The position numbers and the translations under genes were made by a program. A stretch of DNA of 64,000 nucleotides from an uncultured Hellea sp. (GTDB lineage Bacteria; Pseudomonadota; Alphaproteobacteria; Caulobacterales; Maricaulaceae): the NCBI GenBank assembly GCA_938007935.1, contig CALLMD010000013.1, positions 20,912 through 84,911 on the forward strand, in the 5' to 3' direction. A model generated the notes under the pieces. It was not told the DNA's origin, did no database searches, and saw only the letters and a list, made by a program, of their open reading frames with translations. This document shows positions 1 to 64,000 of this stretch, in pieces (within the stretch, counting starts at the first letter, position 1; the number at the start of each line of letters is the position of its first letter).

Positions 1-214
1 AGCAGTGCAGATAAAGGTCTAAATTGACGCGATTAGACTTGCTATTGATCAATCATCTGTCATTCTGCCTGCCGTCGAGCATGACATAATTGAAGCATAC
101 TGATTAACCGGTTCCTTGAACATCTTTGGTTCCATAAATTTAGAACTGCCCTCCTAACGAAATTGCCCGATAGGCCCGCGGATGGTCCGCGCGCAAATTT
201 TGAAAGGATCTATT

Positions 215-433
215 ATGGCTACTGGAGTTGTAAAATTTTTCAATCAATCCAAAGGCTTTGGATTTATCTCACCTGAAGATGGCGGCGCGGATGTGTTTGT
301 ACATATCTCTGCCGTTGAGGCGTCTGGCTGCCCACCACTTAACGATGGCATGAAGGTTAGCTTTGACACGGAAGCTGACACACGCGGTAAAGGCCCGAAA
401 GCGGTTAACTTGGCCCCTATTGCCGAGGCATAA
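215..433 (+). CDS. cspA: Cold-shock protein (CSD)
   Basis: RNP1/RNP2 motifs KGFGFI and DVFVHIS; start moved to ATG 215, which follows an AAAGGA RBS. Confidence 0.95.
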   Translation: MATGVVKFFNQSKGFGFISPEDGGADVFVHISAVEASGCPPLNDGMKVSFDTEADTRGKGPKAVNLAPIAEA

Positions 434-451
434 TTAAAGACAAAACAATAA

Positions 452-480
452 AAAAGCCCGCTCATAGGAGCGGGCTTTTC
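452..480. terminator. Bidirectional intrinsic terminator
   Basis: AAAAGCCCGCTC-atag-GAGCGGGCTTTT between two convergent genes. Confidence 0.9.
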
Positions 481-503
481 TTTATCTATCTAAGATTTAA
501 GGC

Positions 504-800
504 CTAGCCTTTATTGCCCATAATTTTTCCGAGGATGAAGGTCAAAATTGAGCCGCCCACACCGCCAGACACAACTCCTCCGAGAAGTGAACTCACATTC
601 AGACCTGCACCAGCAGCTGGACTTGCGAACAATCCGCCGAGACCAGGAATCATAGGCGCCAATGCCGCAAGCCCTGTTCCGCCAACAATACCTGTTAAGG
701 CACGGCCAGCTGTACCCATGCTTGAATTCATCATTTTACCCGCAAGAAGGCCGCCGCCGCCGCCGCTGAGTAAACCCAAAGCTAAACTTACAATATCCAT
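504..800 (-). CDS. Small glycine-rich hydrophobic membrane protein
   Basis: GGxGG repeats and hydrophobic segments; probable start ATG 800 after GGGGAA. Confidence 0.7.
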   Translation of the reverse strand: MDIVSLALGLLSGGGGGLLAGKMMNSSMGTAGRALTGIVGGTGLAALAPMIPGLGGLFASPAAGAGLNVSSLLGGVVSGGVGGSILTFILGKIMGNKG

Positions 801-943
801 ATATTCCCCATTTCTTTGACGATTAAACGCCAATTAGTTTAAGTTTTCGAGATACCTCATATATCTCTTGGAATAAGTCTGCCGCTAACTTATGTGTTTA
901 TCAAGCCTAAAATTAACATCTAAACCCTATAAAAGCCACCTCC

Positions 944-1390
944 ATGAACGTTAAATATCTGATTTTACTAACTATTCCACTGGTCTCCTGCGGGGGAAGT
1001 GACACTAAAATAACCGCTTCAAATACGGTAAAACCGACTGAAATTGTACAAGTTGCAGCTAATTCGGCTGAAATTTCTCCTATGGAACGCGGCGCTAAAC
1101 TCTATAAACGCTGCAAAGCTTGCCATACATTAGAGGATGGTGGCCGTCATAAAGTCGGCCCAAACTTATGGGACGTTTACGGAAAAAAGGCCGGATCAAA
1201 AGACGGATTTGCTTATTCAAAAGTCATGGCGGCCTCTGAGGTTATATGGGATGACTCAACAATGGACGGTTATATCGCGAAACCATCCGAATTTATGAAA
1301 GGCAACCGTATGAGCTTTGTTGGCATCAAGAAGCAAGAAGACCGCGATGCCCTGCAACTCTATTTGAAAACTCAAACGACTCCCAATTAA
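944..1390 (+). CDS. Class I cytochrome c (c2-like), probable lipoprotein
   Basis: CKACH haem motif, KVGPNL, PGNRM-like distal Met (KGNRMSF); N-terminal lipobox-like LVSC. Confidence 0.92.
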   Translation: MNVKYLILLTIPLVSCGGSDTKITASNTVKPTEIVQVAANSAEISPMERGAKLYKRCKACHTLEDGGRHKVGPNLWDVYGKKAGSKDGFAYSKVMAASEVIWDDSTMDGYIAKPSEFMKGNRMSFVGIKKQEDRDALQLYLKTQTTPN

Positions 1391-2217
1391 TATCGCACCC
1401 ATGTTCCTACCGACAGGCCTTTCTCACGCACAATATTGCGCCCAGCAATAGTTTCTTGATACCCGATTTGAACGAGTCTATTCGGCTTATACTCATACAC
1501 CATTGAGGCTTTTGCTTTTGTGCGGCGCTGCGTCGGGACGATAAAACCATCACGGCCAAAGGGGTTTCGATTAGCATGAAAAACTTGCGCAAGGAGCATA
1601 TATTTTTCATCTTTTTTGTGACCAAGTTTTTTATAGCCGAAGGTTAAGTCAGAATGCCATTCATCCAGCTTATTTAAATTTTTCGCACGAATTGCGAGTT
1701 GAGCATCGAAGAAAAGTACAAATTTTTCAAACTCTTTGCTTTGCCCCCATAAGCCTCGCAGTTCAAAACTATCCTCTGGACCATTTAAGTCCAAGATCGA
1801 ACTTGGCGGGCCGCCGCCCAAAATATAGCTGCCTTGTACGGACACGGCGAAACCTTCTTTCCGAGCAATTTGGTAACGAAACCCCAATTCAATATCGGTG
1901 AAATCAGAGAAATTTATCTGGCTTTGTAATCCAGAAAACTGAACGGTTTGATGCGCCCCATTGCCAACGAATGTCAGATGTTTGGTGAGTCCATGCTCAT
2001 AAAAAATACGGCCTTCATTTTTGGAAAATACTAATTCTGTTTCCTCAAATTCTATATCACTAAAAGCTGACTTTGCTTTGCTATAATCATATGTTGAGAT
2101 GATCTGCCCATCCCCTGGTTCTAAATTCCATGCTCCTGCAAAAGCAGAGGATGTAGATAAACTCCAAAACATCCAGCTAATAACACTTAGCAAAGCTATA
2201 AAATGGTAAAGTCTCAA
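1387..2217 (-). CDS. Hypothetical exported protein, probable outer-membrane beta-barrel
   Basis: Signal peptide ending AFA, alternating amphipathic strands, C-terminal aromatic residue (WVRY). Confidence 0.65.
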   Translation of the reverse strand: MRLYHFIALLSVISWMFWSLSTSSAFAGAWNLEPGDGQIISTYDYSKAKSAFSDIEFEETELVFSKNEGRIFYEHGLTKHLTFVGNGAHQTVQFSGLQSQINFSDFTDIELGFRYQIARKEGFAVSVQGSYILGGGPPSSILDLNGPEDSFELRGLWGQSKEFEKFVLFFDAQLAIRAKNLNKLDEWHSDLTFGYKKLGHKKDEKYMLLAQVFHANRNPFGRDGFIVPTQRRTKAKASMVYEYKPNRLVQIGYQETIAGRNIVREKGLSVGTWVRY

Positions 2218-2295
2218 ATTCCAACCCCTGATATAGTGTTTAATCTTTGCGCTGGGCCTAAGTCAAATGCTATAGCCAAAGCCAATTTGGAGTAA

Positions 2296-3087
2296 ATGTT
2301 GGCTAAGTCACCTAAAACAATAAAAAAAATCGCCTTTGCAGCAAGCAATAAACCTGCCGCAAAAGACGCTCTCAAGACGCTCATCAGCCAATATGGAGAC
2401 CACAATCCTGCCGATGCAGATGCCATCGTGGCCTTAGGCGGAGACGGTTTCATGCTCCATACCTTACGCAACCATATGCCGCTTATTCGCAAGGGCCTGC
2501 CTGTCTATGGCATGAATAAAGGCACCATCGGGTTTTTGATGAATGAATATAGTGAAGTTGATTTGATTGACCGCGTTTCCAAAGCCGAAACTACGACGGT
2601 GCGTCCGTTAAAAATGACGGCCAAAGGTAAAAACGGTACTTATGAAGAACTCGCCTTTAATGAAGTTTCCCTTTACCGCCAAACACAACAAGCCGCGCAT
2701 ATCAAAATTAATGTCGATGGCAAGACGCGCCTAGAGCACTTAATCGCCGATGGCGTACTTATTGCGACCCCCGCAGGATCAACGGCTTATAATTTGTCAG
2801 CGCATGGCCCTGTCGTCCCTTTAGGCGCCCATATTCTTGCCCTCACCCCCATTAGTGCCTTTCGTCCACGACGCTGGCGCGGCGCGTTACTCAATGCTGA
2901 TGCAAAAGTAGAATTTGAGATATTAGATAGCCAAAAACGTCCCGTCGCTGCTTCCGCGGATAATCAAGAAATTCGCAATATTGAAAAAGTAACGGTTGAG
3001 CAGGACAATGAAACTTCACTGACGCTTTTATTTGATCCAGACCATGGCCTTGGCGAAAAAATTCTCCGTGAACAGTTTGCGCCTTAA
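2296..3087 (+). CDS. nadK: NAD kinase
   Basis: GGDGFML, FNEV and TPAGSTAYNLSAHGP motifs. Confidence 0.95.
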   Translation: MLAKSPKTIKKIAFAASNKPAAKDALKTLISQYGDHNPADADAIVALGGDGFMLHTLRNHMPLIRKGLPVYGMNKGTIGFLMNEYSEVDLIDRVSKAETTTVRPLKMTAKGKNGTYEELAFNEVSLYRQTQQAAHIKINVDGKTRLEHLIADGVLIATPAGSTAYNLSAHGPVVPLGAHILALTPISAFRPRRWRGALLNADAKVEFEILDSQKRPVAASADNQEIRNIEKVTVEQDNETSLTLLFDPDHGLGEKILREQFAP

Positions 3088-3102
3088 CAGTTTGCCACTT
3101 AG

Positions 3103-4251
3103 TTATGACGCGAGCTCTATATCTGAAAAACCGTCTAGCATTTCCAAGAACCACAGCTGTTCTGACTCTGGTAGTTCAAATGGTAGCGTTAAAACGCGTT
3201 CTATCATAAGCTCTTGAAAGTGACGGCGGTCATAAGTTAGGCCAGAAAGTTCTAAATCTTTGAAAATGACGCAAGCAGCAAGAATAATTTGAATTGAATT
3301 ATCATCAAGCTTTGCGCGGCGGCAAAGGGCCTTTAGACCAAATGGTCCGCCATCATGCACCATTAAAACCGCTTTTCGAATCCCAACCCCAGATAGCTGT
3401 GCAAGGGCGTATTCAACAAATCGCATTTGCCCGCTTCCTGCCGCTCGAATAATCAGAGAAGATGTCAGGCGACCTTGTTGATCAATCGCTTTAACCAAGG
3501 CGGCTAAGTCTTTGGCGACCCATGATTGATCGAGAAAATCTAAAACAGCCCGTTCACGCGTGCGGCTGGCAAGATCTATAGCGATATCAACAGGAACTGA
3601 ATGCTGTTTAACAAGCTCAACGGCAACATCTTCACTGACAAGGGCAATCATTTTTTCGACAATTCGGGGCGGCAAATCTCGGCGCGCTATCATTCCCTGT
3701 GCAATAATATTTTGCCCTATCAAATCATCATTTTTATAAATTTCTAGCATCTCAGATGCTGTTTCTTCTGATATTAAAGCACCGTCATTAGCAGCAACCT
3801 CCGCCACGGCATGGCTATCCCCAAAACGAATAATAGCCCGCGCAACATGATCACTCACGCTGACGCGTTTAGCCACTGCGATAACCTTCGCGGCCGCTTT
3901 GGACTTTAAAATATCGATTAAATCCTGATCAGAAAATACAGGAGAGTGTGTCAAAACAGGCACGGCAATCGTCTCAATATCCTTAGCGAGTTTCACTGCG
4001 ATTTCACGTGGCAATTTGGGTGAATTTTTTAATGTCACAGCTAAAGCCCGGCGCACCATCTCTGCGCTATCTTCGGCGATGTGGTCTAAAAGCTGTTTCG
4101 CAAATTCGCGTTCTTGTTTGGACAGCGCGTTATCTCTCATATTCCGGCAGATTCGCTGCGCCGCCAATGCACGTATTGTTTCATCGGGATGACGCACAGC
4201 TAAACGAATGTCTTCAACATCAAAATGTTTAAGGGCAGATTTTTCTATCAT
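3103..4251 (-). CDS. DUF2336 family protein
   Basis: Helical repeat pattern VRRALAVTLK...LAKD...VAVPVL.HSPVFSD.DL typical of this alphaproteobacterial family. Confidence 0.8.
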   Translation of the reverse strand: MIEKSALKHFDVEDIRLAVRHPDETIRALAAQRICRNMRDNALSKQEREFAKQLLDHIAEDSAEMVRRALAVTLKNSPKLPREIAVKLAKDIETIAVPVLTHSPVFSDQDLIDILKSKAAAKVIAVAKRVSVSDHVARAIIRFGDSHAVAEVAANDGALISEETASEMLEIYKNDDLIGQNIIAQGMIARRDLPPRIVEKMIALVSEDVAVELVKQHSVPVDIAIDLASRTRERAVLDFLDQSWVAKDLAALVKAIDQQGRLTSSLIIRAAGSGQMRFVEYALAQLSGVGIRKAVLMVHDGGPFGLKALCRRAKLDDNSIQIILAACVIFKDLELSGLTYDRRHFQELMIERVLTLPFELPESEQLWFLEMLDGFSDIELAS

Positions 4252-4310
4252 AGCTCATATAAATACGCCTTTATGGTAAACGAGGCGTTAGTAAATGAGG
4301 CCTTAGGCGA

Positions 4311-4664
4311 TTAAGTTGTCGTCCAGACGGCGAGTTCATTGCCTGAGGGGTCGCTGAAATGAAAACGTCTGCCACCAGGAAAATCAAATATCGGGATTGT
4401 GATTTCGCCGCCTGCATTTATCACAGCTTCTTCAGTCGCTTCTAAATCTTCAGAATAAAGTACGACCAACGCGCCTTGGTTAGAGGGTTTGCGCGCGCCA
4501 GCATCGGCGTCAAAACCACCGTCGACACCCGCGCCGGTGATAGCGGCATATTTAGGGCCATAATCAACATAGCTCCAACCGAAAACGGCCGTGTAAAAGG
4601 CCTTCATAGGCGCAATGTCCGTGGCCGGAAGTTCTATATAGTTAAAATGATGGTGAGAGCTCAC
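4311..4664 (-). CDS. VOC/glyoxalase family protein
   Basis: NYIELPA...FY..VFGW and [18 protein letters not shown]; 4-bp overlap with the alaS stop. Confidence 0.88.
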
Positions 4665-7297
4665 AATGATATGGCTGCTTTAATGGCGGCCAGCGCGTCA
4701 TCTGCTCCCGCAACATTGGTGCCGCCAGCTTGGGCCATACCTGGTTTTCCGCCGCCGCGTCCGCCTACTTTTTCCGCGCCAACGTTCACAAGTGTTGCCG
4801 CCGAGTAGGTTTTGGTTAAATCATCTGTCACAGCCACAGCGACAGCTACTTTTTCACCGTCCTTCGCAACAAAGGCAACAATACCCGAGCCGATTGCAGA
4901 GAGTTGATCATTAAGCATCGCGCGAAGGTCTTTGCCAGACACACCATCCAAGACGCCGCCGATAAATTTAATCCCATTAATGTCTTCAGCTTTTGCCGCC
5001 CCGCCAGAGCCGCCCAAAGCGAGAGCTTTCTTAGCGTCTGATAACTCTTTTTCGAGTTTCTTACGCTCTGCAATCAAGGCTTGAATGCGGTTTGGTACAT
5101 CTTCGGGTTTTGATTTCAGCGTATCAGCTGCGGCGCGCGTATAACCCGCAAAAGTCTCTAAATATTGACGTGCGGCCTCACCTGTCACGGCTTCTACGCG
5201 GCGAATACCCGCCGCAACAGCGCCTTCGGACACGATTTTAAACAAGGCAATATCCCCTGTCCGCTCGACATGCGTTCCGCCGCAAAGTTCTACAGAATAA
5301 GCTTTCGGATCATCATCAATCGGCTCTCCCAGCGAGAGCACGCGAACTTCATCGCCATATTTCTCGCCAAACAAGGCCATAGCGCCAGCCTTCATAGCGG
5401 CTTCTGGATTCATCAGTTTCGTGTCTGCAGGCGCGTTTTGTAATATGACTTGATTAACTTGATCTTCGACTGTTGAGAGCTCTTCTCGGCTTATTGCTGA
5501 ACCATGCGAGATATCAAAACGAATACGCTCGCCATCCACCATTTGTCCCTTTTGTGTGACATGCTCGCCGAGTACGCGGCGTAGGGCTTCATGCATAATA
5601 TGGGTCGCAGAATGGTTGGCCATCGTACGTTTACGGTTATCTGGATCTACAGTTAGCGTTACGTCATCACCTTTGCATATTTCACCTTTTAATGTCCCAA
5701 TATGAACATGAAGATCGCCCGCTTTTTTCTGAACATCAGAGATTATCACTTCACCCTTTGGGAATATAGCGCGGCCCTTATCACCAGCTTGGCCACCGCT
5801 CTCTGCGTAGAAAGGCGTTGTTTTCGTTACAAACATGACGTCACAATCAGCCGCTTTTTCCACAAGGTTGCCATTAGCAAATACTGTATGAGCGGAGGCC
5901 TTTTGAGATAAATCTTCATAGCCTGTAAATTCCGTCGGACCATTGACCTCTTTAGCTGCGAGCCAAATATCATCTGTGCCAGTATCGCCCGACTTAAATC
6001 CTGCCGCGCGGGACTCTTCTTTTTGTCGGGCCATGGCGGCGTCAAAACCGTCTGTATCGACAGCGATACCTTTGGATTTAAGCGCGTCTTGCGTCAAATC
6101 AAGGGGAAAACCAAATGTGTCGTAAAGTTTGAAAGCTGTTTCACCGTCAAGTGTATCGCCCTCTTTAAGAGATGCCGTGGCTTCATCTAGAAGCGCGGTC
6201 CCTCTACCTAATGTACGGCGAAAGCGCTCCTCTTCTTGTTCAAAAGTCGCTTGTAGGGACGCCTTAGCCCGTCCCAGTTCGGGGTATGCATCGCCCATTT
6301 CACTTATCAAACTTGGGACGAGACGGTGCATAAGCGGGTCTTTTGCACCCAATATATGCGCGTGTCGCATGGCGCGGCGCATGATGCGGCGCAGCACATA
6401 ACCGCGTCCTTCATTTGACGGCGAGACGCCATCGGCCATAAGAAAAGAACAAGAGCGTAAGTGATCCGCGATAACGCGGTGTGAAAACATCGCCTCGCCC
6501 TCAGCCTTCACGCCAGTTAAGTCAACGGATGCGCTAATCAGATTTTGAAACAAATCAATATCGTAATTATCGTGCTTACCCTGCAAAATAGCGGCGGTGC
6601 GCTCTAGCCCCATCCCGGTGTCAATTGAGGGTTTGGGTAGCGGCACTTGGCTACCATCAGCATGTTTTTCAAATTGCATGAAAACCAAATTCCAAATTTC
6701 GATAAAACGATCACCATCTTCATCAGGCGAACCCGGAGGGCCGCCCGCAATGTCAGCGCCGTGATCGTAGAAAATTTCTGAACAGGGACCGCATGGTCCT
6801 GTATCACCCATGGCCCAAAAATTATCTGAAGTCGCGATACGGATTATCCGGTCATCCGAAAGTCCTGCGACTTTCTTCCATAGATTAAACGCCTCATCAT
6901 CTGTGTGATAGACCGTGACAAGCAGTTTATCCTTATCAAAACCAAAGTCTTTGGTGACAAGGTTCCATGCATGCTCAATCGCTACATCTTTGAAATAATC
7001 TCCAAAACTAAAATTACCCAGCATTTCAAAAAATGTGTGATGGCGCGCCGTATAGCCAACATTGTCAAGATCGTTATGCTTACCCCCTGCTCTCACGCAT
7101 TTTTGCGACGTCACAGCCCGCGGATGAGGCGGGGTTGTAGCGCCAGTAAAATAGTCTTTGAACTGGACCATACCCGCATTGGTAAAAAGCAGTGTTGGGT
7201 CATTATCGGGCACTAAAGGGCTCGAAGCCGCCACTGTGTGCTCTGCGCCTTCAAAGAAGCTCAAAAATTGTTTACGGATGTCTCTCAGACTGGTCAT
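4661..7297 (-). CDS. alaS: Alanine--tRNA ligase
   Basis: [39 protein letters not shown] editing motif, C-terminal GGGK...AQAGG. Confidence 0.99.
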
Positions 7298-7333
7298 CGT
7301 GTGTTTTTCTCATTAATCAGACCCCTCATATAG

Positions 7334-7444
7334 AAAGAGCGCTCGGCAGTGCCAAGCGCTCTTTTGATTTCGGTCAGGAAAAAATCAGGGGAAGGAACGT
7401 CTCCTGACCTATAAAGACAGAAAAAGGGGAAGGGTCTGTCTTTA
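7334..7444 (-). other. Three tandem hairpins in the recA-alaS spacer; two have CCUUCCCCU loops, the third is terminator-like
   Basis: Stems 7413-7421/7435-7443, 7372-7379/7402-7409 and 7334-7343/7355-7364; AGGGGAAGG occurs at 7387 and 7425 on the + strand. Confidence 0.6.
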
Positions 7445-7463
7445 AATTTAGATAATTGAAAGT

Positions 7464-8573
7464 CTAGGCGCCAAGAGCGGCAATAGTGTCATCCTTGCCA
7501 TCATCTTCAACTTGCTCTTCGGTTGGCATGAGAAGTTCATCTTCGATAAGGCCTTCATTGACACGAATTTGCTGTTCAAGACGTTCAGCCATTTCTTTAT
7601 TTTCCAAAAGGAACTTTCTGACATTTTCACGGCCTTGTCCGATTCGAACATCACCATAAGAGAACCATGAGCCAGATTTTTCGACAACACCCGCTTTTAC
7701 GCCAAGGTCAATAAGTTCGCCTGTTTTTGAAATACCCTGCCCATACATAATATCAAATTCGACTTGACGGAAAGGCGGCGCAACTTTGTTTTTGACGACT
7801 TTTACCCGTGTTTGGTTGCCGATAACTTCATCACGATATTTAATCGCGCCAATACGGCGAATATCAAGACGGACAGAGCTGTAGAATTTTAGCGCATTAC
7901 CGCCTGTTGTTGTTTCAGGCGAGCCATACATCACGCCAATTTTCATCCGAATTTGGTTGATAAAAATAACCATACAGCCCGACTTGGAAATTGACCCCGT
8001 CAATTTACGCAGGGCTTGACTCATCAGGCGCGCTTGAAGCCCGGGAAGACTATCCCCCATATCGCCTTCAAGTTCAGCGCGCGGCGTAAGTGCTGCTACA
8101 GAATCGACAACAAGAATATCAACAGCGCCTGAGCGGACTAATGTATCTGCAATTTCTAAGGCCTGTTCACCCGTATCTGGCTGCGCAATTAAAAGCTCAT
8201 TCACGTCAACACCAAGCTTAGCAGCATAAACAGGGTCGAGCGCATGTTCCGCATCAATAAAAGCCGCAACGCCGCCTGCTTTTTGCATTTCAGCAATGAC
8301 ATGAAGCGTAAGCGTTGTTTTACCTGAACTTTCAGGTCCATAAACTTCAATGACACGGCCTTTTGGAAGGCCGCCTATGCCGAGCGCAATATCCAGACCT
8401 AGTGAGCCTGTTGATATCGCTTCAACATCCATGGTTGTTTTTGAACCCAATTTCATAACCGAGCCCTTACCAAAGGCACGATCTATTTGAGACAATGCAG
8501 CATCCAGAGCAGCGGATTTATTTTTGTCGTCGACTTTACCCACGACGGTCAATGGGGTTGAATTTCTGGCCAT
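7464..8573 (-). CDS. recA: Recombinase A
   Basis: GPESSGKTT Walker [15 protein letters not shown]. Confidence 0.99.
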
Positions 8574-8656
8574 AAGATAACTCCAGTATAAATGACCGGA
8601 GCCCTTCGGTCATTGTCTTGAAATTTCGGCTGGTATTGGACTGCCGTGCCATGTTT

Positions 8657-8671
8657 GTTCCACAAATGTTC
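8657..8671. promoter_or_regulatory. LexA (SOS) box, alphaproteobacterial type
   Basis: GTTC-cacaaat-GTTC upstream of recA. Confidence 0.88.
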
Positions 8672-8689
8672 TTAAGGCGCAAGCAAAAA

Positions 8690-8704
8690 GAACAAAAATG
8701 GAAC
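8690..8704. promoter_or_regulatory. Second LexA box, opposite orientation
   Basis: GAAC-aaaaatg-GAAC upstream of recA. Confidence 0.82.
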
Positions 8705-8724
8705 AATTTTATCCACAATGTCAT

Positions 8725-11265
8725 TTAAACATCACTTTCCCCAATTTCAGCTTTCACTTTTTCGGCTAATTGAGCCAATGTGAAGGGCTTGGGTAGGAAA
8801 GTAACATCAGGTTCTTCTGATAAAAGCTCGGAAAACTCTTCCTCGGCATAGCCAGAGATAAAGACGATTCGCGCATCGCCCAAGATTTTACGTCCCTTTT
8901 TAAGGAGGGTCGGTCCGTCCATACCTGGCATAACGACGTCAGATATCATCATGTCGAATTCATGCTCTTCATCTTCTAATATCTCAAGGGCCTCTTCACC
9001 ATCCTCGGCTTCAATCACCTTATAACCCCGCTTGCGTAATGTCTTAGCCGCGATAAGGCGAACTGAGGCTTCATCTTCGACAAAAAGAATTGTGCCCTGC
9101 CCGGCTAGATTCACGGGTTTGCGTGTCTCAGCGGGGACCTTTATTACGGGCTCGCTCAAAGCTTCGGAGGGATCAGCCGCAGGCAGATACATGCGGAAGG
9201 TGGTCCCCTTCCCTAATATGCTATCCACCATAAGATGACCGCCAGATTGCTGGACAATCCCGTAAACTGTCGCCAGTCCAAGACCTGTACCTTTGCCCTG
9301 TTCTTTGGTCGTGAAGAAAGGTTCAAAGATTTTTAACTTCACCTCGTCAGTCATGCCTGTGCCTGTGTCAGAGACATCAATCACGATGAAGCTGGCCGCT
9401 TTAATATCTTTAAGGGCTAGAATTATACTTTGATCGTCAAGATCGCTGCGTGCAATTTCTGAACTTTTAATCGTAATAACTCCGCCGCCCTGCTCTTCCA
9501 TCGCGTCGCGGGCATTAACACATAGGTTCATCAGCACAGTATCGATTTGGCTTTTATCAGCCCTGATGGGCGATAGTCCCCGACCATGAACCATATTGAG
9601 CTTGGCGCGCTCGCCCAATGTTTGCTTTAGCGTTACAGCCATATCCGAAAGCGTATCGGTTACACTCAGAAGTTCCGTACGGCGGGTTTGCTTTCTAGAG
9701 AAGGCCAGCAATTTTTTAACTAGCGCGGCCGCCCTTATACCTGTCGTATTTATGCTTTGTAGCTCAGGATAAGACGGATCGCCCACAGGATGGCGTTGTA
9801 AAAGCTCATCCGTATTTAAGCGAATGGCCGTCAACAGGTTATTAAAATCATGAGCGACTCCAGCCGCCAATTGACCAATGGCCTGCATCTTCTGTGATTG
9901 CACGAGTTGATCTTCGAGTGACTTACGTGCTGAAACATCGACCATATAGGCCCAGCTTACTTTAGCATCCTCAGGATCAGCGACGATATAAACAGAGACG
10001 GGTAATGATTTATCACCTGAGAGGGTAGCATTAAACGGATCGCCTGAGTCGCATTCGCGAGCTCTCATGCCTAAAAAGCGGTGTTCATTATCTTTGGGTG
10101 CAAATATTTTCTTGAATTGAAGTCCCTCCCAAGACAGACCTTCGCTCATACTCTCAAAAGCAGGGTTTGCACTTTGAATAACAGCGTCTCCCAACTCATC
10201 CCCGCTCAAATGAAGAACCGCGACAGGGGCAGAGGTAATACCAGCCGACATATAATTGTCGCCAGCAGGACGGGACGATGTTTCAAGCGTTGCTGCCTTA
10301 TTCGCCCTAAAACTGGAATGGCCATAAAGAGCAACGCTAGCGACATCTTCTCCATTATTAAGCTTATGCCATGTCCCAACCATAAGGCTGGGCGTTACAA
10401 CCCCTTTTCGCGTTATAAGCCGCGTATCGACGCGAATGATTCTGCCCGTTGTCGCCGGACTTTCGAGAAGGGCCCCTGCATCTTCAATAAAGTCTTTGAT
10501 ACTATCTGGCCGAATATTATCTTCGCCGCCAAGCCATCGATCTAAAACTGAATTCGTCGCAATGATATCCCCATCCCGCGTGACAGAAAATAAACCCACA
10601 GGCGCGTCAACAAGAAGACTCTCTTCTTGAGAATTGGTCTTTGTATCGTCTTTAATTAGCCATAGCTGTTCAGTTCCCAAAGACCGTACCATAATATTAT
10701 AGCGGCGAAGATTACTCTCGCTATCGAGCATATCAATATACTCTTCGGCCTCAGTTTTATTTGTACTCATATGATAGAGCCTAAATATTGCTGAGGCGGT
10801 ATCTTTACCAGCGCCGCTAAATAATCGGTCCACAGAAGGCGGGGATTGGCTTTCGCCCATCGCGCCTATGTCTTTTGCCAAGGCTAAATAAGCTTGGTTA
10901 GCATGTAAGGGTTTTCCATCTTTAACAATAAGGCTGGCTAGCGGGTTTTTAAAAAACGCCTCTGAATATGGGTTTTCTCGGCTTGCAAAGCGGCGCTCAT
11001 TAGCTTCGGGTTTTGCGCGCGCCATTGAGAAAAAAGACAAAAGCCCCATTCCGCCAACTAACGCTGTCCCGCAAAGTAATAGAAAAGCTGGCCAGCCCAG
11101 CTTTGAGGCATTTAGCCCTGCGATCACCAGGCTCGACAAGATTAAAGCCATAAGTACTACGGTAAATATCCAAAGCCCCAAACTCTTCTTTGGGGATACG
11201 TCGATATCTACATTATCTCGAATCACTCGCTCCATTTGGGAAGCATAGGTAGGAACGTTCGACAA
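8725..11265 (-). CDS. cckA: Hybrid histidine kinase CckA
   Basis: Two N-terminal TM segments, PAS-like regions, [24 protein letters not shown]-box, FEPFFTTK...GTGLGL, C-terminal receiver domain; adjacent to recA. Confidence 0.9.
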
Positions 11266-11365
11266 TTACACCATTTTCCGACCAAAAATTCCAATTCTGC
11301 TCAAAAAACAACCTTGGTCTTTTATCTACAATGACTAGAGTAATTTAAAAATTTAAGGGATTTTA

Positions 11366-13201
11366 ATGCGGCATTTCACTTTACTCTTAACCTCTGCCTT
11401 ATCGGCTGGACTTCTTTTATCTGGCTGTCAGGCTAAAAGTCAGAAAACTCCAAATAAAAATGAGATTATTGAAACGCAAAGCAAAGCCTTAAATGATTGG
11501 TTTGAGGCCCGCTTCCAAGATGAATTGGCGCGCTCGCCCATGAGCCAAACCTATCTCGGGAAAAAGACAAATCGAGACAAGCTTGATGACGCGTCACAAT
11601 TAGCTCTAAATGAAGAAGCCGCCTTGCAAGAAGCCTGGCTTATAGAAATGCGTAAGAATTTTGATATTGATCGCCTAGATCCTCAAACGGCACTATCCTA
11701 TCGATTATACGAATTTGCGGCTGAGGATGCCCTAGCCTCACATAAATTCGCTAATAATGAATATGTCTTTCAACATATGAGCGGGCCTCATGCGCAGCTT
11801 CCCGCCTTTATGATAAATTATCAAACGGTAGAGACCGTAGAGGATGCGCAGAATTACATTGCGCGGCTAAACGCCATTAAAACCTATATGGGACAACATG
11901 CAGAACGCGCAGAGACTCAATTTGAAGCCGGCGTCATCTTACCCAAATTCGTTTACCCCAAAATCTCAAATGCCTGCCGCAATGTCATAACAGGTATGCC
12001 TTTTACCAAAGGCGAAGACAGTCCACTTTATGCCGATATAAAAGCCAAATTTTCTAAACTCGATATCGAAGATGATAAGAAAAGCGCTTTAATCGATGAG
12101 GCTAAAGCCGCGCTTCTAGGCTCCGTTCAGCCTGCTTATTTAAATCTCATAAATATGTTCGCCCGTCACCAAGAGGCGGCCACGCAGGACGATGGCATTT
12201 GGAAACTGCCAAATGCAGAGGATTATTATGCAGCTAGACTCAAGCATTATACCACAACAGATTTAAGCGCGGATGAAATTCACGACATCGGACTAAAAGA
12301 AGTTGCCCGCATTCAAGACGAAATGCGCGAAATCATGAAGCAGGTAAAATTCGAAGGCAGTCTCAAAGAGTTTTTCAATTTTCTTCGCACAGACCCACAA
12401 TTCACTCTGCCCAATACGGATAAAGGGCGCGAGAGCTATATGAAAGAAGCGACGGCAATTATTGATGAGATGAAAAGTCAGCTTGATGGGTTATTCATTA
12501 CCAAACCCAAGGCAGACATGGTCGTTAAACGCGTTGAGCCCTTTAGAGAAGATACGGCCTTTGGGGCATTTTATAACCGGCCAGCCGCAGACGGATCTCG
12601 TCCTGGAACCTATTATGTCAACCTACGTGACGTTAAAGAACAACCAATCTATCTGATGCAAGCTCTCGCCTATCACGAAGGCATCCCTGGTCATCATATG
12701 CAAATCGCGATTGGGATGGAACTTGAAGGACTGCCTAAATTTAGAACGCTGGGCGGGCATACCAGCTATATTGAAGGCTGGGCGCTTTATTCTGAATCTG
12801 TTCCAAAGGAACTTGGTCTATACACCGACCCTTATAAAGATTTTGGGCGGCTCTCTATGGAAATTTTCCGCGCCGCGCGCCTCGTTGTAGATACAGGCAT
12901 TCACGCTAAAAAATGGACGCGTGAGCAAGCCGTGCAATATTACCTTGATAATATTCCCAACCCCGAGGGCGACGTCCGGGCTGAAATTGATCGTTACATC
13001 GTCTGGCCCGGGCAAGCCACGGCTTATAAAATCGGGATGATAAAAATTCAGGAGCTTCGCAAAAGTGCAGAACAGCGCCTTGGCGAAAAATTTGACATTC
13101 GCGAATTTCACGATGTTGTGCTAGCGAATGGCTCTGTACCACTAAAAGTTCTAGAAGAACTGGTGGATAATTGGGTAAAATCTAAATCTAAATCAAAATA
13201 G
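11366..13201 (+). CDS. DUF885 family lipoprotein (putative metallopeptidase)
   Basis: Lipobox LSGC, YHEGIPGHH, YIEGWALYSE, PGQATAYKIG. Confidence 0.9.
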   Translation: MRHFTLLLTSALSAGLLLSGCQAKSQKTPNKNEIIETQSKALNDWFEARFQDELARSPMSQTYLGKKTNRDKLDDASQLALNEEAALQEAWLIEMRKNFDIDRLDPQTALSYRLYEFAAEDALASHKFANNEYVFQHMSGPHAQLPAFMINYQTVETVEDAQNYIARLNAIKTYMGQHAERAETQFEAGVILPKFVYPKISNACRNVITGMPFTKGEDSPLYADIKAKFSKLDIEDDKKSALIDEAKAALLGSVQPAYLNLINMFARHQEAATQDDGIWKLPNAEDYYAARLKHYTTTDLSADEIHDIGLKEVARIQDEMREIMKQVKFEGSLKEFFNFLRTDPQFTLPNTDKGRESYMKEATAIIDEMKSQLDGLFITKPKADMVVKRVEPFREDTAFGAFYNRPAADGSRPGTYYVNLRDVKEQPIYLMQALAYHEGIPGHHMQIAIGMELEGLPKFRTLGGHTSYIEGWALYSESVPKELGLYTDPYKDFGRLSMEIFRAARLVVDTGIHAKKWTREQAVQYYLDNIPNPEGDVRAEIDRYIVWPGQATAYKIGMIKIQELRKSAEQRLGEKFDIREFHDVVLANGSVPLKVLEELVDNWVKSKSKSK

Positions 13202-13218
13202 ATGAAAAAGGATATAAT

Positions 13219-15081
13219 ATGCGCGCATTTCTCTTAACTGGACTTTCTGCTCTCACACTGACTATTGCACTCACAGCGTGTCAGCCCGCTCAAAATAGCA
13301 CGGCTGTCTCTGAAACAGTAAAAACGGCTCAAGACATAGCAAGTAAAACCGTCGATAAAGACGTCAATGCAGAGCTTGATGCTTGGTTTGAAACCAAATT
13401 CATGGAGGGAGTGCGCCGTTACCCGCAATTTCTAGCACAGCTTGGCATCAAGGAACGCATGGATGAATGGAATAATCCAAGCCGTGAATTTGCTCTGGAA
13501 CAACTTGATCAAACGAGGCAAGATTTGGCAGAGCTAAAAGCAAAGTTTAATCCAGAAGACTTGGACCCATCGCATGCGCTTTCTTACCGCCTCTATGTTG
13601 AGCAATCAGAAGATGAGCTAAAGGGCGCTAAATGGTGGTATCATCGTTATCCTTTTAACCAAATGTTTGGTACCCATGCCTCTATCCCTACATTTTTGAT
13701 AAACAATCACCGTATTGACACTGTTGAAGACGCAAAAAACTATGTGAAACGTCTAAACGGCATTGATGACTATCTTGGCGAGGTCATCAAAAATGCCAAG
13801 GCGAGTGCAGAAAAAGGCATACAGCCCCCGAAATTCGTTTTTGATCACGTTATTCGCACCTCTAAGAATATCGTCACCGGCGCGCCTTTTGAAGACAGTG
13901 ATGATCTGAACCTTGTTCTTGCTGATTTTAAAAAGAAGGTTGAGAAACTTGACCTCCCTGACGATGAGAAAGAAAGCCTATATACATCCGCTATCGACGC
14001 ACTTCAAAGCTCTATGAAGCCTGCTTATGACGCCCTTATCACAGAAATGCAGCGCCAAGAGGCGGAAGCTACAGAAGATGACGGCGTATGGAAACTCCCA
14101 GATGGCGGGGAGTTTTATGCCCACCGCTTAAAAGCGATGACCACTACCGACATGAGTGCATCAGAAATCCATGAGCTTGGTCTATCAGAAGTCGCCCGTA
14201 TCCATAGGGAAATGCGCGCTATTATGAAAAAGGTTGGTTTTGAAGGCAATCTTCAAGACTTTTTCAAGTATTTGAAGGATGAGCCCCGCTTTACCTATGA
14301 AGATAGTGACGCGGGACGCGAAGCTTATTTGACCGAAGCCACGCGTATAATTGATGTCATGAAAGGGAGATTGGATGAGGTTTTTTTAAGCAAACCAAAA
14401 GCAGATCTTGAAGTTCGCCGCGTTGAAGCTTTCCGTGAGAAAGCGGCGGGCAAAGCCTTCTATAACCGCCCAGCACCCGACGGGTCACGTCCAGGTTATT
14501 ACTATGCGAACCTTTATAAAATTACGGATATGCCAAAATACCAAATGGAAGCCTTAGCCTATCATGAAGGTATTCCAGGTCATCATATGCAAATCGCCAT
14601 GGCGCAAGAGCTAGAAGGCATACCCAAATTTCGTAAATTTGGGGGATATACGGCCTATATAGAAGGCTGGGGGCTTTACTCAGAATTCTTACCCAAGGAG
14701 ATGGGCTTTTACGAAGACCCCTATTCCGACTTTGGACGTCTAGCGATGGAGATATGGCGCGCGGCGCGCCTCGTTGTTGATACGGGTCTTCATGATAAAA
14801 AGTGGACACGGCAACAAGCTATTGACTATCTAACGACGAACACACCCAATCCTGAAAATGACTGTATTAAAGCCATAGAGCGTTACATTGTGATGCCTGG
14901 GCAAGCGACAGCATATAAAATTGGCATGATAAAAATTCAGGAGTTACGTGCGGAGGCCATAGCCAAACTTGGTGATAAGTTTGATATCCGTGAATATCAT
15001 TCTGTCGTTTTAGATGCAGGCCCGGTGCCTCTAAACATCCTCGAAGAACGTGTAAATGATTGGGTAGCCAGTAAAAGCTAG
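13219..15081 (+). CDS. DUF885 family lipoprotein, tandem paralogue
   Basis: Lipobox LTAC and the same YHEGIPGHH, YIEGWGLYSE and PGQATAYKIG motifs. Confidence 0.9.
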   Translation: MRAFLLTGLSALTLTIALTACQPAQNSTAVSETVKTAQDIASKTVDKDVNAELDAWFETKFMEGVRRYPQFLAQLGIKERMDEWNNPSREFALEQLDQTRQDLAELKAKFNPEDLDPSHALSYRLYVEQSEDELKGAKWWYHRYPFNQMFGTHASIPTFLINNHRIDTVEDAKNYVKRLNGIDDYLGEVIKNAKASAEKGIQPPKFVFDHVIRTSKNIVTGAPFEDSDDLNLVLADFKKKVEKLDLPDDEKESLYTSAIDALQSSMKPAYDALITEMQRQEAEATEDDGVWKLPDGGEFYAHRLKAMTTTDMSASEIHELGLSEVARIHREMRAIMKKVGFEGNLQDFFKYLKDEPRFTYEDSDAGREAYLTEATRIIDVMKGRLDEVFLSKPKADLEVRRVEAFREKAAGKAFYNRPAPDGSRPGYYYANLYKITDMPKYQMEALAYHEGIPGHHMQIAMAQELEGIPKFRKFGGYTAYIEGWGLYSEFLPKEMGFYEDPYSDFGRLAMEIWRAARLVVDTGLHDKKWTRQQAIDYLTTNTPNPENDCIKAIERYIVMPGQATAYKIGMIKIQELRAEAIAKLGDKFDIREYHSVVLDAGPVPLNILEERVNDWVASKS

Positions 15082-15090
15082 CCTTAACCT

Positions 15091-15528
15091 CTAACCTGCA
15101 CGGGTGCGTTCACCGCGCTCGTGCATTTCTTGGGCTTCCAATGACAATTTAGCGGTGGGCCTAACTTCAAGGCGCTTTAACCTGATGGGATCACCCGTTT
15201 CTTGGCAATAACCATATGTGCCTTCATCGATACGGCGTAGTGCCTTCTCGATTTGATTGATTAGTTTTCTTAGGCGGTCACGTGTACGCAGTTCTAACTG
15301 ACGATCCGCATTTGCCGCCGCGGTATCTGCAGGATCAGGATAAGTCACATTTTCTTGCTGTAAGTAAGCGACCGTATCTTTGTTTTGCTCAAATATCTCA
15401 GCTTTCCAAGCCAATAGTTTTTGACGAAAATATTCTTGCTGTTTGGCATTCATGAATTTTTCGTCTTCAGATGGCACATAGCCTTTCGGTAATTTAACTG
15501 GTTTTTTCGCTTTCTTATTAGCAGCCAT
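15091..15528 (-). CDS. dksA: RNA polymerase-binding protein DksA
   Basis: YMN..Q.EYFRQKL, DPADTA coiled-coil tip, YGYCQETGDPI..KRL..RP; start revised to ATG 15528 after GGGAG. Confidence 0.95.
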   Translation of the reverse strand: MAANKKAKKPVKLPKGYVPSEDEKFMNAKQQEYFRQKLLAWKAEIFEQNKDTVAYLQQENVTYPDPADTAAANADRQLELRTRDRLRKLINQIEKALRRIDEGTYGYCQETGDPIRLKRLEVRPTAKLSLEAQEMHERGERTRAG

Positions 15529-15712
15529 GATGCACTCCCACCCCAATAAATATCCCTGATAACGACTCGTTTTAATGCCGCTTATCGCCGCGATATATCG
15601 CGGGAATGAGAAGTGTACAATATGGTAAAACACAAAATACGACAGCGACAGTTTTTCTCTTGAAAGACACAGCCTGAGCTATAAAACAACGACACAATCA
15701 AGGATAAACAAG

Positions 15713-16555
15713 ATGAAGTTTGAAGGCACAAAAAATTACGTTGCGACACAGGACCTGAAAATGGCTGTAAATGCCGCGATTACCCTAGAACGCCCCCTTC
15801 TGATAAAGGGTGAACCCGGAACCGGGAAAACTGTATTGGCCCATGAAATTGCTAAAGGTCTTAAAACGCCGCTCTTGGAATGGAATATCAAATCCACAAC
15901 CAAGGCCCAACAAGGCCTTTATGAATATGATGCCGTAGCACGCCTGCGTGATTCTCAGCTCGGAGAAGACCGTGTTCACGATATTGCGAACTACATCAAA
16001 AAAGGAAAACTTTGGGAAGCTTTTGAATCCAAAGAACGCTGTATTTTGCTCATCGACGAAATTGATAAAGCCGATATCGAATTTCCAAATGATCTCTTAC
16101 ATGAACTCGATAAGATGAGCTTTCATGTCTATGAAACAGGCGAGACTGTTACAGCTAAAAACCGCCCTATTATCATAATTACCTCAAATAATGAGAAAGA
16201 CTTACCGGATGCGTTTTTGCGCCGCTGCTTCTTTCATTATATCCAATTCCCAGATGCAGAGACTATGGCGAAAATTGTCGAAGTTCACTATCCGGACATT
16301 AAACCGAGGCTTTTATCGGCGGCGATGAAGCGCTTTTTTGATGTAAGGGCCATGCCAGGACTTAAAAAGAAACCCAGCACGAGTGAATTGCTAGACTGGC
16401 TAAAGCTTTTATTGGTCGAAGATATCGACCCTGAGACCCTTAAAGAAGCAGACCCTAAAAAGCTTATTCCACCGCTACATGGCGCGCTACTTAAGAATGA
16501 GCAAGACGTTCATTTATTTGAGCGCCTCGCCTTTTTAAATCGGCGCGAACATTAG
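15713..16555 (+). CDS. MoxR family AAA+ ATPase
   Basis: GEPGTGKT, LLIDEIDKADIEFPNDLL, LPDAFLRRC. Confidence 0.93.
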   Translation: MKFEGTKNYVATQDLKMAVNAAITLERPLLIKGEPGTGKTVLAHEIAKGLKTPLLEWNIKSTTKAQQGLYEYDAVARLRDSQLGEDRVHDIANYIKKGKLWEAFESKERCILLIDEIDKADIEFPNDLLHELDKMSFHVYETGETVTAKNRPIIIITSNNEKDLPDAFLRRCFFHYIQFPDAETMAKIVEVHYPDIKPRLLSAAMKRFFDVRAMPGLKKKPSTSELLDWLKLLLVEDIDPETLKEADPKKLIPPLHGALLKNEQDVHLFERLAFLNRREH

Positions 16556-16561
16556 CGCGAT

Positions 16562-17023
16562 CTAGCCCCGCCCGCGATAGGACGGTACGCCTTGGTCTGG
16601 AATCCAAAGCCCGTCTGGCGCTTTACCATATTGATAAAATACATCGATTGGAATCCCGCCGCGCGGATACCAATAGCCGCCAATGCGCAGCCATTTGGGA
16701 CTAATCTCTTTGACAAGGCGCTGGGCAATTCCTGTAGTGCAGGCCTCATGAAAATCACCATGATTACGATAGCTCCCAAGAAATAGTTTAAAAGCTTTGC
16801 TTTCAACAATCCATTTATCGGGACAGTAATCAACGACAAGGTGCGCAAAATCAGGTTGGCCTGTGACAGGACAAATCGAGGTGAATTCTGGCGCAACAAG
16901 GCGAACCATATAGGGCTCTTTGCACGGGTTCTTAACCCGCTCTAATACGGCCTCATCTGGCGAGGCTGGCAAGGCCTGCTGTTGGCCCAGTTGATCAAGT
17001 TTATCGTAACGATCTTTAGTCAT
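16562..17023 (-). CDS. queF: NADPH-dependent preQ0 reductase (type I)
   Basis: [34 protein letters not shown]. Confidence 0.96.
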
Positions 17024-17075
17024 GAGGGGGCGATAAAACTAAATAGGGGGTTTCGCAAGGCCGTAGTCAAATTCA

Positions 17076-18269
17076 CTAAGCTGTCTTTACCGCCACGTTC
17101 TTATTTTTATTCCAATTGCGGATAAACCGCCCGCCAGGAATTTCAATAAAATGATAGGTCAAGTGGGAGCAAAAAATGACAACGCTAAGATAGATTACCA
17201 AAAGGGCATCTCCGCCCCAACCCGATATATTCCAATTGGGAATGGCGCGCCCAATGAGATGCTCGGCCGCAATTCCAAAGGCAATCGCGATGATCACATG
17301 GACCATGTAAACTGAATAGGAAATTTTGGCGAGATAAGCGAATATCTTATGTTTCATGAACCGCGATATAACGCCTCCGTCAAAGGCGAAAATAACGACA
17401 AATAGAAGGATAAAGGGCGCGACAAAAAACTGACCTTTACCGCCGCAATAAATGACGAATAGAGTTGAGGCCAGTAATATAGCAAACTCAGCAAGGCTGA
17501 AGCCTAGTGTCCTGCCTGTTTCCTTCAATGCCGAAACTTTTGGTTTTAAGCGGGTGTATATTTCGGCCGCTATGACACCTGTAAAAAAGCCGCCAATGCA
17601 CCGGAAGAAAGCCAGATCATATGTAATATCCATGCTCGGCTTTAACTGGGATAAAATCGCATATATTTCAACGATGGCGATAGCCATTAGTACAAAGTGC
17701 AGATTTTTCTTTGGCCGCGCCCAAAGCATCATGGCCACAAAAACGAAATAGGTAAAAAATTCAGCACTGATTGTCCAGCTTGGCGGGTTAAAGGTTAGTG
17801 CATCATTCACCCCCATCGCATGGGTCAGTGTTAAATGTGAGAACAAACTCCTCCAACCATCGCCCGAACCAGCCATGAAAGGCAAAATCTCACCCACTTC
17901 ATGCTCAGCAAAGCCAAATTTATGTGCCAGCAACCGCAAAAGCGCAAAAGCAAAGAACACGGCTAACATAAATAGATGCAGCGGATATAGGCGCGCAAAA
18001 CGGCGCAACATAAAGGTTTTGGCTTGCGCCCCATTACCTATCTTATTTTGATACAACCGAAACATGAGAAAGCCGGAAAAGGCAAAAAATAGATCAATAA
18101 TAACGGCGCCATTATTAAAGAAGGTCCAGCTATTGATATGTGAGAGCCAAATTGTGTGGTAAATTGCAACACATAAAGCCAAAATACCCCGAAACCCATC
18201 AAGCGCAGCGAAATATTCGCCATGGCCATAAGGCGATGTTTTTACTGTATTTTTTGACGCTGCAGACAT
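17076..18269 (-). CDS. Acyltransferase family 3 (OafA-like) membrane O-acyltransferase
   Basis: LDGFRG, DLFFAFSGF, RRFARLYP, PSWTISAEF, ISYSVYMVH; start revised to ATG 18269. Confidence 0.9.
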   Translation of the reverse strand: MSAASKNTVKTSPYGHGEYFAALDGFRGILALCVAIYHTIWLSHINSWTFFNNGAVIIDLFFAFSGFLMFRLYQNKIGNGAQAKTFMLRRFARLYPLHLFMLAVFFAFALLRLLAHKFGFAEHEVGEILPFMAGSGDGWRSLFSHLTLTHAMGVNDALTFNPPSWTISAEFFTYFVFVAMMLWARPKKNLHFVLMAIAIVEIYAILSQLKPSMDITYDLAFFRCIGGFFTGVIAAEIYTRLKPKVSALKETGRTLGFSLAEFAILLASTLFVIYCGGKGQFFVAPFILLFVVIFAFDGGVISRFMKHKIFAYLAKISYSVYMVHVIIAIAFGIAAEHLIGRAIPNWNISGWGGDALLVIYLSVVIFCSHLTYHFIEIPGGRFIRNWNKNKNVAVKTA

Positions 18270-18386
18270 CTTTTCTCTAATACTAACTATCGGAAACCCG
18301 ATAGAGGCGAATTTTGAATTAACACCTTGCAAGAACGGTGCTAGTCATAGGTAGAAAACAATCACAACACTGTGAGGGGAAACATC

Positions 18387-19496
18387 ATGAAATCACGCGC
18401 CGCTGTCGCTTTTGAAGCTGGAAAAGATTTAGAGATCGTAGACGTTGATGTAGAAGGCCCCAAAGCGGGCGAAGTTCTCGTGGAAATTAAAGCCACTGGC
18501 ATATGCCATACGGATGCTTTCACACTCTCGGGCGATGACCCCGAAGGTGCCTTCCCTGCTATACTCGGTCATGAAGGCGCTGGGATTGTGCGTGAAGTCG
18601 GCGCAGGCGTCACATCACTGTCCGTGGGTGATCATGTTATTCCGCTATATACCGCCGAGTGCCGCGAGTGCGATTTCTGTCTGCATCCCAAAACCAATCT
18701 TTGCCAATCTGTGCGCGCCACACAGGGCCAAGGCTTGATGCCGGATGGCACATCGCGCTTTAGCTATAGAGGCAAGAAAATCTTACATTATATGGGTTGC
18801 TCGACATTTTCTAACTACACGGTTCTGCCAGAAGTCAGCCTTGCGAAAATCCGTAAAGACGCGCCATTTGATATGGCCTGCTATATTGGTTGCGGCGTGA
18901 CGACAGGCGTCGGCGCAGTTATCTATTCCGCCAAAGCCGAACCCAATTGCCGCGCAGTTGTCTTCGGGCTTGGGGGAATTGGGCTTAATGTTATTCAAGG
19001 GCTAAAAATGATTGGGGCCAAGCAGATTGTCGGCGTTGATATCAACCCCGAACGCGAAGCGATTGGCCGTTCTTTTGGCATGACTGATTTCGTCAATCCG
19101 ACAAAAATCAAAGGCGACCTGACGGGGCACATCGTTGATATCACAGGCGGCGGCGCGGATTATACTTTTGAATGTATCGGCAATGTCGATGTGATGCGCG
19201 TGGCGCTAGAAAGCTGCCATAAAGGTTGGGGCGAGAGCTATATCATTGGCGTGGCGGGCGCGGGCAAAGAAATCTCCACGCGTCCTTTCCAGCTTGTCAC
19301 TGGCCGCTCATGGAAAGGCGTCGCTTTTGGCGGGGCCAGAGGCCGCACAGATGTACCAAGCATCGTCGATATGTATATGGACGGACGCATCCAAATCGAC
19401 CCTCTAATTACGCATAAAATGCCATTAGAGAAAATCAACGACGCGCTACACTTAATGCATGAAGGAAAAAGCATTCGAAGTGTGGTGGAGTTTTAA
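18387..19496 (+). CDS. frmA: S-(hydroxymethyl)glutathione dehydrogenase / class III ADH
   Basis: GICHTD, GHEGAG, structural Zn cysteines CRECDFC...C, GLGGIG. Confidence 0.97.
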
Positions 19497-20206
19497 TGAT
19501 GGCGTATGACAAATTGACAGACGCCTATTTTAAAGACCCCAAATTAATTTGGCAGCATACGATTTCTGGAGAGAAAAAATTTGACTCATGTGACTTTTTG
19601 GGCGCTTTAAAAGATCTCTCTTCACTTCCTGATTGGAGAGATGCCTTTATTGGCCTTGAAGACTCTGACCTTTTCTTCGATAGGGTTGCAACCTTCTTCG
19701 GACATAACGGAGATTTATCACCAGATGAAAATGGCCGGCAGTCGCTATACTTCTCTCCAAAAGCTGTTGAGAGTTCACCTGATGAACTTGTAAAGCTCGC
19801 CAAACAATATTTGAAAGAAAGCGCGAAAGTTTCTGCCTTTTCCAATCAAAGTCCATGGAATGACGAGGAAGACTGGCCAGAACGTTTGTCCAAATTACCC
19901 GTTGAATGGATTTCATCGGACCGCGAAATTAAAGTAGACGATTATAATGATTTCGCCACCTACCTTTATGAGATTTGGAGTGAAGTCTATAGTGATAACT
20001 CAAAACCTTGGTCTCATATACATTATTGCCTTTCCGAAGGCTGTTATGGCTTAGCTGCGGATTATGGCCTTCAACGATATCTGATGGAGGACTTCTACAA
20101 GTTGGATTTCAATTTATCTTACCTTTACGCATTAGAATGGGTGCATTGTGGTAAGATTTTTTTCTCCGAAACCAAATGCTACGTCACAACTAAGAAATCC
20201 AACTAG
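19496..20206 (+). CDS. Hypothetical acidic, aromatic-rich protein inserted in the frm operon
   Basis: 236-aa ORF overlapping the frmA stop (TAATG); AT-richer than its neighbours; no motif recognised. Confidence 0.7.
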   Translation: MMAYDKLTDAYFKDPKLIWQHTISGEKKFDSCDFLGALKDLSSLPDWRDAFIGLEDSDLFFDRVATFFGHNGDLSPDENGRQSLYFSPKAVESSPDELVKLAKQYLKESAKVSAFSNQSPWNDEEDWPERLSKLPVEWISSDREIKVDDYNDFATYLYEIWSEVYSDNSKPWSHIHYCLSEGCYGLAADYGLQRYLMEDFYKLDFNLSYLYALEWVHCGKIFFSETKCYVTTKKSN

Positions 20207-20219
20207 AAGAAGACAGTGT

Positions 20220-21068
20220 ATGACCCCTATTTCAGAAAACAAAATCTATGGCGGCATTCAGTCCGTTTACGAGCACCGCTCTGATGCCTGTGCCTGTGAT
20301 ATGCGGGTTGCTGTCTTTATGCCGCCGCAAGCCCTAGATAAGGCCAAAGACAAACCCTGCCCTGTCCTTATTTGGCTCTCTGGGCTGACCTGCACGGAAC
20401 AAAACTTTATCACCAAAGCAGGCGCGCAACGTATGGCAGCAGAGCTTGGCATTATTATCGTCGCGCCTGACACATCCCCGCGCGGAGACCATGTGCCCGA
20501 TACAGAAGACCGTTATGATTTTGGCAAAGGCGCAGGGTTTTATCTAGACGCCACCGTGATGCCATGGATGGAAAATTACGCGATGGAAACCTATATTCGC
20601 GACGAACTTCCCTTCTGGATTAAAGCCAGCCTACCTATGGCCGATACGCGGCGTATGGGTATTACAGGCCATTCCATGGGCGGGCACGGCGCGCTTACGC
20701 TCCATTTAAAAAACCCGACATTATTTAAGACCTGCTCGGCCTTTTCGCCTATCGTTGCCCCCTCTCAAGTCCCTTGGGGGCAAAAAGCCTTTGAAGGATA
20801 TCTTGGCGATAACGCAAGCACATGGGCCCGTTATGACTCAACTGAGCTTGTCATGAAACAACCCTCAGAAGCGCATATCCTCATCGACCAAGGCACAGAT
20901 GATGAGTTTCTCAAAGAACATCTACGCCCCGACCTCTTTGACGTGGCCTGCCAAAAAATGGGTCAAAGCCTCACTTTGCGTATGCAGGAAGGCTATGATC
21001 ACAGCTATTACTTCATCGCGAGTTTTATAGAAGATCATCTAAGGTGGCACGCCAAAGAATTGGGTTAG
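20220..21068 (+). CDS. fghA: S-formylglutathione hydrolase
   Basis: LSGLTCTEQNF, GHSMGGHGAL nucleophile motif, GYDHSYYFI; start revised to ATG 20220. Confidence 0.96.
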   Translation: MTPISENKIYGGIQSVYEHRSDACACDMRVAVFMPPQALDKAKDKPCPVLIWLSGLTCTEQNFITKAGAQRMAAELGIIIVAPDTSPRGDHVPDTEDRYDFGKGAGFYLDATVMPWMENYAMETYIRDELPFWIKASLPMADTRRMGITGHSMGGHGALTLHLKNPTLFKTCSAFSPIVAPSQVPWGQKAFEGYLGDNASTWARYDSTELVMKQPSEAHILIDQGTDDEFLKEHLRPDLFDVACQKMGQSLTLRMQEGYDHSYYFIASFIEDHLRWHAKELG

Positions 21069-21083
21069 CCAGAATTTAGTGCC

Positions 21084-21461
21084 TTAGCCAATATGCATGG
21101 CGCAAATTTTATTACCTGCTGGATCGCGTAGATAAGCAAGATATAGCTTCATGCCGTTGCCTTCGCGCCATCCGGGTGGATCTTCGATGGCTGTCCCGCC
21201 ATGGGCAAGTCCGGCTTTGTGAAACGCATCAGCAGCTTCTGGCGATTCCGCCGCAAAGCCAACCGTGCTACCATTAGCATTTGTCGCAGGCTGTCCATCA
21301 ATGGGTTTAGAGAGCATAAAGATACCTCCATTTTGCATATACATGGCGCGGCCTTTGGGATCGACCATTGCTGGCCGCGCGCCCAACGCGCCAAGAGCGG
21401 CATCATAAAATGTCTTTGAGCTATCGATATCATCGGCTCCGAGCATGACATGGCTAAACAT
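21084..21461 (-). CDS. VOC family protein
   Basis: MFSHVMLG, NGSTVGF, YLAYLRDPAGNKICA. Confidence 0.9.
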   Translation of the reverse strand: MFSHVMLGADDIDSSKTFYDAALGALGARPAMVDPKGRAMYMQNGGIFMLSKPIDGQPATNANGSTVGFAAESPEAADAFHKAGLAHGGTAIEDPPGWREGNGMKLYLAYLRDPAGNKICAMHIG

Positions 21462-21503
21462 AAATATCTCCGTTCTTGGTTTTAGTGTTCATAATGTAGT
21501 CTT

Positions 21504-22598
21504 TTAATAAAGTGTCTGTAGCGCCTTACCATCATAATCTTTCAGTTCATCCATGCGGCCCTCTTTGACTTTCAAAACCCATTCAGGGTCTTGCAGAAGT
21601 GCACGGCCAACAGCAATGAGATCAAAATCACCGCGGTCCATCATCTCAAACAGCTTATCTAGAGAAGCTGCTTCGGAGCTTTGCCCTGCAAATGCACCAA
21701 AGAAATCACCATTAAGCCCGACAGACCCCACTGAAATCGTTGCGAGGCCCGTTAGTTTCTTGGCCCAACCCGCAAGGTTAAGCTCAGAGCCTTCAAATTC
21801 AGGCTCCCAAAAACGGCGCTGCGAGCAATGGAGCATATCCACGCCTGCATCGACAAAGACCTTGAGGAAGGCTTCCATCTCTTGCGGCGTTTCGGCAAGG
21901 CGGGCTGCGTAATCTTGCTGCTTCCATTGCGACCAACGCAGGATGATCGGCATGTCCTCGCCGACAGCTTTGCGGCATTCACGGATAACATCGCCTGCAA
22001 ATTCTGCGCGGTCCAAAAGGTCACCGCCATATTTGCCTTCGCGCTTATTCATCACGTCCCAGAAAAATTGATCGATAAGATAGCCATGCGCGCCGTGAAT
22101 TTCGATGGCGTCAAAACCAAGCTCTTTAGCCGACTTAGCCGAGCGGGCATAGGAGCTGATCATATCCGCGACCTCCTCATCAGACGGGCTGTCCATCACA
22201 GCTTTGCCCGTATGGGTAATACCAGAAGGGCTATCACTTTGCGCATCAGGATTATGACCCGTGCCGGGTTTACGCACCATGCCGACATGCCAGAGCTGCG
22301 GCGCGATTTTCCCGCCCTTACCATGAACTTTTTCGACAACATTTTTCCAACCCGCAAGCGCAGCGTCGCCATGAAAGAGCGGATAGTTCGGGTCATTGGC
22401 GGAACCGGGACGGTCTGTAACAGTTCCTTCTGTCAGGATAAGCCCAACATCCGCCGCCGCGCGGCGCTCATAATATGCGGCTACATTCTCTCCGGGTACA
22501 CCATCAGGCGAAAAACTCCGCGTCATAGGCGCCATCACAAAACGGTTGGGCAACGTTAAGCCGCGACAAGAAAAGGGCTGAAACAGAGAAGATGACAT
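21504..22598 (-). CDS. NADH:flavin oxidoreductase (Old Yellow Enzyme family)
   Basis: NRFVMAPMTR, GFDAIEIHGAHGYLIDQFF, FDLIAVGRALL. Confidence 0.93.
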   Translation of the reverse strand: MSSSLFQPFSCRGLTLPNRFVMAPMTRSFSPDGVPGENVAAYYERRAAADVGLILTEGTVTDRPGSANDPNYPLFHGDAALAGWKNVVEKVHGKGGKIAPQLWHVGMVRKPGTGHNPDAQSDSPSGITHTGKAVMDSPSDEEVADMISSYARSAKSAKELGFDAIEIHGAHGYLIDQFFWDVMNKREGKYGGDLLDRAEFAGDVIRECRKAVGEDMPIILRWSQWKQQDYAARLAETPQEMEAFLKVFVDAGVDMLHCSQRRFWEPEFEGSELNLAGWAKKLTGLATISVGSVGLNGDFFGAFAGQSSEAASLDKLFEMMDRGDFDLIAVGRALLQDPEWVLKVKEGRMDELKDYDGKALQTLY

Positions 22599-22655
22599 GA
22601 AAAGACCTTATGCAATTTGTTGCATATGTAAGCCCTACAGCACCTAAATCAAGTC

Positions 22656-23435
22656 CTATATGTATCTATGCGCCCAAGCGGCCAAGACATGTGCCACATA
22701 TTCTGCATCGGCAGGGTTTTTCAGCATAAGATGATCTGCCCCGTCCAAGCTCACAAAGCTCTTGGGATGTTTGGCCTTCATGTAAATATGAGAGGCGTTA
22801 TCAATGCTCACGACTCTGTCTTGAGGGGAATGGAATATCATGAGGGCCATATCCAAATCGGCGATTTCTTTGGCGATGTCTTGATTGCCAATATCTTCGA
22901 GAAATTGTTCTTTGATAACAAAGGGGCGACCAGCGAGGAGAACTTTGGCTTCGCCCTCCTCCTCAATCTCTTCGATTTTATCGGCAAATTGATGAATGAT
23001 ATGGGTGGTATCGCAAGGTGAGCCAATTGTCGCCACGGCCTTACATTCGGGGATTTCATCCGCGACCTTGAGCGTCGCCGTACCGCCAAAACTATGCCCA
23101 ATCATAACGCAAGGCGCTTTATGATGCTCCCGCAGATAATTTGCAGCTTGGCGAATATCTTCGCAATTAGAACTAAAATTCGTATCGGAGAAATTACCGC
23201 CGCTTTCACCCAGACCCGTAAAGTCAAAGCGCATCATGCCGTAGCCATCTTTGACCAGGGTTTTCGAGATTGTCCGCACAGGTTTCAAATCTTTACCGAT
23301 AGAAAACCCATGCGCAAATAGCACCCAGCTGCGCACTTCCCCGCTATCCGGCCAGTCCAGCTTTCCAGAGAGCGTATGACCAAAGGCGCCTTTAAATTCT
23401 ACTTTTTCACTTGGCATAAAGCCTCCTTGAGCCAT
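22656..23435 (-). CDS. Alpha/beta hydrolase (type found N-terminal to OsmC domains)
   Basis: RFDFTGLGESGG, GHSFGG, LDGADHL. Confidence 0.88.
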   Translation of the reverse strand: MAQGGFMPSEKVEFKGAFGHTLSGKLDWPDSGEVRSWVLFAHGFSIGKDLKPVRTISKTLVKDGYGMMRFDFTGLGESGGNFSDTNFSSNCEDIRQAANYLREHHKAPCVMIGHSFGGTATLKVADEIPECKAVATIGSPCDTTHIIHQFADKIEEIEEEGEAKVLLAGRPFVIKEQFLEDIGNQDIAKEIADLDMALMIFHSPQDRVVSIDNASHIYMKAKHPKSFVSLDGADHLMLKNPADAEYVAHVLAAWAHRYI

Positions 23436-23459
23436 GTTTGGCTCACGAAGTATAGGGCT

Positions 23460-24404
23460 TTAAAACGTTGCCCGAAAGGCTTCAATGAATCGATTTAAAT
23501 CACTTTCTTGCAAGTGATTAATGCCCGCTGCGGCGCTACGGCCTCCGCCCGTTTCAAATTGCAGCGCCAGTTTATCGGCGCCTTCGCGCTTAGATAATGG
23601 CGCGCGGATACTAACGAGGAATCCGCCAGCCTGCTGGGTGAGAATAGCGTGAGCCCGATTTGGATTATCTTGTGCCAACTGATTACCATAAACGCCAGAA
23701 ATACGGCGCGACCCAGCGGCGTCCGCAAGGGTAATGACATGACCTTTTTCAGTTTGGTCAATGACCTTTGCCTGCTTGGCATTGGCAAGATCAGTTTCAT
23801 AACCGGCCTCTAGCTTATTAAATACAGTTTTATTTTCAGCCAAAAACGTCATTGGAGTCTCAAAAGGCGCAAGCGCGCGGTAAAGGTCAGCGGGATGATA
23901 AAGCAGGTCCTCAACTGAGCCGCCATAACCATTATAATTAACAAGCATGCCGAGCCTATTGAGCTGTTCTAGGGGAAAATCATGCCCCGCCGCTTTGCGC
24001 GTAGCAAGCGCTGGAAAGTTATCGCCAAATGCAGCCGTCACGGCCCAAGCCAAATATTCACCGTCAAGGGCTTCATTGATTAACATGGCGGTGCACATTT
24101 CTGGCGAGGTATCGATAACCGAAATCAGATTTGGATGGTCGGGAATATCACCCGCATTATGGTGATCCACATAAAAGACTGACGCGTTGGCATCTAAAAT
24201 CCGCCGTAAATCATCAGCGTTACTGCGCATGGAAATATCAAGCACAGTCACATAATCACCGCCCTTGGCATCAACGCGGCTAAGCAATTTGATGTCGCGC
24301 TTGCGCCCCGTGACTAAAACGGCTTCACGCGGTTCAGCAAGGCGAAGCTGGACGAGAGATAATATTCCGTCTGCATCACCATTAAAAACATCAAAGCACT
24401 TCAT
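23460..24404 (-). CDS. DHH family phosphoesterase
   Basis: FNGDADG, YVDHH, C-terminal DHHA1-like TGGGRSAAAG; start revised to ATG 24404, directly after the cysNC stop. Confidence 0.85.
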   Translation of the reverse strand: MKCFDVFNGDADGILSLVQLRLAEPREAVLVTGRKRDIKLLSRVDAKGGDYVTVLDISMRSNADDLRRILDANASVFYVDHHNAGDIPDHPNLISVIDTSPEMCTAMLINEALDGEYLAWAVTAAFGDNFPALATRKAAGHDFPLEQLNRLGMLVNYNGYGGSVEDLLYHPADLYRALAPFETPMTFLAENKTVFNKLEAGYETDLANAKQAKVIDQTEKGHVITLADAAGSRRISGVYGNQLAQDNPNRAHAILTQQAGGFLVSIRAPLSKREGADKLALQFETGGGRSAAAGINHLQESDLNRFIEAFRATF

Positions 24405-24405
24405 G

Positions 24406-26318
<1,913 letters not shown>

Positions 26319-26319
<1 letters not shown>

Positions 26320-27425
26320 TAGAAATACCCCTCTTCTTTTTTCTGCTCCATTGAAGCGCCCGCATCCGAATCAATGACCCGCCCTTGTCGCTCCGATGAT
26401 GTTGTTAAAAGCATTTCCTGAATAACATCAGGCAGTGTATCAGCTTCACTTTCGACCGCCCCTGTTAAAGGGTAACAACCTAGTGTTCTAAACCGTACCA
26501 TTTTTTCTTCGATCTTTTCATCGGGTCCAATTGGCATCCTATCATCGTCCACCAGAATCAAGACGCCGTCTTTTTCAACAACAGGACGTTTCTTGGAGAG
26601 ATAAAGCGACGGAATTTGAATGTTTTCCTTGTAAATATATTGCCAGATATCCAGCTCAGTCCAATTCGAGATAGGAAAGACGCGCATGCTCTCACCCTTA
26701 TGAACGCGTGTATTATAGATGTTCCAAAGCTCAGGGCGTTGGTTCTTTGCATCCCAACGGTGATTTTCAGACCGGAAACTAAAGATACGCTCTTTGGCGC
26801 GAGATTTTTCTTCATCGCGGCGCGCCCCGCCAAAAGCTGCGTCAAATTTATACTTATCTAAAGCCTGCTTTAAGCCCTGTGTTTTCATGATGTCCGTATG
26901 AACCGCTGACCCATGGGTGAACGGTCCAACCTTATCAGCTTTGCCTTCGGGGTTGATGTGAACGATTAAGTCCATGCCAACTTCTTTGGCGCGGCGATCA
27001 CGAAATTCGATCATTTCTTTGAACTTCCACATCGTATCAACATGCATGAGCGGAAATGGCGGTTTGGATGGATAGAAAGCTTTTTCAGCTAAGTGCAACA
27101 TAACCGAGCTATCTTTCCCCACGGAATAAAGCATGACGGGGTTTTCGCATTGTGCGGCCACTTCGCGCATAATATGAATGCTCTCGGCTTCAAGCCTGTC
27201 CAAATGCGTCATACGCAATTTAGACTCGCCAGAAAGCTCCATCTCAAGCGCATCGAGCTTGACCAAAGCCTCTTCCAAAGTCTTGAGCGTACATTGTCCG
27301 CCCTCTTTGAGACGGGCAATGCCCTTCCCATCATTGAGGATCTTTCGCGAAACCGTCGAAAGGGATTGGCCATTCGCTGCGGCAAAGGCTTCAACTCGGG
27401 CTACAAAATCAGTTATCAGTGTCAT
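26319..27425 (-). CDS. cysD: Sulfate adenylyltransferase subunit 2 with a 71-aa N-terminal Cro-like HTH extension
   Basis: CysD core from M27212 ([50 protein letters not shown]); upstream in-frame region open to ATG 27425 (or GTG 27452). Confidence 0.93.
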
Positions 27426-27435
27426 ATTTACCAAT

Positions 27436-27453
27436 CGTGGGATATATCCCACG
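27436..27453. promoter_or_regulatory. Perfect 18-bp palindrome, putative operator
   Basis: CGTGGGATA|TATCCCACG, 10 bp upstream of the extended cysD ATG. Confidence 0.65.
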
Positions 27454-27580
27454 TCCTATTTAGGCGCTCCTATAATGAGAAATTCAGAAAATAAAAGAGT
27501 TTTTTTCATCTAAGCGAAAAAGGGCTTGCCCGAACAGCCAAGCCCGCTTAATCAGCGCGCAGACCAATCTCTTTGTCTTT

Positions 27581-27667
27581 GCGGGCGTGGTGGAATTGGT
27601 AGACACGCAAGACTTAAAATCTTGTTCCTGTATAGGAGTGCCGGTTCAATTCCGGCCGCCCGCACCA
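27581..27667 (+). tRNA. tRNA-Leu(UAA)
   Basis: GCGGGCG/CGCCCGC acceptor stem, anticodon arm CAAGA-cttaaaa-TCTTG, long variable arm, GGTTCAATTCC, encoded CCA. Confidence 0.96.
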
Positions 27668-27688
27668 TTTGTTATCAACGCGCTCGCA

Positions 27689-28543
27689 CTATTCTAGCAA
27701 TACACGCTTGGGGTGCTTGCCCTCTACCATGCCCATAAAGGGTGGGTGGATCGAGTAGCCCAATAAACGCTGTATCGTTTCAGAAAAAGTTTTCACGCGC
27801 TCTTTGGGTATGGAGAGGGAAAAGTTTTCCTGTGTCCGGCAAAATGGCGCGCAATATTGCGCAGTCAAACACATGCGAGAGGCCTGACTTTCATTCGCCC
27901 CGCCCCCATGCCAGAGCGTTCCGAGAAAAAAGAGGACTGAGCCTTTGGGCATAACAGCTTTGATAAGTTTGGCTTTATCTTCATCGCTGGGCATATGATC
28001 GCCCCAATTATGCGACTGGGGGATTAGCACCGTCGCCCCATTATCTTCGGTAAAATCATCAACTGCGATAATTGTGGCTGCCCCCAAAGCCCGTCTTGGA
28101 CGCGGCCATGGATAGAACCCATCATCATAATGTAGGGGCTGCGCGGCCTCATTGGGGTGAATATTTATGACCTGAAGCTGAGAGAGCAAATAATTAGGTT
28201 CAAAAATTTGATCAAGCAAACCCATAATCAGCGGGTGCTCCACCATAGGGTTAGCAATATCCGTTTCCGCCATCATGGAATAAAGACGCTGCGTGGCCAA
28301 ACCTTCAAAATTATTGCGCCCAGCCTTATGCTTAAACCGCGTAAGCGCATCAGCCTTAAGAGCATCCATATCCTCTGGCGCAAAAAGATTTTCGAGAATT
28401 ATGTAACCGTCGCGGTTAATCTGCTCCATGACCTCGGCGATTAGGGCCTTATCAACACCCTCTTGTGTGCCAGCCGTAGATTTATACCGCCCCGCAAGGT
28501 CGGCAGTTGTTATGGTCTCAGATGTTATAATTGAATCAGTCAT
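27689..28543 (-). CDS. Phytanoyl-CoA dioxygenase family Fe(II)/2OG dioxygenase
   Basis: QPLHYDDG (HxD), DNGATVLIPQSH, distal LWHGGG. Confidence 0.9.
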   Translation of the reverse strand: MTDSIITSETITTADLAGRYKSTAGTQEGVDKALIAEVMEQINRDGYIILENLFAPEDMDALKADALTRFKHKAGRNNFEGLATQRLYSMMAETDIANPMVEHPLIMGLLDQIFEPNYLLSQLQVINIHPNEAAQPLHYDDGFYPWPRPRRALGAATIIAVDDFTEDNGATVLIPQSHNWGDHMPSDEDKAKLIKAVMPKGSVLFFLGTLWHGGGANESQASRMCLTAQYCAPFCRTQENFSLSIPKERVKTFSETIQRLLGYSIHPPFMGMVEGKHPKRVLLE

Positions 28544-28548
28544 GAGAA

Positions 28549-29277
28549 TTAAATTCCTATACGGTCAACAAGCTGATGTAATTCAGCTTCAACAACATCC
28601 AATACCGCCTCGTCCCGGCCCCGCACTACAAAATTCACGCCATGTAAGTCTGCGTTGAAAAAAGGATAGCTGCCAATATTAACACCGTCGAATTTCTTTT
28701 CAATTTCCGCAAGGGGTTGAGCCGCATCGCCCTCCCCGATACCCGCCGCCTCAACGGTTCGAGAATATACTTTAGCCCCGCCTTTAATGCGGTGCTCAAT
28801 ATCAGCAAGCATACCTTTCATAATCGCAGGCACACCAGCCATCGTGAAAACATTTTTCGTTTGAAAACCAGGAGCTTTGCTGACAGGGTTTTTAATCAGG
28901 CTAGCCCCATCCGGAATTCGGGCCATGCGGCGGCGAGCGGCGTTAAGCTCTTCTTCTTTGTAGCGCGTGCGTAAAACGTCCATCGCATCCGCGCGTTCTG
29001 ATATGCTCAAATTAAAAGCTGCGGCGATACAATCTGCTGTAATATCATCATGGGTTGGGCCGATGCCGCCCGTTGTAAAGACATAATCAAACCGATCAGA
29101 AAACTCTCTCACCGTTTGGCGAATGATATCAGCATTATCTGCAATAATTCTGGCCTCGCCAACCTGAACGCCGAGCGGCTCTAGCCATTTCGCGATTGTG
29201 CTTAGATTTGTATCTTTGGTTCGGCCAGAGAGAAGCTCGTCACCTATTAAAAGGATGCCCGCTGTTACATCTGTCAT
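28549..29277 (-). CDS. CinA-like molybdopterin-binding-domain protein
   Basis: IGDELLSGRTKDTN, TTGGIGPTHDDIT. Confidence 0.9.
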   Translation of the reverse strand: MTDVTAGILLIGDELLSGRTKDTNLSTIAKWLEPLGVQVGEARIIADNADIIRQTVREFSDRFDYVFTTGGIGPTHDDITADCIAAAFNLSISERADAMDVLRTRYKEEELNAARRRMARIPDGASLIKNPVSKAPGFQTKNVFTMAGVPAIMKGMLADIEHRIKGGAKVYSRTVEAAGIGEGDAAQPLAEIEKKFDGVNIGSYPFFNADLHGVNFVVRGRDEAVLDVVEAELHQLVDRIGI

Positions 29278-29644
29278 TCTCTAGCCTTATTTGTGTCTCG
29301 ACCTCATAGGGGCAGAGCCGTACCATTTTTATAGGCCCTTGAAAAACGCACTTTCGCTATAGCCAAGAAGTCCTGTAATCTGCACTTGGGTGTGCATAGC
29401 CTGTTCTTACAAAAGTTCATAGCAGTCTCGGCGAACATTTTCTAATTTCTCTCGAAACGATGTACCTTTTTCTTTCTAACCCAACCGGGCAAGGAGTTGC
29501 AATCCACTGGGGCGTAACCATTTTTTTGGCCCAGTTGGGAGGCTGCACTTATGTGCGGCCTCTTAATCATAATATTCTCATTAACATACCTCTTTACCTT
29601 GCAGCATGCATTATCATGTGAAATGTGTCTTTCATTATTGAAAG

Positions 29645-31069
29645 ATGCATATGCCAAAGACTTTGAAGACGAATTATTTGATTATTGGTAGCGGCGCCAT
29701 GGGAATGGCTTTTGCGGATACATTGCTGAGTGAAACAAACGCCAATATAATTATTGTTGACCGTTTTGCAAAACCGGGCGGACATTGGAATTCGGCTTAT
29801 CCTTTTGTTACGCTTCACCAACCCTCTGCATTTTACGGCGTAGCCTCAAAAGAGCTTAGCCAAGGCCGCATTGATGAACTCGGCTGGAATAAAGGCCTTG
29901 CAGATTTGGCGACAGGGCCAGAAATAATGGCCTATTTTGAAGATGTGATGCGTCAACGGTTTTTACCCTCGGGCCGCGTACAATATTTTCCTTTATGTGA
30001 TTATAAGGGCGAAGGAACTTTCGAGCATAAATTAAGCGGGGCCTCCTATGACGTTGCTTATGATAAACTCGTCAACTGCACCTATCTTAACACGACTGTG
30101 CCTTTAACACATACACCAAATTTTGATGTCGCGGATAATGTGCGCTTCATGCCGTTAAATGCGCTTCCAAATATCACAAATACGCCTGATGCTTATGTTA
30201 TAATTGGCGGCGGGAAAACAGGGATAGATGCCTGTCTCTGGCTGCTTGAAAATGGTATTGACCCAGATTTAATAAGCTGGGTCATATCACGAGATGCATG
30301 GATGCTCGACCGCAAAAACACACAAATTGGCGAAGCATTTTTCTTCGATACAATGGGCGCGCAAGCTGGACAATTTGAGGCTATCGCTAAGGCCGACTCA
30401 CCCGAAGATATGTTTGATCGGTTGGAAGCCTGTGGTTATTTCGTAAGACTTGACCCCAATGTCAGGCCGCAAATGTTTCACGGCGCCACGATTAGCCAGC
30501 CAGAACTCGCGCAATTACGGCGGATTAAAAACATCATCCGCATGGGGCATGTCACGAAAATAAGCACAGAAAAAATGACGCTACAACAAGGCGAAGTGCC
30601 AGCTACGGCCGATACAGTATTTATAGATTGCTCGGCCAGCGCGATCAAAGATTATAGCGGCGATATTCCTGTATTTGATGGCGATACAATAACGCCGCAA
30701 ACTGTGCGCTCTTATCAACCCGTCTTTTCTGCCTCATTCATCGCCCATATCGAAGCCAGTGACAAAACTGAGGATGAGAAAAACGAATATTGCAAAGTTG
30801 TGCCTCTGCCTGACACGCTGCATGATTATATGCGCCTCACCCTTGCCTTTATGATGAACCAGCAAAAATGGGGTCAAGACCCGGACATTCGCAAATGGCT
30901 TCAAGAGAACCGTCTTGATGGGTTTTCGAAACTTGTGGCCAATATTGATAAAGACGATAGCGAAAAAATGGCGGTCATGAATAAGCTTCGTGAAAATGCA
31001 ATGCCTGCAGCGATGAAATTAATGCAATTCATTGCCGCTGCTGAAACTAATCATGAGCCTAATAATTGA
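29645..31069 (+). CDS. NAD(P)/FAD-dependent oxidoreductase
   Basis: GSGAMG dinucleotide fold, PGGHWN..YPFV.LHQPS, GGGKTG. Confidence 0.85.
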   Translation: MHMPKTLKTNYLIIGSGAMGMAFADTLLSETNANIIIVDRFAKPGGHWNSAYPFVTLHQPSAFYGVASKELSQGRIDELGWNKGLADLATGPEIMAYFEDVMRQRFLPSGRVQYFPLCDYKGEGTFEHKLSGASYDVAYDKLVNCTYLNTTVPLTHTPNFDVADNVRFMPLNALPNITNTPDAYVIIGGGKTGIDACLWLLENGIDPDLISWVISRDAWMLDRKNTQIGEAFFFDTMGAQAGQFEAIAKADSPEDMFDRLEACGYFVRLDPNVRPQMFHGATISQPELAQLRRIKNIIRMGHVTKISTEKMTLQQGEVPATADTVFIDCSASAIKDYSGDIPVFDGDTITPQTVRSYQPVFSASFIAHIEASDKTEDEKNEYCKVVPLPDTLHDYMRLTLAFMMNQQKWGQDPDIRKWLQENRLDGFSKLVANIDKDDSEKMAVMNKLRENAMPAAMKLMQFIAAAETNHEPNN

Positions 31070-31116
31070 TAAACTAGAGCTAGCGAAAATCTAACCGCCC
31101 TGTTATAGCGCTCGCC

Positions 31117-31938
31117 ATGAATTATATTGATGCCAAAGATGCCCCTATTTTGCGAGATGGCGCTATAAAGATACATAGCCAAGCAGATTTTGCGGGCATG
31201 CGTAAAGCGGGCCGTTTAGCAGCTGAATGCCTTGATTTGTTAGTGCCTCTGGTCAAACCTGGCGTGACCACCGCGGCTTTGGACAAAGCCGCTTTTGAAT
31301 TTGTGACCGATAATGGCGCGGTACCCGCCTGCCTTGGTTATCGCGGGTATCAGCATACGGTGTGTACATCTATCAACCATGTTGTCTGTCACGGTATCCC
31401 GAATGACAAACCTATGAAAAATGGTGATATCGTCAATATTGACGTCACAGTTATCGTTGATGGCTGGCATGGCGATACATCACGCATGTATCCGGTCGGC
31501 GAGATTAATCGCCGCGCAGAGCGCCTTATCAAAATTACCTATGATAGTCTGATGCTTGGCCTTGGGGCTATTAAGCCCGGAAATACAACAGGGGATATCG
31601 GTCACGCTATTCAAACATTCGCCGAAGGTGAACGCTGCTCAATCGTTCAAGATTTTTGTGGTCATGGCCTTGGCCGTCTTTTCCATGATGCGCCCAATAT
31701 ATTGCATTTTGGGCGTCCGGGCGAAGGCGAAGTTCTACGTGAAGGCATGTTCTTTACGGTTGAACCCATGATAAACCTCGGAAAGCCAGATACAAAAATT
31801 CTCAGCGATGGCTGGACAGCCGTCACACGCGACAAGAAACTTACCGCTCAATTTGAGCATTCCATTGGCGTGACCAAAGACGGCCTCGAAATTTTTACAA
31901 CGTCCCCCAAAGGGCTGCACTGCCCGCCTTACGTCTAA
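31117..31938 (+). CDS. map: Methionine aminopeptidase type I
   Basis: VCHGIP, NIDVT, HGDTSRM, GHG, FTVEPM, AQFEH. Confidence 0.97.
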
Positions 31939-31948
31939 GCGTATAAAC

Positions 31949-32650
31949 TTGGCGGAGAAGGTAAAAGCAAAAGCGGCAAAGCCACACTATCATGGTCATA
32001 GAGATCGCCTACGCGCGCGCTTTGCCGAAGGCGGCATTGACGCCCTCGCCGATTATGAGCTTTTGGAGCTTTATCTCTTTCGCTCTATCCTGCGCCGCGA
32101 TGTTAAACCTATCGCCAAAGCCCTTATTGCCAAATTTGGAAGTTTTGCCGAAGTTATCGCTGCGCCGATAGACCAGCTCTCTGAAGTGAAAGGCGTGAGC
32201 GAAAAAATCGCGCTTGATTTAAAAATTCTGCGCGCCGCCGCGACAAAATTGGGACAAGAGTCTATTTTGGGACGCCCTGTGCTCTCATCATGGACAGCTC
32301 TACTCGATTATTGTCGTTCCGCGATGCAATTTGAAACGACTGAGCAGTTCAGAGTATTGTTCCTCGACAAGAAGAACCGCCTCATCGCCGATGAAATTTT
32401 AGGGCAAGGCACGGTTGACCGCGCACCTGTTTATCCGCGCGAGATTTTAAAGCGCGCCCTTGCTCATGAAAGCACGGCGATTATCCTTGCCCATAATCAT
32501 CCCAGCGGGGATCCAACCCCAAGTCAATCAGACATCGACATGACCAAAGAAATCGTGCAAGCATGTAAACCAATTGGCGTGGCCGTTCACGATCATCTCA
32601 TCATAGGGCGGGAAAACATCGCCTCATTTAAAACATTGGGACTGATGTAA
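31949..32650 (+). CDS. radC: RadC (JAB domain) protein
   Basis: GHRDRLR, N-terminal HhH-like region, [20 protein letters not shown]; TTG start. Confidence 0.93.
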
Positions 32651-32663
32651 GGGTAGAAAATTC

Positions 32664-34139
32664 ATGAATGAAGATAAAGACCAAAAAGGGTTCTCTCCCC
32701 AGTACCGCACAATTGCATTATTGCTTTTAACGTTAGTCTACGGATTCAACTTTATCGATCGGCAAATCGTCGGAATTTTAGCGCCTTGGATACAGGCTGA
32801 TTTAGGTCTGACAAACACGCAACTTGGTCTTTTAGTTGGATTGGCTTTTGCGGCCTTCTATACAATTATGGGCATCCCTCTCGCTTTTCTTGCTGACCGC
32901 ATGAATCGTGTAACCTTGCTTTCACTCGCTTTAGCGGTTTGGAGTGGATTTACGGCGCTCACTGGCTTGGCGCAGAACTTCCTACATATTGCCCTCGCTC
33001 GTGTAGGCGTTGGAATTGGCGAGGCTGGAGGCAGCCCACCTTCACATTCAATGATCTCAGATTTCTATAGCAAAGAAGAACGAGCGGGCGCGCTGGGCAT
33101 TTACTCTCTAGGCATTCCGTTAGGCATCATGTCAGCCTATTTCCTAACAGCAGCTCTACTCGGCGCGGATGCCGAGAGCGTCAATTGGCGAAGAATATTC
33201 ATTATTTTGGGCGTTATTGGTATTGCCCTTGCCGTAATTATTAAAGTCGTAATTCGAGAGCCCGAACGCGGCGCAATGGAGACAGGCGTTAAAGCTCCAT
33301 CTGGTTATATTCCGCTAGGCCAGTCATTCGCCCAATCAAACCTCTTACCACGTATAGGAATATTCGGGGGTTTACTGATCTTACTACTTGGCGCTTGGAT
33401 GCTCGGACATATGTCCATGGTTTTTGTTATTCCGTTCATGATTTTCATCATCACAATGTTTTTGCTCAGCCTACAGCCAGGGGTTATGACCATCCTGTCC
33501 ATCAAATCCTGGTGGTGGATGGCCCTTGGGATTGCCTTCGCAAGTTTTGCGAGCTACGCGATTTCTGGTTTTCAAACAAAGTTCCTGCGCTTGCTTGAAC
33601 CTGATTTTAGTCCGCGTACATTCATTATATGGATCGGGATTATAAACGGCACATTTTATGTCGCTGGAACTTACTTTGGTGCAAAATTAGTGGATTGGAA
33701 GGCCAAGAAGGATATTCGCGCCTATGGCACAATTCCAGCAATTTCCGTTCTCCTAGCTCTACCGCTTGCTCTAGCTGCTTTCTGGGCTCCATCTATTGCA
33801 CTTCACCTTGCCATTGGGGCCGCTTTGCAACTCTGCCTTGGTGTATATCTTGGACCAAGCTTTGCAATCGCGCAGACACTCGCGCCCATAAAATTACGGG
33901 CGATGTCGACGGCATTATTCTTCTTCGTGCTCAACATGATTGCTCTAGGCGGAGGACCGACTTTCGCTGGTATTATGATAGATGTATTTCTTGGAAAGGG
34001 TGAAACTGAACTCAACGCCACGCGCCTTGCCATGTATGTCACATTTGGTGCCTATATACTCTCTTTCATCTTCTATATGCTGGTTAGGATTACACTTCCC
34101 AAAGACTGGGCCGCAGCTGAGGCGCGCAATGAAGGTTAG
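32664..34139 (+). CDS. Spinster-like MFS transporter
   Basis: NFIDRQI, LADRMNR, RVGVGIGEAG, ISDFY..EER; about 12-14 hydrophobic segments. Confidence 0.88.
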   Translation: MNEDKDQKGFSPQYRTIALLLLTLVYGFNFIDRQIVGILAPWIQADLGLTNTQLGLLVGLAFAAFYTIMGIPLAFLADRMNRVTLLSLALAVWSGFTALTGLAQNFLHIALARVGVGIGEAGGSPPSHSMISDFYSKEERAGALGIYSLGIPLGIMSAYFLTAALLGADAESVNWRRIFIILGVIGIALAVIIKVVIREPERGAMETGVKAPSGYIPLGQSFAQSNLLPRIGIFGGLLILLLGAWMLGHMSMVFVIPFMIFIITMFLLSLQPGVMTILSIKSWWWMALGIAFASFASYAISGFQTKFLRLLEPDFSPRTFIIWIGIINGTFYVAGTYFGAKLVDWKAKKDIRAYGTIPAISVLLALPLALAAFWAPSIALHLAIGAALQLCLGVYLGPSFAIAQTLAPIKLRAMSTALFFFVLNMIALGGGPTFAGIMIDVFLGKGETELNATRLAMYVTFGAYILSFIFYMLVRITLPKDWAAAEARNEG

Positions 34140-34199
34140 CTAGGCCTTGACCTTTAGCTTCTCCTTTTGTCTAAGGCGCATAAATAAAGGTGAGTCCCT

Positions 34200-35525
34200 A
34201 TGATTGAACGTTATGCCCGCAAAGAGATGACCGAGATTTGGTCGGCGGCAACGAAATATAGAATTTGGTTTGAAATCGAGGCCCATGGCTGCGACGCGCT
34301 TGCCGAGCTTGGTGTTATCCCAAAAGAGGCCGCTAAGAATATCTGGGAGCGCGGCGGCGCGGCTAAATTTGACGTGGCGAAAATTGACGAGATTGAACGC
34401 GTTGTCAAACATGATGTCATCGCCTTTTTAACTCATCTCGCTGAATTCATTGGCGAAGACGCGCGTTTTGTCCATCAAGGCTTTACCAGCTCTGACATTT
34501 TAGACACGACACTTTCAGTTCAACTCGCCCGCGCAACAGACCTTCTCCTTGTCGGGATGGACCGCGTCCTCGCCGCGCTGAAAAAGCGCGCTGAAGAGCA
34601 TAAATATACGATTACTATTGGCCGAAGCCATGCCATCCATGCCGAACCGACAACTTTTGGCGTTAAGCTCGCGCGGTTTCATGCCGAATTTGCTCGGGGC
34701 CGTGAACGCTTACTCGCGGCGCGCAAGGAAATCGCTGTCTGCGCGATTTCAGGCGCAATTGGAACATTTGCTAATATTGACCCACATGTGGAAGAACATG
34801 TCGCCAAGAAAATGGACCTCGCGATTGAACCTGTTTCCTCACAAATCATTCCGCGTGATCGTCATGCGGCCTATTTTGCGGCCCTCGGCGTGATTGCCTC
34901 ATCTATTGAAAACATCGCTGTCGAAATTCGCCACCTGCAACGCACAGAGGTCCTCGAAGCCGAAGAATTTTTCTCTAAAGGCCAAAAGGGCTCCTCAGCT
35001 ATGCCGCATAAGCGCAACCCCGTTTTGACAGAAAACCTGACAGGCCTTGCACGGCTCGTCCGTATGAGCGTCATGCCGGCCCTAGAAAATGTCGCGCTGT
35101 GGCATGAACGCGATATCTCCCATAGTTCAGTTGAGCGCGGCATTGGGCCCGATACGACGGTACATCTTGATTTTGCGCTCCACCGCCTTGCTGGCGTAAT
35201 TGAAAACCTTGTTGTCTATCCCGACAAAATGAAAGCCAATATGGACCGACTTGGCGGGCTGCATAATAGTCAACGTTTCCTCCTCGCCCTCACCCAAGCC
35301 GGCGAGCAGCGCGAGAGCGCCTATAGATTAGTCCAGCGCAACGCCATGAAAGTTTGGGAGATGTTCCGCACGAAAGGCGATGCGGGTGAAGGCGCGTTTT
35401 TAAATCTGATTTTAGCCGATAAAGACGTCATGGCGCTTCTTTCCGAAGACCAAGTCCGTGACATGTTTGATGATGAATATCACACGAAGCATGTCGATAC
35501 GATTTTTAAGCGGGTTTTTGCTTAA
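34200..35525 (+). CDS. purB: Adenylosuccinate lyase
   Basis: HDVIAF, GRSHAIHAEPTTFG, GSSAMPHKRNP. Confidence 0.98.
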   Translation: MIERYARKEMTEIWSAATKYRIWFEIEAHGCDALAELGVIPKEAAKNIWERGGAAKFDVAKIDEIERVVKHDVIAFLTHLAEFIGEDARFVHQGFTSSDILDTTLSVQLARATDLLLVGMDRVLAALKKRAEEHKYTITIGRSHAIHAEPTTFGVKLARFHAEFARGRERLLAARKEIAVCAISGAIGTFANIDPHVEEHVAKKMDLAIEPVSSQIIPRDRHAAYFAALGVIASSIENIAVEIRHLQRTEVLEAEEFFSKGQKGSSAMPHKRNPVLTENLTGLARLVRMSVMPALENVALWHERDISHSSVERGIGPDTTVHLDFALHRLAGVIENLVVYPDKMKANMDRLGGLHNSQRFLLALTQAGEQRESAYRLVQRNAMKVWEMFRTKGDAGEGAFLNLILADKDVMALLSEDQVRDMFDDEYHTKHVDTIFKRVFA

Positions 35526-35598
35526 GCTAATTGCGTTCACAATTGACCGAGATTGGCCTGAACATTACGGCAGTGTAAGCCTACCGTCAGAAACATGG

Positions 35599-35613
35599 TT
35601 AATAGCCCATTAA
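35599..35613 (-). promoter_or_regulatory. CtrA-binding site
   Basis: TTAA-tagccca-TTAA; reads TTAA-N7-TTAACC on the minus strand. Confidence 0.7.
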
Positions 35614-35637
35614 ATTAGCCCGCTCAGCGCAGGTTTT

Positions 35638-35653
35638 TTAAGTCCATTTTAAC
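35638..35653 (+). promoter_or_regulatory. CtrA-binding site
   Basis: TTAA-gtccatt-TTAAC, an exact consensus match. Confidence 0.7.
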
Positions 35654-35868
35654 TAAATCTTGTGCCATGCATTTTTTTTGCATTTTTTTATTGCAATTAT
35701 TTCAATAGCTTAAGTGCATAATTAACTATTCTGGAAACTATTGTAAACACACTCCTAACGCTCAATTTGCCGAAAATTTACCAATGAGCGTTACATCCCC
35801 CTCATAAGAATATTCCGTGCGAAAAACGCATGAAACCAACATTACTTCTAGAGAATAGGATGATAACC

Positions 35869-36351
35869 ATGAAGAAACTAACTGCCCTCGTGAGCGCTTT
35901 CGCTCTAACTTCTGCCTTCGGCGCGACAGCTTTTGCTAGCAATGTTGACGTCTATGTGGTGAACTTTCGCAACGCCCAAGACGTGAAAAGCCAGCAACTC
36001 GACGGTCAATTATCGTCTGCTCTCGCCATTTCAGGCGTAAATGCTGAGGAAGTGGTTATTGACACTTCTACAGCGGCTAAATGGGAAAAAGGCGCACATG
36101 AAGCTTTTGACCGCGATATCGTACCTGTATTTAACAAGTGGGTTGGCCTTCCAGGCTTCGCCGCTATTGTTGACGCCAAATCAAAGCGCGTTATTGGCTG
36201 TGTAAATTCTACATTTGACTCGAATGAAATGGCCCGTGAAATCCGCAAAATGGCGTCACGCGCACAAGGTTCAGCCTATTTGTCAAATGCGTCTACTTCG
36301 TCAAAGACTACACGCTGCCCAGCTGCTCATAATGTTGATCACGGCGGCTAG
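35869..36351 (+). CDS. Secreted thioredoxin-fold-like protein lacking CxxC
   Basis: Signal peptide ending AFA; paralogous to 36525-36986; start revised to ATG 35869 after AGGA. Confidence 0.75.
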   Translation: MKKLTALVSAFALTSAFGATAFASNVDVYVVNFRNAQDVKSQQLDGQLSSALAISGVNAEEVVIDTSTAAKWEKGAHEAFDRDIVPVFNKWVGLPGFAAIVDAKSKRVIGCVNSTFDSNEMAREIRKMASRAQGSAYLSNASTSSKTTRCPAAHNVDHGG

Positions 36352-36372
36352 TCCTTGAGACAATCAAATTCT

Positions 36373-36404
36373 AGCCCGCAAATTTCGATTTGCGGGCTTT
36401 TTTT
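36373..36404 (+). terminator. Intrinsic terminator
   Basis: AGCCCGCAAAT-ttcg-ATTTGCGGGCT followed by a T-run. Confidence 0.92.
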
Positions 36405-36524
36405 ATGATGAAACTAAAATTGCCCTAACGCGTCAGTAACGAAACTGTGTGTGTCAAAACTGTATTTTTCAGGTGCAGTTCAGGTAAAAAATGCAAATAA
36501 TAAAGGGTGAATGGAGAAATGGTG

Positions 36525-36986
36525 ATGAAAAAATTACTGAAGACGGCCATAGCCGCGACAGTTTTAAGCATGGGGCTTGGCTCCGTAGGTCACACGATGC
36601 AGCCTACGCCTGACCTATATGTTGTCATGTTCAGAGCTGATTGGTGCGCGCCATGTAAAATTGTTGAGCCGCGTCTTAATCAGGCTTTGATGAATCTTCG
36701 CGACCCTGGAATAGAATATGTCAATATTGATATTTCACGCGGGAAGGGCGATTTAAACGCACATACGGTCTTTGATCGTGGAATCGTATCCCAGTATAAT
36801 TCATGGATGGGTGTCACAGGCTTTGCCGCAATTATTGACGGGGATACGAAACGCACACTGGGCTGCGTCAATATGAATTATGACGCCAAAAGCATGGCGA
36901 TGCATATCAAAAACTTGAAATCAGTTGCCGCAACAAATCAACCAAGTTTTGATTTGACCTGCCCTGAACCCAATAATCCAATCTAA
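36525..36986 (+). CDS. Secreted thioredoxin-like protein (WCAPC)
   Basis: Signal peptide, FRADWCAPCK; start revised to ATG 36525 after GGAG. Confidence 0.82.
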   Translation: MKKLLKTAIAATVLSMGLGSVGHTMQPTPDLYVVMFRADWCAPCKIVEPRLNQALMNLRDPGIEYVNIDISRGKGDLNAHTVFDRGIVSQYNSWMGVTGFAAIIDGDTKRTLGCVNMNYDAKSMAMHIKNLKSVAATNQPSFDLTCPEPNNPI

Positions 36987-37021
36987 TTTACTTAGACAAC
37001 AAACGAAAAATCCGAGATGGC

Positions 37022-37348
37022 TTACGATGTGGTGTTATACACCTCATCTCTAGCTGCCTCTAAACATTCCGCCATTTTATCTCTGATGGCTTGGTCGGAG
37101 ACATCAATATTACCATCTGTGAGGTCTTTGCGAAGCTTGCGGAAAACATCATCATCCCCCGCCTCTTCCATATCTGCCATAATGACGGATAAAGCGTATT
37201 TTTCGACCTCATCGCCCTCAATATCAAGCAAAGCCGCCGCCCAATAGCCTAAAGCTTTATTACGCTTGGCTTCGACTTTAAATTCTTTTGCCGCGTCCAA
37301 AACATATTTCGTTTCCTGCGCGTTACCGCGTTCATCCATTCCTGACAT
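37022..37348 (-). CDS. DUF1476 / F1Fo-ATPase inhibitor zeta subunit
   Basis: MDER..AQE.KY...FKVEAKRNKALGYWAA...EAGDDDVFRKL, matching the zeta pattern; start revised to ATG 37348. Confidence 0.85.
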   Translation of the reverse strand: MSGMDERGNAQETKYVLDAAKEFKVEAKRNKALGYWAAALLDIEGDEVEKYALSVIMADMEEAGDDDVFRKLRKDLTDGNIDVSDQAIRDKMAECLEAARDEVYNTTS

Positions 37349-37542
37349 AAGAGACCTTTTCTGTGTCGTTTTCTTGCTCAGTATGTATGGTTTCGCGCCC
37401 TGCAAAACAAGAGACTTAATCCTCATTTTCCTGCATTGTTTAGATTGCCGCTGGGCCTCGCTTGGGTTATGTGGTGTTTTTAAGCGCCCCAGTGAGTCGC
37501 GATAACGCGAAAGCTTTGGCCGAACTCGGAAAGAGCCATTTT

Positions 37543-38316
37543 ATGAGCCGCCGCAAACAAATCTATGAAGGCAAAGCCAAAATCCTCTATGAGGGCCCTG
37601 AACCAGGGACATTGGTGCAATATTTTAAAGACGACGCGACAGCTTTTAACGCGCAAAAGAAAGCCACGCTGGACGGTAAAGGCGTTTTAAATAATCGTAT
37701 TTCTGAATTCATTATGTTGCGCTTAGGCGAAATTGGCATTCCTACCCATTTTATCAAACGTCTCAATATGCGCGAGCAATTGATCAAGAAAGTAGAGATC
37801 ATCCCGCTTGAAGTCATTTGCCGCAATGTCGCTGCGGGAACGATGTCAAAACGGCTGGGTATTGAAGAAGGTGAAAAACTTCCCCGCTCTATTGTTGAGT
37901 TTTGTCTTAAACGTGACGACCTTGGCGATCCTCTTATTGCCGAAGAACATATTCTTGCCTTTGGCTGGGCGACCCAAGATGAGCTGGATGAAATGATAGC
38001 GATGACATTACGCATCAATGATTATCTTTTAGGCATGTTTGGCGGCATTGGTATTAAACTTATTGATTTCAAAATCGAATTTGGACGGCTGTCTTCACCT
38101 GATGGTCATCAAGTCATCCTCGCCGATGAAATCAGCCCAGATAGCTGTCGTCTGTGGGACCGTGAAACGAATAAAAAGCTCGATAAAGATCGGTTTAGGC
38201 GTGATCTCGGTGATGTCACTGCGGCCTATACCGAAGTGGCCACACGCTTAGGCATTTTAAAAGAATCTCAGAACAGCTCAGCCCCGAACCTCTCGGTGGT
38301 GAGCAATGACGAATAG
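37543..38316 (+). CDS. purC: SAICAR synthetase
   Basis: [38 protein letters not shown]; start revised to ATG 37543. Confidence 0.97.
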
Positions 38317-38324
38317 GAATTGTC

Positions 38325-38567
38325 ATGAAAGCAATTATTCATGTTGGGCTAAAGCCCGGTGTTTTAGACCCGCAAGGCCGCGCTATAGCGCGTTCATTAA
38401 GTGATCTGGGCTTCAACGAAGTGCAACAAGCACGCCAAGGTAAAGTTATTGAGCTTGACCTCTCTGGGGAAGATATCGCGCTCGCCGAGAGCCGCGTGAA
38501 AGAAATGTGCGAGAAGTTATTGGCCAATACGGTTATTGAAAGCTACTTAATTGAGATTGAAGACTGA
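38325..38567 (+). CDS. purS: FGAM synthase subunit PurS
   Basis: [20 protein letters not shown]. Confidence 0.96.
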
Positions 38568-39229
38568 TGAAAACGGCCGTCATTGTCTTTCCCGCTTCTA
38601 ATTGCGACCGCGACGCCGCTGTCGCCCTTGAGAAAATTACAGGGCATAAAGCAGAAATGGTCTGGCACCGCGAGACGAGCCTGCCAGCTGGTATTGATTT
38701 CGTCGTTATTCCTGGCGGCTTCTCTTATGGTGACTATCTCAGATCTGGCGCGATGGCCGCACGTTCGCCGATTGTGAAAGATATTGTTGCCAAAGCCAAA
38801 CTTGGCTTGCCTGTAGCAGGATTTTGTAATGGATTTCAGATTTTAACTGAAACTGGTCTGCTTCCCGGCGCGCTCATGCGGAACAAGAATTTAAAATTCG
38901 TGTGTCGTCCTGAAAAATTAAAAATCACAAATGGTAATACCCGCTATACCTCTAAATACGGCAATAAAATTGATGTTACCTTCCCAGTTGCCCATCATGA
39001 CGGTAATTATTTCGCGGATGATGAGACCCTCAACAAATTAGAAAAAAGCGGACGTGTGGTCTTTCGCTACGTCGATAATCCAAACGGCTCCGCGCGAGAC
39101 ATTGCAGGTATTTGTAATGAAGCCGGAAATGTTTTTGGCATGATGCCACATCCAGAACGCGCCATTGACCCGCTACATGGCGGCACTGATGGTCTTGATC
39201 TGTTTAAATCCATAATTGAGTCTATCTAA
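38567..39229 (+). CDS. purQ: FGAM synthase subunit PurQ
   Basis: [27 protein letters not shown]. Confidence 0.97.
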
Positions 39230-41442
39230 TGGCCCGCAATTCAAAAAAGAAATCGGATATTACACCGGAAATCGTTGCTGAACATGGCCTTACAAAAGGT
39301 GAGTACGAGATCATTTTAGACCGCCTTGGACGCGAGCCTAACATCAATGAGCTGGGTATTTTTTCCGTTATGTGGTCAGAGCATTGCTCTTATAAATCTT
39401 CCCGCAGGCACTTAGCTAAATTCCTCACGAAAGGTGATAAAGTCATTCAAGGGCCTGGTGAAAATGCTGGCGTTATCGATATTGGTGATGGCGACGCCAT
39501 TATTTTCAAAATGGAATCCCATAACCACCCCTCCTATATCGAGCCCTATCAAGGCGCGGCTACAGGTGTTGGCGGTATTATGCGCGATGTCTTCACAATG
39601 GGCGCGCGCCCTATTGCTTTGATGAATGCCTTACGCTTTGGCGAACCTGACCACCCCAAGACGAAATCACTTGTTGACGGTGTTGTCGCCGGCATTGGTG
39701 GCTACGGCAATTGCGTCGGTGTGCCGACAGTTGGCGGTGAAACCAATTTCCATAAAGGCTATAACGGCAACATCCTCGTCAACGCGATGTGTGTTGGCCT
39801 CGCGCGCGCAGATAACGTCTTTTATTCCGCAGCCAAAGGCGTTGGAAATCCAATTTTTTATGTAGGGTCCAAAACTGGGCGCGACGGTATTCACGGCGCG
39901 ACCATGGCTTCTGCCGAATTCGATGATGATAGCGAAGAAAAGCGTCCTACTGTTCAAGTTGGAGACCCCTTTACAGAAAAACTCCTTATTGAAGCCTGCC
40001 TCGAATTAATGGCGACGGACGCCATCATCGCTATTCAAGATATGGGCGCGGCGGGACTGACATCTTCATCGATTGAGATGGCAGATAAAGGCGGTGTGGG
40101 GATTGAGCTTAACCTTGATAAAGTCCCCCAGCGTGAAGAAAATATGACGCCCTATGAGATGATGCTCTCAGAATCCCAAGAGCGCATGCTTATGGTTATC
40201 AAGCCCGGCAAAGAGCAGCTTGCCTTCGATGTCTTTGAAAAGTGGGAACTTGATGTTGCCCAAATTGGTAAAACAACAGATACGGGGCGCCTTGTCCTAA
40301 AACATCAGCGCAAAAAGGTGTGCGATATACCAATTGCGCCGCTCGCTGATGACGCCCCCAATTTGGACCGCCCTTATGTCATTCCAGAATCTGATCCGAT
40401 ATTAGACATAAATGAAATCCATGAAACGCAGGATTATGATGACGCAATCGTGCGCATTATCTCATGCCCTGATATTGCTTCAAAACGCTGGATTTGGGAG
40501 CAATATGACCGGCATGTGATGACCGATACGGTAGATAGTAGCCAAAGCGGCGGTGACGCAGCGATTGTGCGCATTCATGGGTCTAACAAGGCGGTCGCAA
40601 TCACAACAGATGTTACGCCGCGATATGTCCAAGCCGACCCTTATGAAGGCGGCAAGCAGTGCGTAGCTGAAACCTGGCGTAACCTAACATGTGTGGGTGC
40701 TGACCCCATTGCGATAACGGATTGCCTGAATTTCGGTAATCCCGAACGCCCCGAAATCATGGGACAATTTGTCGGCGCAATTGACGGGATGAATGAAGCC
40801 TGCCGTGCATTCGATTACCCTGTCGTCTCGGGCAATGTCTCACTTTATAACGAGACAAATGGCCAAGCCATTCCCCCTACACCGGCTGTCGGCGGTGTTG
40901 GATTAATCCCTGACTTAGAACATTTTGCAACGCTGAGAGGGGCAAAAGAAGGTGACACCTTAATTCTCTTGGGAGATACAAAGGGCTGGCTTGGCGCTTC
41001 AATTTATTTACGCGAAATACTGCGCCGTGAAGAAGGCGCGCCGCCGCCCGTAGATCTAGACGCTGAAAAACGTAATGGCGATTACGTCAGAAAGCTCATC
41101 CGTATGCGCCGCGTACATGCGGTTCATGATTTATCAGATGGCGGCCTTGCTATTGCTGCCTGCGAGATGGCATTTTCTGGAAACATCGGCATGAGCCTAT
41201 CCGGCGCCGTCGGTGTTCCGACACATGGCTGGCTCTTTGGCGAGGACCAAGGCCGGTATTTATTAGCCGTGGACGAATATAGCGTAAACCCCGTTATCTC
41301 TACAGCAAAAGATAAAGGCATTACAGCCCAAGTTGTCGGCAAAGTCGGCGGTGATCGTATTACCGCGGCGGGGGCTTTTGATGTCTCCCTAGCGGGTCTT
41401 CGTGAGAAGCATGAAGGCTGGATGCCGGAGTTTATGTCTTAA
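39229..41442 (+). CDS. purL: FGAM synthase subunit PurL
   Basis: [35 protein letters not shown]. Confidence 0.98.
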
Positions 41443-41672
41443 TGGCTATGACAGGAGAAGATATCACGGCCATGATTAAAGCCGCCCTGCCCGATGCCAT
41501 CATCGAGCTGACGGATTTAGCTGGTGATAATGACCACTGGAAGGCTGTGGTGACCTCTCAGGCTTTTGAAGGCAAAACCAGAGTGCAACAACATCAAATG
41601 GTCTATGCGGCCCTCAAAGGCAATATGGGCGGTGTATTACATGCCTTGGCTCTTGAAACCCGCACGCCATAA
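41442..41672 (+). CDS. bolA: BolA/IbaG family protein
   Basis: DLAGDNDHW, RVQQHQMVY, LHALAL; next to grxD. Confidence 0.92.
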   Translation: MAMTGEDITAMIKAALPDAIIELTDLAGDNDHWKAVVTSQAFEGKTRVQQHQMVYAALKGNMGGVLHALALETRTP

Positions 41673-41711
41673 CCTATTTAAGACTTAAAGGAATAACTGG
41701 AAGGTCTGCAT

Positions 41712-42038
41712 ATGTCAGCTCATGACGAGATTACAAAAACTGTCACTGAAAATGACGTCGTTCTTTATATGAAGGGAACGCCTGTCTTCCCCCAATGCGG
41801 GTTCTCCTCAACGGTGGTTCAAATTCTTGATTATATTGGCGCAGATTATGCCAGCGTAAATGTGCTCGATAACCCGGAAATTCGCCAAGGGATTAAAGAT
41901 TTCAACAACTGGCCGACCATCCCTCAAATCTTTGTCAAAGGTGAATTTATTGGCGGCTGTGATATCGTCAAAGAGATGTTTGAAACGGGCGAGCTACGCA
42001 AGCTATTTGAAGATAAAGGTGTTCAAACCACCGCCTAA
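41712..42038 (+). CDS. grxD: Monothiol glutaredoxin Grx4
   Basis: MKGTP.FPQCGFS, WPTIPQ, GGCDI. Confidence 0.96.
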   Translation: MSAHDEITKTVTENDVVLYMKGTPVFPQCGFSSTVVQILDYIGADYASVNVLDNPEIRQGIKDFNNWPTIPQIFVKGEFIGGCDIVKEMFETGELRKLFEDKGVQTTA

Positions 42039-42044
42039 ACACCG

Positions 42045-42060
42045 TTAACGTCAATTTAAC
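42045..42060. promoter_or_regulatory. CtrA-binding site (consensus on both strands)
   Basis: G-TTAA-cgtcaat-TTAAC; the reverse strand also reads TTAA-N7-TTAAC. Confidence 0.7.
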
Positions 42061-42138
42061 TCATATTTTAATTTTCATACATACATTTCTGTTATCTACT
42101 ATAGCTATTCTGCTCGGGGGCGCAGCGGAGGATGAGTT

Positions 42139-42720
42139 ATGGCTAGATTTGGCCTAAAATTAAAACGGCGTTATAAAAAGAAATCAGGTAGTTATCATAC
42201 CGATTATCAAGATTTACGTTCCAATCCTAAAAAAAAGAAAATGGGTATTGGAAGAACTCTAGGGTCGGCGGGCTCACTGATTTTGGGTGCTTTTTCTTTT
42301 TATGTCGCTCTACATTACATTCCGGCATATTTGGGGCTGCAAAAAATCATAGCCTTCTCCGAACTCGATAATTCGGCGGCGCGGCTTGCAAAAGATGACG
42401 AGTTTTCTATTTTGTCAGCCTATATAGATCCTTTTCGAATTAAACGCACTTACCTTCGAGCGGGACAAAGCATGCAGATGCAATATGCACTTCCAGAAGG
42501 TTCAAAATTAGAAATTGAAATAAATCGTTGCCGCGCCGCATTCATTGTTGAAATTTTCAAATGTGAAGTCGTCAGTCAAAAAAAATTAGTCGTGAAAAAC
42601 GACAAAATAGGCACACAGCGCTTCACTTTTGATCAGGAAGGTTTCTATTTATTTGACGAAACCGTTATACAAAGAACAGCAAAACAAGAAAAATTTAGAG
42701 TGGTCTGGAGCCGCATATAA
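42139..42720 (+). CDS. Hypothetical single-pass membrane protein
   Basis: GGAGGA RBS, Lys/Arg-rich N-terminus, one TM segment, beta-rich C-terminal domain. Confidence 0.7.
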   Translation: MARFGLKLKRRYKKKSGSYHTDYQDLRSNPKKKKMGIGRTLGSAGSLILGAFSFYVALHYIPAYLGLQKIIAFSELDNSAARLAKDDEFSILSAYIDPFRIKRTYLRAGQSMQMQYALPEGSKLEIEINRCRAAFIVEIFKCEVVSQKKLVVKNDKIGTQRFTFDQEGFYLFDETVIQRTAKQEKFRVVWSRI

Positions 42721-42747
42721 AAAAAACCCGCAGAGGAACTCTGCGGG
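42721..42747 (-). terminator. Intrinsic terminator of rpsD
   Basis: CCCGCAGAG-gaa-CTCTGCGGG with a T-run on the minus strand. Confidence 0.85.
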
Positions 42748-42773
42748 CCATAATTTTTATCTGAAAACTTTCT

Positions 42774-43391
42774 CTAACGTGAGTAAAATTCCACAACAAG
42801 ATTAGGTTCCATAACAACTGGATATGGAACTTCATCAAAACTTGGAATACGGGTTAGTGTCGCTTTCATCGCTTTCGGATCAACACTGATATAGTCAGGA
42901 AGCTCACGCTCTGGGCTTTCCAAAGCCTCAAGTACCAAAGCCATAGTACGTGACTTTTCACGAACCTCAACAACGTCACCTTCTTTACAACGATAAGACG
43001 GGATATTCACTCTTTTGCCGTTCACAAGCACATGGCCGTGATTGACGAATTGGCGCGCAGCAAAAACTGTCGGTACAAATTTTGCGCGGTACACAACAGC
43101 ATCTAGGCGGCGCTCTAAAAGACCAATCAGATTTTCTGAGGCATCACCTTTTTGGCGCGTTGCTTCATCATAGGTACGGCGGAACTGTTTTTCCGTAATG
43201 TTACCATAATAGCCTTTGAGCTTTTGTTTCGCGCGTAACTGCGTACCGAAATCAGATAGTTTACTCCGGCGGTTTTGACCGTGCTGGCCTGGCCCATAAG
43301 GACGCTTATTTACTGGAGACTTCGGACGACCCCAGATATTTTCGCCCATACGGCGATCAATTTTATATTTTGTGGAATGACGCTTAGACAT
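42774..43391 (-). CDS. rpsD: 30S ribosomal protein S4
   Basis: [38 protein letters not shown]. Confidence 0.99.
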
Positions 43392-43565
43392 GCGTGTTTA
43401 CTCTTCTTCTTAGCGTGGGCCGGCTGACTGGACTATTCCAATCGCGATTACAACGGCGGCACCACACCCACCCGTATAAACAGCGCTATCTACAAGCTTG
43501 GGCCATCAAGTCAAGCCAATTTTGGTTCAATAAGATGCGAATTTGATTGCAGCCTCACCGCCTCT

Positions 43566-44504
43566 ATGACAAGCGCAATTATGAGCCCCGTTTTAAACGA
43601 TAAAAAAAATTCCGACGATAAAGCTGGCATCATCGCTGGAATTATCGCCTATACAATTTGGGGCGCGTTTCCGATCTATTTCGTTTTAACCCGCATGGTA
43701 CCTGCAACGGAAATGGTTGCCCATCGTGTGTTATGGTCCGTTCCCTTCGGACTGCTTATTATCTTACTCAGACGGCAAATTCCTGATGTATGGGCAGCTT
43801 TAAAAAAACCTAAAACAGTCGCCTTATTGGCGCTTGCGGCGATCTCACTCGCCATAAATTGGGGCATTTACATCTGGGCCATCCAACAAGACCAAATTTT
43901 TCAAGGTAGCCTCGGATATTATATCAACCCTCTCATTTATGTCTTGGTCGGCGTTGTATTTTTCAAAGATAAACTATCCCGCCTTCAAGGACTTTCTATT
44001 CTAATGGCCCTTATAGGGGTTTTAATTTTAACGGCGTATGGCGGAGTTTTTCCGATAATTTCATTTCTCCTTGCCATCAGCTTTACCTGTTACGGTGTTA
44101 TCAGAAAACAAGTTGACATTGGCGCGATGCCGGGCCTCTTCATTGAGACAATCTTATTGATAATTCCAGCTCTCGCTTTCATGATATGGCTATCGAAAAC
44201 AGGGCAATTACAATTTGGCCAACTTGGCACCCAAACTGACATCCTGTTAATGCTGGCAGGGCCGATAACCGTTCTACCGCTCCTCGCCTTTGCCTTCGCC
44301 GCGCGGCGCATGACCCTCTCGACCCTAGGCATTCTTCAATATATCGGGCCAACGCTTCAATTTGGCTGTGGTCTCTATTTCGGTGAAAGCTTCACTTTAG
44401 CGCATGCTTTGTGCTTTAGTTTCATATGGGTAGGTATTTTTATTTATAGCTATGATGCCTTACGCAAACATCGGGATTCAAAACTATCAATGAGTAAATT
44501 GTAG
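43566..44504 (+). CDS. rarD: EamA/RarD family transporter
   Basis: AHRVLWS, INWGIYIWA, SLGYYINPL, LGILQYIGPT. Confidence 0.92.
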   Translation: MTSAIMSPVLNDKKNSDDKAGIIAGIIAYTIWGAFPIYFVLTRMVPATEMVAHRVLWSVPFGLLIILLRRQIPDVWAALKKPKTVALLALAAISLAINWGIYIWAIQQDQIFQGSLGYYINPLIYVLVGVVFFKDKLSRLQGLSILMALIGVLILTAYGGVFPIISFLLAISFTCYGVIRKQVDIGAMPGLFIETILLIIPALAFMIWLSKTGQLQFGQLGTQTDILLMLAGPITVLPLLAFAFAARRMTLSTLGILQYIGPTLQFGCGLYFGESFTLAHALCFSFIWVGIFIYSYDALRKHRDSKLSMSKL

Positions 44505-44505
44505 T

Positions 44506-44769
44506 TTATCCAAAATCTGTCTTATTGGCCATGAACCACCCTAGTATATATAGTGTAAACATAATGAGCAGCTGTAAAATCAGCAAAAAAGCGCCATCTA
44601 GGATCATATTTTGATCAGGGGCATGCACCTGTGTTTTTAGCGCGCGGCGGCGCTGAGAGGCGAAAATTATAGTTCCTAAAACAGCTGAAACCGCAACAAC
44701 GCCGATATGAATGGCGTTATATCCTGCCAAAAAGCAGGCGAAAATCAGGAGATACCCAAGATATTTCAT
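44506..44769 (-). CDS. Small hypothetical membrane protein
   Basis: 87 aa with 2-3 hydrophobic segments; fills the gap and appears co-transcribed with the RNA methyltransferase. Confidence 0.6.
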   Translation of the reverse strand: MKYLGYLLIFACFLAGYNAIHIGVVAVSAVLGTIIFASQRRRALKTQVHAPDQNMILDGAFLLILQLLIMFTLYILGWFMANKTDFG

Positions 44770-44794
44770 AGTTATATAGCCTTCTACTCTTATT

Positions 44795-45595
44795 TTAGGG
44801 CTTTTGCCCGCGTCCGCGCCCTTTGGCGAGGGCTTTGATAATGCCGCGCATGGTTTTGACTTCTTGAGCGGTTAATTTGGCCCGCGTAAAGGGGGCGCGG
44901 ATATTTTGCGACATTAAGGCCCGCTTTTCATGCGGAAAAAAGAAGCCCGCAATGGTGAGTTCATCCTCAAGATGTTCAAACATTCTGATTAAATCTTCTC
45001 TTTGCGCGATAGTTCCTATGTCTTTTGGGAATATTTCTGGCGGAGGCGCGCCTTCTGCACTGGCCCAGATATAAGCAAAGACATTGACAGCTTGTGCCAA
45101 ATTCAAGGACTGAAAGGCAGGGTTTATAGGATAGGTCAAAATCGCATCTGCCAAAACAACATCGGCATTGGTCAGACCAGCCTTTTCCGGCCCAAATAGA
45201 ATGCCTGTCGCCGTATTCTCTCTAGCATAAGCCCGTAAAGCAGGGCCAACATCATCCGTCCCGATCACTGGGATTTCCATTTCCCTACGCCGCGCCGTTG
45301 CAGCCAGAACATATTTAAGGTCAGCCACGGCCTCAGCCGTCGTCTCATACACTTTCGCTTGCTGAAGGACGGGTAGCGCGCCTGCCGCCATCGCGTCCGC
45401 TGCCGGATTCGGCCAGCCATCGCGCGGGGCGACCAAGCGAAGTTCCGTCAGGCCAAAATTCAACATAGCCCGGCAAGCCGCGCCAATATTCTCGCCTAAT
45501 TGCGTTTTGACGAGGATAACGGCGGGGGGCCTCCCCTCATCTTTAGAATTTACAATACGGCCAAGCTGATCTTTGACTGTTTTTCCCATCTTCAC
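44795..45595 (-). CDS. trmJ: SPOUT RNA methyltransferase (TrmJ/LasT family)
   Basis: GENIGAACRAMLNFG, LFGPEKAGL, SLNLAQAV. Confidence 0.88.
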   Translation of the reverse strand: MKMGKTVKDQLGRIVNSKDEGRPPAVILVKTQLGENIGAACRAMLNFGLTELRLVAPRDGWPNPAADAMAAGALPVLQQAKVYETTAEAVADLKYVLAATARRREMEIPVIGTDDVGPALRAYARENTATGILFGPEKAGLTNADVVLADAILTYPINPAFQSLNLAQAVNVFAYIWASAEGAPPPEIFPKDIGTIAQREDLIRMFEHLEDELTIAGFFFPHEKRALMSQNIRAPFTRAKLTAQEVKTMRGIIKALAKGRGRGQKP

Positions 45596-45665
45596 TCTTT
45601 TAAAATATGCCTACGGGTGTTAGACCGCGCCAAATCAAGAAATCTGACCGCTTACAGAGGTAATT

Positions 45666-46877
45666 ATGGCTAAAATCAAGGTAAATAATCCAGTCGTCGA
45701 CATGAATGGCGATGAGATGACACGTATCATCTGGGATATGATTAAAGAACGGCTTATTCTGCCTTATCTAGATATCGAGCTTTTGGACTATGATTTGTCA
45801 ATCCAAAGCCGTGACGCCACAAATGACCAAATCACGATTGATGCCGCCAACGCCATCAAAAAGCACAATGTCGGCATTAAATGCGCGACCATTACGCCTG
45901 ATGAGCAGCGCGTCGAAGAATTTGACCTCAAGAAGATGTGGCGTAGCCCAAATGGCACCATCCGAAACATTCTTGGCGGCGTTGTTTTCCGTGAGCCGAT
46001 TATCTGCTCAAATGTGCCGCGCCTTGTACCGGGCTGGACTCAGCCTATCGTTATTGGCCGTCATGCCTTTGGGGATCAATATAAAGCCACTGACTTCCTT
46101 GTGCCGGGCAAAGGCAAGCTAACTATGAAATGGGAAGGCGAGAACGGCGAGAAAATCGAAGAAGAAGTCTTTGATTTCCCGGAAGCTGGTGTCGCCATGG
46201 GTATGTATAACCTTGACCAATCTATACGTGATTTCGCGCGCGCTTCATTTAATTACGGCATTACGCGCAAATGGCCTGTTTACCTGTCTACCAAAAACAC
46301 CATCTTGAAGAAATATGATGGGCGCTTCAAAGATCTCTTCCAAGAAGTCTATGATAATGAGTTCGCGGATAAGTTCGCAGAATTTGGCGGAGAATATCAG
46401 CACCGTCTTATTGACGATATGGTCGCAGCAGCGATGAAATGGTCTGGTGGATATATCTGGGCCTGTAAGAATTATGACGGCGACGTTCAGTCCGATACGG
46501 TTGCGCAGGGCTTTGGCTCTTTGGGCCTCATGACATCTTTCTTGCTCACACCTGATGGCAAAACAATGGAAGCTGAAGCGGCGCATGGCACGGTGACACG
46601 TCATTACCGCAACCACCAAAAAGGCGAGAGCACATCGACGAACTCAACGGCCTCTATTTTTGCATGGACACGCGGCCTCGCCCACCGCGCCAAAGTTGAC
46701 GATAATGAAGCGCTTATGAAATTTTCTACAGGCCTCGAAAAAACCGTTATCGATACCATCGAAGGCGGTCAAATGACCAAAGACCTGGCACTTCTTGTGG
46801 GCGACCAACAAGGTTGGCTCACAACAACAGGTTACCTCGAAGCCATTGCTGAAAACTTCGAACGCAAAATGACATAA
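45666..46877 (+). CDS. icd: NADP-dependent isocitrate dehydrogenase
   Basis: [46 protein letters not shown]. Confidence 0.98.
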
Positions 46878-46897
46878 GCTACCGAAAAAACCATTTC

Positions 46898-46925
46898 AAA
46901 GCCCGCCCTTACGGCGGGCTTTTTT
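46898..46925 (+). terminator. Intrinsic terminator of icd
   Basis: AAAGCCCGCC-cttac-GGCGGGCTTT followed by TTT. Confidence 0.9.
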
Positions 46926-46940
46926 ATGCTAAGAAGCCCT

Positions 46941-47198
46941 ATGAAAAGCTTTCTTCTCACCTCTCTTATCGGCTCGTTTATCTTGACCCTCGCCCTTAAC
47001 TTACTACCCGCATTATTTCCAAATGCAGCGGCCAAGGCAGAGCGCAAAATTGTTGATAAAATGCAGGAGTCGCATGAGAATAGAGTTGACCCAAGCACAC
47101 CTAAAGTCCGTGTCTTCTTTCCTTGGAAAGCCATGCTATTGATATCAATAGGTCTAACTATTGCTGTAAATCTGGTCGGGTTTATTTCACGATTATAA
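46941..47198 (+). CDS. Small hypothetical membrane protein
   Basis: Two hydrophobic segments flanking KVRVFFPWK; start uncertain (46926 or 46941). Confidence 0.6.
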   Translation: MKSFLLTSLIGSFILTLALNLLPALFPNAAAKAERKIVDKMQESHENRVDPSTPKVRVFFPWKAMLLISIGLTIAVNLVGFISRL

Positions 47199-47242
47199 TT
47201 GACTGCTTTATGACTGGATTAATTACCCAAAGCCCTTAAAGT

Positions 47243-48460
47243 TTGCGTGTGGACATTTTACAAAATATCTTACCGGATTTAACCCAAACCCAATGGCTGG
47301 GCCACGGGTTTATTTTCTTTTTAAATATCACCCTGTTCCTTTTGGCGCGACCGCTGTTAAATTTGATAGCGCCAGATCAGAATAATGAGTCTAAGATAAA
47401 AATTTTCAGAGCCCTGAATATCTTTGTCTTATTGCTTCATATTCTTGACTTGGTCCTATCAGGGACAAGCAGTAATTATCGTCATTATTTTATCAATCTC
47501 GGTTATAGCCTGATGGTTATTTATGCGGGTATGATTGCCTTTAGTTTCTTGGGTACATTATCCAAGAAAAGATTTGGCCGTGAACGCATGGTCGATCAAA
47601 AGAAAATTTATAGCGAAACTTATAGTACGCGCCTCGTCAACCTTATCCTTCTTGTCATTATTGTTGTAACAACAATTTATGCGCTGATTATGATTTGGGG
47701 CGCAAATAGTCTTTTGGAAACAACAGGAATATTTGGACTACTTATGGCCTTTCTTGCCTTTACCAGTAGCGTCTGGGCCCCTGACATTATTAGCGGTCTC
47801 ATTATACTCAATAGTGAAAGCATAGAAGATGGAGATGTAGTCGTCATTGATGGACACGCAAATGAATATGTCATTAGCCGCGTCACATTAATCTATGTCA
47901 TTCTTTATGACATTCGTAATAATCACCGCACCCTTATGCGCAATAGCTTATTTACCAGCCACCGTGTTGATAACCTTAGCCGCGTGGCCAGCACCAAGGG
48001 TGTAAGACAGGCACTAACTTATAAAATCGGATATCCTAAATTTACAGGCAGCAAAGATGATCGCGCATCCCAACTCGCCGAATTTAAAGAGACAATCGAT
48101 AAACTTTTCTTGGGCGCGGAAGAGAGCTGCAAAGAAAATGACAATGTCAAAATCAATGAAAACGCACCCTTTGAATGGGCTCTGACAAATGCGGGGGATT
48201 ACGCCCTAGAATACACGCTTTGGATATATTTGGAACGCATTCCCAGTACAAAAATCACAACAACCCTGCGCAAGCATTTGATGGGAACAATTAATAAGGT
48301 CAATGAAGCTGTTTATACATCTTCCATATTAGAAAATGTTGATCTTTCAACCCCAGATGTCCTGCAAGCTAATATTGAAATGCATCAGCCCCAACCAGGC
48401 CCAAAGCCGTCTAAACGCACGACGTTGAAACCTTCCCATGAAACCGCCTCCATCTCATAA
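47243..48460 (+). CDS. MscS-like mechanosensitive channel family protein
   Basis: Several N-terminal TMs, then DIISGLIIL..ESIEDGDVVVIDG and a soluble beta domain; GTG start. Confidence 0.72.
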   Translation: MRVDILQNILPDLTQTQWLGHGFIFFLNITLFLLARPLLNLIAPDQNNESKIKIFRALNIFVLLLHILDLVLSGTSSNYRHYFINLGYSLMVIYAGMIAFSFLGTLSKKRFGRERMVDQKKIYSETYSTRLVNLILLVIIVVTTIYALIMIWGANSLLETTGIFGLLMAFLAFTSSVWAPDIISGLIILNSESIEDGDVVVIDGHANEYVISRVTLIYVILYDIRNNHRTLMRNSLFTSHRVDNLSRVASTKGVRQALTYKIGYPKFTGSKDDRASQLAEFKETIDKLFLGAEESCKENDNVKINENAPFEWALTNAGDYALEYTLWIYLERIPSTKITTTLRKHLMGTINKVNEAVYTSSILENVDLSTPDVLQANIEMHQPQPGPKPSKRTTLKPSHETASIS

Positions 48461-48893
48461 TTCTGAGATCAATAGGCTTGTCATAAAGCCTAACCTTTCT
48501 ATTCCTCTCTCTGAGATCGAGATGAGCGCGATACGCGCTCAGGGACCGGGCGGGCAAAATGTCAATAAAGTTTCTTCCGCCATCCATTTGCGTTTTGATA
48601 TTCAAGCCTCTTCGCTTTTAGAAGGTCATAAGGCGCGTCTCATGAATTTCCGTGACAAGCGCATTAGTGATAACGGCATTATCGTTATCAAAGCCCAAAA
48701 CCACCGTACACAAGAGCGAAATAAAGCCGAAGCCTTAGACAGGCTCCAAGATATTCTCAAAAAAGCTTTGCATGTTCCCAAATATCGCCGCCCCACAAAG
48801 CCAAGCTACGGGGCAGTCAAACGCCGCCTTAAGAAAAAGGCCGAACGCAGCGCCATAAAATCATCTCGGGGGAAAATACGCGACTTTGATTAA
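48438..48893 (+). CDS. arfB: Ribosome rescue peptidyl-tRNA hydrolase ArfB
   Basis: GPGGQNVNKV, RTQERNK, basic tail RRPTKPS...KKKAERS; start uncertain. Confidence 0.93.
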   Translation: MKPPPSHNSEINRLVIKPNLSIPLSEIEMSAIRAQGPGGQNVNKVSSAIHLRFDIQASSLLEGHKARLMNFRDKRISDNGIIVIKAQNHRTQERNKAEALDRLQDILKKALHVPKYRRPTKPSYGAVKRRLKKKAERSAIKSSRGKIRDFD

Positions 48894-49005
48894 ACGCTTT
48901 TCTTCGTGGCGAAATAGCGCACATCCTTTATCTTTGCCCTCGCGTATTAGCCTATGAAACAGCGCTCTTCTGGTTTACAAATGGCGCGACTTAAGGATTT
49001 CGACT

Positions 49006-49212
49006 ATGCTTATTCTCTGGATATTGACGGCGCTTGCTTTTCTCTTTGTATTACTCAGCCTTATCATGGGCGCAAAGAATATGGGCGGGAAAACCGAAGC
49101 CGCGCGTGAGCTCTCTAATACATGGATGCGCCGCCGCGTCGTTGGTCAAGCCGCCGCTGTTCTCCTTTTACTCTTAACTGTCTATATCCAAGCCAAGCAA
49201 CGGGGCCAATAA
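49006..49212 (+). CDS. HIG1/twin-transmembrane-helix small protein
   Basis: SNTWMRRRV..Q motif between two TM segments. Confidence 0.8.
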   Translation: MLILWILTALAFLFVLLSLIMGAKNMGGKTEAARELSNTWMRRRVVGQAAAVLLLLLTVYIQAKQRGQ

Positions 49213-49788
49213 TTGGTAAAACTCAATAAAATCTACACCCGTACAGGGGATGACGGCACAACAGGATTAGTTGACGGCTCACGCCTGTCTAAAAACGATA
49301 TTCGCGTGCGGGCCTATGGTGATGTTGATGAGACAAATAGTGTTATAGGCCTCGTGCGTCTAAACTTGGAAAGCCGCCGCCTCGATGATATGTTGGCGCG
49401 AATTCAAAATGATCTTTTTGATCTTGGCGCAGACCTCGCAACCCCATTGCCCGCCGACGGTGAAATCGATAGCGAATACGCCCTGCGTATGGTGGACGAA
49501 CAATCTACGCGGCTTGAAACAGAACTTGATGCCTTAAATGCTGACCTTGAACCGCTGACAAGCTTTGTTCTTCCCGGCGGCTCCCCGCCCGCAGCCTATT
49601 TACATCAAGCCCGCACAGTCTGCCGGCGCGCTGAACGTGTCTGTGTGGCACTGGCTTCCGAGCAACCCGTCAACCCTGCCGCGCTAACATATTTAAACAG
49701 ATTATCTGATTTTCTTTTCGTTGCGGCGCGTTGGTGCAATGACCAAGGCCAAAGCGATGTGAAATGGATACCTGGAGCTAATAGGTAA
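49213..49788 (+). CDS. PduO-type ATP:cob(I)alamin adenosyltransferase
   Basis: KIYTRTGDDGTT, YGDVDETNS, FVLPGG, RTVCRRAER, YLNRLSD; TTG start. Confidence 0.95.
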   Translation: MVKLNKIYTRTGDDGTTGLVDGSRLSKNDIRVRAYGDVDETNSVIGLVRLNLESRRLDDMLARIQNDLFDLGADLATPLPADGEIDSEYALRMVDEQSTRLETELDALNADLEPLTSFVLPGGSPPAAYLHQARTVCRRAERVCVALASEQPVNPAALTYLNRLSDFLFVAARWCNDQGQSDVKWIPGANR

Positions 49789-49789
49789 A

Positions 49790-50395
49790 TTAAGCTCCCG
49801 TCTTAAGATACTGTTTGATACGTGATGAAATGTCCAAAACCGAAGAGCGTCCTGTAAAAATATCCAGAAACGTTCCCGTATCGTCCATAAAATAAATAAT
49901 ATCTGAATGGTCAACGGTATAATCAGCGGCGCTGTCTGGTGTTTTCACCTTCTGAGAATAAACTTTAAAGGCTGCCTTGGCCGCATCAATTTGCGCCTGC
50001 GTGCCCGTCAACCCTGTTAGATTCTCAGGGAAACCATTGGCCGTGACATAAAGCTTGAGGCTTTCTGGTGTATCACGTTCAGGGTCCACACTAATGAAAA
50101 TGTAATTTAGCTTGTCTGCTTTACGGTCCAGCTGGGCCTGTACAGCGCCCATTTTTTGCAAAGCGGTCGGACATATATCAGGGCAATATGAAAACCCAAA
50201 ATAAATCAATTGCGGCTTACCCTCAAAAGTAGCCTGAGTTTGGATAATGCCGTCTTGATTAACGAGCATATAGTCGCCGCCAATATCGGCCTCACCTGAA
50301 ACCACTGTTTTACCCACCCGCGCTGTGGGTTCAGTGCAACTCGCTAGCCCTAAAATAAACAAGGCGGACATCATTAAATTTATCATGGCTTTCAT
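49790..50395 (-). CDS. senC: SCO/SenC copper chaperone
   Basis: FGFSYCPDICP, SVDPERDT, YTVDHS. Confidence 0.93.
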   Translation of the reverse strand: MKAMINLMMSALFILGLASCTEPTARVGKTVVSGEADIGGDYMLVNQDGIIQTQATFEGKPQLIYFGFSYCPDICPTALQKMGAVQAQLDRKADKLNYIFISVDPERDTPESLKLYVTANGFPENLTGLTGTQAQIDAAKAAFKVYSQKVKTPDSAADYTVDHSDIIYFMDDTGTFLDIFTGRSSVLDISSRIKQYLKTGA

Positions 50396-50424
50396 ATGGC
50401 TTATCTCGTCTCTATAATGGCGTT

Positions 50425-51786
50425 ATGACATCGCTAGAAATATCAACTACACCAGACTTGGATATAGAGGCCGCTCCCGTCAAGTTACCATCTGACGCAC
50501 CTTTCAAACTTCGCGCAAACACTTCGGGACAGTTGCGGCGTAGTACCTTGGTTCAACTCAGATGGGCGGCAATTTTTGGACAAACAACGGCGCTTTTAAT
50601 AGTCTCACAAGTATTAGAATACCAATATCCCGTATGGCCGTGTATTGCGATTATTGCGTTAAGCGTTCTCGTAAACATCGTGACAACATCAGCTTATGAG
50701 CTTGATCGCCGCGTCGGCGACCGCGAGGCGGGCATGCAGCTTGGGTTTGATTTATTACAGCTCGCGGCGCTGCTTTGGATGACTGGCGGCATGAGCAATC
50801 CATTTGTGCTTCTTATTTTGGCCCCCGTTGTAACAAGCGCGACGACTTTGAACAAAAAGGTTCTTTTCACGCTTGGCTTCTTGGCCACGGGATTATCTTA
50901 TGCGCTTCTTTTTACCTTCCAACCTCTGCCATGGGACCCCGTAGGTAGTTTCACTCTGCCTTTTACTTTCCGGGTCGGTGTCTGGATAGCGATTTTAGTC
51001 GGCAGCGCTTTTACCTCACTCTATGCATGGCGCGTGACCCGTGAAAGCAGGAATATGTCAGACGCTTTGGCGGCAACAGAGGCTGTCCTTGCCCATGAGC
51101 AAAAACTTTCAGCCCTTGGCGGCATGGCCGCCGCCGCAGCACATGAGCTTGGCACCCCTTTGGCCACCATCCAAGTCACCGCAAAAGAAATGTCGCGCGA
51201 ACTCGACCCCAAGACACCTTTGGGTGAAGACGCGGCGCTTATGCTTACCCAAGCAAAACGATGCCGCGATATTCTTGAGCAGCTTTCTATGCGCGGCGAT
51301 GAAGGTGACGCTATACATGACAGTCTCTCCCTTGAAGATTTGCTCGAAGAAGCTGCTGAGCCCTACATCACATTTGGCAAAGATATTTCTATTAATCTAA
51401 GAGGCGAAGGCGCGGCTCCAACCCTGCGGCGGCAAGCAGAACTTTTATATGGGCTTAAAAACTTCATCGAAAATGCAGTCGATTTTGCCAAAGACACCGT
51501 TGAACTTAACGGGAGCTGGGACGAACAAAAATTGACCGTCAATATTGATGACAATGGAGCGGGTTTTGACCCGACAATTAAAGGCCGTCTGGGCCAACCT
51601 TATGTCAGCAAACGCAGCCGACCCAAACAGGTCGATGAGCTTGCAGGGGGGCTTGGTCTTGGCGTTTTTATCGCAACAACATTGATTGAACGCACAGGCG
51701 GCAAGGTCAATTTCGGCCATAGTCCGCTTGGAGGGGCGCAAATCCGCATAGTCTGGCCACGCAAAAATACAGAGCTATTTCTCTAG
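50425..51786 (+). CDS. regB: Redox sensor kinase RegB/PrrB/ActS
   Basis: GGMSNPF quinone-binding motif, AAAAAHELGTPL H-box, redox Cys in KRCRDIL, GLGLG. Confidence 0.93.
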   Translation: MTSLEISTTPDLDIEAAPVKLPSDAPFKLRANTSGQLRRSTLVQLRWAAIFGQTTALLIVSQVLEYQYPVWPCIAIIALSVLVNIVTTSAYELDRRVGDREAGMQLGFDLLQLAALLWMTGGMSNPFVLLILAPVVTSATTLNKKVLFTLGFLATGLSYALLFTFQPLPWDPVGSFTLPFTFRVGVWIAILVGSAFTSLYAWRVTRESRNMSDALAATEAVLAHEQKLSALGGMAAAAAHELGTPLATIQVTAKEMSRELDPKTPLGEDAALMLTQAKRCRDILEQLSMRGDEGDAIHDSLSLEDLLEEAAEPYITFGKDISINLRGEGAAPTLRRQAELLYGLKNFIENAVDFAKDTVELNGSWDEQKLTVNIDDNGAGFDPTIKGRLGQPYVSKRSRPKQVDELAGGLGLGVFIATTLIERTGGKVNFGHSPLGGAQIRIVWPRKNTELFL

Positions 51787-51835
51787 AAATAAAGCCTGAT
51801 TGCCTTTATATACGTATGAGAGTAGAGGAATAATC

Positions 51836-52381
51836 ATGACCGACTACAACATCCCCGAAGACAATACCCTAATGATATTAGATGATGACGGACCTTTTCG
51901 TAATCGTCTTGGACGCGCGCTGGAACATCGCGGCTTTACGGTACAGCTTGTTGAAACCGTGGCAGAAGCCAAAGCGGTCGCCCAATCTAATCCGCCTGCT
52001 TTCGCCGTATTGGATATGCGCCTTGAAGATGGCAATGGGCTGGATGTCATTGATAAAATTCACGAAACACGCCCTGACTGTAAGATGGTCATGCTAACGG
52101 GCTATGGTAATTTAGCGACGGCCGTTTCCGCGGTAAAACGCGGCGCAGTTGATTATCTGGCTAAGCCCGCTGATGCAGATGATGTTTGCAAAGCACTGCT
52201 CGCCACACAAGGCGCAGCACCAGAGCCGCCTGAAAACCCGATGTCGGCCGACCGTGTGCGCTGGGAACATATTCAGCGTGTTTATGAGCTTTGTGGTAAG
52301 AATGTGTCTGAGACAGCAAGGCGGCTTAATATGCACCGCCGTACATTACAGAGAATTCTCGCAAAACGCGCGCCGCGCTAG
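51836..52381 (+). CDS. regA: Response regulator RegA/PrrA/ActR
   Basis: PENPMSADRVRWEHIQRVYELC..NVSETARRLNMHRRTLQRILAKRAPR; start revised to ATG 51836. Confidence 0.96.
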   Translation: MTDYNIPEDNTLMILDDDGPFRNRLGRALEHRGFTVQLVETVAEAKAVAQSNPPAFAVLDMRLEDGNGLDVIDKIHETRPDCKMVMLTGYGNLATAVSAVKRGAVDYLAKPADADDVCKALLATQGAAPEPPENPMSADRVRWEHIQRVYELCGKNVSETARRLNMHRRTLQRILAKRAPR

Positions 52382-52794
52382 TTTTGCTGCGGGAAGAGGC
52401 CAAATAAACGATCGCCAAAACTCTCGCCAATGGCTGCAACTTCATTTCCGGCTTCGGTCATACTCATAACGCCTATGCGCTCACTTAGAGTTTCTAGCAT
52501 ACCCATTGGGATGTTTTCATAAGCCATTGACCAATCATCAAAGCTTCTTTCTGAAATCTTTCCGCGGTGTAAAAGTTCTATATCTTTATGCCGCTTATCA
52601 TGCTCAATAGCCCCATAAAGCGCATCTATGACAGCCTCCTCAGCTTCTAAAAGCTGAATGAACATCTTTCCGTCAAAACAAAGCATACCGGTAATGTCTA
52701 ATTTCGCATTTTTACGGCGAGCAACTTCAAGAATGGCCTTAACATCGACCGTTTCAGTTGCGGGCACACTTGTATAAATAAGTTCAACCAGCAT
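52378..52794 (-). CDS. Stand-alone BLUF blue-light photoreceptor
   Basis: LIYTS (Tyr), RRKN..LDITGML, FIQLLE (Gln), DKRH, RSFDDWSM. Confidence 0.9.
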   Translation of the reverse strand: MLVELIYTSVPATETVDVKAILEVARRKNAKLDITGMLCFDGKMFIQLLEAEEAVIDALYGAIEHDKRHKDIELLHRGKISERSFDDWSMAYENIPMGMLETLSERIGVMSMTEAGNEVAAIGESFGDRLFGLFPQQN

Positions 52795-52877
52795 TATATG
52801 TTTTCTCTATTTCGAGCCATCATGCTTTGACATTGTATCTAATCAGTGCGAATTTGAAACAAAATTAAAGGGGAAAT

Positions 52878-54833
52878 TTGATGAAAACAGCACTTAATAG
52901 CCTAAAGGCCTGCCTGATATTTAGCACAAGCCTTGTCGCGCTTGGAATTGCGTCTTGTACCCCATCTGAAAAAATGACGGATAAGGTGAGCGATACGGCA
53001 AAAGAAATGGTCGATAACGCCCTCACAGACGGGACTAAAACGGCAGGATATGACGCCAATAAAAACGTATATTTCGGGGACCTTCATATCCATACGAAAA
53101 ATAGTTTTGATGCTTATATCTTTAATGTGCGTAGCACGCCTGATGATGTCTATCGTTTTGCCAAGGGCGAGAGCGTACGTCACCCCTCGGGCTTTGATAT
53201 TAAAATCGGCGGTGACCCACTTGATTTTGTCGCCGCGACCGATCACGGGGCCTATATGGGTATCCTGCCCCAGCTCAATAATCCCGATAGCCCCCTCTCC
53301 AAGCTCGAAATTGCGCAAGGCATGTTTGGGACAGATCCTGCCGCTATTACAGCTGCCTTTGGTAAAATTGGCGGCTCTGTGCGTAGCGGCGTGCCTTATG
53401 AAGAAATCTATGATCGCGAAATAATTGACAGCACATGGCAAAACGCGGTTGCGACCGCCGACAAACATTATACGCCGGGCAAGCTGACGACCTTTGCGGC
53501 CTATGAATATACAGCGGTCTCCACGCAGGGGCGCGGCGATAATAGCTTTATTGGCGGTAACCTGCATAGGAACGTTGTCTTCAAAGACGCCGCGCCGAAG
53601 CGTTTATTCTCCACGCTGGACTCAATCAATCCAGAAGATCTTTGGACATGGATGGATGGTCAGCGCGCCGAAGGGCGTGAGGTCATGGCCATCCCGCATA
53701 ACTCCAATGTGTCTGACGGTGAAATGTTCGCTGCGAAAAAATATTACGGAGAGGAGTTTGACACAGCCTATACCGCGCAGCGTATCAAGAACGAACCTAT
53801 TGTTGAGATGACCCAAGTTAAAGGCACATCGGAAACACATCCAGCGCTAAGCCCAAATGATGAGTGGGCTAATTTTGAGATCTATGAGCTGCTGCTCAGC
53901 TCAGAAGTCGTCTCTAAAATCAAAGGCAGCTATATCCGTGAAGCCCTTGCCAATGGTCTGGCCTTTGAAAAAACAACAGGCACAAACCCTTACAAATTTG
54001 GTCTTATCGGCGCGTCTGACTCCCATGTTGTGGGTGGGGCTTTTGATGAAAAAGATTACTGGTCCAAGGTCGGTATTCTCGACGGCACCGCAGAAGGCCG
54101 CGGTTCTGTCCCGCCAGGCGGGGCGAAAAGCTGGGAAGGCGTCAAGCGCGACCCCAATGCAGAAAACTGGTTTAGCAAATGGGGGGCCTCTGGTCTTGCC
54201 GCTGTCTGGGCTGAAGAAAACACGCGCGAAGCCATTTATGACGGCATGGCGCGCAAAGAAACCTATGCCACATCTGGCCCGCGCATGAAGGTGCGCATGT
54301 TTGGCGGATATAATTATGACGCCAGCCTTCTAGATGACACCGATATGGTCGCCAAAGCCTATGCGGGCGGCGTACCGATGGGCGGCGACTTGGCTGCATC
54401 TGACACCGCGCCAAGCTTCCTCGTTTGGGCGATGCGCGATCCGCGTAATGCGCCCTTGCAGCGCTTGCAAATGGTCAAAGTCTGGCATGATGGTACCTCC
54501 GCCAAAGAAATGCTTTATGACATCGCCTGTTCTGATGGCGGCGCTGTTGACCCAAGCACCCATCGCTGTCCCGATAATGGCGCAAGCGTTGATCTGAGCG
54601 ATTGCTCTATCTCGGCGGATAAAGGCGCGCCTGAGCTTAAAACCCTGTGGCAAGATCCAGATTTTGATCCCAAAATGGCGGCTAGCTATTATGTGCGCGT
54701 TTTAGAGAACCCCACATGCCGCTGGAGCACATGGGACGCGTTAAAAGCAGGTGTTGAGCGCCATCCTGATTTGCAGCCCACATTGCAAGAACGGGCCTAC
54801 ACCTCTCCTATCTGGTATAATCCCAGCAACTAA
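52878..54833 (+). CDS. DUF3604 family lipoprotein (PHP-like metal hydrolase)
   Basis: Lipobox IASC, GDLHIHT..SFDA, ATDH, NLHRNV, IPHNSN, SDSH, YYVRVLENPTCRWS. Confidence 0.88.
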   Translation: MMKTALNSLKACLIFSTSLVALGIASCTPSEKMTDKVSDTAKEMVDNALTDGTKTAGYDANKNVYFGDLHIHTKNSFDAYIFNVRSTPDDVYRFAKGESVRHPSGFDIKIGGDPLDFVAATDHGAYMGILPQLNNPDSPLSKLEIAQGMFGTDPAAITAAFGKIGGSVRSGVPYEEIYDREIIDSTWQNAVATADKHYTPGKLTTFAAYEYTAVSTQGRGDNSFIGGNLHRNVVFKDAAPKRLFSTLDSINPEDLWTWMDGQRAEGREVMAIPHNSNVSDGEMFAAKKYYGEEFDTAYTAQRIKNEPIVEMTQVKGTSETHPALSPNDEWANFEIYELLLSSEVVSKIKGSYIREALANGLAFEKTTGTNPYKFGLIGASDSHVVGGAFDEKDYWSKVGILDGTAEGRGSVPPGGAKSWEGVKRDPNAENWFSKWGASGLAAVWAEENTREAIYDGMARKETYATSGPRMKVRMFGGYNYDASLLDDTDMVAKAYAGGVPMGGDLAASDTAPSFLVWAMRDPRNAPLQRLQMVKVWHDGTSAKEMLYDIACSDGGAVDPSTHRCPDNGASVDLSDCSISADKGAPELKTLWQDPDFDPKMAASYYVRVLENPTCRWSTWDALKAGVERHPDLQPTLQERAYTSPIWYNPSN

Positions 54834-54844
54834 CTAGGCGAATA

Positions 54845-55714
54845 ATGAAACATCTTTTTCGTGAACCTCTCGTTCATTTTATAATTCTCGGTGGTCTGCT
54901 CTTCGCAGGCCATTCTCTTTGGCAGCGCCATGTCTCAAAGGCGGATTACACAATCACGGTCAGCCCCGATGAGATGGAGCGCCAAGCGACAATATTTGCG
55001 GGCGAGAACCGCCGCCAGCCGACAGATGAAGACCTGCAAGCCCTGCTCTTTGCCTATGTCGAGGAACAGGCCTTGATGCGCGAGGCGAGCCGTATGGGCC
55101 TTGGTGATGATGATACGATTATCCGCCGTCGCCTCGCCCAGAAAATGCGCTTCATGATCGAAGATGTTGACCCGCCCAAACAGCCCGATGAGGCCACGCT
55201 AGAGACGTGGTTTAACGCCAATGTCAATAAATTCGTCAAACCCGAAACGCGCAGTTTCTCTCACATCTATTTTAGTCCCGAAAAGCACGGTAAAAACTTA
55301 AATGTAAATCTTGAAAAGGTCAGAGGCATTGTCGATGAGGCTGATTGGGAAAGCCTTGGCGACCCCTTCATGCTCAAGCGCGAATTCACCCGCCTGTCGA
55401 CAATTGATGTCAGCCGCCTCTTTGGCGCAGACTTCGCGGCGGGCGTGTTCAACGCCGAAACCACGGGCTGGCAAGGCCCAATTGACTCGGCCTTTGGACG
55501 GCATTTGGTCCGCATAGATGCCACCACGCCCAAAATCGTGCCTAAGCTCGAAGATGTGCGCGCCGCCGTTATTCGCGAATGGCAAGATGAAAGCCAGCGC
55601 GCGGCCAATACACAGCGCCTGAAAGATTTAATCCAGAAATATAAAGTTGTCGTCGAAGACGTCGAGACGCAAGACGACGAAGCGCAAGAGAGCAAAGTGA
55701 AAGACGCCGAATAA
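54845..55714 (+). CDS. PpiC/parvulin-type peptidyl-prolyl isomerase-like protein
   Basis: REPLVHF..LG, DDTIIRRRLAQKM, SFSHIYF, WQGPIDSAFGRHLV. Confidence 0.85.
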   Translation: MKHLFREPLVHFIILGGLLFAGHSLWQRHVSKADYTITVSPDEMERQATIFAGENRRQPTDEDLQALLFAYVEEQALMREASRMGLGDDDTIIRRRLAQKMRFMIEDVDPPKQPDEATLETWFNANVNKFVKPETRSFSHIYFSPEKHGKNLNVNLEKVRGIVDEADWESLGDPFMLKREFTRLSTIDVSRLFGADFAAGVFNAETTGWQGPIDSAFGRHLVRIDATTPKIVPKLEDVRAAVIREWQDESQRAANTQRLKDLIQKYKVVVEDVETQDDEAQESKVKDAE

Positions 55715-56685
55715 TGCGCCTTCTCCTCGCCTCGATATTGCTGTGGTGCCTGGCGTCTCTGACCGCCTTTGCTCATGAAGTGCGCCCTGCTTTCCTCAGC
55801 CTAACCGAAACCGCCCCCGGGCAGTTTAACATGGTCTGGAAACAGCCCGTGCTGGAAGGCAAGCGCCTTAAAATCACGCCGACATTTGATGAGGCCTGCA
55901 CGGTGGGGCATAGCACGCTCACGCGCCAAGGCGGCACAGTAATAGAGCAGCGCGGCGTCTTTTGCTCCCTGACCGAGGGCGTGATAAGCCTACCCGGATT
56001 AGAGCGCACGCTGACCGATGTGTTCGCGCAAATTACCTATCTGTCGGGCGAAAGCCGCTCCGCCCTGATTAAACCCGAAGCCCCGCGCTTTGAACTGGGC
56101 GAAAAAACAGGCAGCGCGGCGGGGCAATATTTATGGATTGGCGTTGAACATATTATTTATGGCTGGGATCATTTGCTCTTTGTCTTGGGCCTGATTTTAC
56201 TGGTCACGCGGCGGCAAATTATCGGCGTGGCCACCGCCTTCACCCTCGCCCATTCCATTACGCTGGGTCTAGCCGCCTTTGGATGGCTGACCATTCCTAT
56301 TCGCCCCGTCGAAATCTTGATAGCTGCCAGTATTGTCTTGCTGGGGGTTGAGATTATGCGCAAACAACGCGGCCAGAGGAGCCTTGCGACGCAGCGCCCT
56401 TATCTGATTAGCTTTCTCATCGGCCTTATCCATGGCTGCGGCTTTGCCAGCGCGCTCTCGGAAATCGGCCTGCCCAAAGGCACAGAACTTCTTGCGCTTC
56501 TGCTATTTAATCTTGGTGTAGAGCTCGGCCAATTCGCGATTATCGCTATCGGCATTATCATCCTCGCCCTTATCGCCAGAGCGAGTAAGGACCTACTGAG
56601 GACATCAGAAACGCTCTTGGCCTATGGCCTCTCAACCATCGCCATGTTCTGGGTCATTCAGCGCATGAGTGAGTATTGGGTTTAG
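55714..56685 (+). CDS. HupE/UreJ family membrane protein
   Basis: AHEVRP, GVEHI..GWDHLLF, TAFTLAHSITL, GLIHGCGFA, FNLGVELGQ. Confidence 0.88.
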   Translation: MRLLLASILLWCLASLTAFAHEVRPAFLSLTETAPGQFNMVWKQPVLEGKRLKITPTFDEACTVGHSTLTRQGGTVIEQRGVFCSLTEGVISLPGLERTLTDVFAQITYLSGESRSALIKPEAPRFELGEKTGSAAGQYLWIGVEHIIYGWDHLLFVLGLILLVTRRQIIGVATAFTLAHSITLGLAAFGWLTIPIRPVEILIAASIVLLGVEIMRKQRGQRSLATQRPYLISFLIGLIHGCGFASALSEIGLPKGTELLALLLFNLGVELGQFAIIAIGIIILALIARASKDLLRTSETLLAYGLSTIAMFWVIQRMSEYWV

Positions 56686-56720
56686 AAGGATTAGTAAAAA
56701 TGGCGACATGAGCATATTTC

Positions 56721-57047
56721 GTGTATGCTTTTAAAATGACACAACGTCCAAAAATACGCTTATCCCGCTTAAGGGATATTGGTTGGTCAACTTGGGACCC
56801 GATTGGGTTATTAGAAAGCAACCAAACTTGGGAAGAAACTCCCTATGCAGATGAATATGATAGCTACATGTTAAAAGCAGCTGGTATGCTTAAACGCGAA
56901 GTACCTAAAAAGACTGTTGTTGACTACCTTGTAAACATTGAGACCGATCACATGGGTTTATCTTTTAGTGATGACACGGTGAAGCGTGCCGAAGAAGTCG
57001 TTAGGAGAATTGAAGCTGATAACCAATTATGGAATTACGAGAGTTGA
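56721..57047 (+). CDS. Small acidic hypothetical protein (WDPIG...DEYDSY motif)
   Basis: AT-rich 108-aa ORF with protein-like composition; start uncertain. Confidence 0.6.
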   Translation: MYAFKMTQRPKIRLSRLRDIGWSTWDPIGLLESNQTWEETPYADEYDSYMLKAAGMLKREVPKKTVVDYLVNIETDHMGLSFSDDTVKRAEEVVRRIEADNQLWNYES

Positions 57048-57083
57048 TATCCCATAACTTGATGAGTTTCATGACTCACGCTT

Positions 57084-58265
57084 CTACCCCAAACTCTGAG
57101 CCAATTTATCTGCCTCGGCGGCGGCGCAGAAGAGATGATAAAAGGTACTGGTCGGCATGACCTTGGAAATGATGTGGCCGTCGGGGTCGAGTTGATCAGC
57201 CCAGCCGCCTTTGACGGGCACATCCAGATAATATGTCATCAGCGCTCTAATCGCTTTGGTCGCATCCTCAAAATACTTAGTCTGCCCCGCAGCCGCTTGC
57301 GCGACTGAGGCTTTGATAAGTTCTGTTTGCGGCCAACTGCGCAGGGTCGGTTTTGACGGGCGACCATCTAGCTCCACCGCGTCACATAAAAGTCCGAGTT
57401 TCGGGTTCAGGCCGTAATCCATCCCGCCCTCAAAAAGCGCATTGGCATATGCGTCCATATTCTTGCCAGAGAGACGCTCATAGACCCGTAAGAGCCAGCA
57501 CCATTCCATCATATGCCCGGGTTCCGTTGGCCCGCCATCACCATTTTCGGGCGACCAATCAGGATTAAAAAACTCAAGCAAAGCTTTGCGCTCTGCGTCA
57601 AAGAAATAGGCTTCAAAAAGCACGAACATTTCATCCGCGCGGGCCAGATATGTCGCCTGCCCTGTCAGCTCATAAAGCGCCAGAAAGGATTCAAATAAAT
57701 GCATATGCGGATTTTGGCGGCGCTGTTTTGAAACAGGCGCGGGCAGAGCTTCATACCAACCGCCATTATCCGCCTTCACATGGCTATCAAGATATTTGAG
57801 CGTATCTTCCGCCACCTTTAAGGCCGCTTGATCGTCAAAGGCCTTATAACGCCACGCCCCCGCCAGCAGGACAAAGGCTTGGGCATAAGTATCGCGCATA
57901 TCATCATGCATAGCGCCTGTGCCTGTCACCAAATGGGCGCAGCCTTTTGGCCCATTTCCAATAAAATCACCGCCCGCAAATCCCGGCCCCGTTAAAAATC
58001 TCCAGACATGATCACAGGTGTCTTGACCGTCATACCATCCAAGGTCAGCGGCATGGGCATAGACATAAACAAAGCGCGCCTGCACCCGCACACGCCGCAA
58101 ATGATCCGCATCAGGCGAACCGTCCATAAAGAGATGCTCATAAGCCCCGCCGCGCGGGTCACAGCCATGTTCGGCCCAATAGGCCAAAGCCGTCTTACAC
58201 CACGCGGTAAAATCTGCACTCGCCGAAAGAAATTCTGTTTCAAAAGACATAGGGCCTTTAAGCAT
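57084..58265 (-). CDS. AGE family epimerase/isomerase (mannose-6-phosphate isomerase-like)
   Basis: RVRVQARF.Y, RRQNPHMHLFE, EPGHMMEW, RSWPQTE, STFYHL. Confidence 0.9.
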   Translation of the reverse strand: MLKGPMSFETEFLSASADFTAWCKTALAYWAEHGCDPRGGAYEHLFMDGSPDADHLRRVRVQARFVYVYAHAADLGWYDGQDTCDHVWRFLTGPGFAGGDFIGNGPKGCAHLVTGTGAMHDDMRDTYAQAFVLLAGAWRYKAFDDQAALKVAEDTLKYLDSHVKADNGGWYEALPAPVSKQRRQNPHMHLFESFLALYELTGQATYLARADEMFVLFEAYFFDAERKALLEFFNPDWSPENGDGGPTEPGHMMEWCWLLRVYERLSGKNMDAYANALFEGGMDYGLNPKLGLLCDAVELDGRPSKPTLRSWPQTELIKASVAQAAAGQTKYFEDATKAIRALMTYYLDVPVKGGWADQLDPDGHIISKVMPTSTFYHLFCAAAEADKLAQSLG

Positions 58266-58327
58266 AAAACGATAAATATAAACCTAAAGCCCTTTAGCAA
58301 AATTATAAGCAAACGTACCACCTATCC

Positions 58328-58599
58328 CTCATTACCGCACTTGATGCGGTAATCGATAAGAATTGCTGTCCTCGTCACTGTCATACCGACGCGGCTCGTG
58401 AGAGACGCCCGGTATCCATATCTCAGGCTTTATAATAAGTGTTGGCTTTCAAGGTATGGGCACCGGGTAAGTCTGCGACTTACAGCGGTGTGACTAAAAT
58501 ACGGTGTGACTAAAATATTGTCATCCCGGCCTCGCGCCGGGACCTAACGACAAATACCGTGTTTATGGATGGGTCCCGGCTCATGGCCGGGATGACAAT
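58328..58599. repeat. Cluster of GTCAT-type REP/REPIN-like palindromic elements
   Basis: ATTACCGCA/TGCGGTAAT (58331-58353); GTCATACCG...CGGTGTGAC doublet (58380-58494); ATTGTCATCCCGGCC/GGCCGGGATGACAAT 15-bp inverted repeat (58517-58599). Confidence 0.75.
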
Positions 58600-58743
58600 T
58601 AAAAAAATGAACTCTGTTGCGTTTGCTTCGCAAGCCACAACTAATCCTCATAAATTTCAAATTATTTCTATGCCAATTCAATCACTTATCAAAAAAACAA
58701 AGAGATTAATCCACGCTATCAAAAGCGGGTCTATATTTTGTTC

Positions 58744-59108
58744 ATTGTCGGGAAACCATCCCCGATAATATTAAGTTTCGATTGTGTGGACAGACTAACG
58801 CGTAGGTTTGTTATCAATTGGACGGTGAGACTGAGCGATTGGGGGTTACGACCCAATAAGTGCCGGGTCATTGTAACGTGGAAGCCAGACCGGCTGGGTC
58901 AGGTGGCGACAGCCATCGTACCGCTCAGACTTCGGGATTACCTAGTGCCGTTATTCTAAAATCATCGCCGCAGGGTCAGTGCCTTGTAAAACATTAAAAA
59001 ATCTTTGGTATCCATCAGGGTACCTGACTCTGCGGACTGTCCTATTTGAATTTTTCCAAATGAAAAAATCAACCAAGGCGTTCTTTTAGCGGATTTTTTT
59101 AAAATCCG
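58744..59108 (+). ncRNA. Candidate structured non-coding RNA of unknown family
   Basis: Many nested helices rich in G-U pairs, which favours the + strand; TATATT at 58732 as a possible -10; no convincing ORF. Confidence 0.4.
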
Positions 59109-59183
59109 AGTCTGTTTGCAGCACAGAACCGTCTATGCTGCGTTAAAGGTCATCCCCTGATCAGCTTAGAGCGTAACTATTAT

Positions 59184-59960
59184 ATGACACTTAAATCCGA
59201 TACATCCCGTCAATTCCTAAATCTCTTGGCCGCGCCGCTCATGTGGGTCCTCTCTACCCTGCCCCAGATCATAGATGTAGGCCGCACCGCCAAAGAGTTT
59301 TCTGATATCAATGATAGCTTGCTCGTTCCCTTTGGCGCCGCCTTTGCGATATGGTTTCCTATCTTTGTTGGCTGTTTGGGTTACGCCTATATCCAAGCCA
59401 AAGCGGTCAATAAAACGCGGGCGGTTTTTCGAGAGTGCGGGTGGTGGACGGGCATAGGCTTTTCCGCTGTGTGCGGCTGGGCGTTAATATCCACCTTTGC
59501 GCCGCCCGGTTTATTGCTTTGGGGGACCGCTTTGATATTTATTCCGGCGGTTTATTGTCTCGTCAAAGCCATGTTAATTTTAACGGCGCGAAAAGATGAG
59601 CTGAGCCGCGCCGAGAGATTTTGGGCCTTAGGCCCGATAAGCCTAATTGCGGGCTGGACCTCTATCGCGATATTTTTAAATTGGACACCGATTATTGCGG
59701 GAAGTTTTGGTAGCTCTGTGCCCATTATTATGCCCAATATTATAGGCCTCATTGCGGCCTTGATATTTGCGGTTATCATCATACCTAAGAGCGGCGGAAA
59801 CCTAGCCTATGCTTTCCCGATTTTATGGGGCCTTGCATGGCTCGCTTATGAGCAACTTATCAATACGGCAGAGGCGCCCATGATTGGATATGGGGCCATT
59901 ATTGGCTTCGTCCTTTTAGGCGTGGCCGTTATACTTTCGCGAAAGGGTGCAAAGGCTTAG
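59184..59960 (+). CDS. TspO/MBR-related multi-pass membrane protein
   Basis: EFSD.NDSLLVP.GAAFAIW..IF motif, about 8 TM segments, Trp-rich. Confidence 0.65.
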
Positions 59961-61681
59961 CTCTCGCCGCCGCCAAATCTCTGGCTCCACTCGGCGATAT
60001 CTGTGTCTTCTATCTTTGTGAAGAGAACCTCTGGCGCAGAAATTTCTAGGCCAATCGGGAGCGCGTCAACTAAACTGGCTATGCCGTCTGCGTCGCCAAA
60101 ATTCCATGTGCGGTTCAACTCTGGGATATTCATCGCACCAAGTATTTTCTCGGCCGCATCAGGGATAATAGGCTGGGCCAGAATGCCGAAAAGCGTCACG
60201 AGATTAAGGCCGTAGCGCACGCCAATCGCGGCTTGGTCAACATCGGTTTTATAATGCGTCCATGGCGCGGCTTGGGTCAGATATTCATTTCCCGCCGCCC
60301 AAATGGCGCGGGTCTCAGCCATAGCTTTGCGAAATTCGCGCGCTTCGTAAAAGCTTATGAGCTGTGGGATGCGGGTTTGAAGCTCAGTGATAAGCCACGC
60401 TTCGGCCTCGCCCGCCTGCCCGCCATCCGGGACTTTGCCGTCAAATTTACCAACGCAATATTTCGTAATGCGGTTGACGAAATTGCCCAGCACATTGGCC
60501 AAATCAGAATTGACGCTAGCTTGGAACTCTTCCCATGTGAAGGCCGCGTCATTGCCCTCTGGCGCATTGGCAATTAAGTGCCAGCGCCAATAATCAGAGG
60601 GGGCAATATCCAGCGCTTGGTCCATAAAGACGCCGCGCTTTTCAGAGGTCGAGAACTTGCCGCCATACCAGGTCACCCAGTTAAAGGCCTTGATTTGGTC
60701 AACTAATTTCCAAGGTTCTCCTGACCCAATAATTGTGGTCGGGAAAGACAGGGCATGAAAAGCGACATTATCCTTACCCATGAACTGCACATATTGAACA
60801 TCGTCCGCCCCTTTATCAGTGCGCCACCAGCTCTCCCAGTCCCCTCCTGTTTCAGAGGCCCAATCCTGCGTCGCGGCGATATATTCAATGGGGGCATCAA
60901 ACCAGACATAGAAGACTTTACCGTCAAAGCCATCGCGCGGACTTCCGTCTTTATTCGTAACGGGGATGCCCCATTTCAAATCCCGCGTAATCGCGCGGTC
61001 CCGCAGGCCTTCATCAAGCCATTTCAGCGCGATAGAAGTCGCAAGAGGCGGCCAGCCTTGTGCTGCGTTCACCCATTTGCGTAGATCATCAGCCATCGCG
61101 GATTGTTTAAGGTAAAGATGGTTGGTATCGCGTACCTCAACATCTTTGCTGCCAGAAACCGCCGAATAAGGATAGATAAGATCAATCGGGTCCAAAAGCT
61201 TTCCGCAATTATCGCATTGATCGCCGCGTGCTTTCTCAAAGTCACAATTGGGGCATGTCCCCTCAACATAACGATCCGGGAGAAACCGCCCATCGGCTTT
61301 AGAGTAAACTTGCTGCGAGACGCGTTCTTCGATCAAACCATTTTCTTCGAGGATATGGGCAAAATGCTGCGTGAGCGCATGATTGCTGGGCGCGGAGGAA
61401 CGGCCAAAATAATCAAAGGTGAGCTTGAACTGCGCGCCCGCTTGCTTTTGCGCGTCATGCATTTGAGCGCAATATTTCGCGACGTCCATATCCACCGCCT
61501 GCGCCGCGAGCTCTGCGGGCGTGCCGTGCTCATCCGTTGCGCAGATATAAAGGACCTCATGCCCCATCAAGCGCATAGCCCGCGCATAGACATCAGCCGG
61601 CAACATAGAGCCCGCAAGGTTGCCCAGATGTTTAACGCCGTTAATATAAGGCAGAGCAGAGGTAATTAGAATTTTTGACAT
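59957..61681 (-). CDS. metG: Methionine--tRNA ligase
   Basis: [27 protein letters not shown] knuckle, [13 protein letters not shown]. Confidence 0.98.
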
Positions 61682-61817
61682 GAGCGCGTTCTAGCGCGCA
61701 TGCCGCGTTGTGCAAGTCCAGATTTTCTAGGCAGTTCGCAGCTTAGTTGCCCAAAAAGCAAAAATATGCTAAAAAATCTTAAGAGCCAAAACGGCCAAAT
61801 ATACAGGGGAGAAGGTT

Positions 61818-62246
61818 ATGCCTAAAATTTTCGGAAGTTCACTACTCGCTATCGTCTTAGCGACAATCTTATTTTACATGGTCGGATTTGTGATTTACGG
61901 CCTATTATTTAGCGAGCAGTGGTTAACTTATGCTGGTCTAACAGCAGAGCAAGCCACGGCGCGCAGCGATGCCCTCGGTCCTATGATGTTTGTTTGGGGT
62001 CTTCTCCTGACACTCGCGCAAGTTTTAGGTATCGCCCTCTTTCTTAAAAAAGCGAATGTGCGCTCCGCTGGAAAAGGGCTTATAAAAGGGGCGATACTTG
62101 CAACATTATTTGCCCTGCCTGTCATGGCTTATAATTGGCTTTATCAAGGCTCATCCGGGAATTTGCTTGGGCTTGATTATGCACATCTGCTCATAGGCTA
62201 TAGCTTAGCCGGGGCCGCACTTGGGTTCTTTCGCGCAAAAGATTAG
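61818..62246 (+). CDS. DUF1761-like membrane protein
   Basis: Four TM segments, GFVIYGLLFSEQW...G pattern. Confidence 0.7.
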   Translation: MPKIFGSSLLAIVLATILFYMVGFVIYGLLFSEQWLTYAGLTAEQATARSDALGPMMFVWGLLLTLAQVLGIALFLKKANVRSAGKGLIKGAILATLFALPVMAYNWLYQGSSGNLLGLDYAHLLIGYSLAGAALGFFRAKD

Positions 62247-62383
62247 ATCGAAGCTCACAGGTTTCGTTAGACAGCTATCTAGGGCGAAGACGCCACTGTA
62301 ACTTTTTTAAAATTCTGGCAAGTTCACGCTTGCCAGAACCGTTTCGCAAGGCTAAACCCCGCTCGCTGAAAAGCATTACCAGT

Positions 62384-62459
62384 GCCCCTATAGCTCAGCT
62401 GGTAGAGCACCTGATTTGTAATCAGGGGGTCCGCGGTTCAAGTCCGTGTGGGGGCACCA
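62384..62459 (+). tRNA. tRNA-Thr(UGU)
   Basis: GCCCCTA/TGGGGGC acceptor stem, TAGCTCAGCTGGTAGAGC, CCTGA-tttgtaa-TCAGG, GGTTCAAGTCC, CCA. Confidence 0.97.
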
Positions 62460-62640
62460 CTAACTCACTGAAATCATTATGCTTTTTGTGATTTTTGCCT
62501 CACGCCGAAAGTGGCAAATTTAGCTCTAGGCACCCTATAGGCACCAGATGCGAGCGTGTTTTGAAGGGATGCGGTGAATTTCTGTTAGATTACGGTTTCG
62601 TAAGGCGGAGTAAACACAGTTTGTATAATGCGAATCAAGC

Positions 62641-63189
62641 TTAACTCAACGTAAGCCCCATTCCGATTAACACCCAGCGCGATGTCGCATCACTTAAAGG
62701 CGTTTTTGCGCCTTTGATTCCTCGTCTATCTCCAGCAATCCATATGTTAGCTTTGTCATATATCTTTCTATCAAGCCCATCAAAATAATCTAATGTATCC
62801 AAAATAGCTTGTGCTCGCTTGCCCGTCTCAGGACTCTTTCCATGCAAAATGCGATCTCGCACCGCCTCCGCACTTTCAATCTTTTTAATGAGGGCCTTAG
62901 GGATATCAAATCCATAAACTTTAGAGAACTTTTCCTTAAAGTCTTTCCGGGTGAGATCATGTAAATCTATAGCTTTAAAGGCTAGTTTCGTGGAAACATC
63001 ATGCCGCACGACAATACCATAATAGAGGATTTCCCTATGAGCGTTCTCCAATCTGGAGAACATATAACTTACGACAACATCATAATCATACTCATCTTCT
63101 AGGAGTGTGAGGCACGGATCGAAGTACTTTATGACTTCTTCGCGGTGTTGTTTAAAATGCTTGATGACTGTTCTGCGCTGAATGGCCAT
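62641..63189 (-). CDS. Hypothetical protein with HEPN-like R-X4-H motif
   Basis: Helical 182-aa protein with AVRDRILHG (62839-62859). Confidence 0.65.
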   Translation of the reverse strand: MAIQRRTVIKHFKQHREEVIKYFDPCLTLLEDEYDYDVVVSYMFSRLENAHREILYYGIVVRHDVSTKLAFKAIDLHDLTRKDFKEKFSKVYGFDIPKALIKKIESAEAVRDRILHGKSPETGKRAQAILDTLDYFDGLDRKIYDKANIWIAGDRRGIKGAKTPLSDATSRWVLIGMGLTLS

Positions 63190-63277
63190 AATTATCTCCC
63201 CCTAATCCTACCCGCAGCTAAACAAACGGTTGCAATTCCTGCAAGTGTTTTGTCTATTGCGCTTTCGGGAGAATGGT

Positions 63278-64000
63278 ATGGTTACTGGGGATTTTAAGGC
63301 GCAGGTTGATAGCCTTTGGCAGGCTTTCTGGAGCGGAGGTGTATCGAACCCGCTCTCTGTTATCGAACAGATTACCTATTTGCTCTTTATTCGCCGTCTT
63401 GATCAAATCCAAAAACGCGAGGAAGAAAAAGCGCAAATGCTAGGCACTGAGCTTTCCCGCGTAATTTATCCTGAAGGTAATTACGTCGAAGATGTGCCTG
63501 ACCCTACCGACCCGCAAAAGAAAATCACGGTATCCTATCAGGAATTACGTTGGAGTTACTTGAGCGATATGGCTGCCGAAGAGCGGTTCAAAATCATGGA
63601 CAATTTCGTCTTTCAGTTCCTGCAAAAAATGGCCTCCGAAGGCAGTAGCCACAACAAACACATGAAGGATGCCCGCTTTGGGATTCCAACGCCGCAGCTT
63701 TTGACCAAGGCCATGGATATTATCGACCAATTGCCGCTTGATACAAAGCAAGATCAAAAGGGCGATATTTACGAATATATGCTCGGTAAAATCGCGAGTG
63801 CGGGACAGAATGGTCAGTTCCGAACCCCGCGCCATATCATTGAGCTTATGGTTGCCCTGACGGCGCCTACACCCCAAGACGTTATTGTTGACCCTGCCTC
63901 AGGCACGTGTGGATTTCTGGTCGCGGCGAGTGAATATGTAACCAATAACCATCCTGATGTTTTGCTGGATGACACGCTGCGGGAGCATTTCAACTCAACC
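63278..64000 (+). CDS. hsdM: Type I restriction-modification methyltransferase subunit M (partial, runs off the window)
   Basis: Translated by hand from ATG 63278 after GGGAG: MVTGDFKAQVDSLWQAFWSGGVSNPLSVIEQITYLLF...GDIYEYML...GQFRTPRHII...VDPASGTCGFL (motif I); open to 64000, so missing from the ORF track. Confidence 0.93.
   Translation, partial: MVTGDFKAQVDSLWQAFWSGGVSNPLSVIEQITYLLFIRRLDQIQKREEEKAQMLGTELSRVIYPEGNYVEDVPDPTDPQKKITVSYQELRWSYLSDMAAEERFKIMDNFVFQFLQKMASEGSSHNKHMKDARFGIPTPQLLTKAMDIIDQLPLDTKQDQKGDIYEYMLGKIASAGQNGQFRTPRHIIELMVALTAPTPQDVIVDPASGTCGFLVAASEYVTNNHPDVLLDDTLREHFNST

Follow-up and report, generated by a model that had tools for sequence, protein, structure and literature searches.

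Fusion of a predicted phage-type Cro/C1-like HTH domain with the ATP sulfurylase subunit CysD, and an operator-like palindrome upstream of its gene, in Hellea and other Alphaproteobacteria

The window analysed, a stretch of 64,000 nucleotides of contig CALLMD010000013.1 from an uncultured Hellea sp. (assembly GCA_938007935.1), carries on its minus strand an open reading frame that runs from an ATG at 27425 to a stop at 26319 and encodes 368 residues: an N-terminal domain of 62 residues, a short linker and a complete CysD, the small subunit of ATP sulfurylase (hereafter HTH-CysD). The Cro/C1-like helix-turn-helix (HTH) domain (residues 1-62, 27240-27425) has been delimited by its conservation, a match to the phage family phrog_7669, AlphaFold2 and Foldseek results and a third-position bias; the linker (residues 63-70, 27216-27239) is of variable length and composition; and the catalytic core (residues 71-368 plus the stop codon, 26319-27215) is defined by NF009214, PF01507 and the alignment with the structure 1ZUN_A. 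The GTPase partner gene adjoins it, as is ordinary for a cysD: the start of cysNC (24406-26319, minus strand), encoding the GTPase subunit fused to APS kinase (Pfam GTP_EFTU, GTP-eEF1A_C and APS_kinase), overlaps the cysD stop in the sequence TAATG. The third gene of the operon (23460-24404, minus strand), a possible pAp phosphatase of 314 residues with a weak DHH and a weak RecJ match, also follows cysNC in three further loci (L013, L015 and L016).

The region upstream of cysD contains a candidate operator, a perfect 18-bp palindrome (27436-27453), and a putative sigma-70-like promoter of the minus strand (27469-27497), read by eye as a -35 box CTTTTA (27492-27497), a 17-nt spacer and a -10 box TATAGG (27469-27474). 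The alignment of the Hellea upstream regions shows, again by eye, the promoter-like pattern cTTTAC-N17-TAnAtG; a consensus promoter scanner did not call the putative cysD promoter. Further upstream lies a terminator-like hairpin on the minus strand (27517-27545), GGGCTTG...CAAGCCC followed by TTTTT, which would shield cysD from read-through, and a comparable hairpin with a T-run is found in several Hellea loci. A tRNA-Leu(UAA) gene is situated upstream of cysD on the other strand.

The core is a complete CysD. Residues 65-368 are assigned to CysD by the NCBIfam model NF009214 with 542.4 bits (cut-off 413), the core scores 504.7 bits with TIGR02039 (cut-off 396.6) and is matched by Pfam PF01507, and the PP-loop motif (SxGxDS) is present, with G103, K104, D105 and S106 invariant in the alignment of the fusions. 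Residues 24-325 of the Pseudomonas syringae CysD (PDB 1ZUN_A) align to residues 71-368 with an E-value of 1e-144, and that structure has no counterpart of residues 1-70, in keeping with the statement of the first-pass annotation, made from the letters of this DNA, that ordinary CysD lacks such a domain. Since only one cysD match is present in the genome, which encodes a sulfite reductase elsewhere, the fusion would also have to be the working ATP sulfurylase subunit, and HTH-CysD probably retains this activity.

The reading frame upstream of the core is open: the 71 codons from 27425 to 27213 are in frame with the core methionine at 27212, exactly as the first-pass annotation had read them, including the quoted peptide. 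The listed open reading frame (26319-27452) starts from a GTG; this candidate start was rejected, as the codon lies inside the palindrome and its distance from the ATG varies from 20 to 27 nt among species and is often not a multiple of three, so that GTG 27452 is not a conserved start. The conserved start is the ATG at 27425 (MTLITDF...). The extension is in frame and free of stops in 20 related genomes, namely 15 of the 17 genomes from the genus itself and others from two more genera in the family and from a second family in the order, with open frames of 369-405 residues. A word-indexed protein search returned 167 clusters of 219-439 residues with the domain, nearly all of about 366-410 residues, from Hellea, Robiginitomaculum, Amphiplicatus and others; all of them carry PF01507 and are annotated in the database as plain CysD. 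With each GTDB species represented by one genome, a scan yielded 130 matches; 80 loci were kept, and the in-frame fusion is present in every one of these (80/80; 363-411 residues where the contig allows, with linkers of 6-54 residues). They belong to Hellea, Litorimonas, Robiginitomaculum, Maricaulaceae, Marinicaulis, Amphiplicatus, Parvularculaceae, Hyphomonadaceae and the Sphingorhabdus/Sphingomonadaceae clade, and the cultured Hellea balneolensis DSM 19091 (locus L044) has the same fusion and the same upstream site. A mutation private to this genome, which the first-pass annotation had considered, is thereby set aside.

It has also been considered that translation starts at M27212 and that the upstream frame is a small gene or a non-coding leader with no part in the functional protein. 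A methionine does stand at 27212 in this genome, and in some public gene calls a small open reading frame precedes a CysD of 297 residues. However, the position of M27212 is occupied by methionine in 41 of the 80 species, and in the other 39 by leucine (mostly CTG, CTC or CTT), phenylalanine, proline or isoleucine, and CysD in those species can therefore be made only as the fusion. The public calls of a protein of 68-87 residues followed by a shorter CysD amount to four cases, and the split candidates (P0127, P0277 and P0278) were checked by reading all three frames. In locus L013 and its twin L014 an indel interrupts the last helix of the domain, in L015 an indel falls at a homopolymer A-run in the linker, and in L016 the core has lost about 45 residues through a deletion; the assemblies concerned also have broken neighbouring genes, and the intact form of the L013 protein (P0046) occurs on 93 contigs. 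These calls are frameshift and deletion artefacts and do not, therefore, attest a separate small HTH gene in front of cysD. Selection has acted on the domain itself, too. It forms a block of 62 residues with 21 invariant positions in an alignment of 18 diverse fusions (among them S21, S23, T24, S26, R27, K28, N31, D32, G33, G35, R38, K40, G42, G43, C45 and T46), followed by the variable linker of low complexity, and its pairwise differences at codon positions 1, 2 and 3 number 527, 259 and 1817 across 11 Hellea loci, a pattern that bears the signature of purifying selection on its frame. A start at the core methionine with a non-functional extension is thus very improbable, and the comparison of the homologous loci confirms the extension as a separate, conserved and translated domain joined to CysD.

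The identity of this domain escapes the common profile libraries. No Pfam family matches residues 1-71 at E of 10 or below, HTH_3 and related models included, apart from noise such as H-NS and GrpE; no NCBIfam family is found on the extension; and the PDB profile searches with the domain gave sub-threshold matches alone, to LacI, HipB and CytR (E 0.2-0.5). The phrog_7669 profile matches residues 1-55 with an E-value of 3.7e-7. The AlphaFold2 model of the domain, built from a 42-sequence alignment, has a pLDDT of 87 and consists of helices 3-18, 22-30, 35-40 and 47-64; the same four helices appear in the full-length model, in which the pLDDT of the linker dips to about 60. Among the top 50 Foldseek matches in the PDB nearly all are Cro/C1 HTH proteins, including C.Esp1396I, 434 repressor, HipB, ClgR, SinR, 434 Cro and DdrO, at TM-scores of 0.55-0.63, an rmsd of 2.1-2.8 A, probabilities up to 0.95 and E-values of at least 0.36. 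In BFVD the best matches are uncharacterised Caudovirales proteins with TM-scores up to 0.84; HTH_XRE, Cro and CI entries come next. The Foldseek E-values for the domain are weak (0.02-0.4) because the domain is small. The models thus support a Cro/C1-type HTH fold for the N-terminal domain, and the resemblance to Cro-like HTH proteins that the first-pass annotation had drawn from a residue pattern is borne out. By eye, a stretch of the domain resembles the 'isriErGkr.Psletllkla' end of XRE domains.

The same annotation had likened the extension to small prophage proteins, and the free-standing relatives agree with this. The domain profile search of 1.84 billion representatives yielded 399 proteins, mostly free-standing, of 60-110 residues and all called 'hypothetical', which match phrog_7669 at about 1e-11 to 1e-6; no second copy of the domain was found in the genome of the Hellea sp. 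itself. The members of phrog_7669 are likewise free-standing, of about 65-105 residues and with no assigned function, whereas the CysD-fused subgroup has its own near-invariant signature. The tblastn search with one free-standing homologue (P0169) against 50,697 GenBank phage records gave no match at E 1e-3, so that the evidence for a phage link comes from phrog_7669, BFVD and metagenomic prophage contexts, in which the free-standing relatives occupy early regions. In two of these contexts (L140 and L141) the homologue is divergent from an S24 / HTH_3 CI-like repressor and is followed by DUF669, Trans_reg_C and Prim-Pol, an arrangement that places it in the position of Cro. The downstream genes are as in L140/L141 in L018, where an AraC-type gene is immediately upstream and the S24 gene is 3.6 kb off, and in two others (L017 and L019) the homologue occupies a strand-switch junction in phage replication/recombination regions with YqaJ, RecT, DnaA_C, AAA_25 and VRR_NUC. 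The computation thus points to the descent of the HTH of HTH-CysD from the small phage regulator family phrog_7669.

The palindrome, CGTGGGAT-AT-ATCCCACG (27436-27453; GTGGGAT-N2-ATCCCAC), ends 10 nt short of the ATG. No other block upstream of the gene is strongly conserved in the 11 Hellea loci, where the two central nucleotides of the palindrome vary. At 12 or more of 14 matching positions, the site lies no more than 170 nt ahead of each of the 20 domain-bearing cysD genes among the relatives, against a chance expectation of about 1.5e-3 per upstream region, and upstream of none of 15 domain-less cysD genes, G051 included (0/11 of the same order and 0/4 of sphingomonads); it thus co-occurs strictly with the domain. 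In the 80-species set, 77 of the 80 loci together have 120 sites that agree at 11 or more of the 14 positions, the remaining three having only degenerate TGGGA...TCCCA variants. Many genera have two sites, the proximal one at about -16 to -42 and the distal one at about -76 to -148, mostly 69-96 bp apart, and the promoter would stand between the two if its distance from the ATG resembles that in Hellea. The centres of the half-sites are about 9-10 bp apart, and the cores TGGGA and TCCCA are separated by about one helical turn, as expected for a dimeric HTH. In Hellea the palindrome would lie at about +9 to +27, in a position like that of the lac operator, provided that the putative promoter is right; a palindromic operator-like site near the promoter presumed to be regulated, as is usual for Cro/C1 regulators, is in any case present.

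The free-standing homologues have similar sites. TGGGA-N4-(T/G)CCCA-like sequences occur in the intergenic region just upstream of them: the CI/Cro-like intergenic region of L140 and L141 contains TGGGAT-TA-TGCCCA together with related repeats, and L018, whose homologue is 44% identical, has ATGGGA-CGTT-TCCCAT about 20 nt before the annotated start and TGGGA-TTTT-GACCA, which is flanked by TTGACA and TACAAT boxes and precedes the Met with which the domain starts. The more distant L017 has a different perfect palindrome, CATGTCT-TTTT-AGACATG, just before the ATG. The domain is also fused to a NadE-like carbon-nitrogen hydrolase (P0195, locus L142), where the perfect palindrome CCCGTGTAT-AATA-ATACACGGG overlaps a TATAAT box and lies 3 nt before the ATG.

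The palindrome could alternatively form a hairpin with a stem of 7-8 bp in the 5' leader of the mRNA. Such a hairpin would act on translation or on the stability of the mRNA, and the domain would either bind it as RNA or have no part in this. Such a reading accords with the position of the element 7-10 nt before the ATG, probably within the transcript, and with a start codon at 27425 before which no Shine-Dalgarno sequence is visible, but the pattern of substitutions opposes it. The changes at the mirrored positions number 68, 21, 3, 4, 0, 22 and 54 for single-sided and 5, 0, 0, 0, 0, 0 and 6 for compensated ones; in particular, the 21 and 22 pair-breaking changes at pairs 2/15 and 6/11 are all single-sided, with none compensated. 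The changes being single-sided and almost uncompensated, two independently drifting protein half-sites fit and an RNA stem is disfavoured. The 2-nt centre is bordered mostly by T and A, which is what half-sites would show, the second copy stands about 70-95 nt further upstream in many species, and the predicted fold of the domain is that of an HTH binding double-stranded DNA. A leader hairpin is accordingly regarded as quite unlikely, and recognition of the palindrome as DNA by a protein is preferred.

Which protein would recognise it is a further matter. The palindrome might serve a separate regulator or be a structural element of the promoter, with the domain doing another job, such as contact with CysN or oligomerisation, and with the whole 5' end simply co-inherited. 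The evolutionary data lend this some weight. Three changes of the HTH label suffice on the maximum-likelihood tree of 56 CysD cores, compared with 16.7 for shuffled labels, and one clade (support 100/99) unites the fusions of Hellea, Robiginitomaculum, Maricaulaceae and sphingomonads, together with a domain-less sphingomonad (G051); among the 31 relatives of Sphingorhabdus only four have the fusion. The tree fits one or a few origins, joint lateral movement of gene and operator, and losses in some cases. Because the HTH-bearing genes cluster in the tree, the counts of co-occurrence of domain and site are not independent events, which is their main caveat, and the two could simply travel together by shared descent. 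The failure of Pfam to recognise an HTH in the domain can be counted on the same side.

Against a separate regulator stands the distribution of the site within the genomes. In 41 genomes the pattern is matched without mismatch at the cysD site only, and a further match with up to one mismatch is absent from most domain-bearing genomes; a single perfect copy per genome would be an unusual arrangement if the site served a dedicated, free-standing regulator with conservation across three orders. The relaxed scan of the Hellea genome under study gave six matches with two mismatches, all inside open reading frames, where about nine are expected by chance; no palindrome-like site was found in it near the sulfite reductase, and its motif scans gave no evidence of targets beyond cysD. 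The lack of a second copy of the domain in this genome, the fold shared with DNA-binding Cro/C1 proteins, and the free-standing homologues in Cro positions with TGGGA-type sites argue in the same direction. So does the domain-less G051, nested inside the HTH clade, which is without the site as well and, to judge from its place in the tree, has lost both. A separate regulator or a purely structural role of the palindrome is thus held to be unlikely.

It is therefore considered probable that HTH-CysD is an autoregulating 'trigger enzyme' that binds the palindrome at its own operon, most likely as a repressor, and one polypeptide does combine a catalytic domain with a predicted DNA-binding domain. 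The core would serve as the cell's sole small subunit of ATP sulfurylase, of the ordinary kind, and the N-terminal 62 residues, a Cro/C1-type HTH of phage origin, would bind GTGGGAT-N2-ATCCCAC as a dimer. With the palindrome between the putative promoter and the ATG in Hellea, and with the additional upstream copy in many other genera, binding would most likely repress the operon cysD-cysNC-DHH. The outcome of this minimal model would be negative autoregulation with a single target, and the control of its own operon that the first-pass annotation had proposed gains backing from the conserved, genome-unique palindrome that accompanies the domain. The catalytic state, i.e., the binding of ATP, APS or CysN, may speculatively tune DNA binding, by analogy with the adenylate in BirA. 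A more far-reaching version can be offered only tentatively, namely that HTH-CysD is a ligand-gated sulfur sensor in which the occupancy of the active site (ATP/sulfate versus APS) or the engagement of CysN would alter the oligomeric state or the arrangement of domains and hence the occupancy of the operator, so that flux would set the synthesis of the enzyme itself; the HTH and its operator would then make up a portable cassette, captured more than once by PP-loop enzymes (CysD and the NadE-like NAD synthetase of L142) and moved between alphaproteobacterial orders.

Enzymes with DNA-binding domains, the so-called trigger enzymes, are an established concept, with BirA, NadR, PutA and RbkR as examples (PMC8249747, PMC5397151). 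A full-text literature search found neither an HTH-CysD, in line with the first-pass annotation, which knew of no described fusion of this kind, nor any other enzyme-borne regulator of sulfate assimilation. BirA consists of a winged HTH and a class II aaRS-like core and represses bioABFCD, not its own gene, with biotinyl-AMP as the established corepressor. It resembles HTH-CysD in having an N-terminal HTH on an enzyme whose product from ATP is an acyl- or sulfo-adenylate, a palindromic operator and a single biosynthetic operon as target, whereas HTH-CysD has a Cro/C1-like HTH, a PP-loop core that needs CysN and, as predicted target, its own operon. NadR combines an XRE-type HTH with NMN adenylyltransferase and ribosylnicotinamide kinase, and PutA a ribbon-helix-helix (RHH) domain with proline dehydrogenase, repressing its own gene too. 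Each bears a DNA-binding domain at its N-terminus and controls the pathway that it serves as an enzyme, but they have other catalytic folds and pathways, their regulons and effectors have been shown experimentally, and neither acts in sulfate assimilation. The best structural matches, phage Cro/CI and the C proteins (C.Esp1396I, 434 Cro and 434 repressor), are small helical dimers on palindromes over or beside their own promoters; unlike them, the domain described here has no match to the Pfam HTH_3 profile and is attached to a chromosomal metabolic enzyme outside any prophage. With the canonical CysD of E. coli and P. syringae (1ZUN), HTH-CysD shares a core that is a full equivalog, and the cysD-cysN(C) order and the overlap of start and stop are ordinary; the canonical protein, however, starts at the position of about residue 70 of HTH-CysD and is devoid of a DNA-binding domain.

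Knowledge of sulfate assimilation is based mainly on gammaproteobacteria, in which cysD is regulated by the free-standing LysR-type factors CysB and Cbl; to our knowledge, its regulation in marine Caulobacterales, Maricaulales and Parvularculales is essentially uncharted. If the proposed reading is true, HTH-CysD would be added to the short list of trigger enzymes (BirA, NadR, PutA and RbkR) as the first one for sulfur, and would clearly exemplify the domestication of a phage Cro-type regulator as an appendage of an enzyme. The first functional assignment would also follow for phrog_7669 and for roughly 400 homologue clusters, as DNA-binding regulators of TGGGA-type palindromes. The system is small, with a domain of 62 residues, a site of 18 bp, one operon and a cultured representative in Hellea balneolensis DSM 19091, and through it the enzyme that opens sulfate assimilation in these bacteria would, most likely by repression, govern its own synthesis.

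Upstream of cysD, a terminator-like hairpin (GGGCTTG...CAAGCCC, then TTTTT; 27517-27545, minus strand) is located on the cysD strand between the putative cysD promoter and the plus-strand tRNA-Leu, and has been kept in several Hellea loci; the nearest minus-strand gene upstream of this hairpin is the PhyH gene (27689-28543), with the antisense tRNA in between. The small palindrome CCTAAATAGG (27455-27464), found immediately upstream of the main palindrome, the candidate operator, was not conserved among the other Hellea loci compared and is, therefore, probably fortuitous.

Third in the cysD-cysNC operon is a gene (23460-24404, minus strand) for a 314-aa product with only a weak DHH/RecJ-like similarity, which falls under the curated cut-offs. 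The gene is kept 3' of cysNC in the related cysD loci L013, L015 and L016, and its product may be an NrnA-like pAp phosphatase clearing the by-product of PAPS use. The last of these loci also contains an 809-aa gene call (L016:4269-6698; JGI 3300002056), in which CysD, CysN and CysC are joined in a single frame; this triple fusion is probably an assembly artefact, and not a real fusion, because a deletion lies just upstream in the same contig.

Free-standing relatives of the phrog_7669-type Cro/C1-like domain, which is N-terminal in this CysD, are encoded in integrative elements (L140:2878-3001, L141:887-1010 and L018:4900-5052) with such gene content as Prim-Pol/DUF3987 primase, DUF669 and Trans_reg_C. 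In L140 and L141, the phrog_7669-type gene is adjoined by an S24 CI-like repressor in divergent orientation; in L018, 3.6 kb separate it from the S24 gene, and the position immediately 5' of it is taken by an AraC-type gene. Repeated TGGGA / GCCCA elements upstream of the phrog_7669-type gene in all three look like a CI/Cro-style switch. Another carrier of the domain, P0209 (207 aa), is one regulator with two different HTH modules, the phrog_7669-type domain (residues 1-60) and then a canonical HTH_3 (XRE) domain (residues 75-129).

The N-terminal HTH domain of the same family as in CysD was also found in P0195, fused to a NadE-like carbon-nitrogen hydrolase (L142:2915-3460, together with the 40 nt ahead of this stretch; ENA ERZ650164), the ORF being truncated and the contig of low coverage. 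The PP-loop ATP-using enzymes include NAD synthetase too. A perfect palindrome, CCCGTGTAT-AATA-ATACACGGG, is placed 3 nt ahead of the P0195 ATG and overlaps a TATAAT box. The P0195 fusion together with this palindrome suggests that more than one enzyme has acquired the cassette of HTH domain and operator.

Follow-up and report, generated by a model that had tools for sequence, protein, structure and literature searches.

BirA from E. coli features an N-terminal helix-turn-helix (HTH) domain and an adenylate-forming biotin ligase, and it binds a palindromic operator at the bio operon promoter. The DNA-binding domain of BirA is a winged HTH, the protein dimerises on DNA via biotinyl-AMP, and it is not known to control its own gene. 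PutA is an active flavoenzyme of proline utilisation that represses its own gene via several operators. It features an N-terminal ribbon-helix-helix domain, its role is catabolic, and it is switched by membrane association. The operators of the phage 434 repressor and of the C-proteins, which are controllers of restriction-modification systems, are built from short half-sites that are about one turn apart and are separated by a variable, A/T-rich centre, and a promoter often features several of them. The bacteria examined to date are known to control sulfate assimilation through separate regulators, of which CysB is an example. BzdR from Azoarcus consists of a DNA-binding domain, a linker, and a shikimate-kinase-like domain (PMC3602430). 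In the same work it was argued that regulators arise by enzymes recruiting DNA-binding domains (PMC3602430).

The locus considered here belongs to an uncultured Hellea sp. and was analysed within a window, by which the whole stretch of 64,000 nucleotides is meant. Its cysD gene encodes a sulfate adenylyltransferase subunit that is extended at the N-terminus by an HTH domain, and a perfect palindrome is located directly upstream of the gene. A preliminary description of this DNA had proposed that the palindrome is the autoregulatory site of the fused domain. The comparative data agree with this prediction, since the site tracks the fusion and is always found at the promoter of the fusion gene itself. 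The palindrome is thus probably a transcription-factor operator to which the fused HTH domain binds as a dimer, with negative autoregulation of the cysD-cysNC(-DHH) operon as the outcome.

The cysD operon and the upstream palindrome

The features of the locus are collected in Table 1. The cysD product is a protein of 368 amino acids in which the Pfam family PF01507 covers residues 95–322 (E 1.6e-55). The CysD body matches the CysD of Pseudomonas syringae (PDB 1ZUN_A) with an E value of 1.2e-144 over residues 71–368. The SVGKDS motif and the other motifs are invariant between fused and unfused CysD, and these conserved motifs suggest that the CysD part is catalytically competent. Membership in the CysD family is also reflected in the GTPase partner CysN, which is encoded alongside as cysNC, and HTH-CysD is the sole CysD of the genome. 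The cysD stop and the cysNC start overlap at 26319, which places cysNC in the cysD operon, and the DHH-like gene is probably the third gene of the operon.

Table 1. Features of the HTH-cysD locus (positions within the window)
Feature	Positions	Strand	Remarks
DHH-like gene	23460-24404	minus	tightly coupled after cysNC; DHH E 6e-4, below the Pfam cut-off
cysNC (GTPase subunit and APS kinase fusion)	24406-26319	minus	GTP_EFTU and APS_kinase domains
CysD body (sulfate adenylyltransferase subunit 2)	26319-27206	minus	intact PP-loop SVGKDS
Linker, residues 64-73	27207-27236	minus	residues 65-73 have a low pLDDT when full-length CysD is modelled; variable in length and sequence among aligned proteins
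HTH domain of CysD, N-terminal, residues 1-63	27237-27425	minus	predicted four-helix, Cro/XRE-like fold
Candidate operator palindrome CGTGGGATATATCCCACG	27436-27453	strandless	perfect, 18 bp; read from the sequence
Candidate operator core GTGGGA-TATA-TCCCAC	27437-27452		two 6-bp half-sites, centres 10 bp apart
AGGA, sole Shine-Dalgarno-like purine run	27454-27457	minus	adjoins the 5' side of the palindrome on the mRNA strand; 28 nt ahead of the ATG
Near-palindrome CCTATTTAGG	27455-27464	strandless	4-bp arms; outside the system
Inferred -10 box cATTATAg	27470-27476	minus	T..TA columns invariant in the Hellea alignment
Inferred -35 box CTTTTA	27492-27497	minus	degenerate, weak; aligns with CTTTACA/TTGAC of relatives
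A-tract	27500-27506	minus	precedes the inferred -35
tRNA-Leu(UAA), divergent neighbour outside the system	27581-27667	plus	ARAGORN, Rfam

The region 5' of cysD reads ...CATTATAGGAGCGCCTAAATAGGA-CGTGGGATATATCCCACG-ATTGGTAAAT-ATG on the minus strand, where the ATG occupies 27425-27423 and is separated from the palindrome by 10 nt. The sequence, the position (27436-27453) and the 10-nt distance from the ATG that had been claimed for the palindrome were confirmed, and the remark that the ATG has no clear Shine-Dalgarno (SD) sequence was confirmed to the extent that a canonical SD is absent from the 10-nt gap. This ATG is the start that is kept across the relatives. The ORF listing starts cysD at a GTG at 27452, which is in frame and falls within the palindrome; this start was rejected, as the GTG is out of frame in close relatives. 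The smaller near-palindrome CCTATTTAGG, to which the preliminary description also pointed, is indeed present, but it is not conserved in relatives and is best taken as a product of chance. A suggested effect of the palindrome on the divergent tRNA-Leu promoter is not supported either, as this tRNA is found near only 21 of 60 related loci and the site precedes the inferred tRNA start by ~110 bp.

CGTGGGATATATCCCACG is present as a single copy in the window and in the 2.94-Mb genome (47% G+C), where the next best match has 3 mismatches. The genome features 13 perfect palindromes of exactly 18 bp and 27 of at least 18 bp, and the chance baseline, which was obtained from first-order Markov simulations, is ~17 palindromes of at least 18 bp per genome. 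A perfect 18-bp palindrome is not rare by itself, with ~0.4 expected per 64-kb window. The significance of the palindrome was therefore drawn from its conservation.

Conservation of the site

Extended CysD proteins were found in 20 relatives, and the upstream regions of their genes have GTGGGAT-N-ATCCCAC in common, directly before the ATG, whereas the flanks of the site are unalignable outside the genus Hellea. In an alignment of eleven Hellea loci, GTGGGAT..ATCCCAC is the sole fully invariant intergenic block; a few invariant T/A columns further upstream in this alignment correspond to the -10 and -35 boxes. A wider survey, with one genome per GTDB species, gave 201 stretches that encode the N-terminal domain, of which 80 loci were listed. 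The taxa among the loci listed are Hellea, Litorimonas, Algimonas, Robiginitomaculum, Maricaulaceae, Parvularculaceae (Amphiplicatus, Marinicaulis) and a few Sphingomonadaceae. A match of at least 10/12 to GTGGGA-N4-TCCCAC within 150 nt of the start was found in 84 of 85 distinct HTH-cysD upstream regions, which include 38 perfect sites and 31 with one mismatch. The remaining locus, L087, features GTGGGACGGTTCCCA, which runs into its own ATG, so that the site overlaps the start. A relative that keeps the fusion and lacks the palindrome, which the preliminary description had named as evidence against its proposal, was not encountered, and all 85 distinct regions keep a site.

The site occurs at a rate of 1.2e-2 per position in the upstream regions and 3.8e-5 in the other 234 kb of the loci, which is a difference of ~300-fold among genomes and loci that are related and hence are not independent samples. 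A position matrix determined that TGGGA/TCCCA is near-invariant, that the outer G/C is weaker, and that the 4-bp centre is variable with 86–88% A+T. The consensus of the putative operator is (C)GTGGGA-N4(A/T-rich)-TCCCAC(G). The site is very probably a conserved DNA operator of the cysD operon.

It is hardly conceivable that the palindrome is a product of chance or a functionless, terminator-like hairpin. Perfect 18-bp palindromes do occur at about the rate expected from the composition, and a consensus scan flags the hairpin of this palindrome as terminator-like on the plus strand; however, the site is kept in 85 of 85 related loci while the flanks have diverged, and it co-occurs with the fusion genome-wide. 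A Rho-independent terminator was also considered and rejected. The tail TCCTATTTAG features no U-run, no gene ends upstream on either strand, and no transcript reaches the palindrome for termination because the site is located between two divergent 5' ends.

Co-occurrence of the site and the fusion

Co-occurrence was examined in 151 genomes that sample the order evenly; 36 of these feature the fusion and 115 do not. The perfect 12-base pattern was found at 14 sites in 11 of the 36 fusion genomes, and all 14 are located at most 110 bp upstream of HTH-cysD. Among the 115 fusion-free genomes, 11 contain one perfect match each, which corresponds to 0.10 per genome and equals the rate of a reversed-pattern control (13 sites in the 151 genomes). 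The matches in the fusion-free genomes have mostly G/C-rich spacers, and those checked (genomes G026 and G034) are far from cysD. Ten unfused cysD genes from this order were checked as well, and not one features the motif upstream. The check that had been proposed earlier, whether the palindrome goes only with an extended CysD, thus gave a positive answer over the 151 genomes and the 10 unfused genes.

The genome of the window features one copy of the fused domain and one perfect motif. Together with the absence of the motif from unfused cysD, this agrees with the earlier prediction that the palindrome is the cognate operator of the domain. A genome scan for further copies that could form a regulon had been proposed earlier, and such a scan gave no second credible site beyond cysD. 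The two 11/12 matches and two 10/12 matches were examined and are located inside ORFs, and matches of at least 10/12 are no commoner than expected by chance. The motif is also absent upstream of the stand-alone HTH paralogues in two relatives (G042 and G046), one of which features a different palindrome. On the sequence evidence, it is likely that the fused HTH domain binds the palindrome and represses its own operon.

A different trans-acting regulator, for which a MarR-type protein is the sole candidate noticed, could bind a genuine operator at this position while the fused HTH domain acts otherwise. A MarR_2 gene (PF12802, E 6e-12) divergently adjoins HTH-cysD in Parvularculaceae-like loci, the same divergent pairing is present in 15 of 15 genomes of family f6 that have the MarR_2 gene, and a homologue with 55% identity is encoded in this Hellea (C23:21091-21639). 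This possibility is nevertheless unlikely. No MarR-type gene was detected in 13 fusion genomes out of the 36, all at least 99% complete and with the site retained, and 17 of the 115 genomes that lack both fusion and site do feature the gene. A MarR-type protein is not the general binder because of this phyletic pattern, and no copy of the motif is present where this genome encodes the MarR homologue. For another protein to be the binder, it would have to share the phyletic pattern of the fusion and act on a single target, and binding by the fused domain is the more parsimonious explanation.

The fused HTH domain

The ~70-residue N-terminal extension of CysD matches no Pfam family at E values up to 1. 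The AlphaFold model of the HTH domain has a pLDDT of 84 and features helices at residues 3–18, 22–30, 35–40, and from 47 onward. In a Foldseek search against the PDB, nearly all of the best 50 matches are HTH proteins of the Cro/cI/XRE type, with E values of at least 0.47 and TM scores of ~0.5, none of which is significant; the matches include the 434 repressor, C.Esp1396I, HipB, SinR and ClgR. The label "Cro/CI-type" that the preliminary description had given to the domain may apply at the level of the fold, where the Foldseek E values are above 0.4, but it is not borne out by a Pfam or profile match. None of 17 homologues of the domain matches the XRE-type Pfam models (HTH_3, HTH_31 and others) at E values up to 10. 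A LacI-family HTH was considered as well, for which PF00356 gave a best E value of 0.008 in 4 of the 17 members, under the cut-off, and PDB entry 3ctp an E value of 0.56. The LacI-like reading was given up because the fold search favours a Cro/cI/XRE-type domain.

The domain belongs to phrog_7669, a phage family of unknown function (E 2.5e-7), and the nine stand-alone homologues that were tried also match this family. A profile search of 1.84 billion representatives gave 450 relatives, and the best 150 of these 450 are mostly 60–110 amino acids long. Some of the relatives of 60–110 amino acids may be fragments of fusions on short contigs. The HTH domain is strongly conserved and features 18 invariant residues, including S21, T24, S26, R27, K28, N31, D32, G33, R38 and L39. 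The recognition residues and the motif core are both invariant, and as a result there is no protein-DNA specificity covariation to tie the domain and the site to each other.

Promoter and arrangement of the sites

Relatives feature a cTATATg-type box at the place of the inferred -10 box of Hellea, and a -10-like box is conserved ~17–25 nt upstream of the palindrome. The inferred -10 box would place the start of cysD transcription near 27463, which would give a leader of ~38 nt with the operator at ~+11 to +28. The preliminary description had considered that the mRNA is leaderless or has a short leader. Neither idea is supported because the start is predicted at ~27463 and the operator would be inside the ~38-nt leader. 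A scan with the sigma-70 consensus called no promoter at the inferred cysD -10 and -35 boxes, and the scores of E. coli-type promoters between the two sites of two-site loci are marginal (7.4, compared with 6.9 ± 1.2 for shuffled sequences). The positions of the promoter and of the transcription start are therefore inferences, and their placement follows only the recurring offset of TTGAC/TTTACA and the conservation in the alignment. The putative operator follows the inferred -10 box and precedes the start codon, which is the position of a repressor site.

More than half of the loci feature a second, equally good copy of the site 50–105 bp further upstream. Of the 42 two-site loci, 20 feature a TTGAC or TTTACA hexamer that starts 5–8 nt beyond the distal copy, and the hexamer is followed after 16–17 nt by a box of the cTATATg type. 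The distal copy would therefore be upstream of the -35 box, so that the two copies would bracket the promoter and the distal copy would be outside the mRNA. This Hellea and its closest relatives feature the proximal site only, and the place that the distal site takes in other clades is the tRNA-Leu promoter region in the Hellea clade. The spacings of two-site loci cluster near 57, 68, 82, 93 and 104 bp. Helical phasing of the two operators was considered and is not claimed, as the signal is weak; the R value is 0.56 at ~12 bp and 0.40 for unique values, obtained with a scanned period and related loci.

The distal copy also bears on the direction of the regulation. HTH-CysD could bind the site and activate transcription, or be switched between activation and repression by a ligand, comparable to a class I activator that works from the distal position. 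At two-site loci the distal copy adjoins the -35 box and would be centred near -50, which is a typical position for an activator, and the -35 box of Hellea is poor, as it is in activator-dependent promoters. This genome and its closest relatives, however, feature only the proximal site, which is downstream of the inferred -10 box and adjoins the ATG, as would suit a repressor, and activation is accordingly judged improbable next to repression.

DNA site or RNA hairpin

The GGG/CCC core is invariant across families in which the flanks are saturated with changes, and the 4-bp spacer varies. The outer pairs 2/15 and 6/11 show 13 and 18 changes that break the pairing and 0 compensatory changes. 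A search of Rfam at E values up to 1 detected nothing but the tRNA, and the folding z-score of the leader RNA is an unremarkable -1.4. The proximal copy, for which transcription is predicted, gives a fold in which a 7-bp stem closes a 4-nt loop.

The location of SD-like runs differs with the distance between the site and the ATG. In the 52 loci where the site abuts the ATG, this one included, an SD-like run is found 5' of the site in 31 and between the site and the ATG in 4. In the 20 loci where the site is located 13–60 nt from the ATG, an SD-like run is found between the two in 19, as counted with a looser pattern than was used for the 52 abutting loci.

The predicted transcription of the proximal copy, its stem-loop, and the displaced SD-like run of the abutting loci, which is in the normal place in the loci with a farther site, would all suit a palindrome whose main activity is that of an RNA hairpin within the 5' leader of cysD, with a role in translation, stability or SD positioning, and that is not bound by a protein as DNA. 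Such a hairpin is very unlikely as the main function, given the invariant core, the lack of compensatory changes, the z-score and the lack of an Rfam family. Additionally, the distal copies are equally conserved, and these are located upstream of the inferred -35 box, outside the mRNA. The evidence thus favours a DNA sequence that would be recognised by a protein over an RNA hairpin. A secondary RNA role may exist beside the role as an operator, and the hairpin of the transcribed operator could bring the displaced SD sequence AGGA near the ATG.

Proposed mechanism

In the proposed mechanism, a dimer of the ~63-residue Cro/XRE-like HTH domain, which is flexibly linked to the N-terminus of CysD, would bind the operator. 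The half-site spacing of 10 bp from centre to centre is the geometry that is expected of a dimeric HTH protein. The half-sites are one helical turn apart, and both recognition helices would therefore meet the same face of the DNA. Occupancy of the operator at ~+11 to +28 would block the initiation of RNA polymerase or its escape from the promoter. By blocking RNA polymerase, the first enzyme of the cysD-cysNC(-DHH) operon would exert negative feedback on the operon that encodes it. Cooperative binding or looping would be possible at the loci with two operators.

It is speculated, by analogy to BirA, that DNA binding may be gated by a substrate or product (ATP, APS, PAPS) or by CysNC. A more elaborate version, in which HTH-CysD is a trigger enzyme with DNA binding that depends on its catalytic or assembly state and in which the operator doubles as the hairpin of a split ribosome-binding site, is regarded as doubtful. 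In that version, dimerisation on the operator would be a property of, for instance, the APS- or nucleotide-bound form or the form that lacks CysNC, similar to the effect of biotinyl-AMP on BirA. If this version is true, the flux of sulfate activation would directly set the transcription of the operon, and one element would be both a DNA operator and a part of a split ribosome-binding site that brings AGGA beside the ATG.

Comparison with known systems

A full-text literature search turned up no paper on an HTH-CysD fusion or on the GTGGGA-N4-TCCCAC motif. An autoregulatory trigger enzyme with its own operator, as predicted here, would be new for sulfur assimilation and would involve an uncharacterised HTH family. 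The first enzyme of sulfate activation appears to carry its own repressor domain together with one dedicated site at its own promoter, and at least 200 species-level genomes from marine Caulobacterales, Parvularculales and some Sphingomonadales share this arrangement. It also provides annotators with a simple rule by which the extended CysD can be recognised along with the site that would regulate it. The putative operator is a short, well-defined element that is unique in each genome, and there are cultured carriers (Hellea balneolensis and Litorimonas spp.), which makes the hypothesis directly testable.

The best fold matches of the HTH-CysD domain are 434/lambda Cro-cI and C.Esp1396I, and the operators of these proteins are built like the site upstream of HTH-cysD. 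Cro-cI and the C-proteins are small and free-standing, whereas the HTH-CysD domain is fused to an enzyme, has no match to Pfam HTH_3/XRE, and has GTGGGA as its predicted half-site. The two-site loci of the relatives resemble LacI O1/O3 and GalR OE/OI in that one operator is located past the transcription start and an auxiliary operator is located upstream of the -35 box. The two operators of the relatives are 50–105 bp apart, which is a layout that is compatible with looping; this Hellea features a single operator, in contrast to LacI and GalR.

HTH-CysD shares several features with the trigger enzymes BirA, PutA and NadR, namely a predicted DNA-binding domain, an enzyme with intact motifs, and a conserved candidate operator at the promoter. 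Like BirA, it features an HTH-type domain and a biosynthetic enzyme in one polypeptide, with a palindrome at the promoter of the pathway operon. In contrast to BirA, the domain of HTH-CysD is Cro/XRE-like, and the predicted target is the enzyme's own operon. Unlike PutA, HTH-CysD shows no sign of a ribbon-helix-helix domain, a catabolic role or membrane switching. HTH-CysD is similar to BzdR in that a DNA-binding domain and a linker are followed by an enzyme-derived domain. The kinase-like domain of BzdR is inactive and serves only as an effector sensor (PMC3602430), whereas CysD keeps the motifs that are invariant in its family. HTH-CysD would therefore be a natural example of an active enzyme that has recruited a DNA-binding domain, a stage that was reconstructed artificially for BzdR (PMC3602430).

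Position of the Shine-Dalgarno-like run and the cysD start

The position of the Shine-Dalgarno (SD)-like run varies with that of the operator in the window and in the related loci L031-L110. At loci where the operator abuts the ATG, the SD-like run lies 5' of the palindrome in 31 of 52, as it does in the window, and between the site and the ATG in just 4 of 52. When the operator is 13-60 nt from the ATG, the run is found at the usual place (19 of 20 loci, counted with a looser pattern). This dependence suggests a split ribosome-binding site that would be bridged by a putative hairpin. An in-frame GTG at 27452, within the palindrome, gives a mechanical ORF of 377 aa. This GTG was ruled out as the cysD start since its frame is not kept in close relatives, and from this sequence comparison the true start is the ATG at 27425.

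Features in the window and in related genomes
Feature	Position	Strand	Remarks
SD-like run	27454-27457		5' of palindrome
Inverted repeat GGGCTTG...CAAGCCC, then TTTTT	27517-27554	minus	terminator-like
DHH-like gene	23460-24404	minus	E 6e-4, below Pfam cut-off
MarR_2-type regulator gene, Hellea (L117)	G000:C23:21091-21639		away from HTH-cysD
16-mer GTGGGAGGTCTCCCAC	G026:C17:201923; G076:C3:278190; G106:C1:909392		

Paired operators and neighboring elements

Two operators spaced 50-105 bp apart are present in over half of the related loci (found within L042-L110, for example L044, L069, L070, L077, and L100), and they flank the inferred promoter on both sides. The spacings group near 57, 68, 82, 93, and 104 bp, which faintly suggests that the paired operators are helically phased or looped together (R 0.56 at ~12 bp). 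Three genus-g11 genomes that lack the fusion share an identical 16-mer; this is most likely a conserved element, coding or otherwise, with no relation to the HTH-cysD operator.

The terminator-like inverted repeat is oriented toward cysD, and on the plus strand an apparent tRNA-Leu promoter (TTGCCC, 15 nt, GCTTAATC) overlaps it. Hellea loci that have the tRNA keep the block containing this repeat. The DHH-like gene directly follows cysNC with a gap near zero, and it may encode a phosphoadenosine-phosphate phosphatase that completes the operon.

HTH-cysD is paired with a divergent MarR_2-type gene (loci L085, L088, L093, L096, L101, L109, and L110), whose product has an N-terminus like MTEIT...ERFILHWGD, in Parvularculaceae-like loci and in 15 of the 15 family-f6 genomes having this gene. 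The Hellea MarR_2-type gene is located away from HTH-cysD.

Other proteins with the small HTH domain

Among the best 150 of 450 relatives of the HTH domain, the small HTH family of CysD is also present in other fusions (P0081, P0085, P0100, and P0101). In P0081 the HTH domain is joined to a C-terminal region whose match to CN-hydrolase is weak and sub-threshold, and this region is possibly NAD-synthetase-like. In P0085 and P0101 an unclassified N-terminal domain precedes the small HTH, and in P0100 the small HTH is followed by another stretch resembling an XRE-type HTH. Among P0026-P0148, many stand-alone homologues 63-75 aa long end in ...AA, such as SEAA, QAA, PAA, and RSAA; by sequence, this ending resembles a C-terminal degradation tag.

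Follow-up and report, generated by a model that had tools for sequence, protein, structure and literature searches.

The locus and the repeat that contains it

The window analyzed here is a 64,000-nucleotide stretch of a contig from an uncultured Hellea sp., whose genome assembly (G000) comprises 2.94 Mb in 42 contigs. It contains a gene-free gap of 918 nt (58266-59183), bordered on the left by a GlcNAc 2-epimerase-like gene on the - strand, and on the right by a 258-aa ORF on the + strand (59184-59960) without a Pfam match. An original prediction, made from the sequence alone, had placed a large structured RNA in this gap at 58744-58955, and the sequence letters and motifs are as it described them. 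Positions 58640-59134 constitute one copy of an interspersed repeat, referred to here as Hellea-type, which contains no ORF. The RNA gene in this copy is predicted to run on the + strand, co-oriented with the 258-aa ORF, from about 58744 to about 59045, a length of roughly 300 nt, and thus extends beyond the end originally proposed at 58955.

The boundaries of the repeat were established on the left at approximately 58638-58642, where it ends in ..TCAATCCTC (coverage profile and alignment of 19-40 copies), and on the right at approximately 59134-59140, where it ends in ..CCGTCT(T) (alignments). Flanking the RNA gene are a 5' module and a 3' module, both of which also occur as solo copies, the former elsewhere in the same genome; the 3' module is missing from the units of genus g20. 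Within the 3' module, the hairpin at 59090-59108 is terminator-like and covaries in relatives. The genome has about 12 copies of a REP-like palindromic repeat. Ten of them, oriented either way, sit next to an RNA repeat at its 5' end, and in the window the two are kept apart by an unrelated hairpin repeat of 82 nt (58517-58598). The features are listed in Table 1.

Outside the RNA itself, the best-conserved blocks are two promoter-like boxes, AGAGATTAATCC and CTATAT, the latter having the highest per-column conservation, and both are also kept in other species and genera. CTATAT corresponds to the alphaproteobacterial sigma-70 -10 consensus, and its position likely predicts a transcription start at about 58743-58745. 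This agrees with the original prediction, which had read the box as TATATT and guessed a start near 58744.

Table 1. Coordinates of the features of the RNA repeat in the window, and of the small ORFs that follow RNA copies in the window genome.
Feature	Position	Strand	Description
REP-like palindromic repeat	58376..58498		usually just beyond the left end of the RNA repeat
5' module, Hellea-type repeat	58640..58700	+	AATCCTC box 1 at 58643-58649; conserved TTCAA..CTTATCAAAAAA stretch
AGAGATTAATCC box	58701..58712	+	second AATCC motif; upstream promoter-like element; left edge of the 291-nt minimal unit
CTATAT, likely -10 box	58731..58736	+	conserved in copies and relatives
Hairpin P1	58744-52/58761-69 (58744..58769)	+	MFE fold; compensatory changes TTGTC/GATAA <-> TCATC/GATGA
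Stem P1b, enclosing P2 and the 5' strand of P0	58777..58822	+	P1b 58777-84/58815-22; P2 58791-96/58805-10; GGACAG 58788-93
Three-way-junction domain	58823..58967	+	pair counts on alignment A1 and RNAalifold
Pc	58823-28/58962-67	+	CGGUGA/UCAUCG; closes the three-way junction
P2b	58829-32/58866-69	+	arm 1; GACU/GGUC
P3	58838-43/58852-57	+	arm 1; stem ATTGGG/CCCAAT, conserved loop GGUUACGA
P4	58872-78/58949-55	+	arm 2
P5a	58890-93/58932-35	+	arm 2; CCGG/UCGG
P5b	58894-99/58923-28	+	arm 2; CUGGGU/GCUCAG
P6	58902-07/58912-17	+	arm 2; GGTGGC-gaca-GCCATC
3' domain	58968..59035	+	A:C 58968-76/59027-35; hairpin H 59007-13/59018-24; alternatives A:B 58971-75/58982-86, B:D, D:C
Tail	59037..59058	+	CUGUCC 59037-42, then a U-rich run
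3' module, Hellea-type repeat	59059..59134	+	variable A/U-rich hairpin; CGGAUUUU-UUU-AAAAUCCG hairpin 59090-59108; then ..CAGCACAGAACCGTCT
Small ORFs after RNA copies, window genome	C11:2196-2471; C31:153799-154065; C10:215-475; C8:40282-40010		

A multi-helix RNA fold maintained by compensatory changes

The + strand of 58744-58955 folds at -75.0 kcal/mol, compared with -63.6 +/- 4.4 kcal/mol for 200 dinucleotide shuffles, none of which folded as well (z = -2.6), and the - strand is unremarkable (z = -0.7). For the comparative analysis, 41 copies from the window genome and its relatives were cut at conserved anchor blocks and aligned segment by segment, and the 22 copies in which hairpin P3 is short were then realigned to give alignment A1. 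On this alignment, a nine-helix structure of 55 pairs showed standard pairing in 94.9% of cells, against 80.2% for shuffled columns and 38-43% for slid partners. Double changes were found at 30 pairs, in 201 cells compared with 63 expected, and none of 500 shuffles reached these values. When applied blindly to A1, RNAalifold recovered the same helices, with 54 pairs, 32 of them compensated. Compensatory changes, both between paralogous copies and between genera, thus maintain the helices, and the structured RNA that the original prediction located here is real.

The central domain is a three-way junction. Its first arm consists of P2b, an internal loop (UGAGC/GUGCCGG) and P3, and P2b displays perfect two-position covariation (GAGAC..GUC, GAGAU..AUC, GAGGC..GCC and GAGGU..ACC). 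Upstream of the junction, P1b was tested by the longest helix that its two strands can form, which has a mean of 8.9 bp within a copy versus 5.1 bp between strands taken from different copies, and only 2.8% of the non-self combinations reach the self mean. The evidence for the enclosed hairpin P2 is weak, its two sequence types being misaligned. P1 occurs in Hellea-type copies only and is absent from genus g20 and from the variants of Hellea balneolensis.

Several elements of the fold had been proposed from the single sequence, and the covariation separates those that hold from those that do not. The 5' hairpin P1 and the P6 hairpin both carry compensatory changes among copies. The stem of P3 is likewise supported by covariation, while its cap is the conserved loop given in Table 1 and not the UACG tetraloop that had been suggested. 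Three further helices, GACGGT/GCCGTT, CTGAGCG/CGCTCAG and GCCGG/CCGGC, pair in 68.9% of cells versus 68.7% in shuffled columns and show two double-change cells, and at their positions covariation favors Pc, P2b, P4, P5a and P5b instead. The proposed TAGGT/ACCTA pseudoknot also fails, as ACCTA occurs in one subtype only and a local hairpin uses TAGGT as its 3' strand. Finally, the threefold GGGTCA is present in the window copy but limited to the subtype to which this copy belongs.

The functional molecule is RNA and the functional strand is the + strand, because several G.U pairs of the fold are invariant and would read C.A if the opposite strand were used. This bears directly on the idea that the structure acts in single-stranded DNA, as in REP/RAYT systems or IS200-type ends, or that it has no function. 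The element is indeed a dispersed repeat without coding capacity, but many conserved G.U pairs would become C.A on the opposite strand, a 55-pair multi-branch fold far exceeds what HUH enzymes recognize, no Y1/HUH gene was found in the Hellea genomes searched (see below), and the covariation excludes chance. We consider this explanation extremely improbable.

Alternative pairings in the 3' domain and tail

No part of the family is conserved more widely than the 3' domain, which is kept in genus g27 despite a differing 5' domain. It comprises four segments, A (CAGGGU), B (GCCUUG), D (CAGGGU) and C (ACUCUG), and a conserved GUAAAACA at 58987-58994. The nine pairs of A:C, five of which covary, form in 98.5% of cells, and the five pairs of A:B, three of which covary, form in 100%; B:D, the pairing chosen by RNAalifold, covaries too. 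All three survive double changes, such as CAGGG/CCUUG to GAGAG/CUCUC. Because these pairings are mutually exclusive and yet all covary, the 3' domain carries the signature of a conformational switch.

Downstream, the CUGUCC of the tail can pair with the GGACAG inside the P1b loop, forming a long-range helix, P0, that would cross P1b. P0 pairs in 93% of cells, in columns that are nearly invariant, and is supported by variant forms: GGGC/GCCC in the H. balneolensis mini copies and genus g22, and a GGGAC/GUCCC extension in g20 and g27. We regard P0 as a likely but weakly supported pairing. The 3' end of the RNA is probably located in the tail.

A mosaic, multicopy repeat

A BLAST search with 58700-59000 against its own assembly gave 55 matches, a nhmmer profile built from the aligned copies gave 62, and the covariance model (R1, 226 positions) identified 51 copies. 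Among the nhmmer matches, 24 were full-length and internal, while about 25 abutted contig ends; since so many copies abut contig ends, the repeat is a major cause of assembly breaks. The RNA is therefore the core of a dispersed repeat, consistent with the original description of it as derived from a mobile element.

Hellea-type copies are 68-91% identical and mosaic, combining stretches of 150-320 nt at 93-98% identity in differing arrangements, with optional hairpin insertions and with every reading frame broken by indels. At 290-600 nt, the copies are short, non-coding, present in high number and dispersed, and in these respects resemble MITEs. Terminal inverted repeats and target duplications, which characterize a classical MITE, were found neither in 20-39 copies nor in a pair of 96.6% identical copies from G063, and the two ends of the repeat, ..TCAATCCTC and ..CCGTCTT, are mutually unrelated. 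No empty site was found when the joined flanks of five copies were searched in the genus, where synteny at these sites is not conserved.

The G063 pair is informative in another respect. In this complete genome from a related genus, the two copies delimit a unit of 291 nt with unrelated flanks, which starts at an AGAGAyTAATCC box and ends exactly at ..GCGGGCUGUCC (..CUGUCC). Deletion and insertion variants retain a common core and show what the RNA can do without: in 160-nt versions from H. balneolensis, a 13-nt hairpin takes the place of the P4-P6 arm, G264 carries a 170-nt insertion in the 3' hairpin, and in g27 the tail forms a small terminator-like hairpin.

Distribution across genomes

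A pattern scan of named genomes matched only H. balneolensis DSM 19091, several Hellea MAGs and one Algimonas MAG. By BLAST, the repeat is present in 9 of 17 Hellea genomes and missing from the other 8. The covariance model detected the RNA in 18 of the 401 genomes of the order; 16 of these belong to five genera of the family of the window genome, and the other two matches are marginal (E ~0.004). None of 400 other alphaproteobacterial genomes, representing 308 genera, was positive. Copy numbers by the same model were 51 in the window genome, 27 in G264, 19 in H. balneolensis (G012), 15 in G372, 9 in G098 and 7 in G063, and genomes of genera g22 and g23 carry one copy each. The RNA family is thus multicopy, at 1-51 copies per genome, and does not extend beyond five genera within a single alphaproteobacterial family, so the word "orphan" used in the original prediction no longer applies. 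Regarding carriage by other replicons, a pattern scan of viral sequences gave chance matches only, the covariance model matched none of the 80 viral loci tested, and no match was found on plasmids.

This distribution can be weighed against a reading in which the RNA is a host-beneficial, trans-acting gene family, either a regulatory sRNA or a protein sponge, duplicated around the genome with each copy driven by its own promoter. Nearly every copy has kept the promoter-like boxes and the fold, no transposase is associated with them, and in two g23 species the single copy occupies the same locus next to sdaA, resembling an ordinary resident gene. Against this stand the 51 copies that break the assembly, the patchy occurrence within Hellea noted above, the sharp repeat units and the solo modules; to our knowledge, no sRNA family attains such copy numbers. 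We give this explanation a small but appreciable chance.

A small protein gene downstream of the RNA

The neighbors of 58 further copies from four genomes were clustered with the flanks of the G000 copies. This revealed a recurrent ORF of about 90 aa on the same strand as the RNA and just downstream of it, with an invariant TKLAIEKARLAKLE..P.YTRYEDMPPPSPE(E/D) motif. Such an ORF follows the RNA, at a distance of 70-170 nt, in a minority of copies. The window genome has five copies of the small ORF, of which four lie 70-100 nt after an RNA copy (Table 1) and the fifth, a divergent paralogue, has no RNA upstream. The same arrangement of RNA and small ORF was found in G063, G264 (two loci) and G235. 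In a collection of 5.8 billion proteins, only seven other clusters of the small protein were identified, and metagenome contigs fetched for four of the seven all have the RNA 50-130 nt upstream, with scores of 152-197 bits. The small protein almost never occurs without the RNA.

Searches of Pfam, NCBIfam and PHROG assigned the protein to no family, and it has no catalytic motif. An AlphaFold2 model predicts two helices (residues 14-35 and 55-88) at a mean pLDDT of 73, and this model has no fold match in the PDB. The window copy has no small ORF, the 258-aa ORF to its right being unrelated to it, and in H. balneolensis, with 19 RNA copies, the small ORF was not found in the 18 loci fetched. The small ORFs beside the single copies of g22 and g23 are mutually unrelated; the g23 ORF was examined as a possible member of the YTRYEDMPPPSPE family and set aside, as tblastn matched g23 loci only, even though its N-terminus resembles that family by eye.

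Around the G000 copies, no recurrent gene family was found among the neighbors, and none recurs downstream of ORF-less copies. An all-against-all ORF comparison of the multicopy genes of G000 yielded no transposase. Small GIY-YIG genes lie near five loci, probably by chance.

These neighborhoods are relevant to the possibility that the window RNA is a cis-regulatory leader, a riboswitch or attenuator, of the 258-aa ORF, with the alternative helices of the 3' domain serving as its expression platform. Mutually exclusive, covarying helices do adjoin a U-rich tract, the complete units always have the RNA as the 5' neighbor of the small ORF, and the window copy is co-oriented with the ORF that follows it. 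However, the gene ahead of about 18 of 26 full copies is convergent with them, which speaks against the RNA being a 5' leader in general, and a consistent downstream gene, the ORF of about 90 aa, accompanies only a minority of copies. At the window locus itself, some 140 nt that include the terminator-like hairpin separate the RNA from an ORF with no relationship to the small protein. We consider this cis-regulatory reading unlikely.

Search for a known RNA family or mobility enzyme

With the 4227 models of Rfam 15, the only matches within the window at the gathering score are two tRNAs. With the threshold relaxed to E <= 10, the interval 58200-59250 gave sub-threshold chance matches only, none of them to HEARO or group II models. 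Together with the homologous copies and the 30 compensated pairs described above, this bears out the original description of an undescribed structured non-coding RNA.

The original prediction had also suggested looking for nucleases, reverse transcriptases or transposases beside homologues, and no linked mobility enzyme was found. Candidates were assessed one by one, and those that depend on TnpB, a Y1 transposase, a reverse transcriptase or IS110 were rejected. For a TnpB omega RNA, PF07282 was absent in 21 of 21 genomes, while control genomes gave matches. For an IS200/IS605, PATE or REP-RAYT element, the Y1 HUH transposase (PF01797) was absent in G000 and in five other Hellea genomes, RNA-bearing or RNA-less and including H. 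balneolensis. For a reverse transcriptase-dependent RNA, such as a group II intron or retron, PF00078 was absent in G000 and H. balneolensis, and no group II model matched. With respect to IscB, no HEARO model match was obtained, and no large ORF recurs beside the copies. IS110 DEDD recombinase genes (PF01548) are present in G000, in single copy, and in H. balneolensis. Of 14 genomes outside Hellea that carry the RNA, 9 have no such gene, including G063, which is complete, and G264, which is nearly so. An IS110 bridge or seek RNA, or an IS110-dependent MITE, was rejected because the IS110 loci lack the end boxes of the repeat and give no nhmmer match. Guide-like complementarity was also sought, and a copy's own flanks matched the element no better than the flanks of other copies did.

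These results allow us to assess a further explanation, in which a non-autonomous copy carries the guide RNA of a known RNA-guided element, whether an IS110/IS1111 bridge or seek RNA or the omega RNA of IS200/IS605, and the recombinase or nuclease is encoded elsewhere, as for MITEPpu9/ssr9 and ISPpu9. It can draw on the IS110-type genes of G000 and H. balneolensis, on the 10 of 12 REP-like palindromes that adjoin the repeat, given that IS110 elements often target REPs (PMC12288879), and on the coincidence of RNA end and unit boundary in G063, as in omega RNA scaffolds. Nevertheless, nine RNA-rich genomes have no IS110 gene, the IS110 loci share neither termini nor sequence with the repeat, TnpB and Y1 TnpA are absent from the genomes searched for them, the flanks show no copy-specific complementarity to the RNA, and neither HEARO nor any other Rfam model matches it. 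This explanation is disfavored and, in our assessment, very unlikely.

A proposed selfish module of RNA and small protein

The RNA described here is new, restricted to one family, multicopy, structured and equipped with promoter-like boxes, and a novel small protein is closely associated with it. The reading that we favor, with about even confidence, is that the window copy is an ORF-less derivative of a selfish module of RNA and small protein, and that such ORF-less copies multiplied as selfish DNA. The complete unit would consist of promoter, RNA and small protein gene, and copies like that of the window would be non-autonomous derivatives spreading as selfish DNA. The fold may be a cis-acting part that must be intact for a copy to propagate, in which case selection for propagation would keep it. 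The RNA would most probably act as a binding partner or a regulated leader of the small protein, and the 3' domain, placed beside the U-rich tract, may be a conformational switch that gates read-through into the downstream sequence.

A more radical proposal is that the element represents a previously undescribed kind of mobile element, in which the RNA fold itself drives propagation, as a ribozyme or through RNA guidance, with the helical protein of about 90 aa as the sole dedicated cofactor and without a conventional transposase, nuclease or reverse transcriptase. To this we assign a low probability.

Comparison with known systems

The closest published parallel is MITEPpu9 of Pseudomonas putida, in which a module carrying the ssr9 sRNA gene is mobilized by the IS110-family element ISPpu9 (PMC12288879). 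In both cases, a small-RNA gene with its own promoter (here, promoter-like boxes) resides on a short non-coding repeat, stand-alone copies exist, REP-like palindromes are involved, and the gene can be read as a hitch-hiking selfish gene. The two differ in that MITEPpu9 shares end boxes with IS110 and has 8 copies, whereas the Hellea repeat shares none and reaches up to 51. In addition, many of the RNA-rich genomes examined here are without IS110, and the Hellea RNA fold is much larger and multi-domain.

The omega RNAs of HEARO/IscB and TnpB are large and pseudoknotted, and occur in many copies per genome, most of which lack an ORF. The Hellea RNA resembles them in its multi-helix fold, its putative pseudoknot (the weakly supported P0), its copy number and its mostly ORF-less copies, with few beside an ORF, and, in at least one genus, in the extension of the RNA to the unit boundary. 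It differs from them in having no HEARO match and no TnpB or Y1 TnpA in the genomes searched, and in that its ORF encodes a helical protein of about 90 aa rather than a nuclease. ORF-less group II introns mobilized in trans provide another parallel, since many non-coding copies hold their fold by compensatory change and few carry an ORF. Here, in contrast, there is no Rfam group II match and no reverse transcriptase in G000 or H. balneolensis, the ORF lies downstream of the RNA and not within it, and the copies are intergenic with their own promoter-like boxes.

Pneumococcal BOX, Neisseria Correia/NEMIS, enterobacterial ERIC and rhizobial RIME elements share with the Hellea repeat an intergenic, mosaic and modular organization, stable transcript structures, and variable copies that exchange modules. 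Those elements form simple hairpins (100-300 nt) and have neither a promoter of their own nor a partner ORF, whereas the Hellea RNA is a 55-pair three-way junction with conserved single-stranded blocks and a switch-like 3' domain.

Significance for Hellea and its family

The repeat accounts for much of the fragmentation of Hellea assemblies, and it needs to be modeled if the intergenic regions of these genomes are to be annotated. Few large bacterial RNAs have many covarying helices but still lack an assigned function, and earlier examples from mobile repeats (HEARO and the 5' RNAs of IS110) proved to be guide RNAs of new genome-editing systems. The Hellea RNA has some 55 well-supported pairs that include a three-way junction and a switch-like 3' domain, it reaches 51 copies in one genome, and it is partnered by an uncharacterized small protein, with none of the known mobility enzymes searched for linked to it. 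Because the cultured host H. balneolensis DSM 19091 carries 19 copies, the function of this RNA is directly testable.

Modular organization and repeat context of the RNA repeat

The 5' module and the 3' hairpin module that flank the RNA core of the Hellea-type repeat also occur as solo copies lacking the core elsewhere in G000, the window's own assembly, and this suggests that the repeat has a composite structure, built from separable modules. Of the approximately 12 copies of a REP-like palindromic repeat in this genome, 10 are located 5-30 nt from the left end of an RNA repeat, in either orientation; in the window, this gap is about 140 nt. There, an exact tandem duplication is located at the end of the REP-like element, immediately before an inserted, near-perfect hairpin repeat, which is present in 7-8 copies in G000. 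A match of this hairpin repeat to mir-1295 was rejected as spurious (34.6 bits against a gathering score of 100).

Features related to the RNA repeat
Feature	Location	Description
Solo 5' module	G000 C1:132062-132159, C1:134356-134467	
Solo 3' hairpin module	G000 C10:98699-98762, C24:70462-70518	
REP-like palindromic repeat	window 58376-58498	GTCAyACCGnCGC...GCGGYGGTGTGAC; ~115 nt
Tandem duplication	window 58486-58517	16-nt unit (CGGTGTGACTAAAATA x2)
Hairpin repeat	window 58517-58598	82 nt; TTGTCATCCCGGCC...GGCCGGGATGACAA
~90-aa protein genes	G000 C11:2196-2471, C31:153799-154065, C10:215-475, C8:40282-40010, C10:7648-7415	
GIY-YIG genes	G000 C23:15210-15665, C31:151134-151541; loci L272, L274, L277, L299	
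258-aa ORF	window 59184-59960	directly 3' of RNA repeat

Genes adjacent to the RNA copies

An RNA copy lies directly upstream of a gene for a ~90-aa protein in four of the five G000 copies of that gene. The encoded proteins, which share the motif YTRYEDMPPPSPE and are predicted to contain two helices, constitute a novel family; no membership in known families was found. Several RNA copies, distributed over three genomes and a single metagenome contig, have small genes of the GIY-YIG nuclease family within 0.2-2 kb, with inconsistent spacing and orientation, and this proximity may be due to chance, because GIY-YIG genes are multicopy. Downstream of the window copy, the 258-aa ORF, for which no Pfam match was found, apparently encodes a membrane protein.

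RNA copies in related genera

In genus g27 of the same alphaproteobacterial family (loci L220-L222), the tail of the RNA has the sequence GCGGA-UGAG-UCCGC and then a U run, a small terminator-like hairpin that competes with the outer helix of the 3' domain. Two species of genus g23 (L058, L059) each carry a single RNA copy at an identical locus, 5' of a ~135-aa ORF without a detected Pfam match and an L-serine dehydratase gene; this common location indicates that the g23 copy was inherited vertically in these species.
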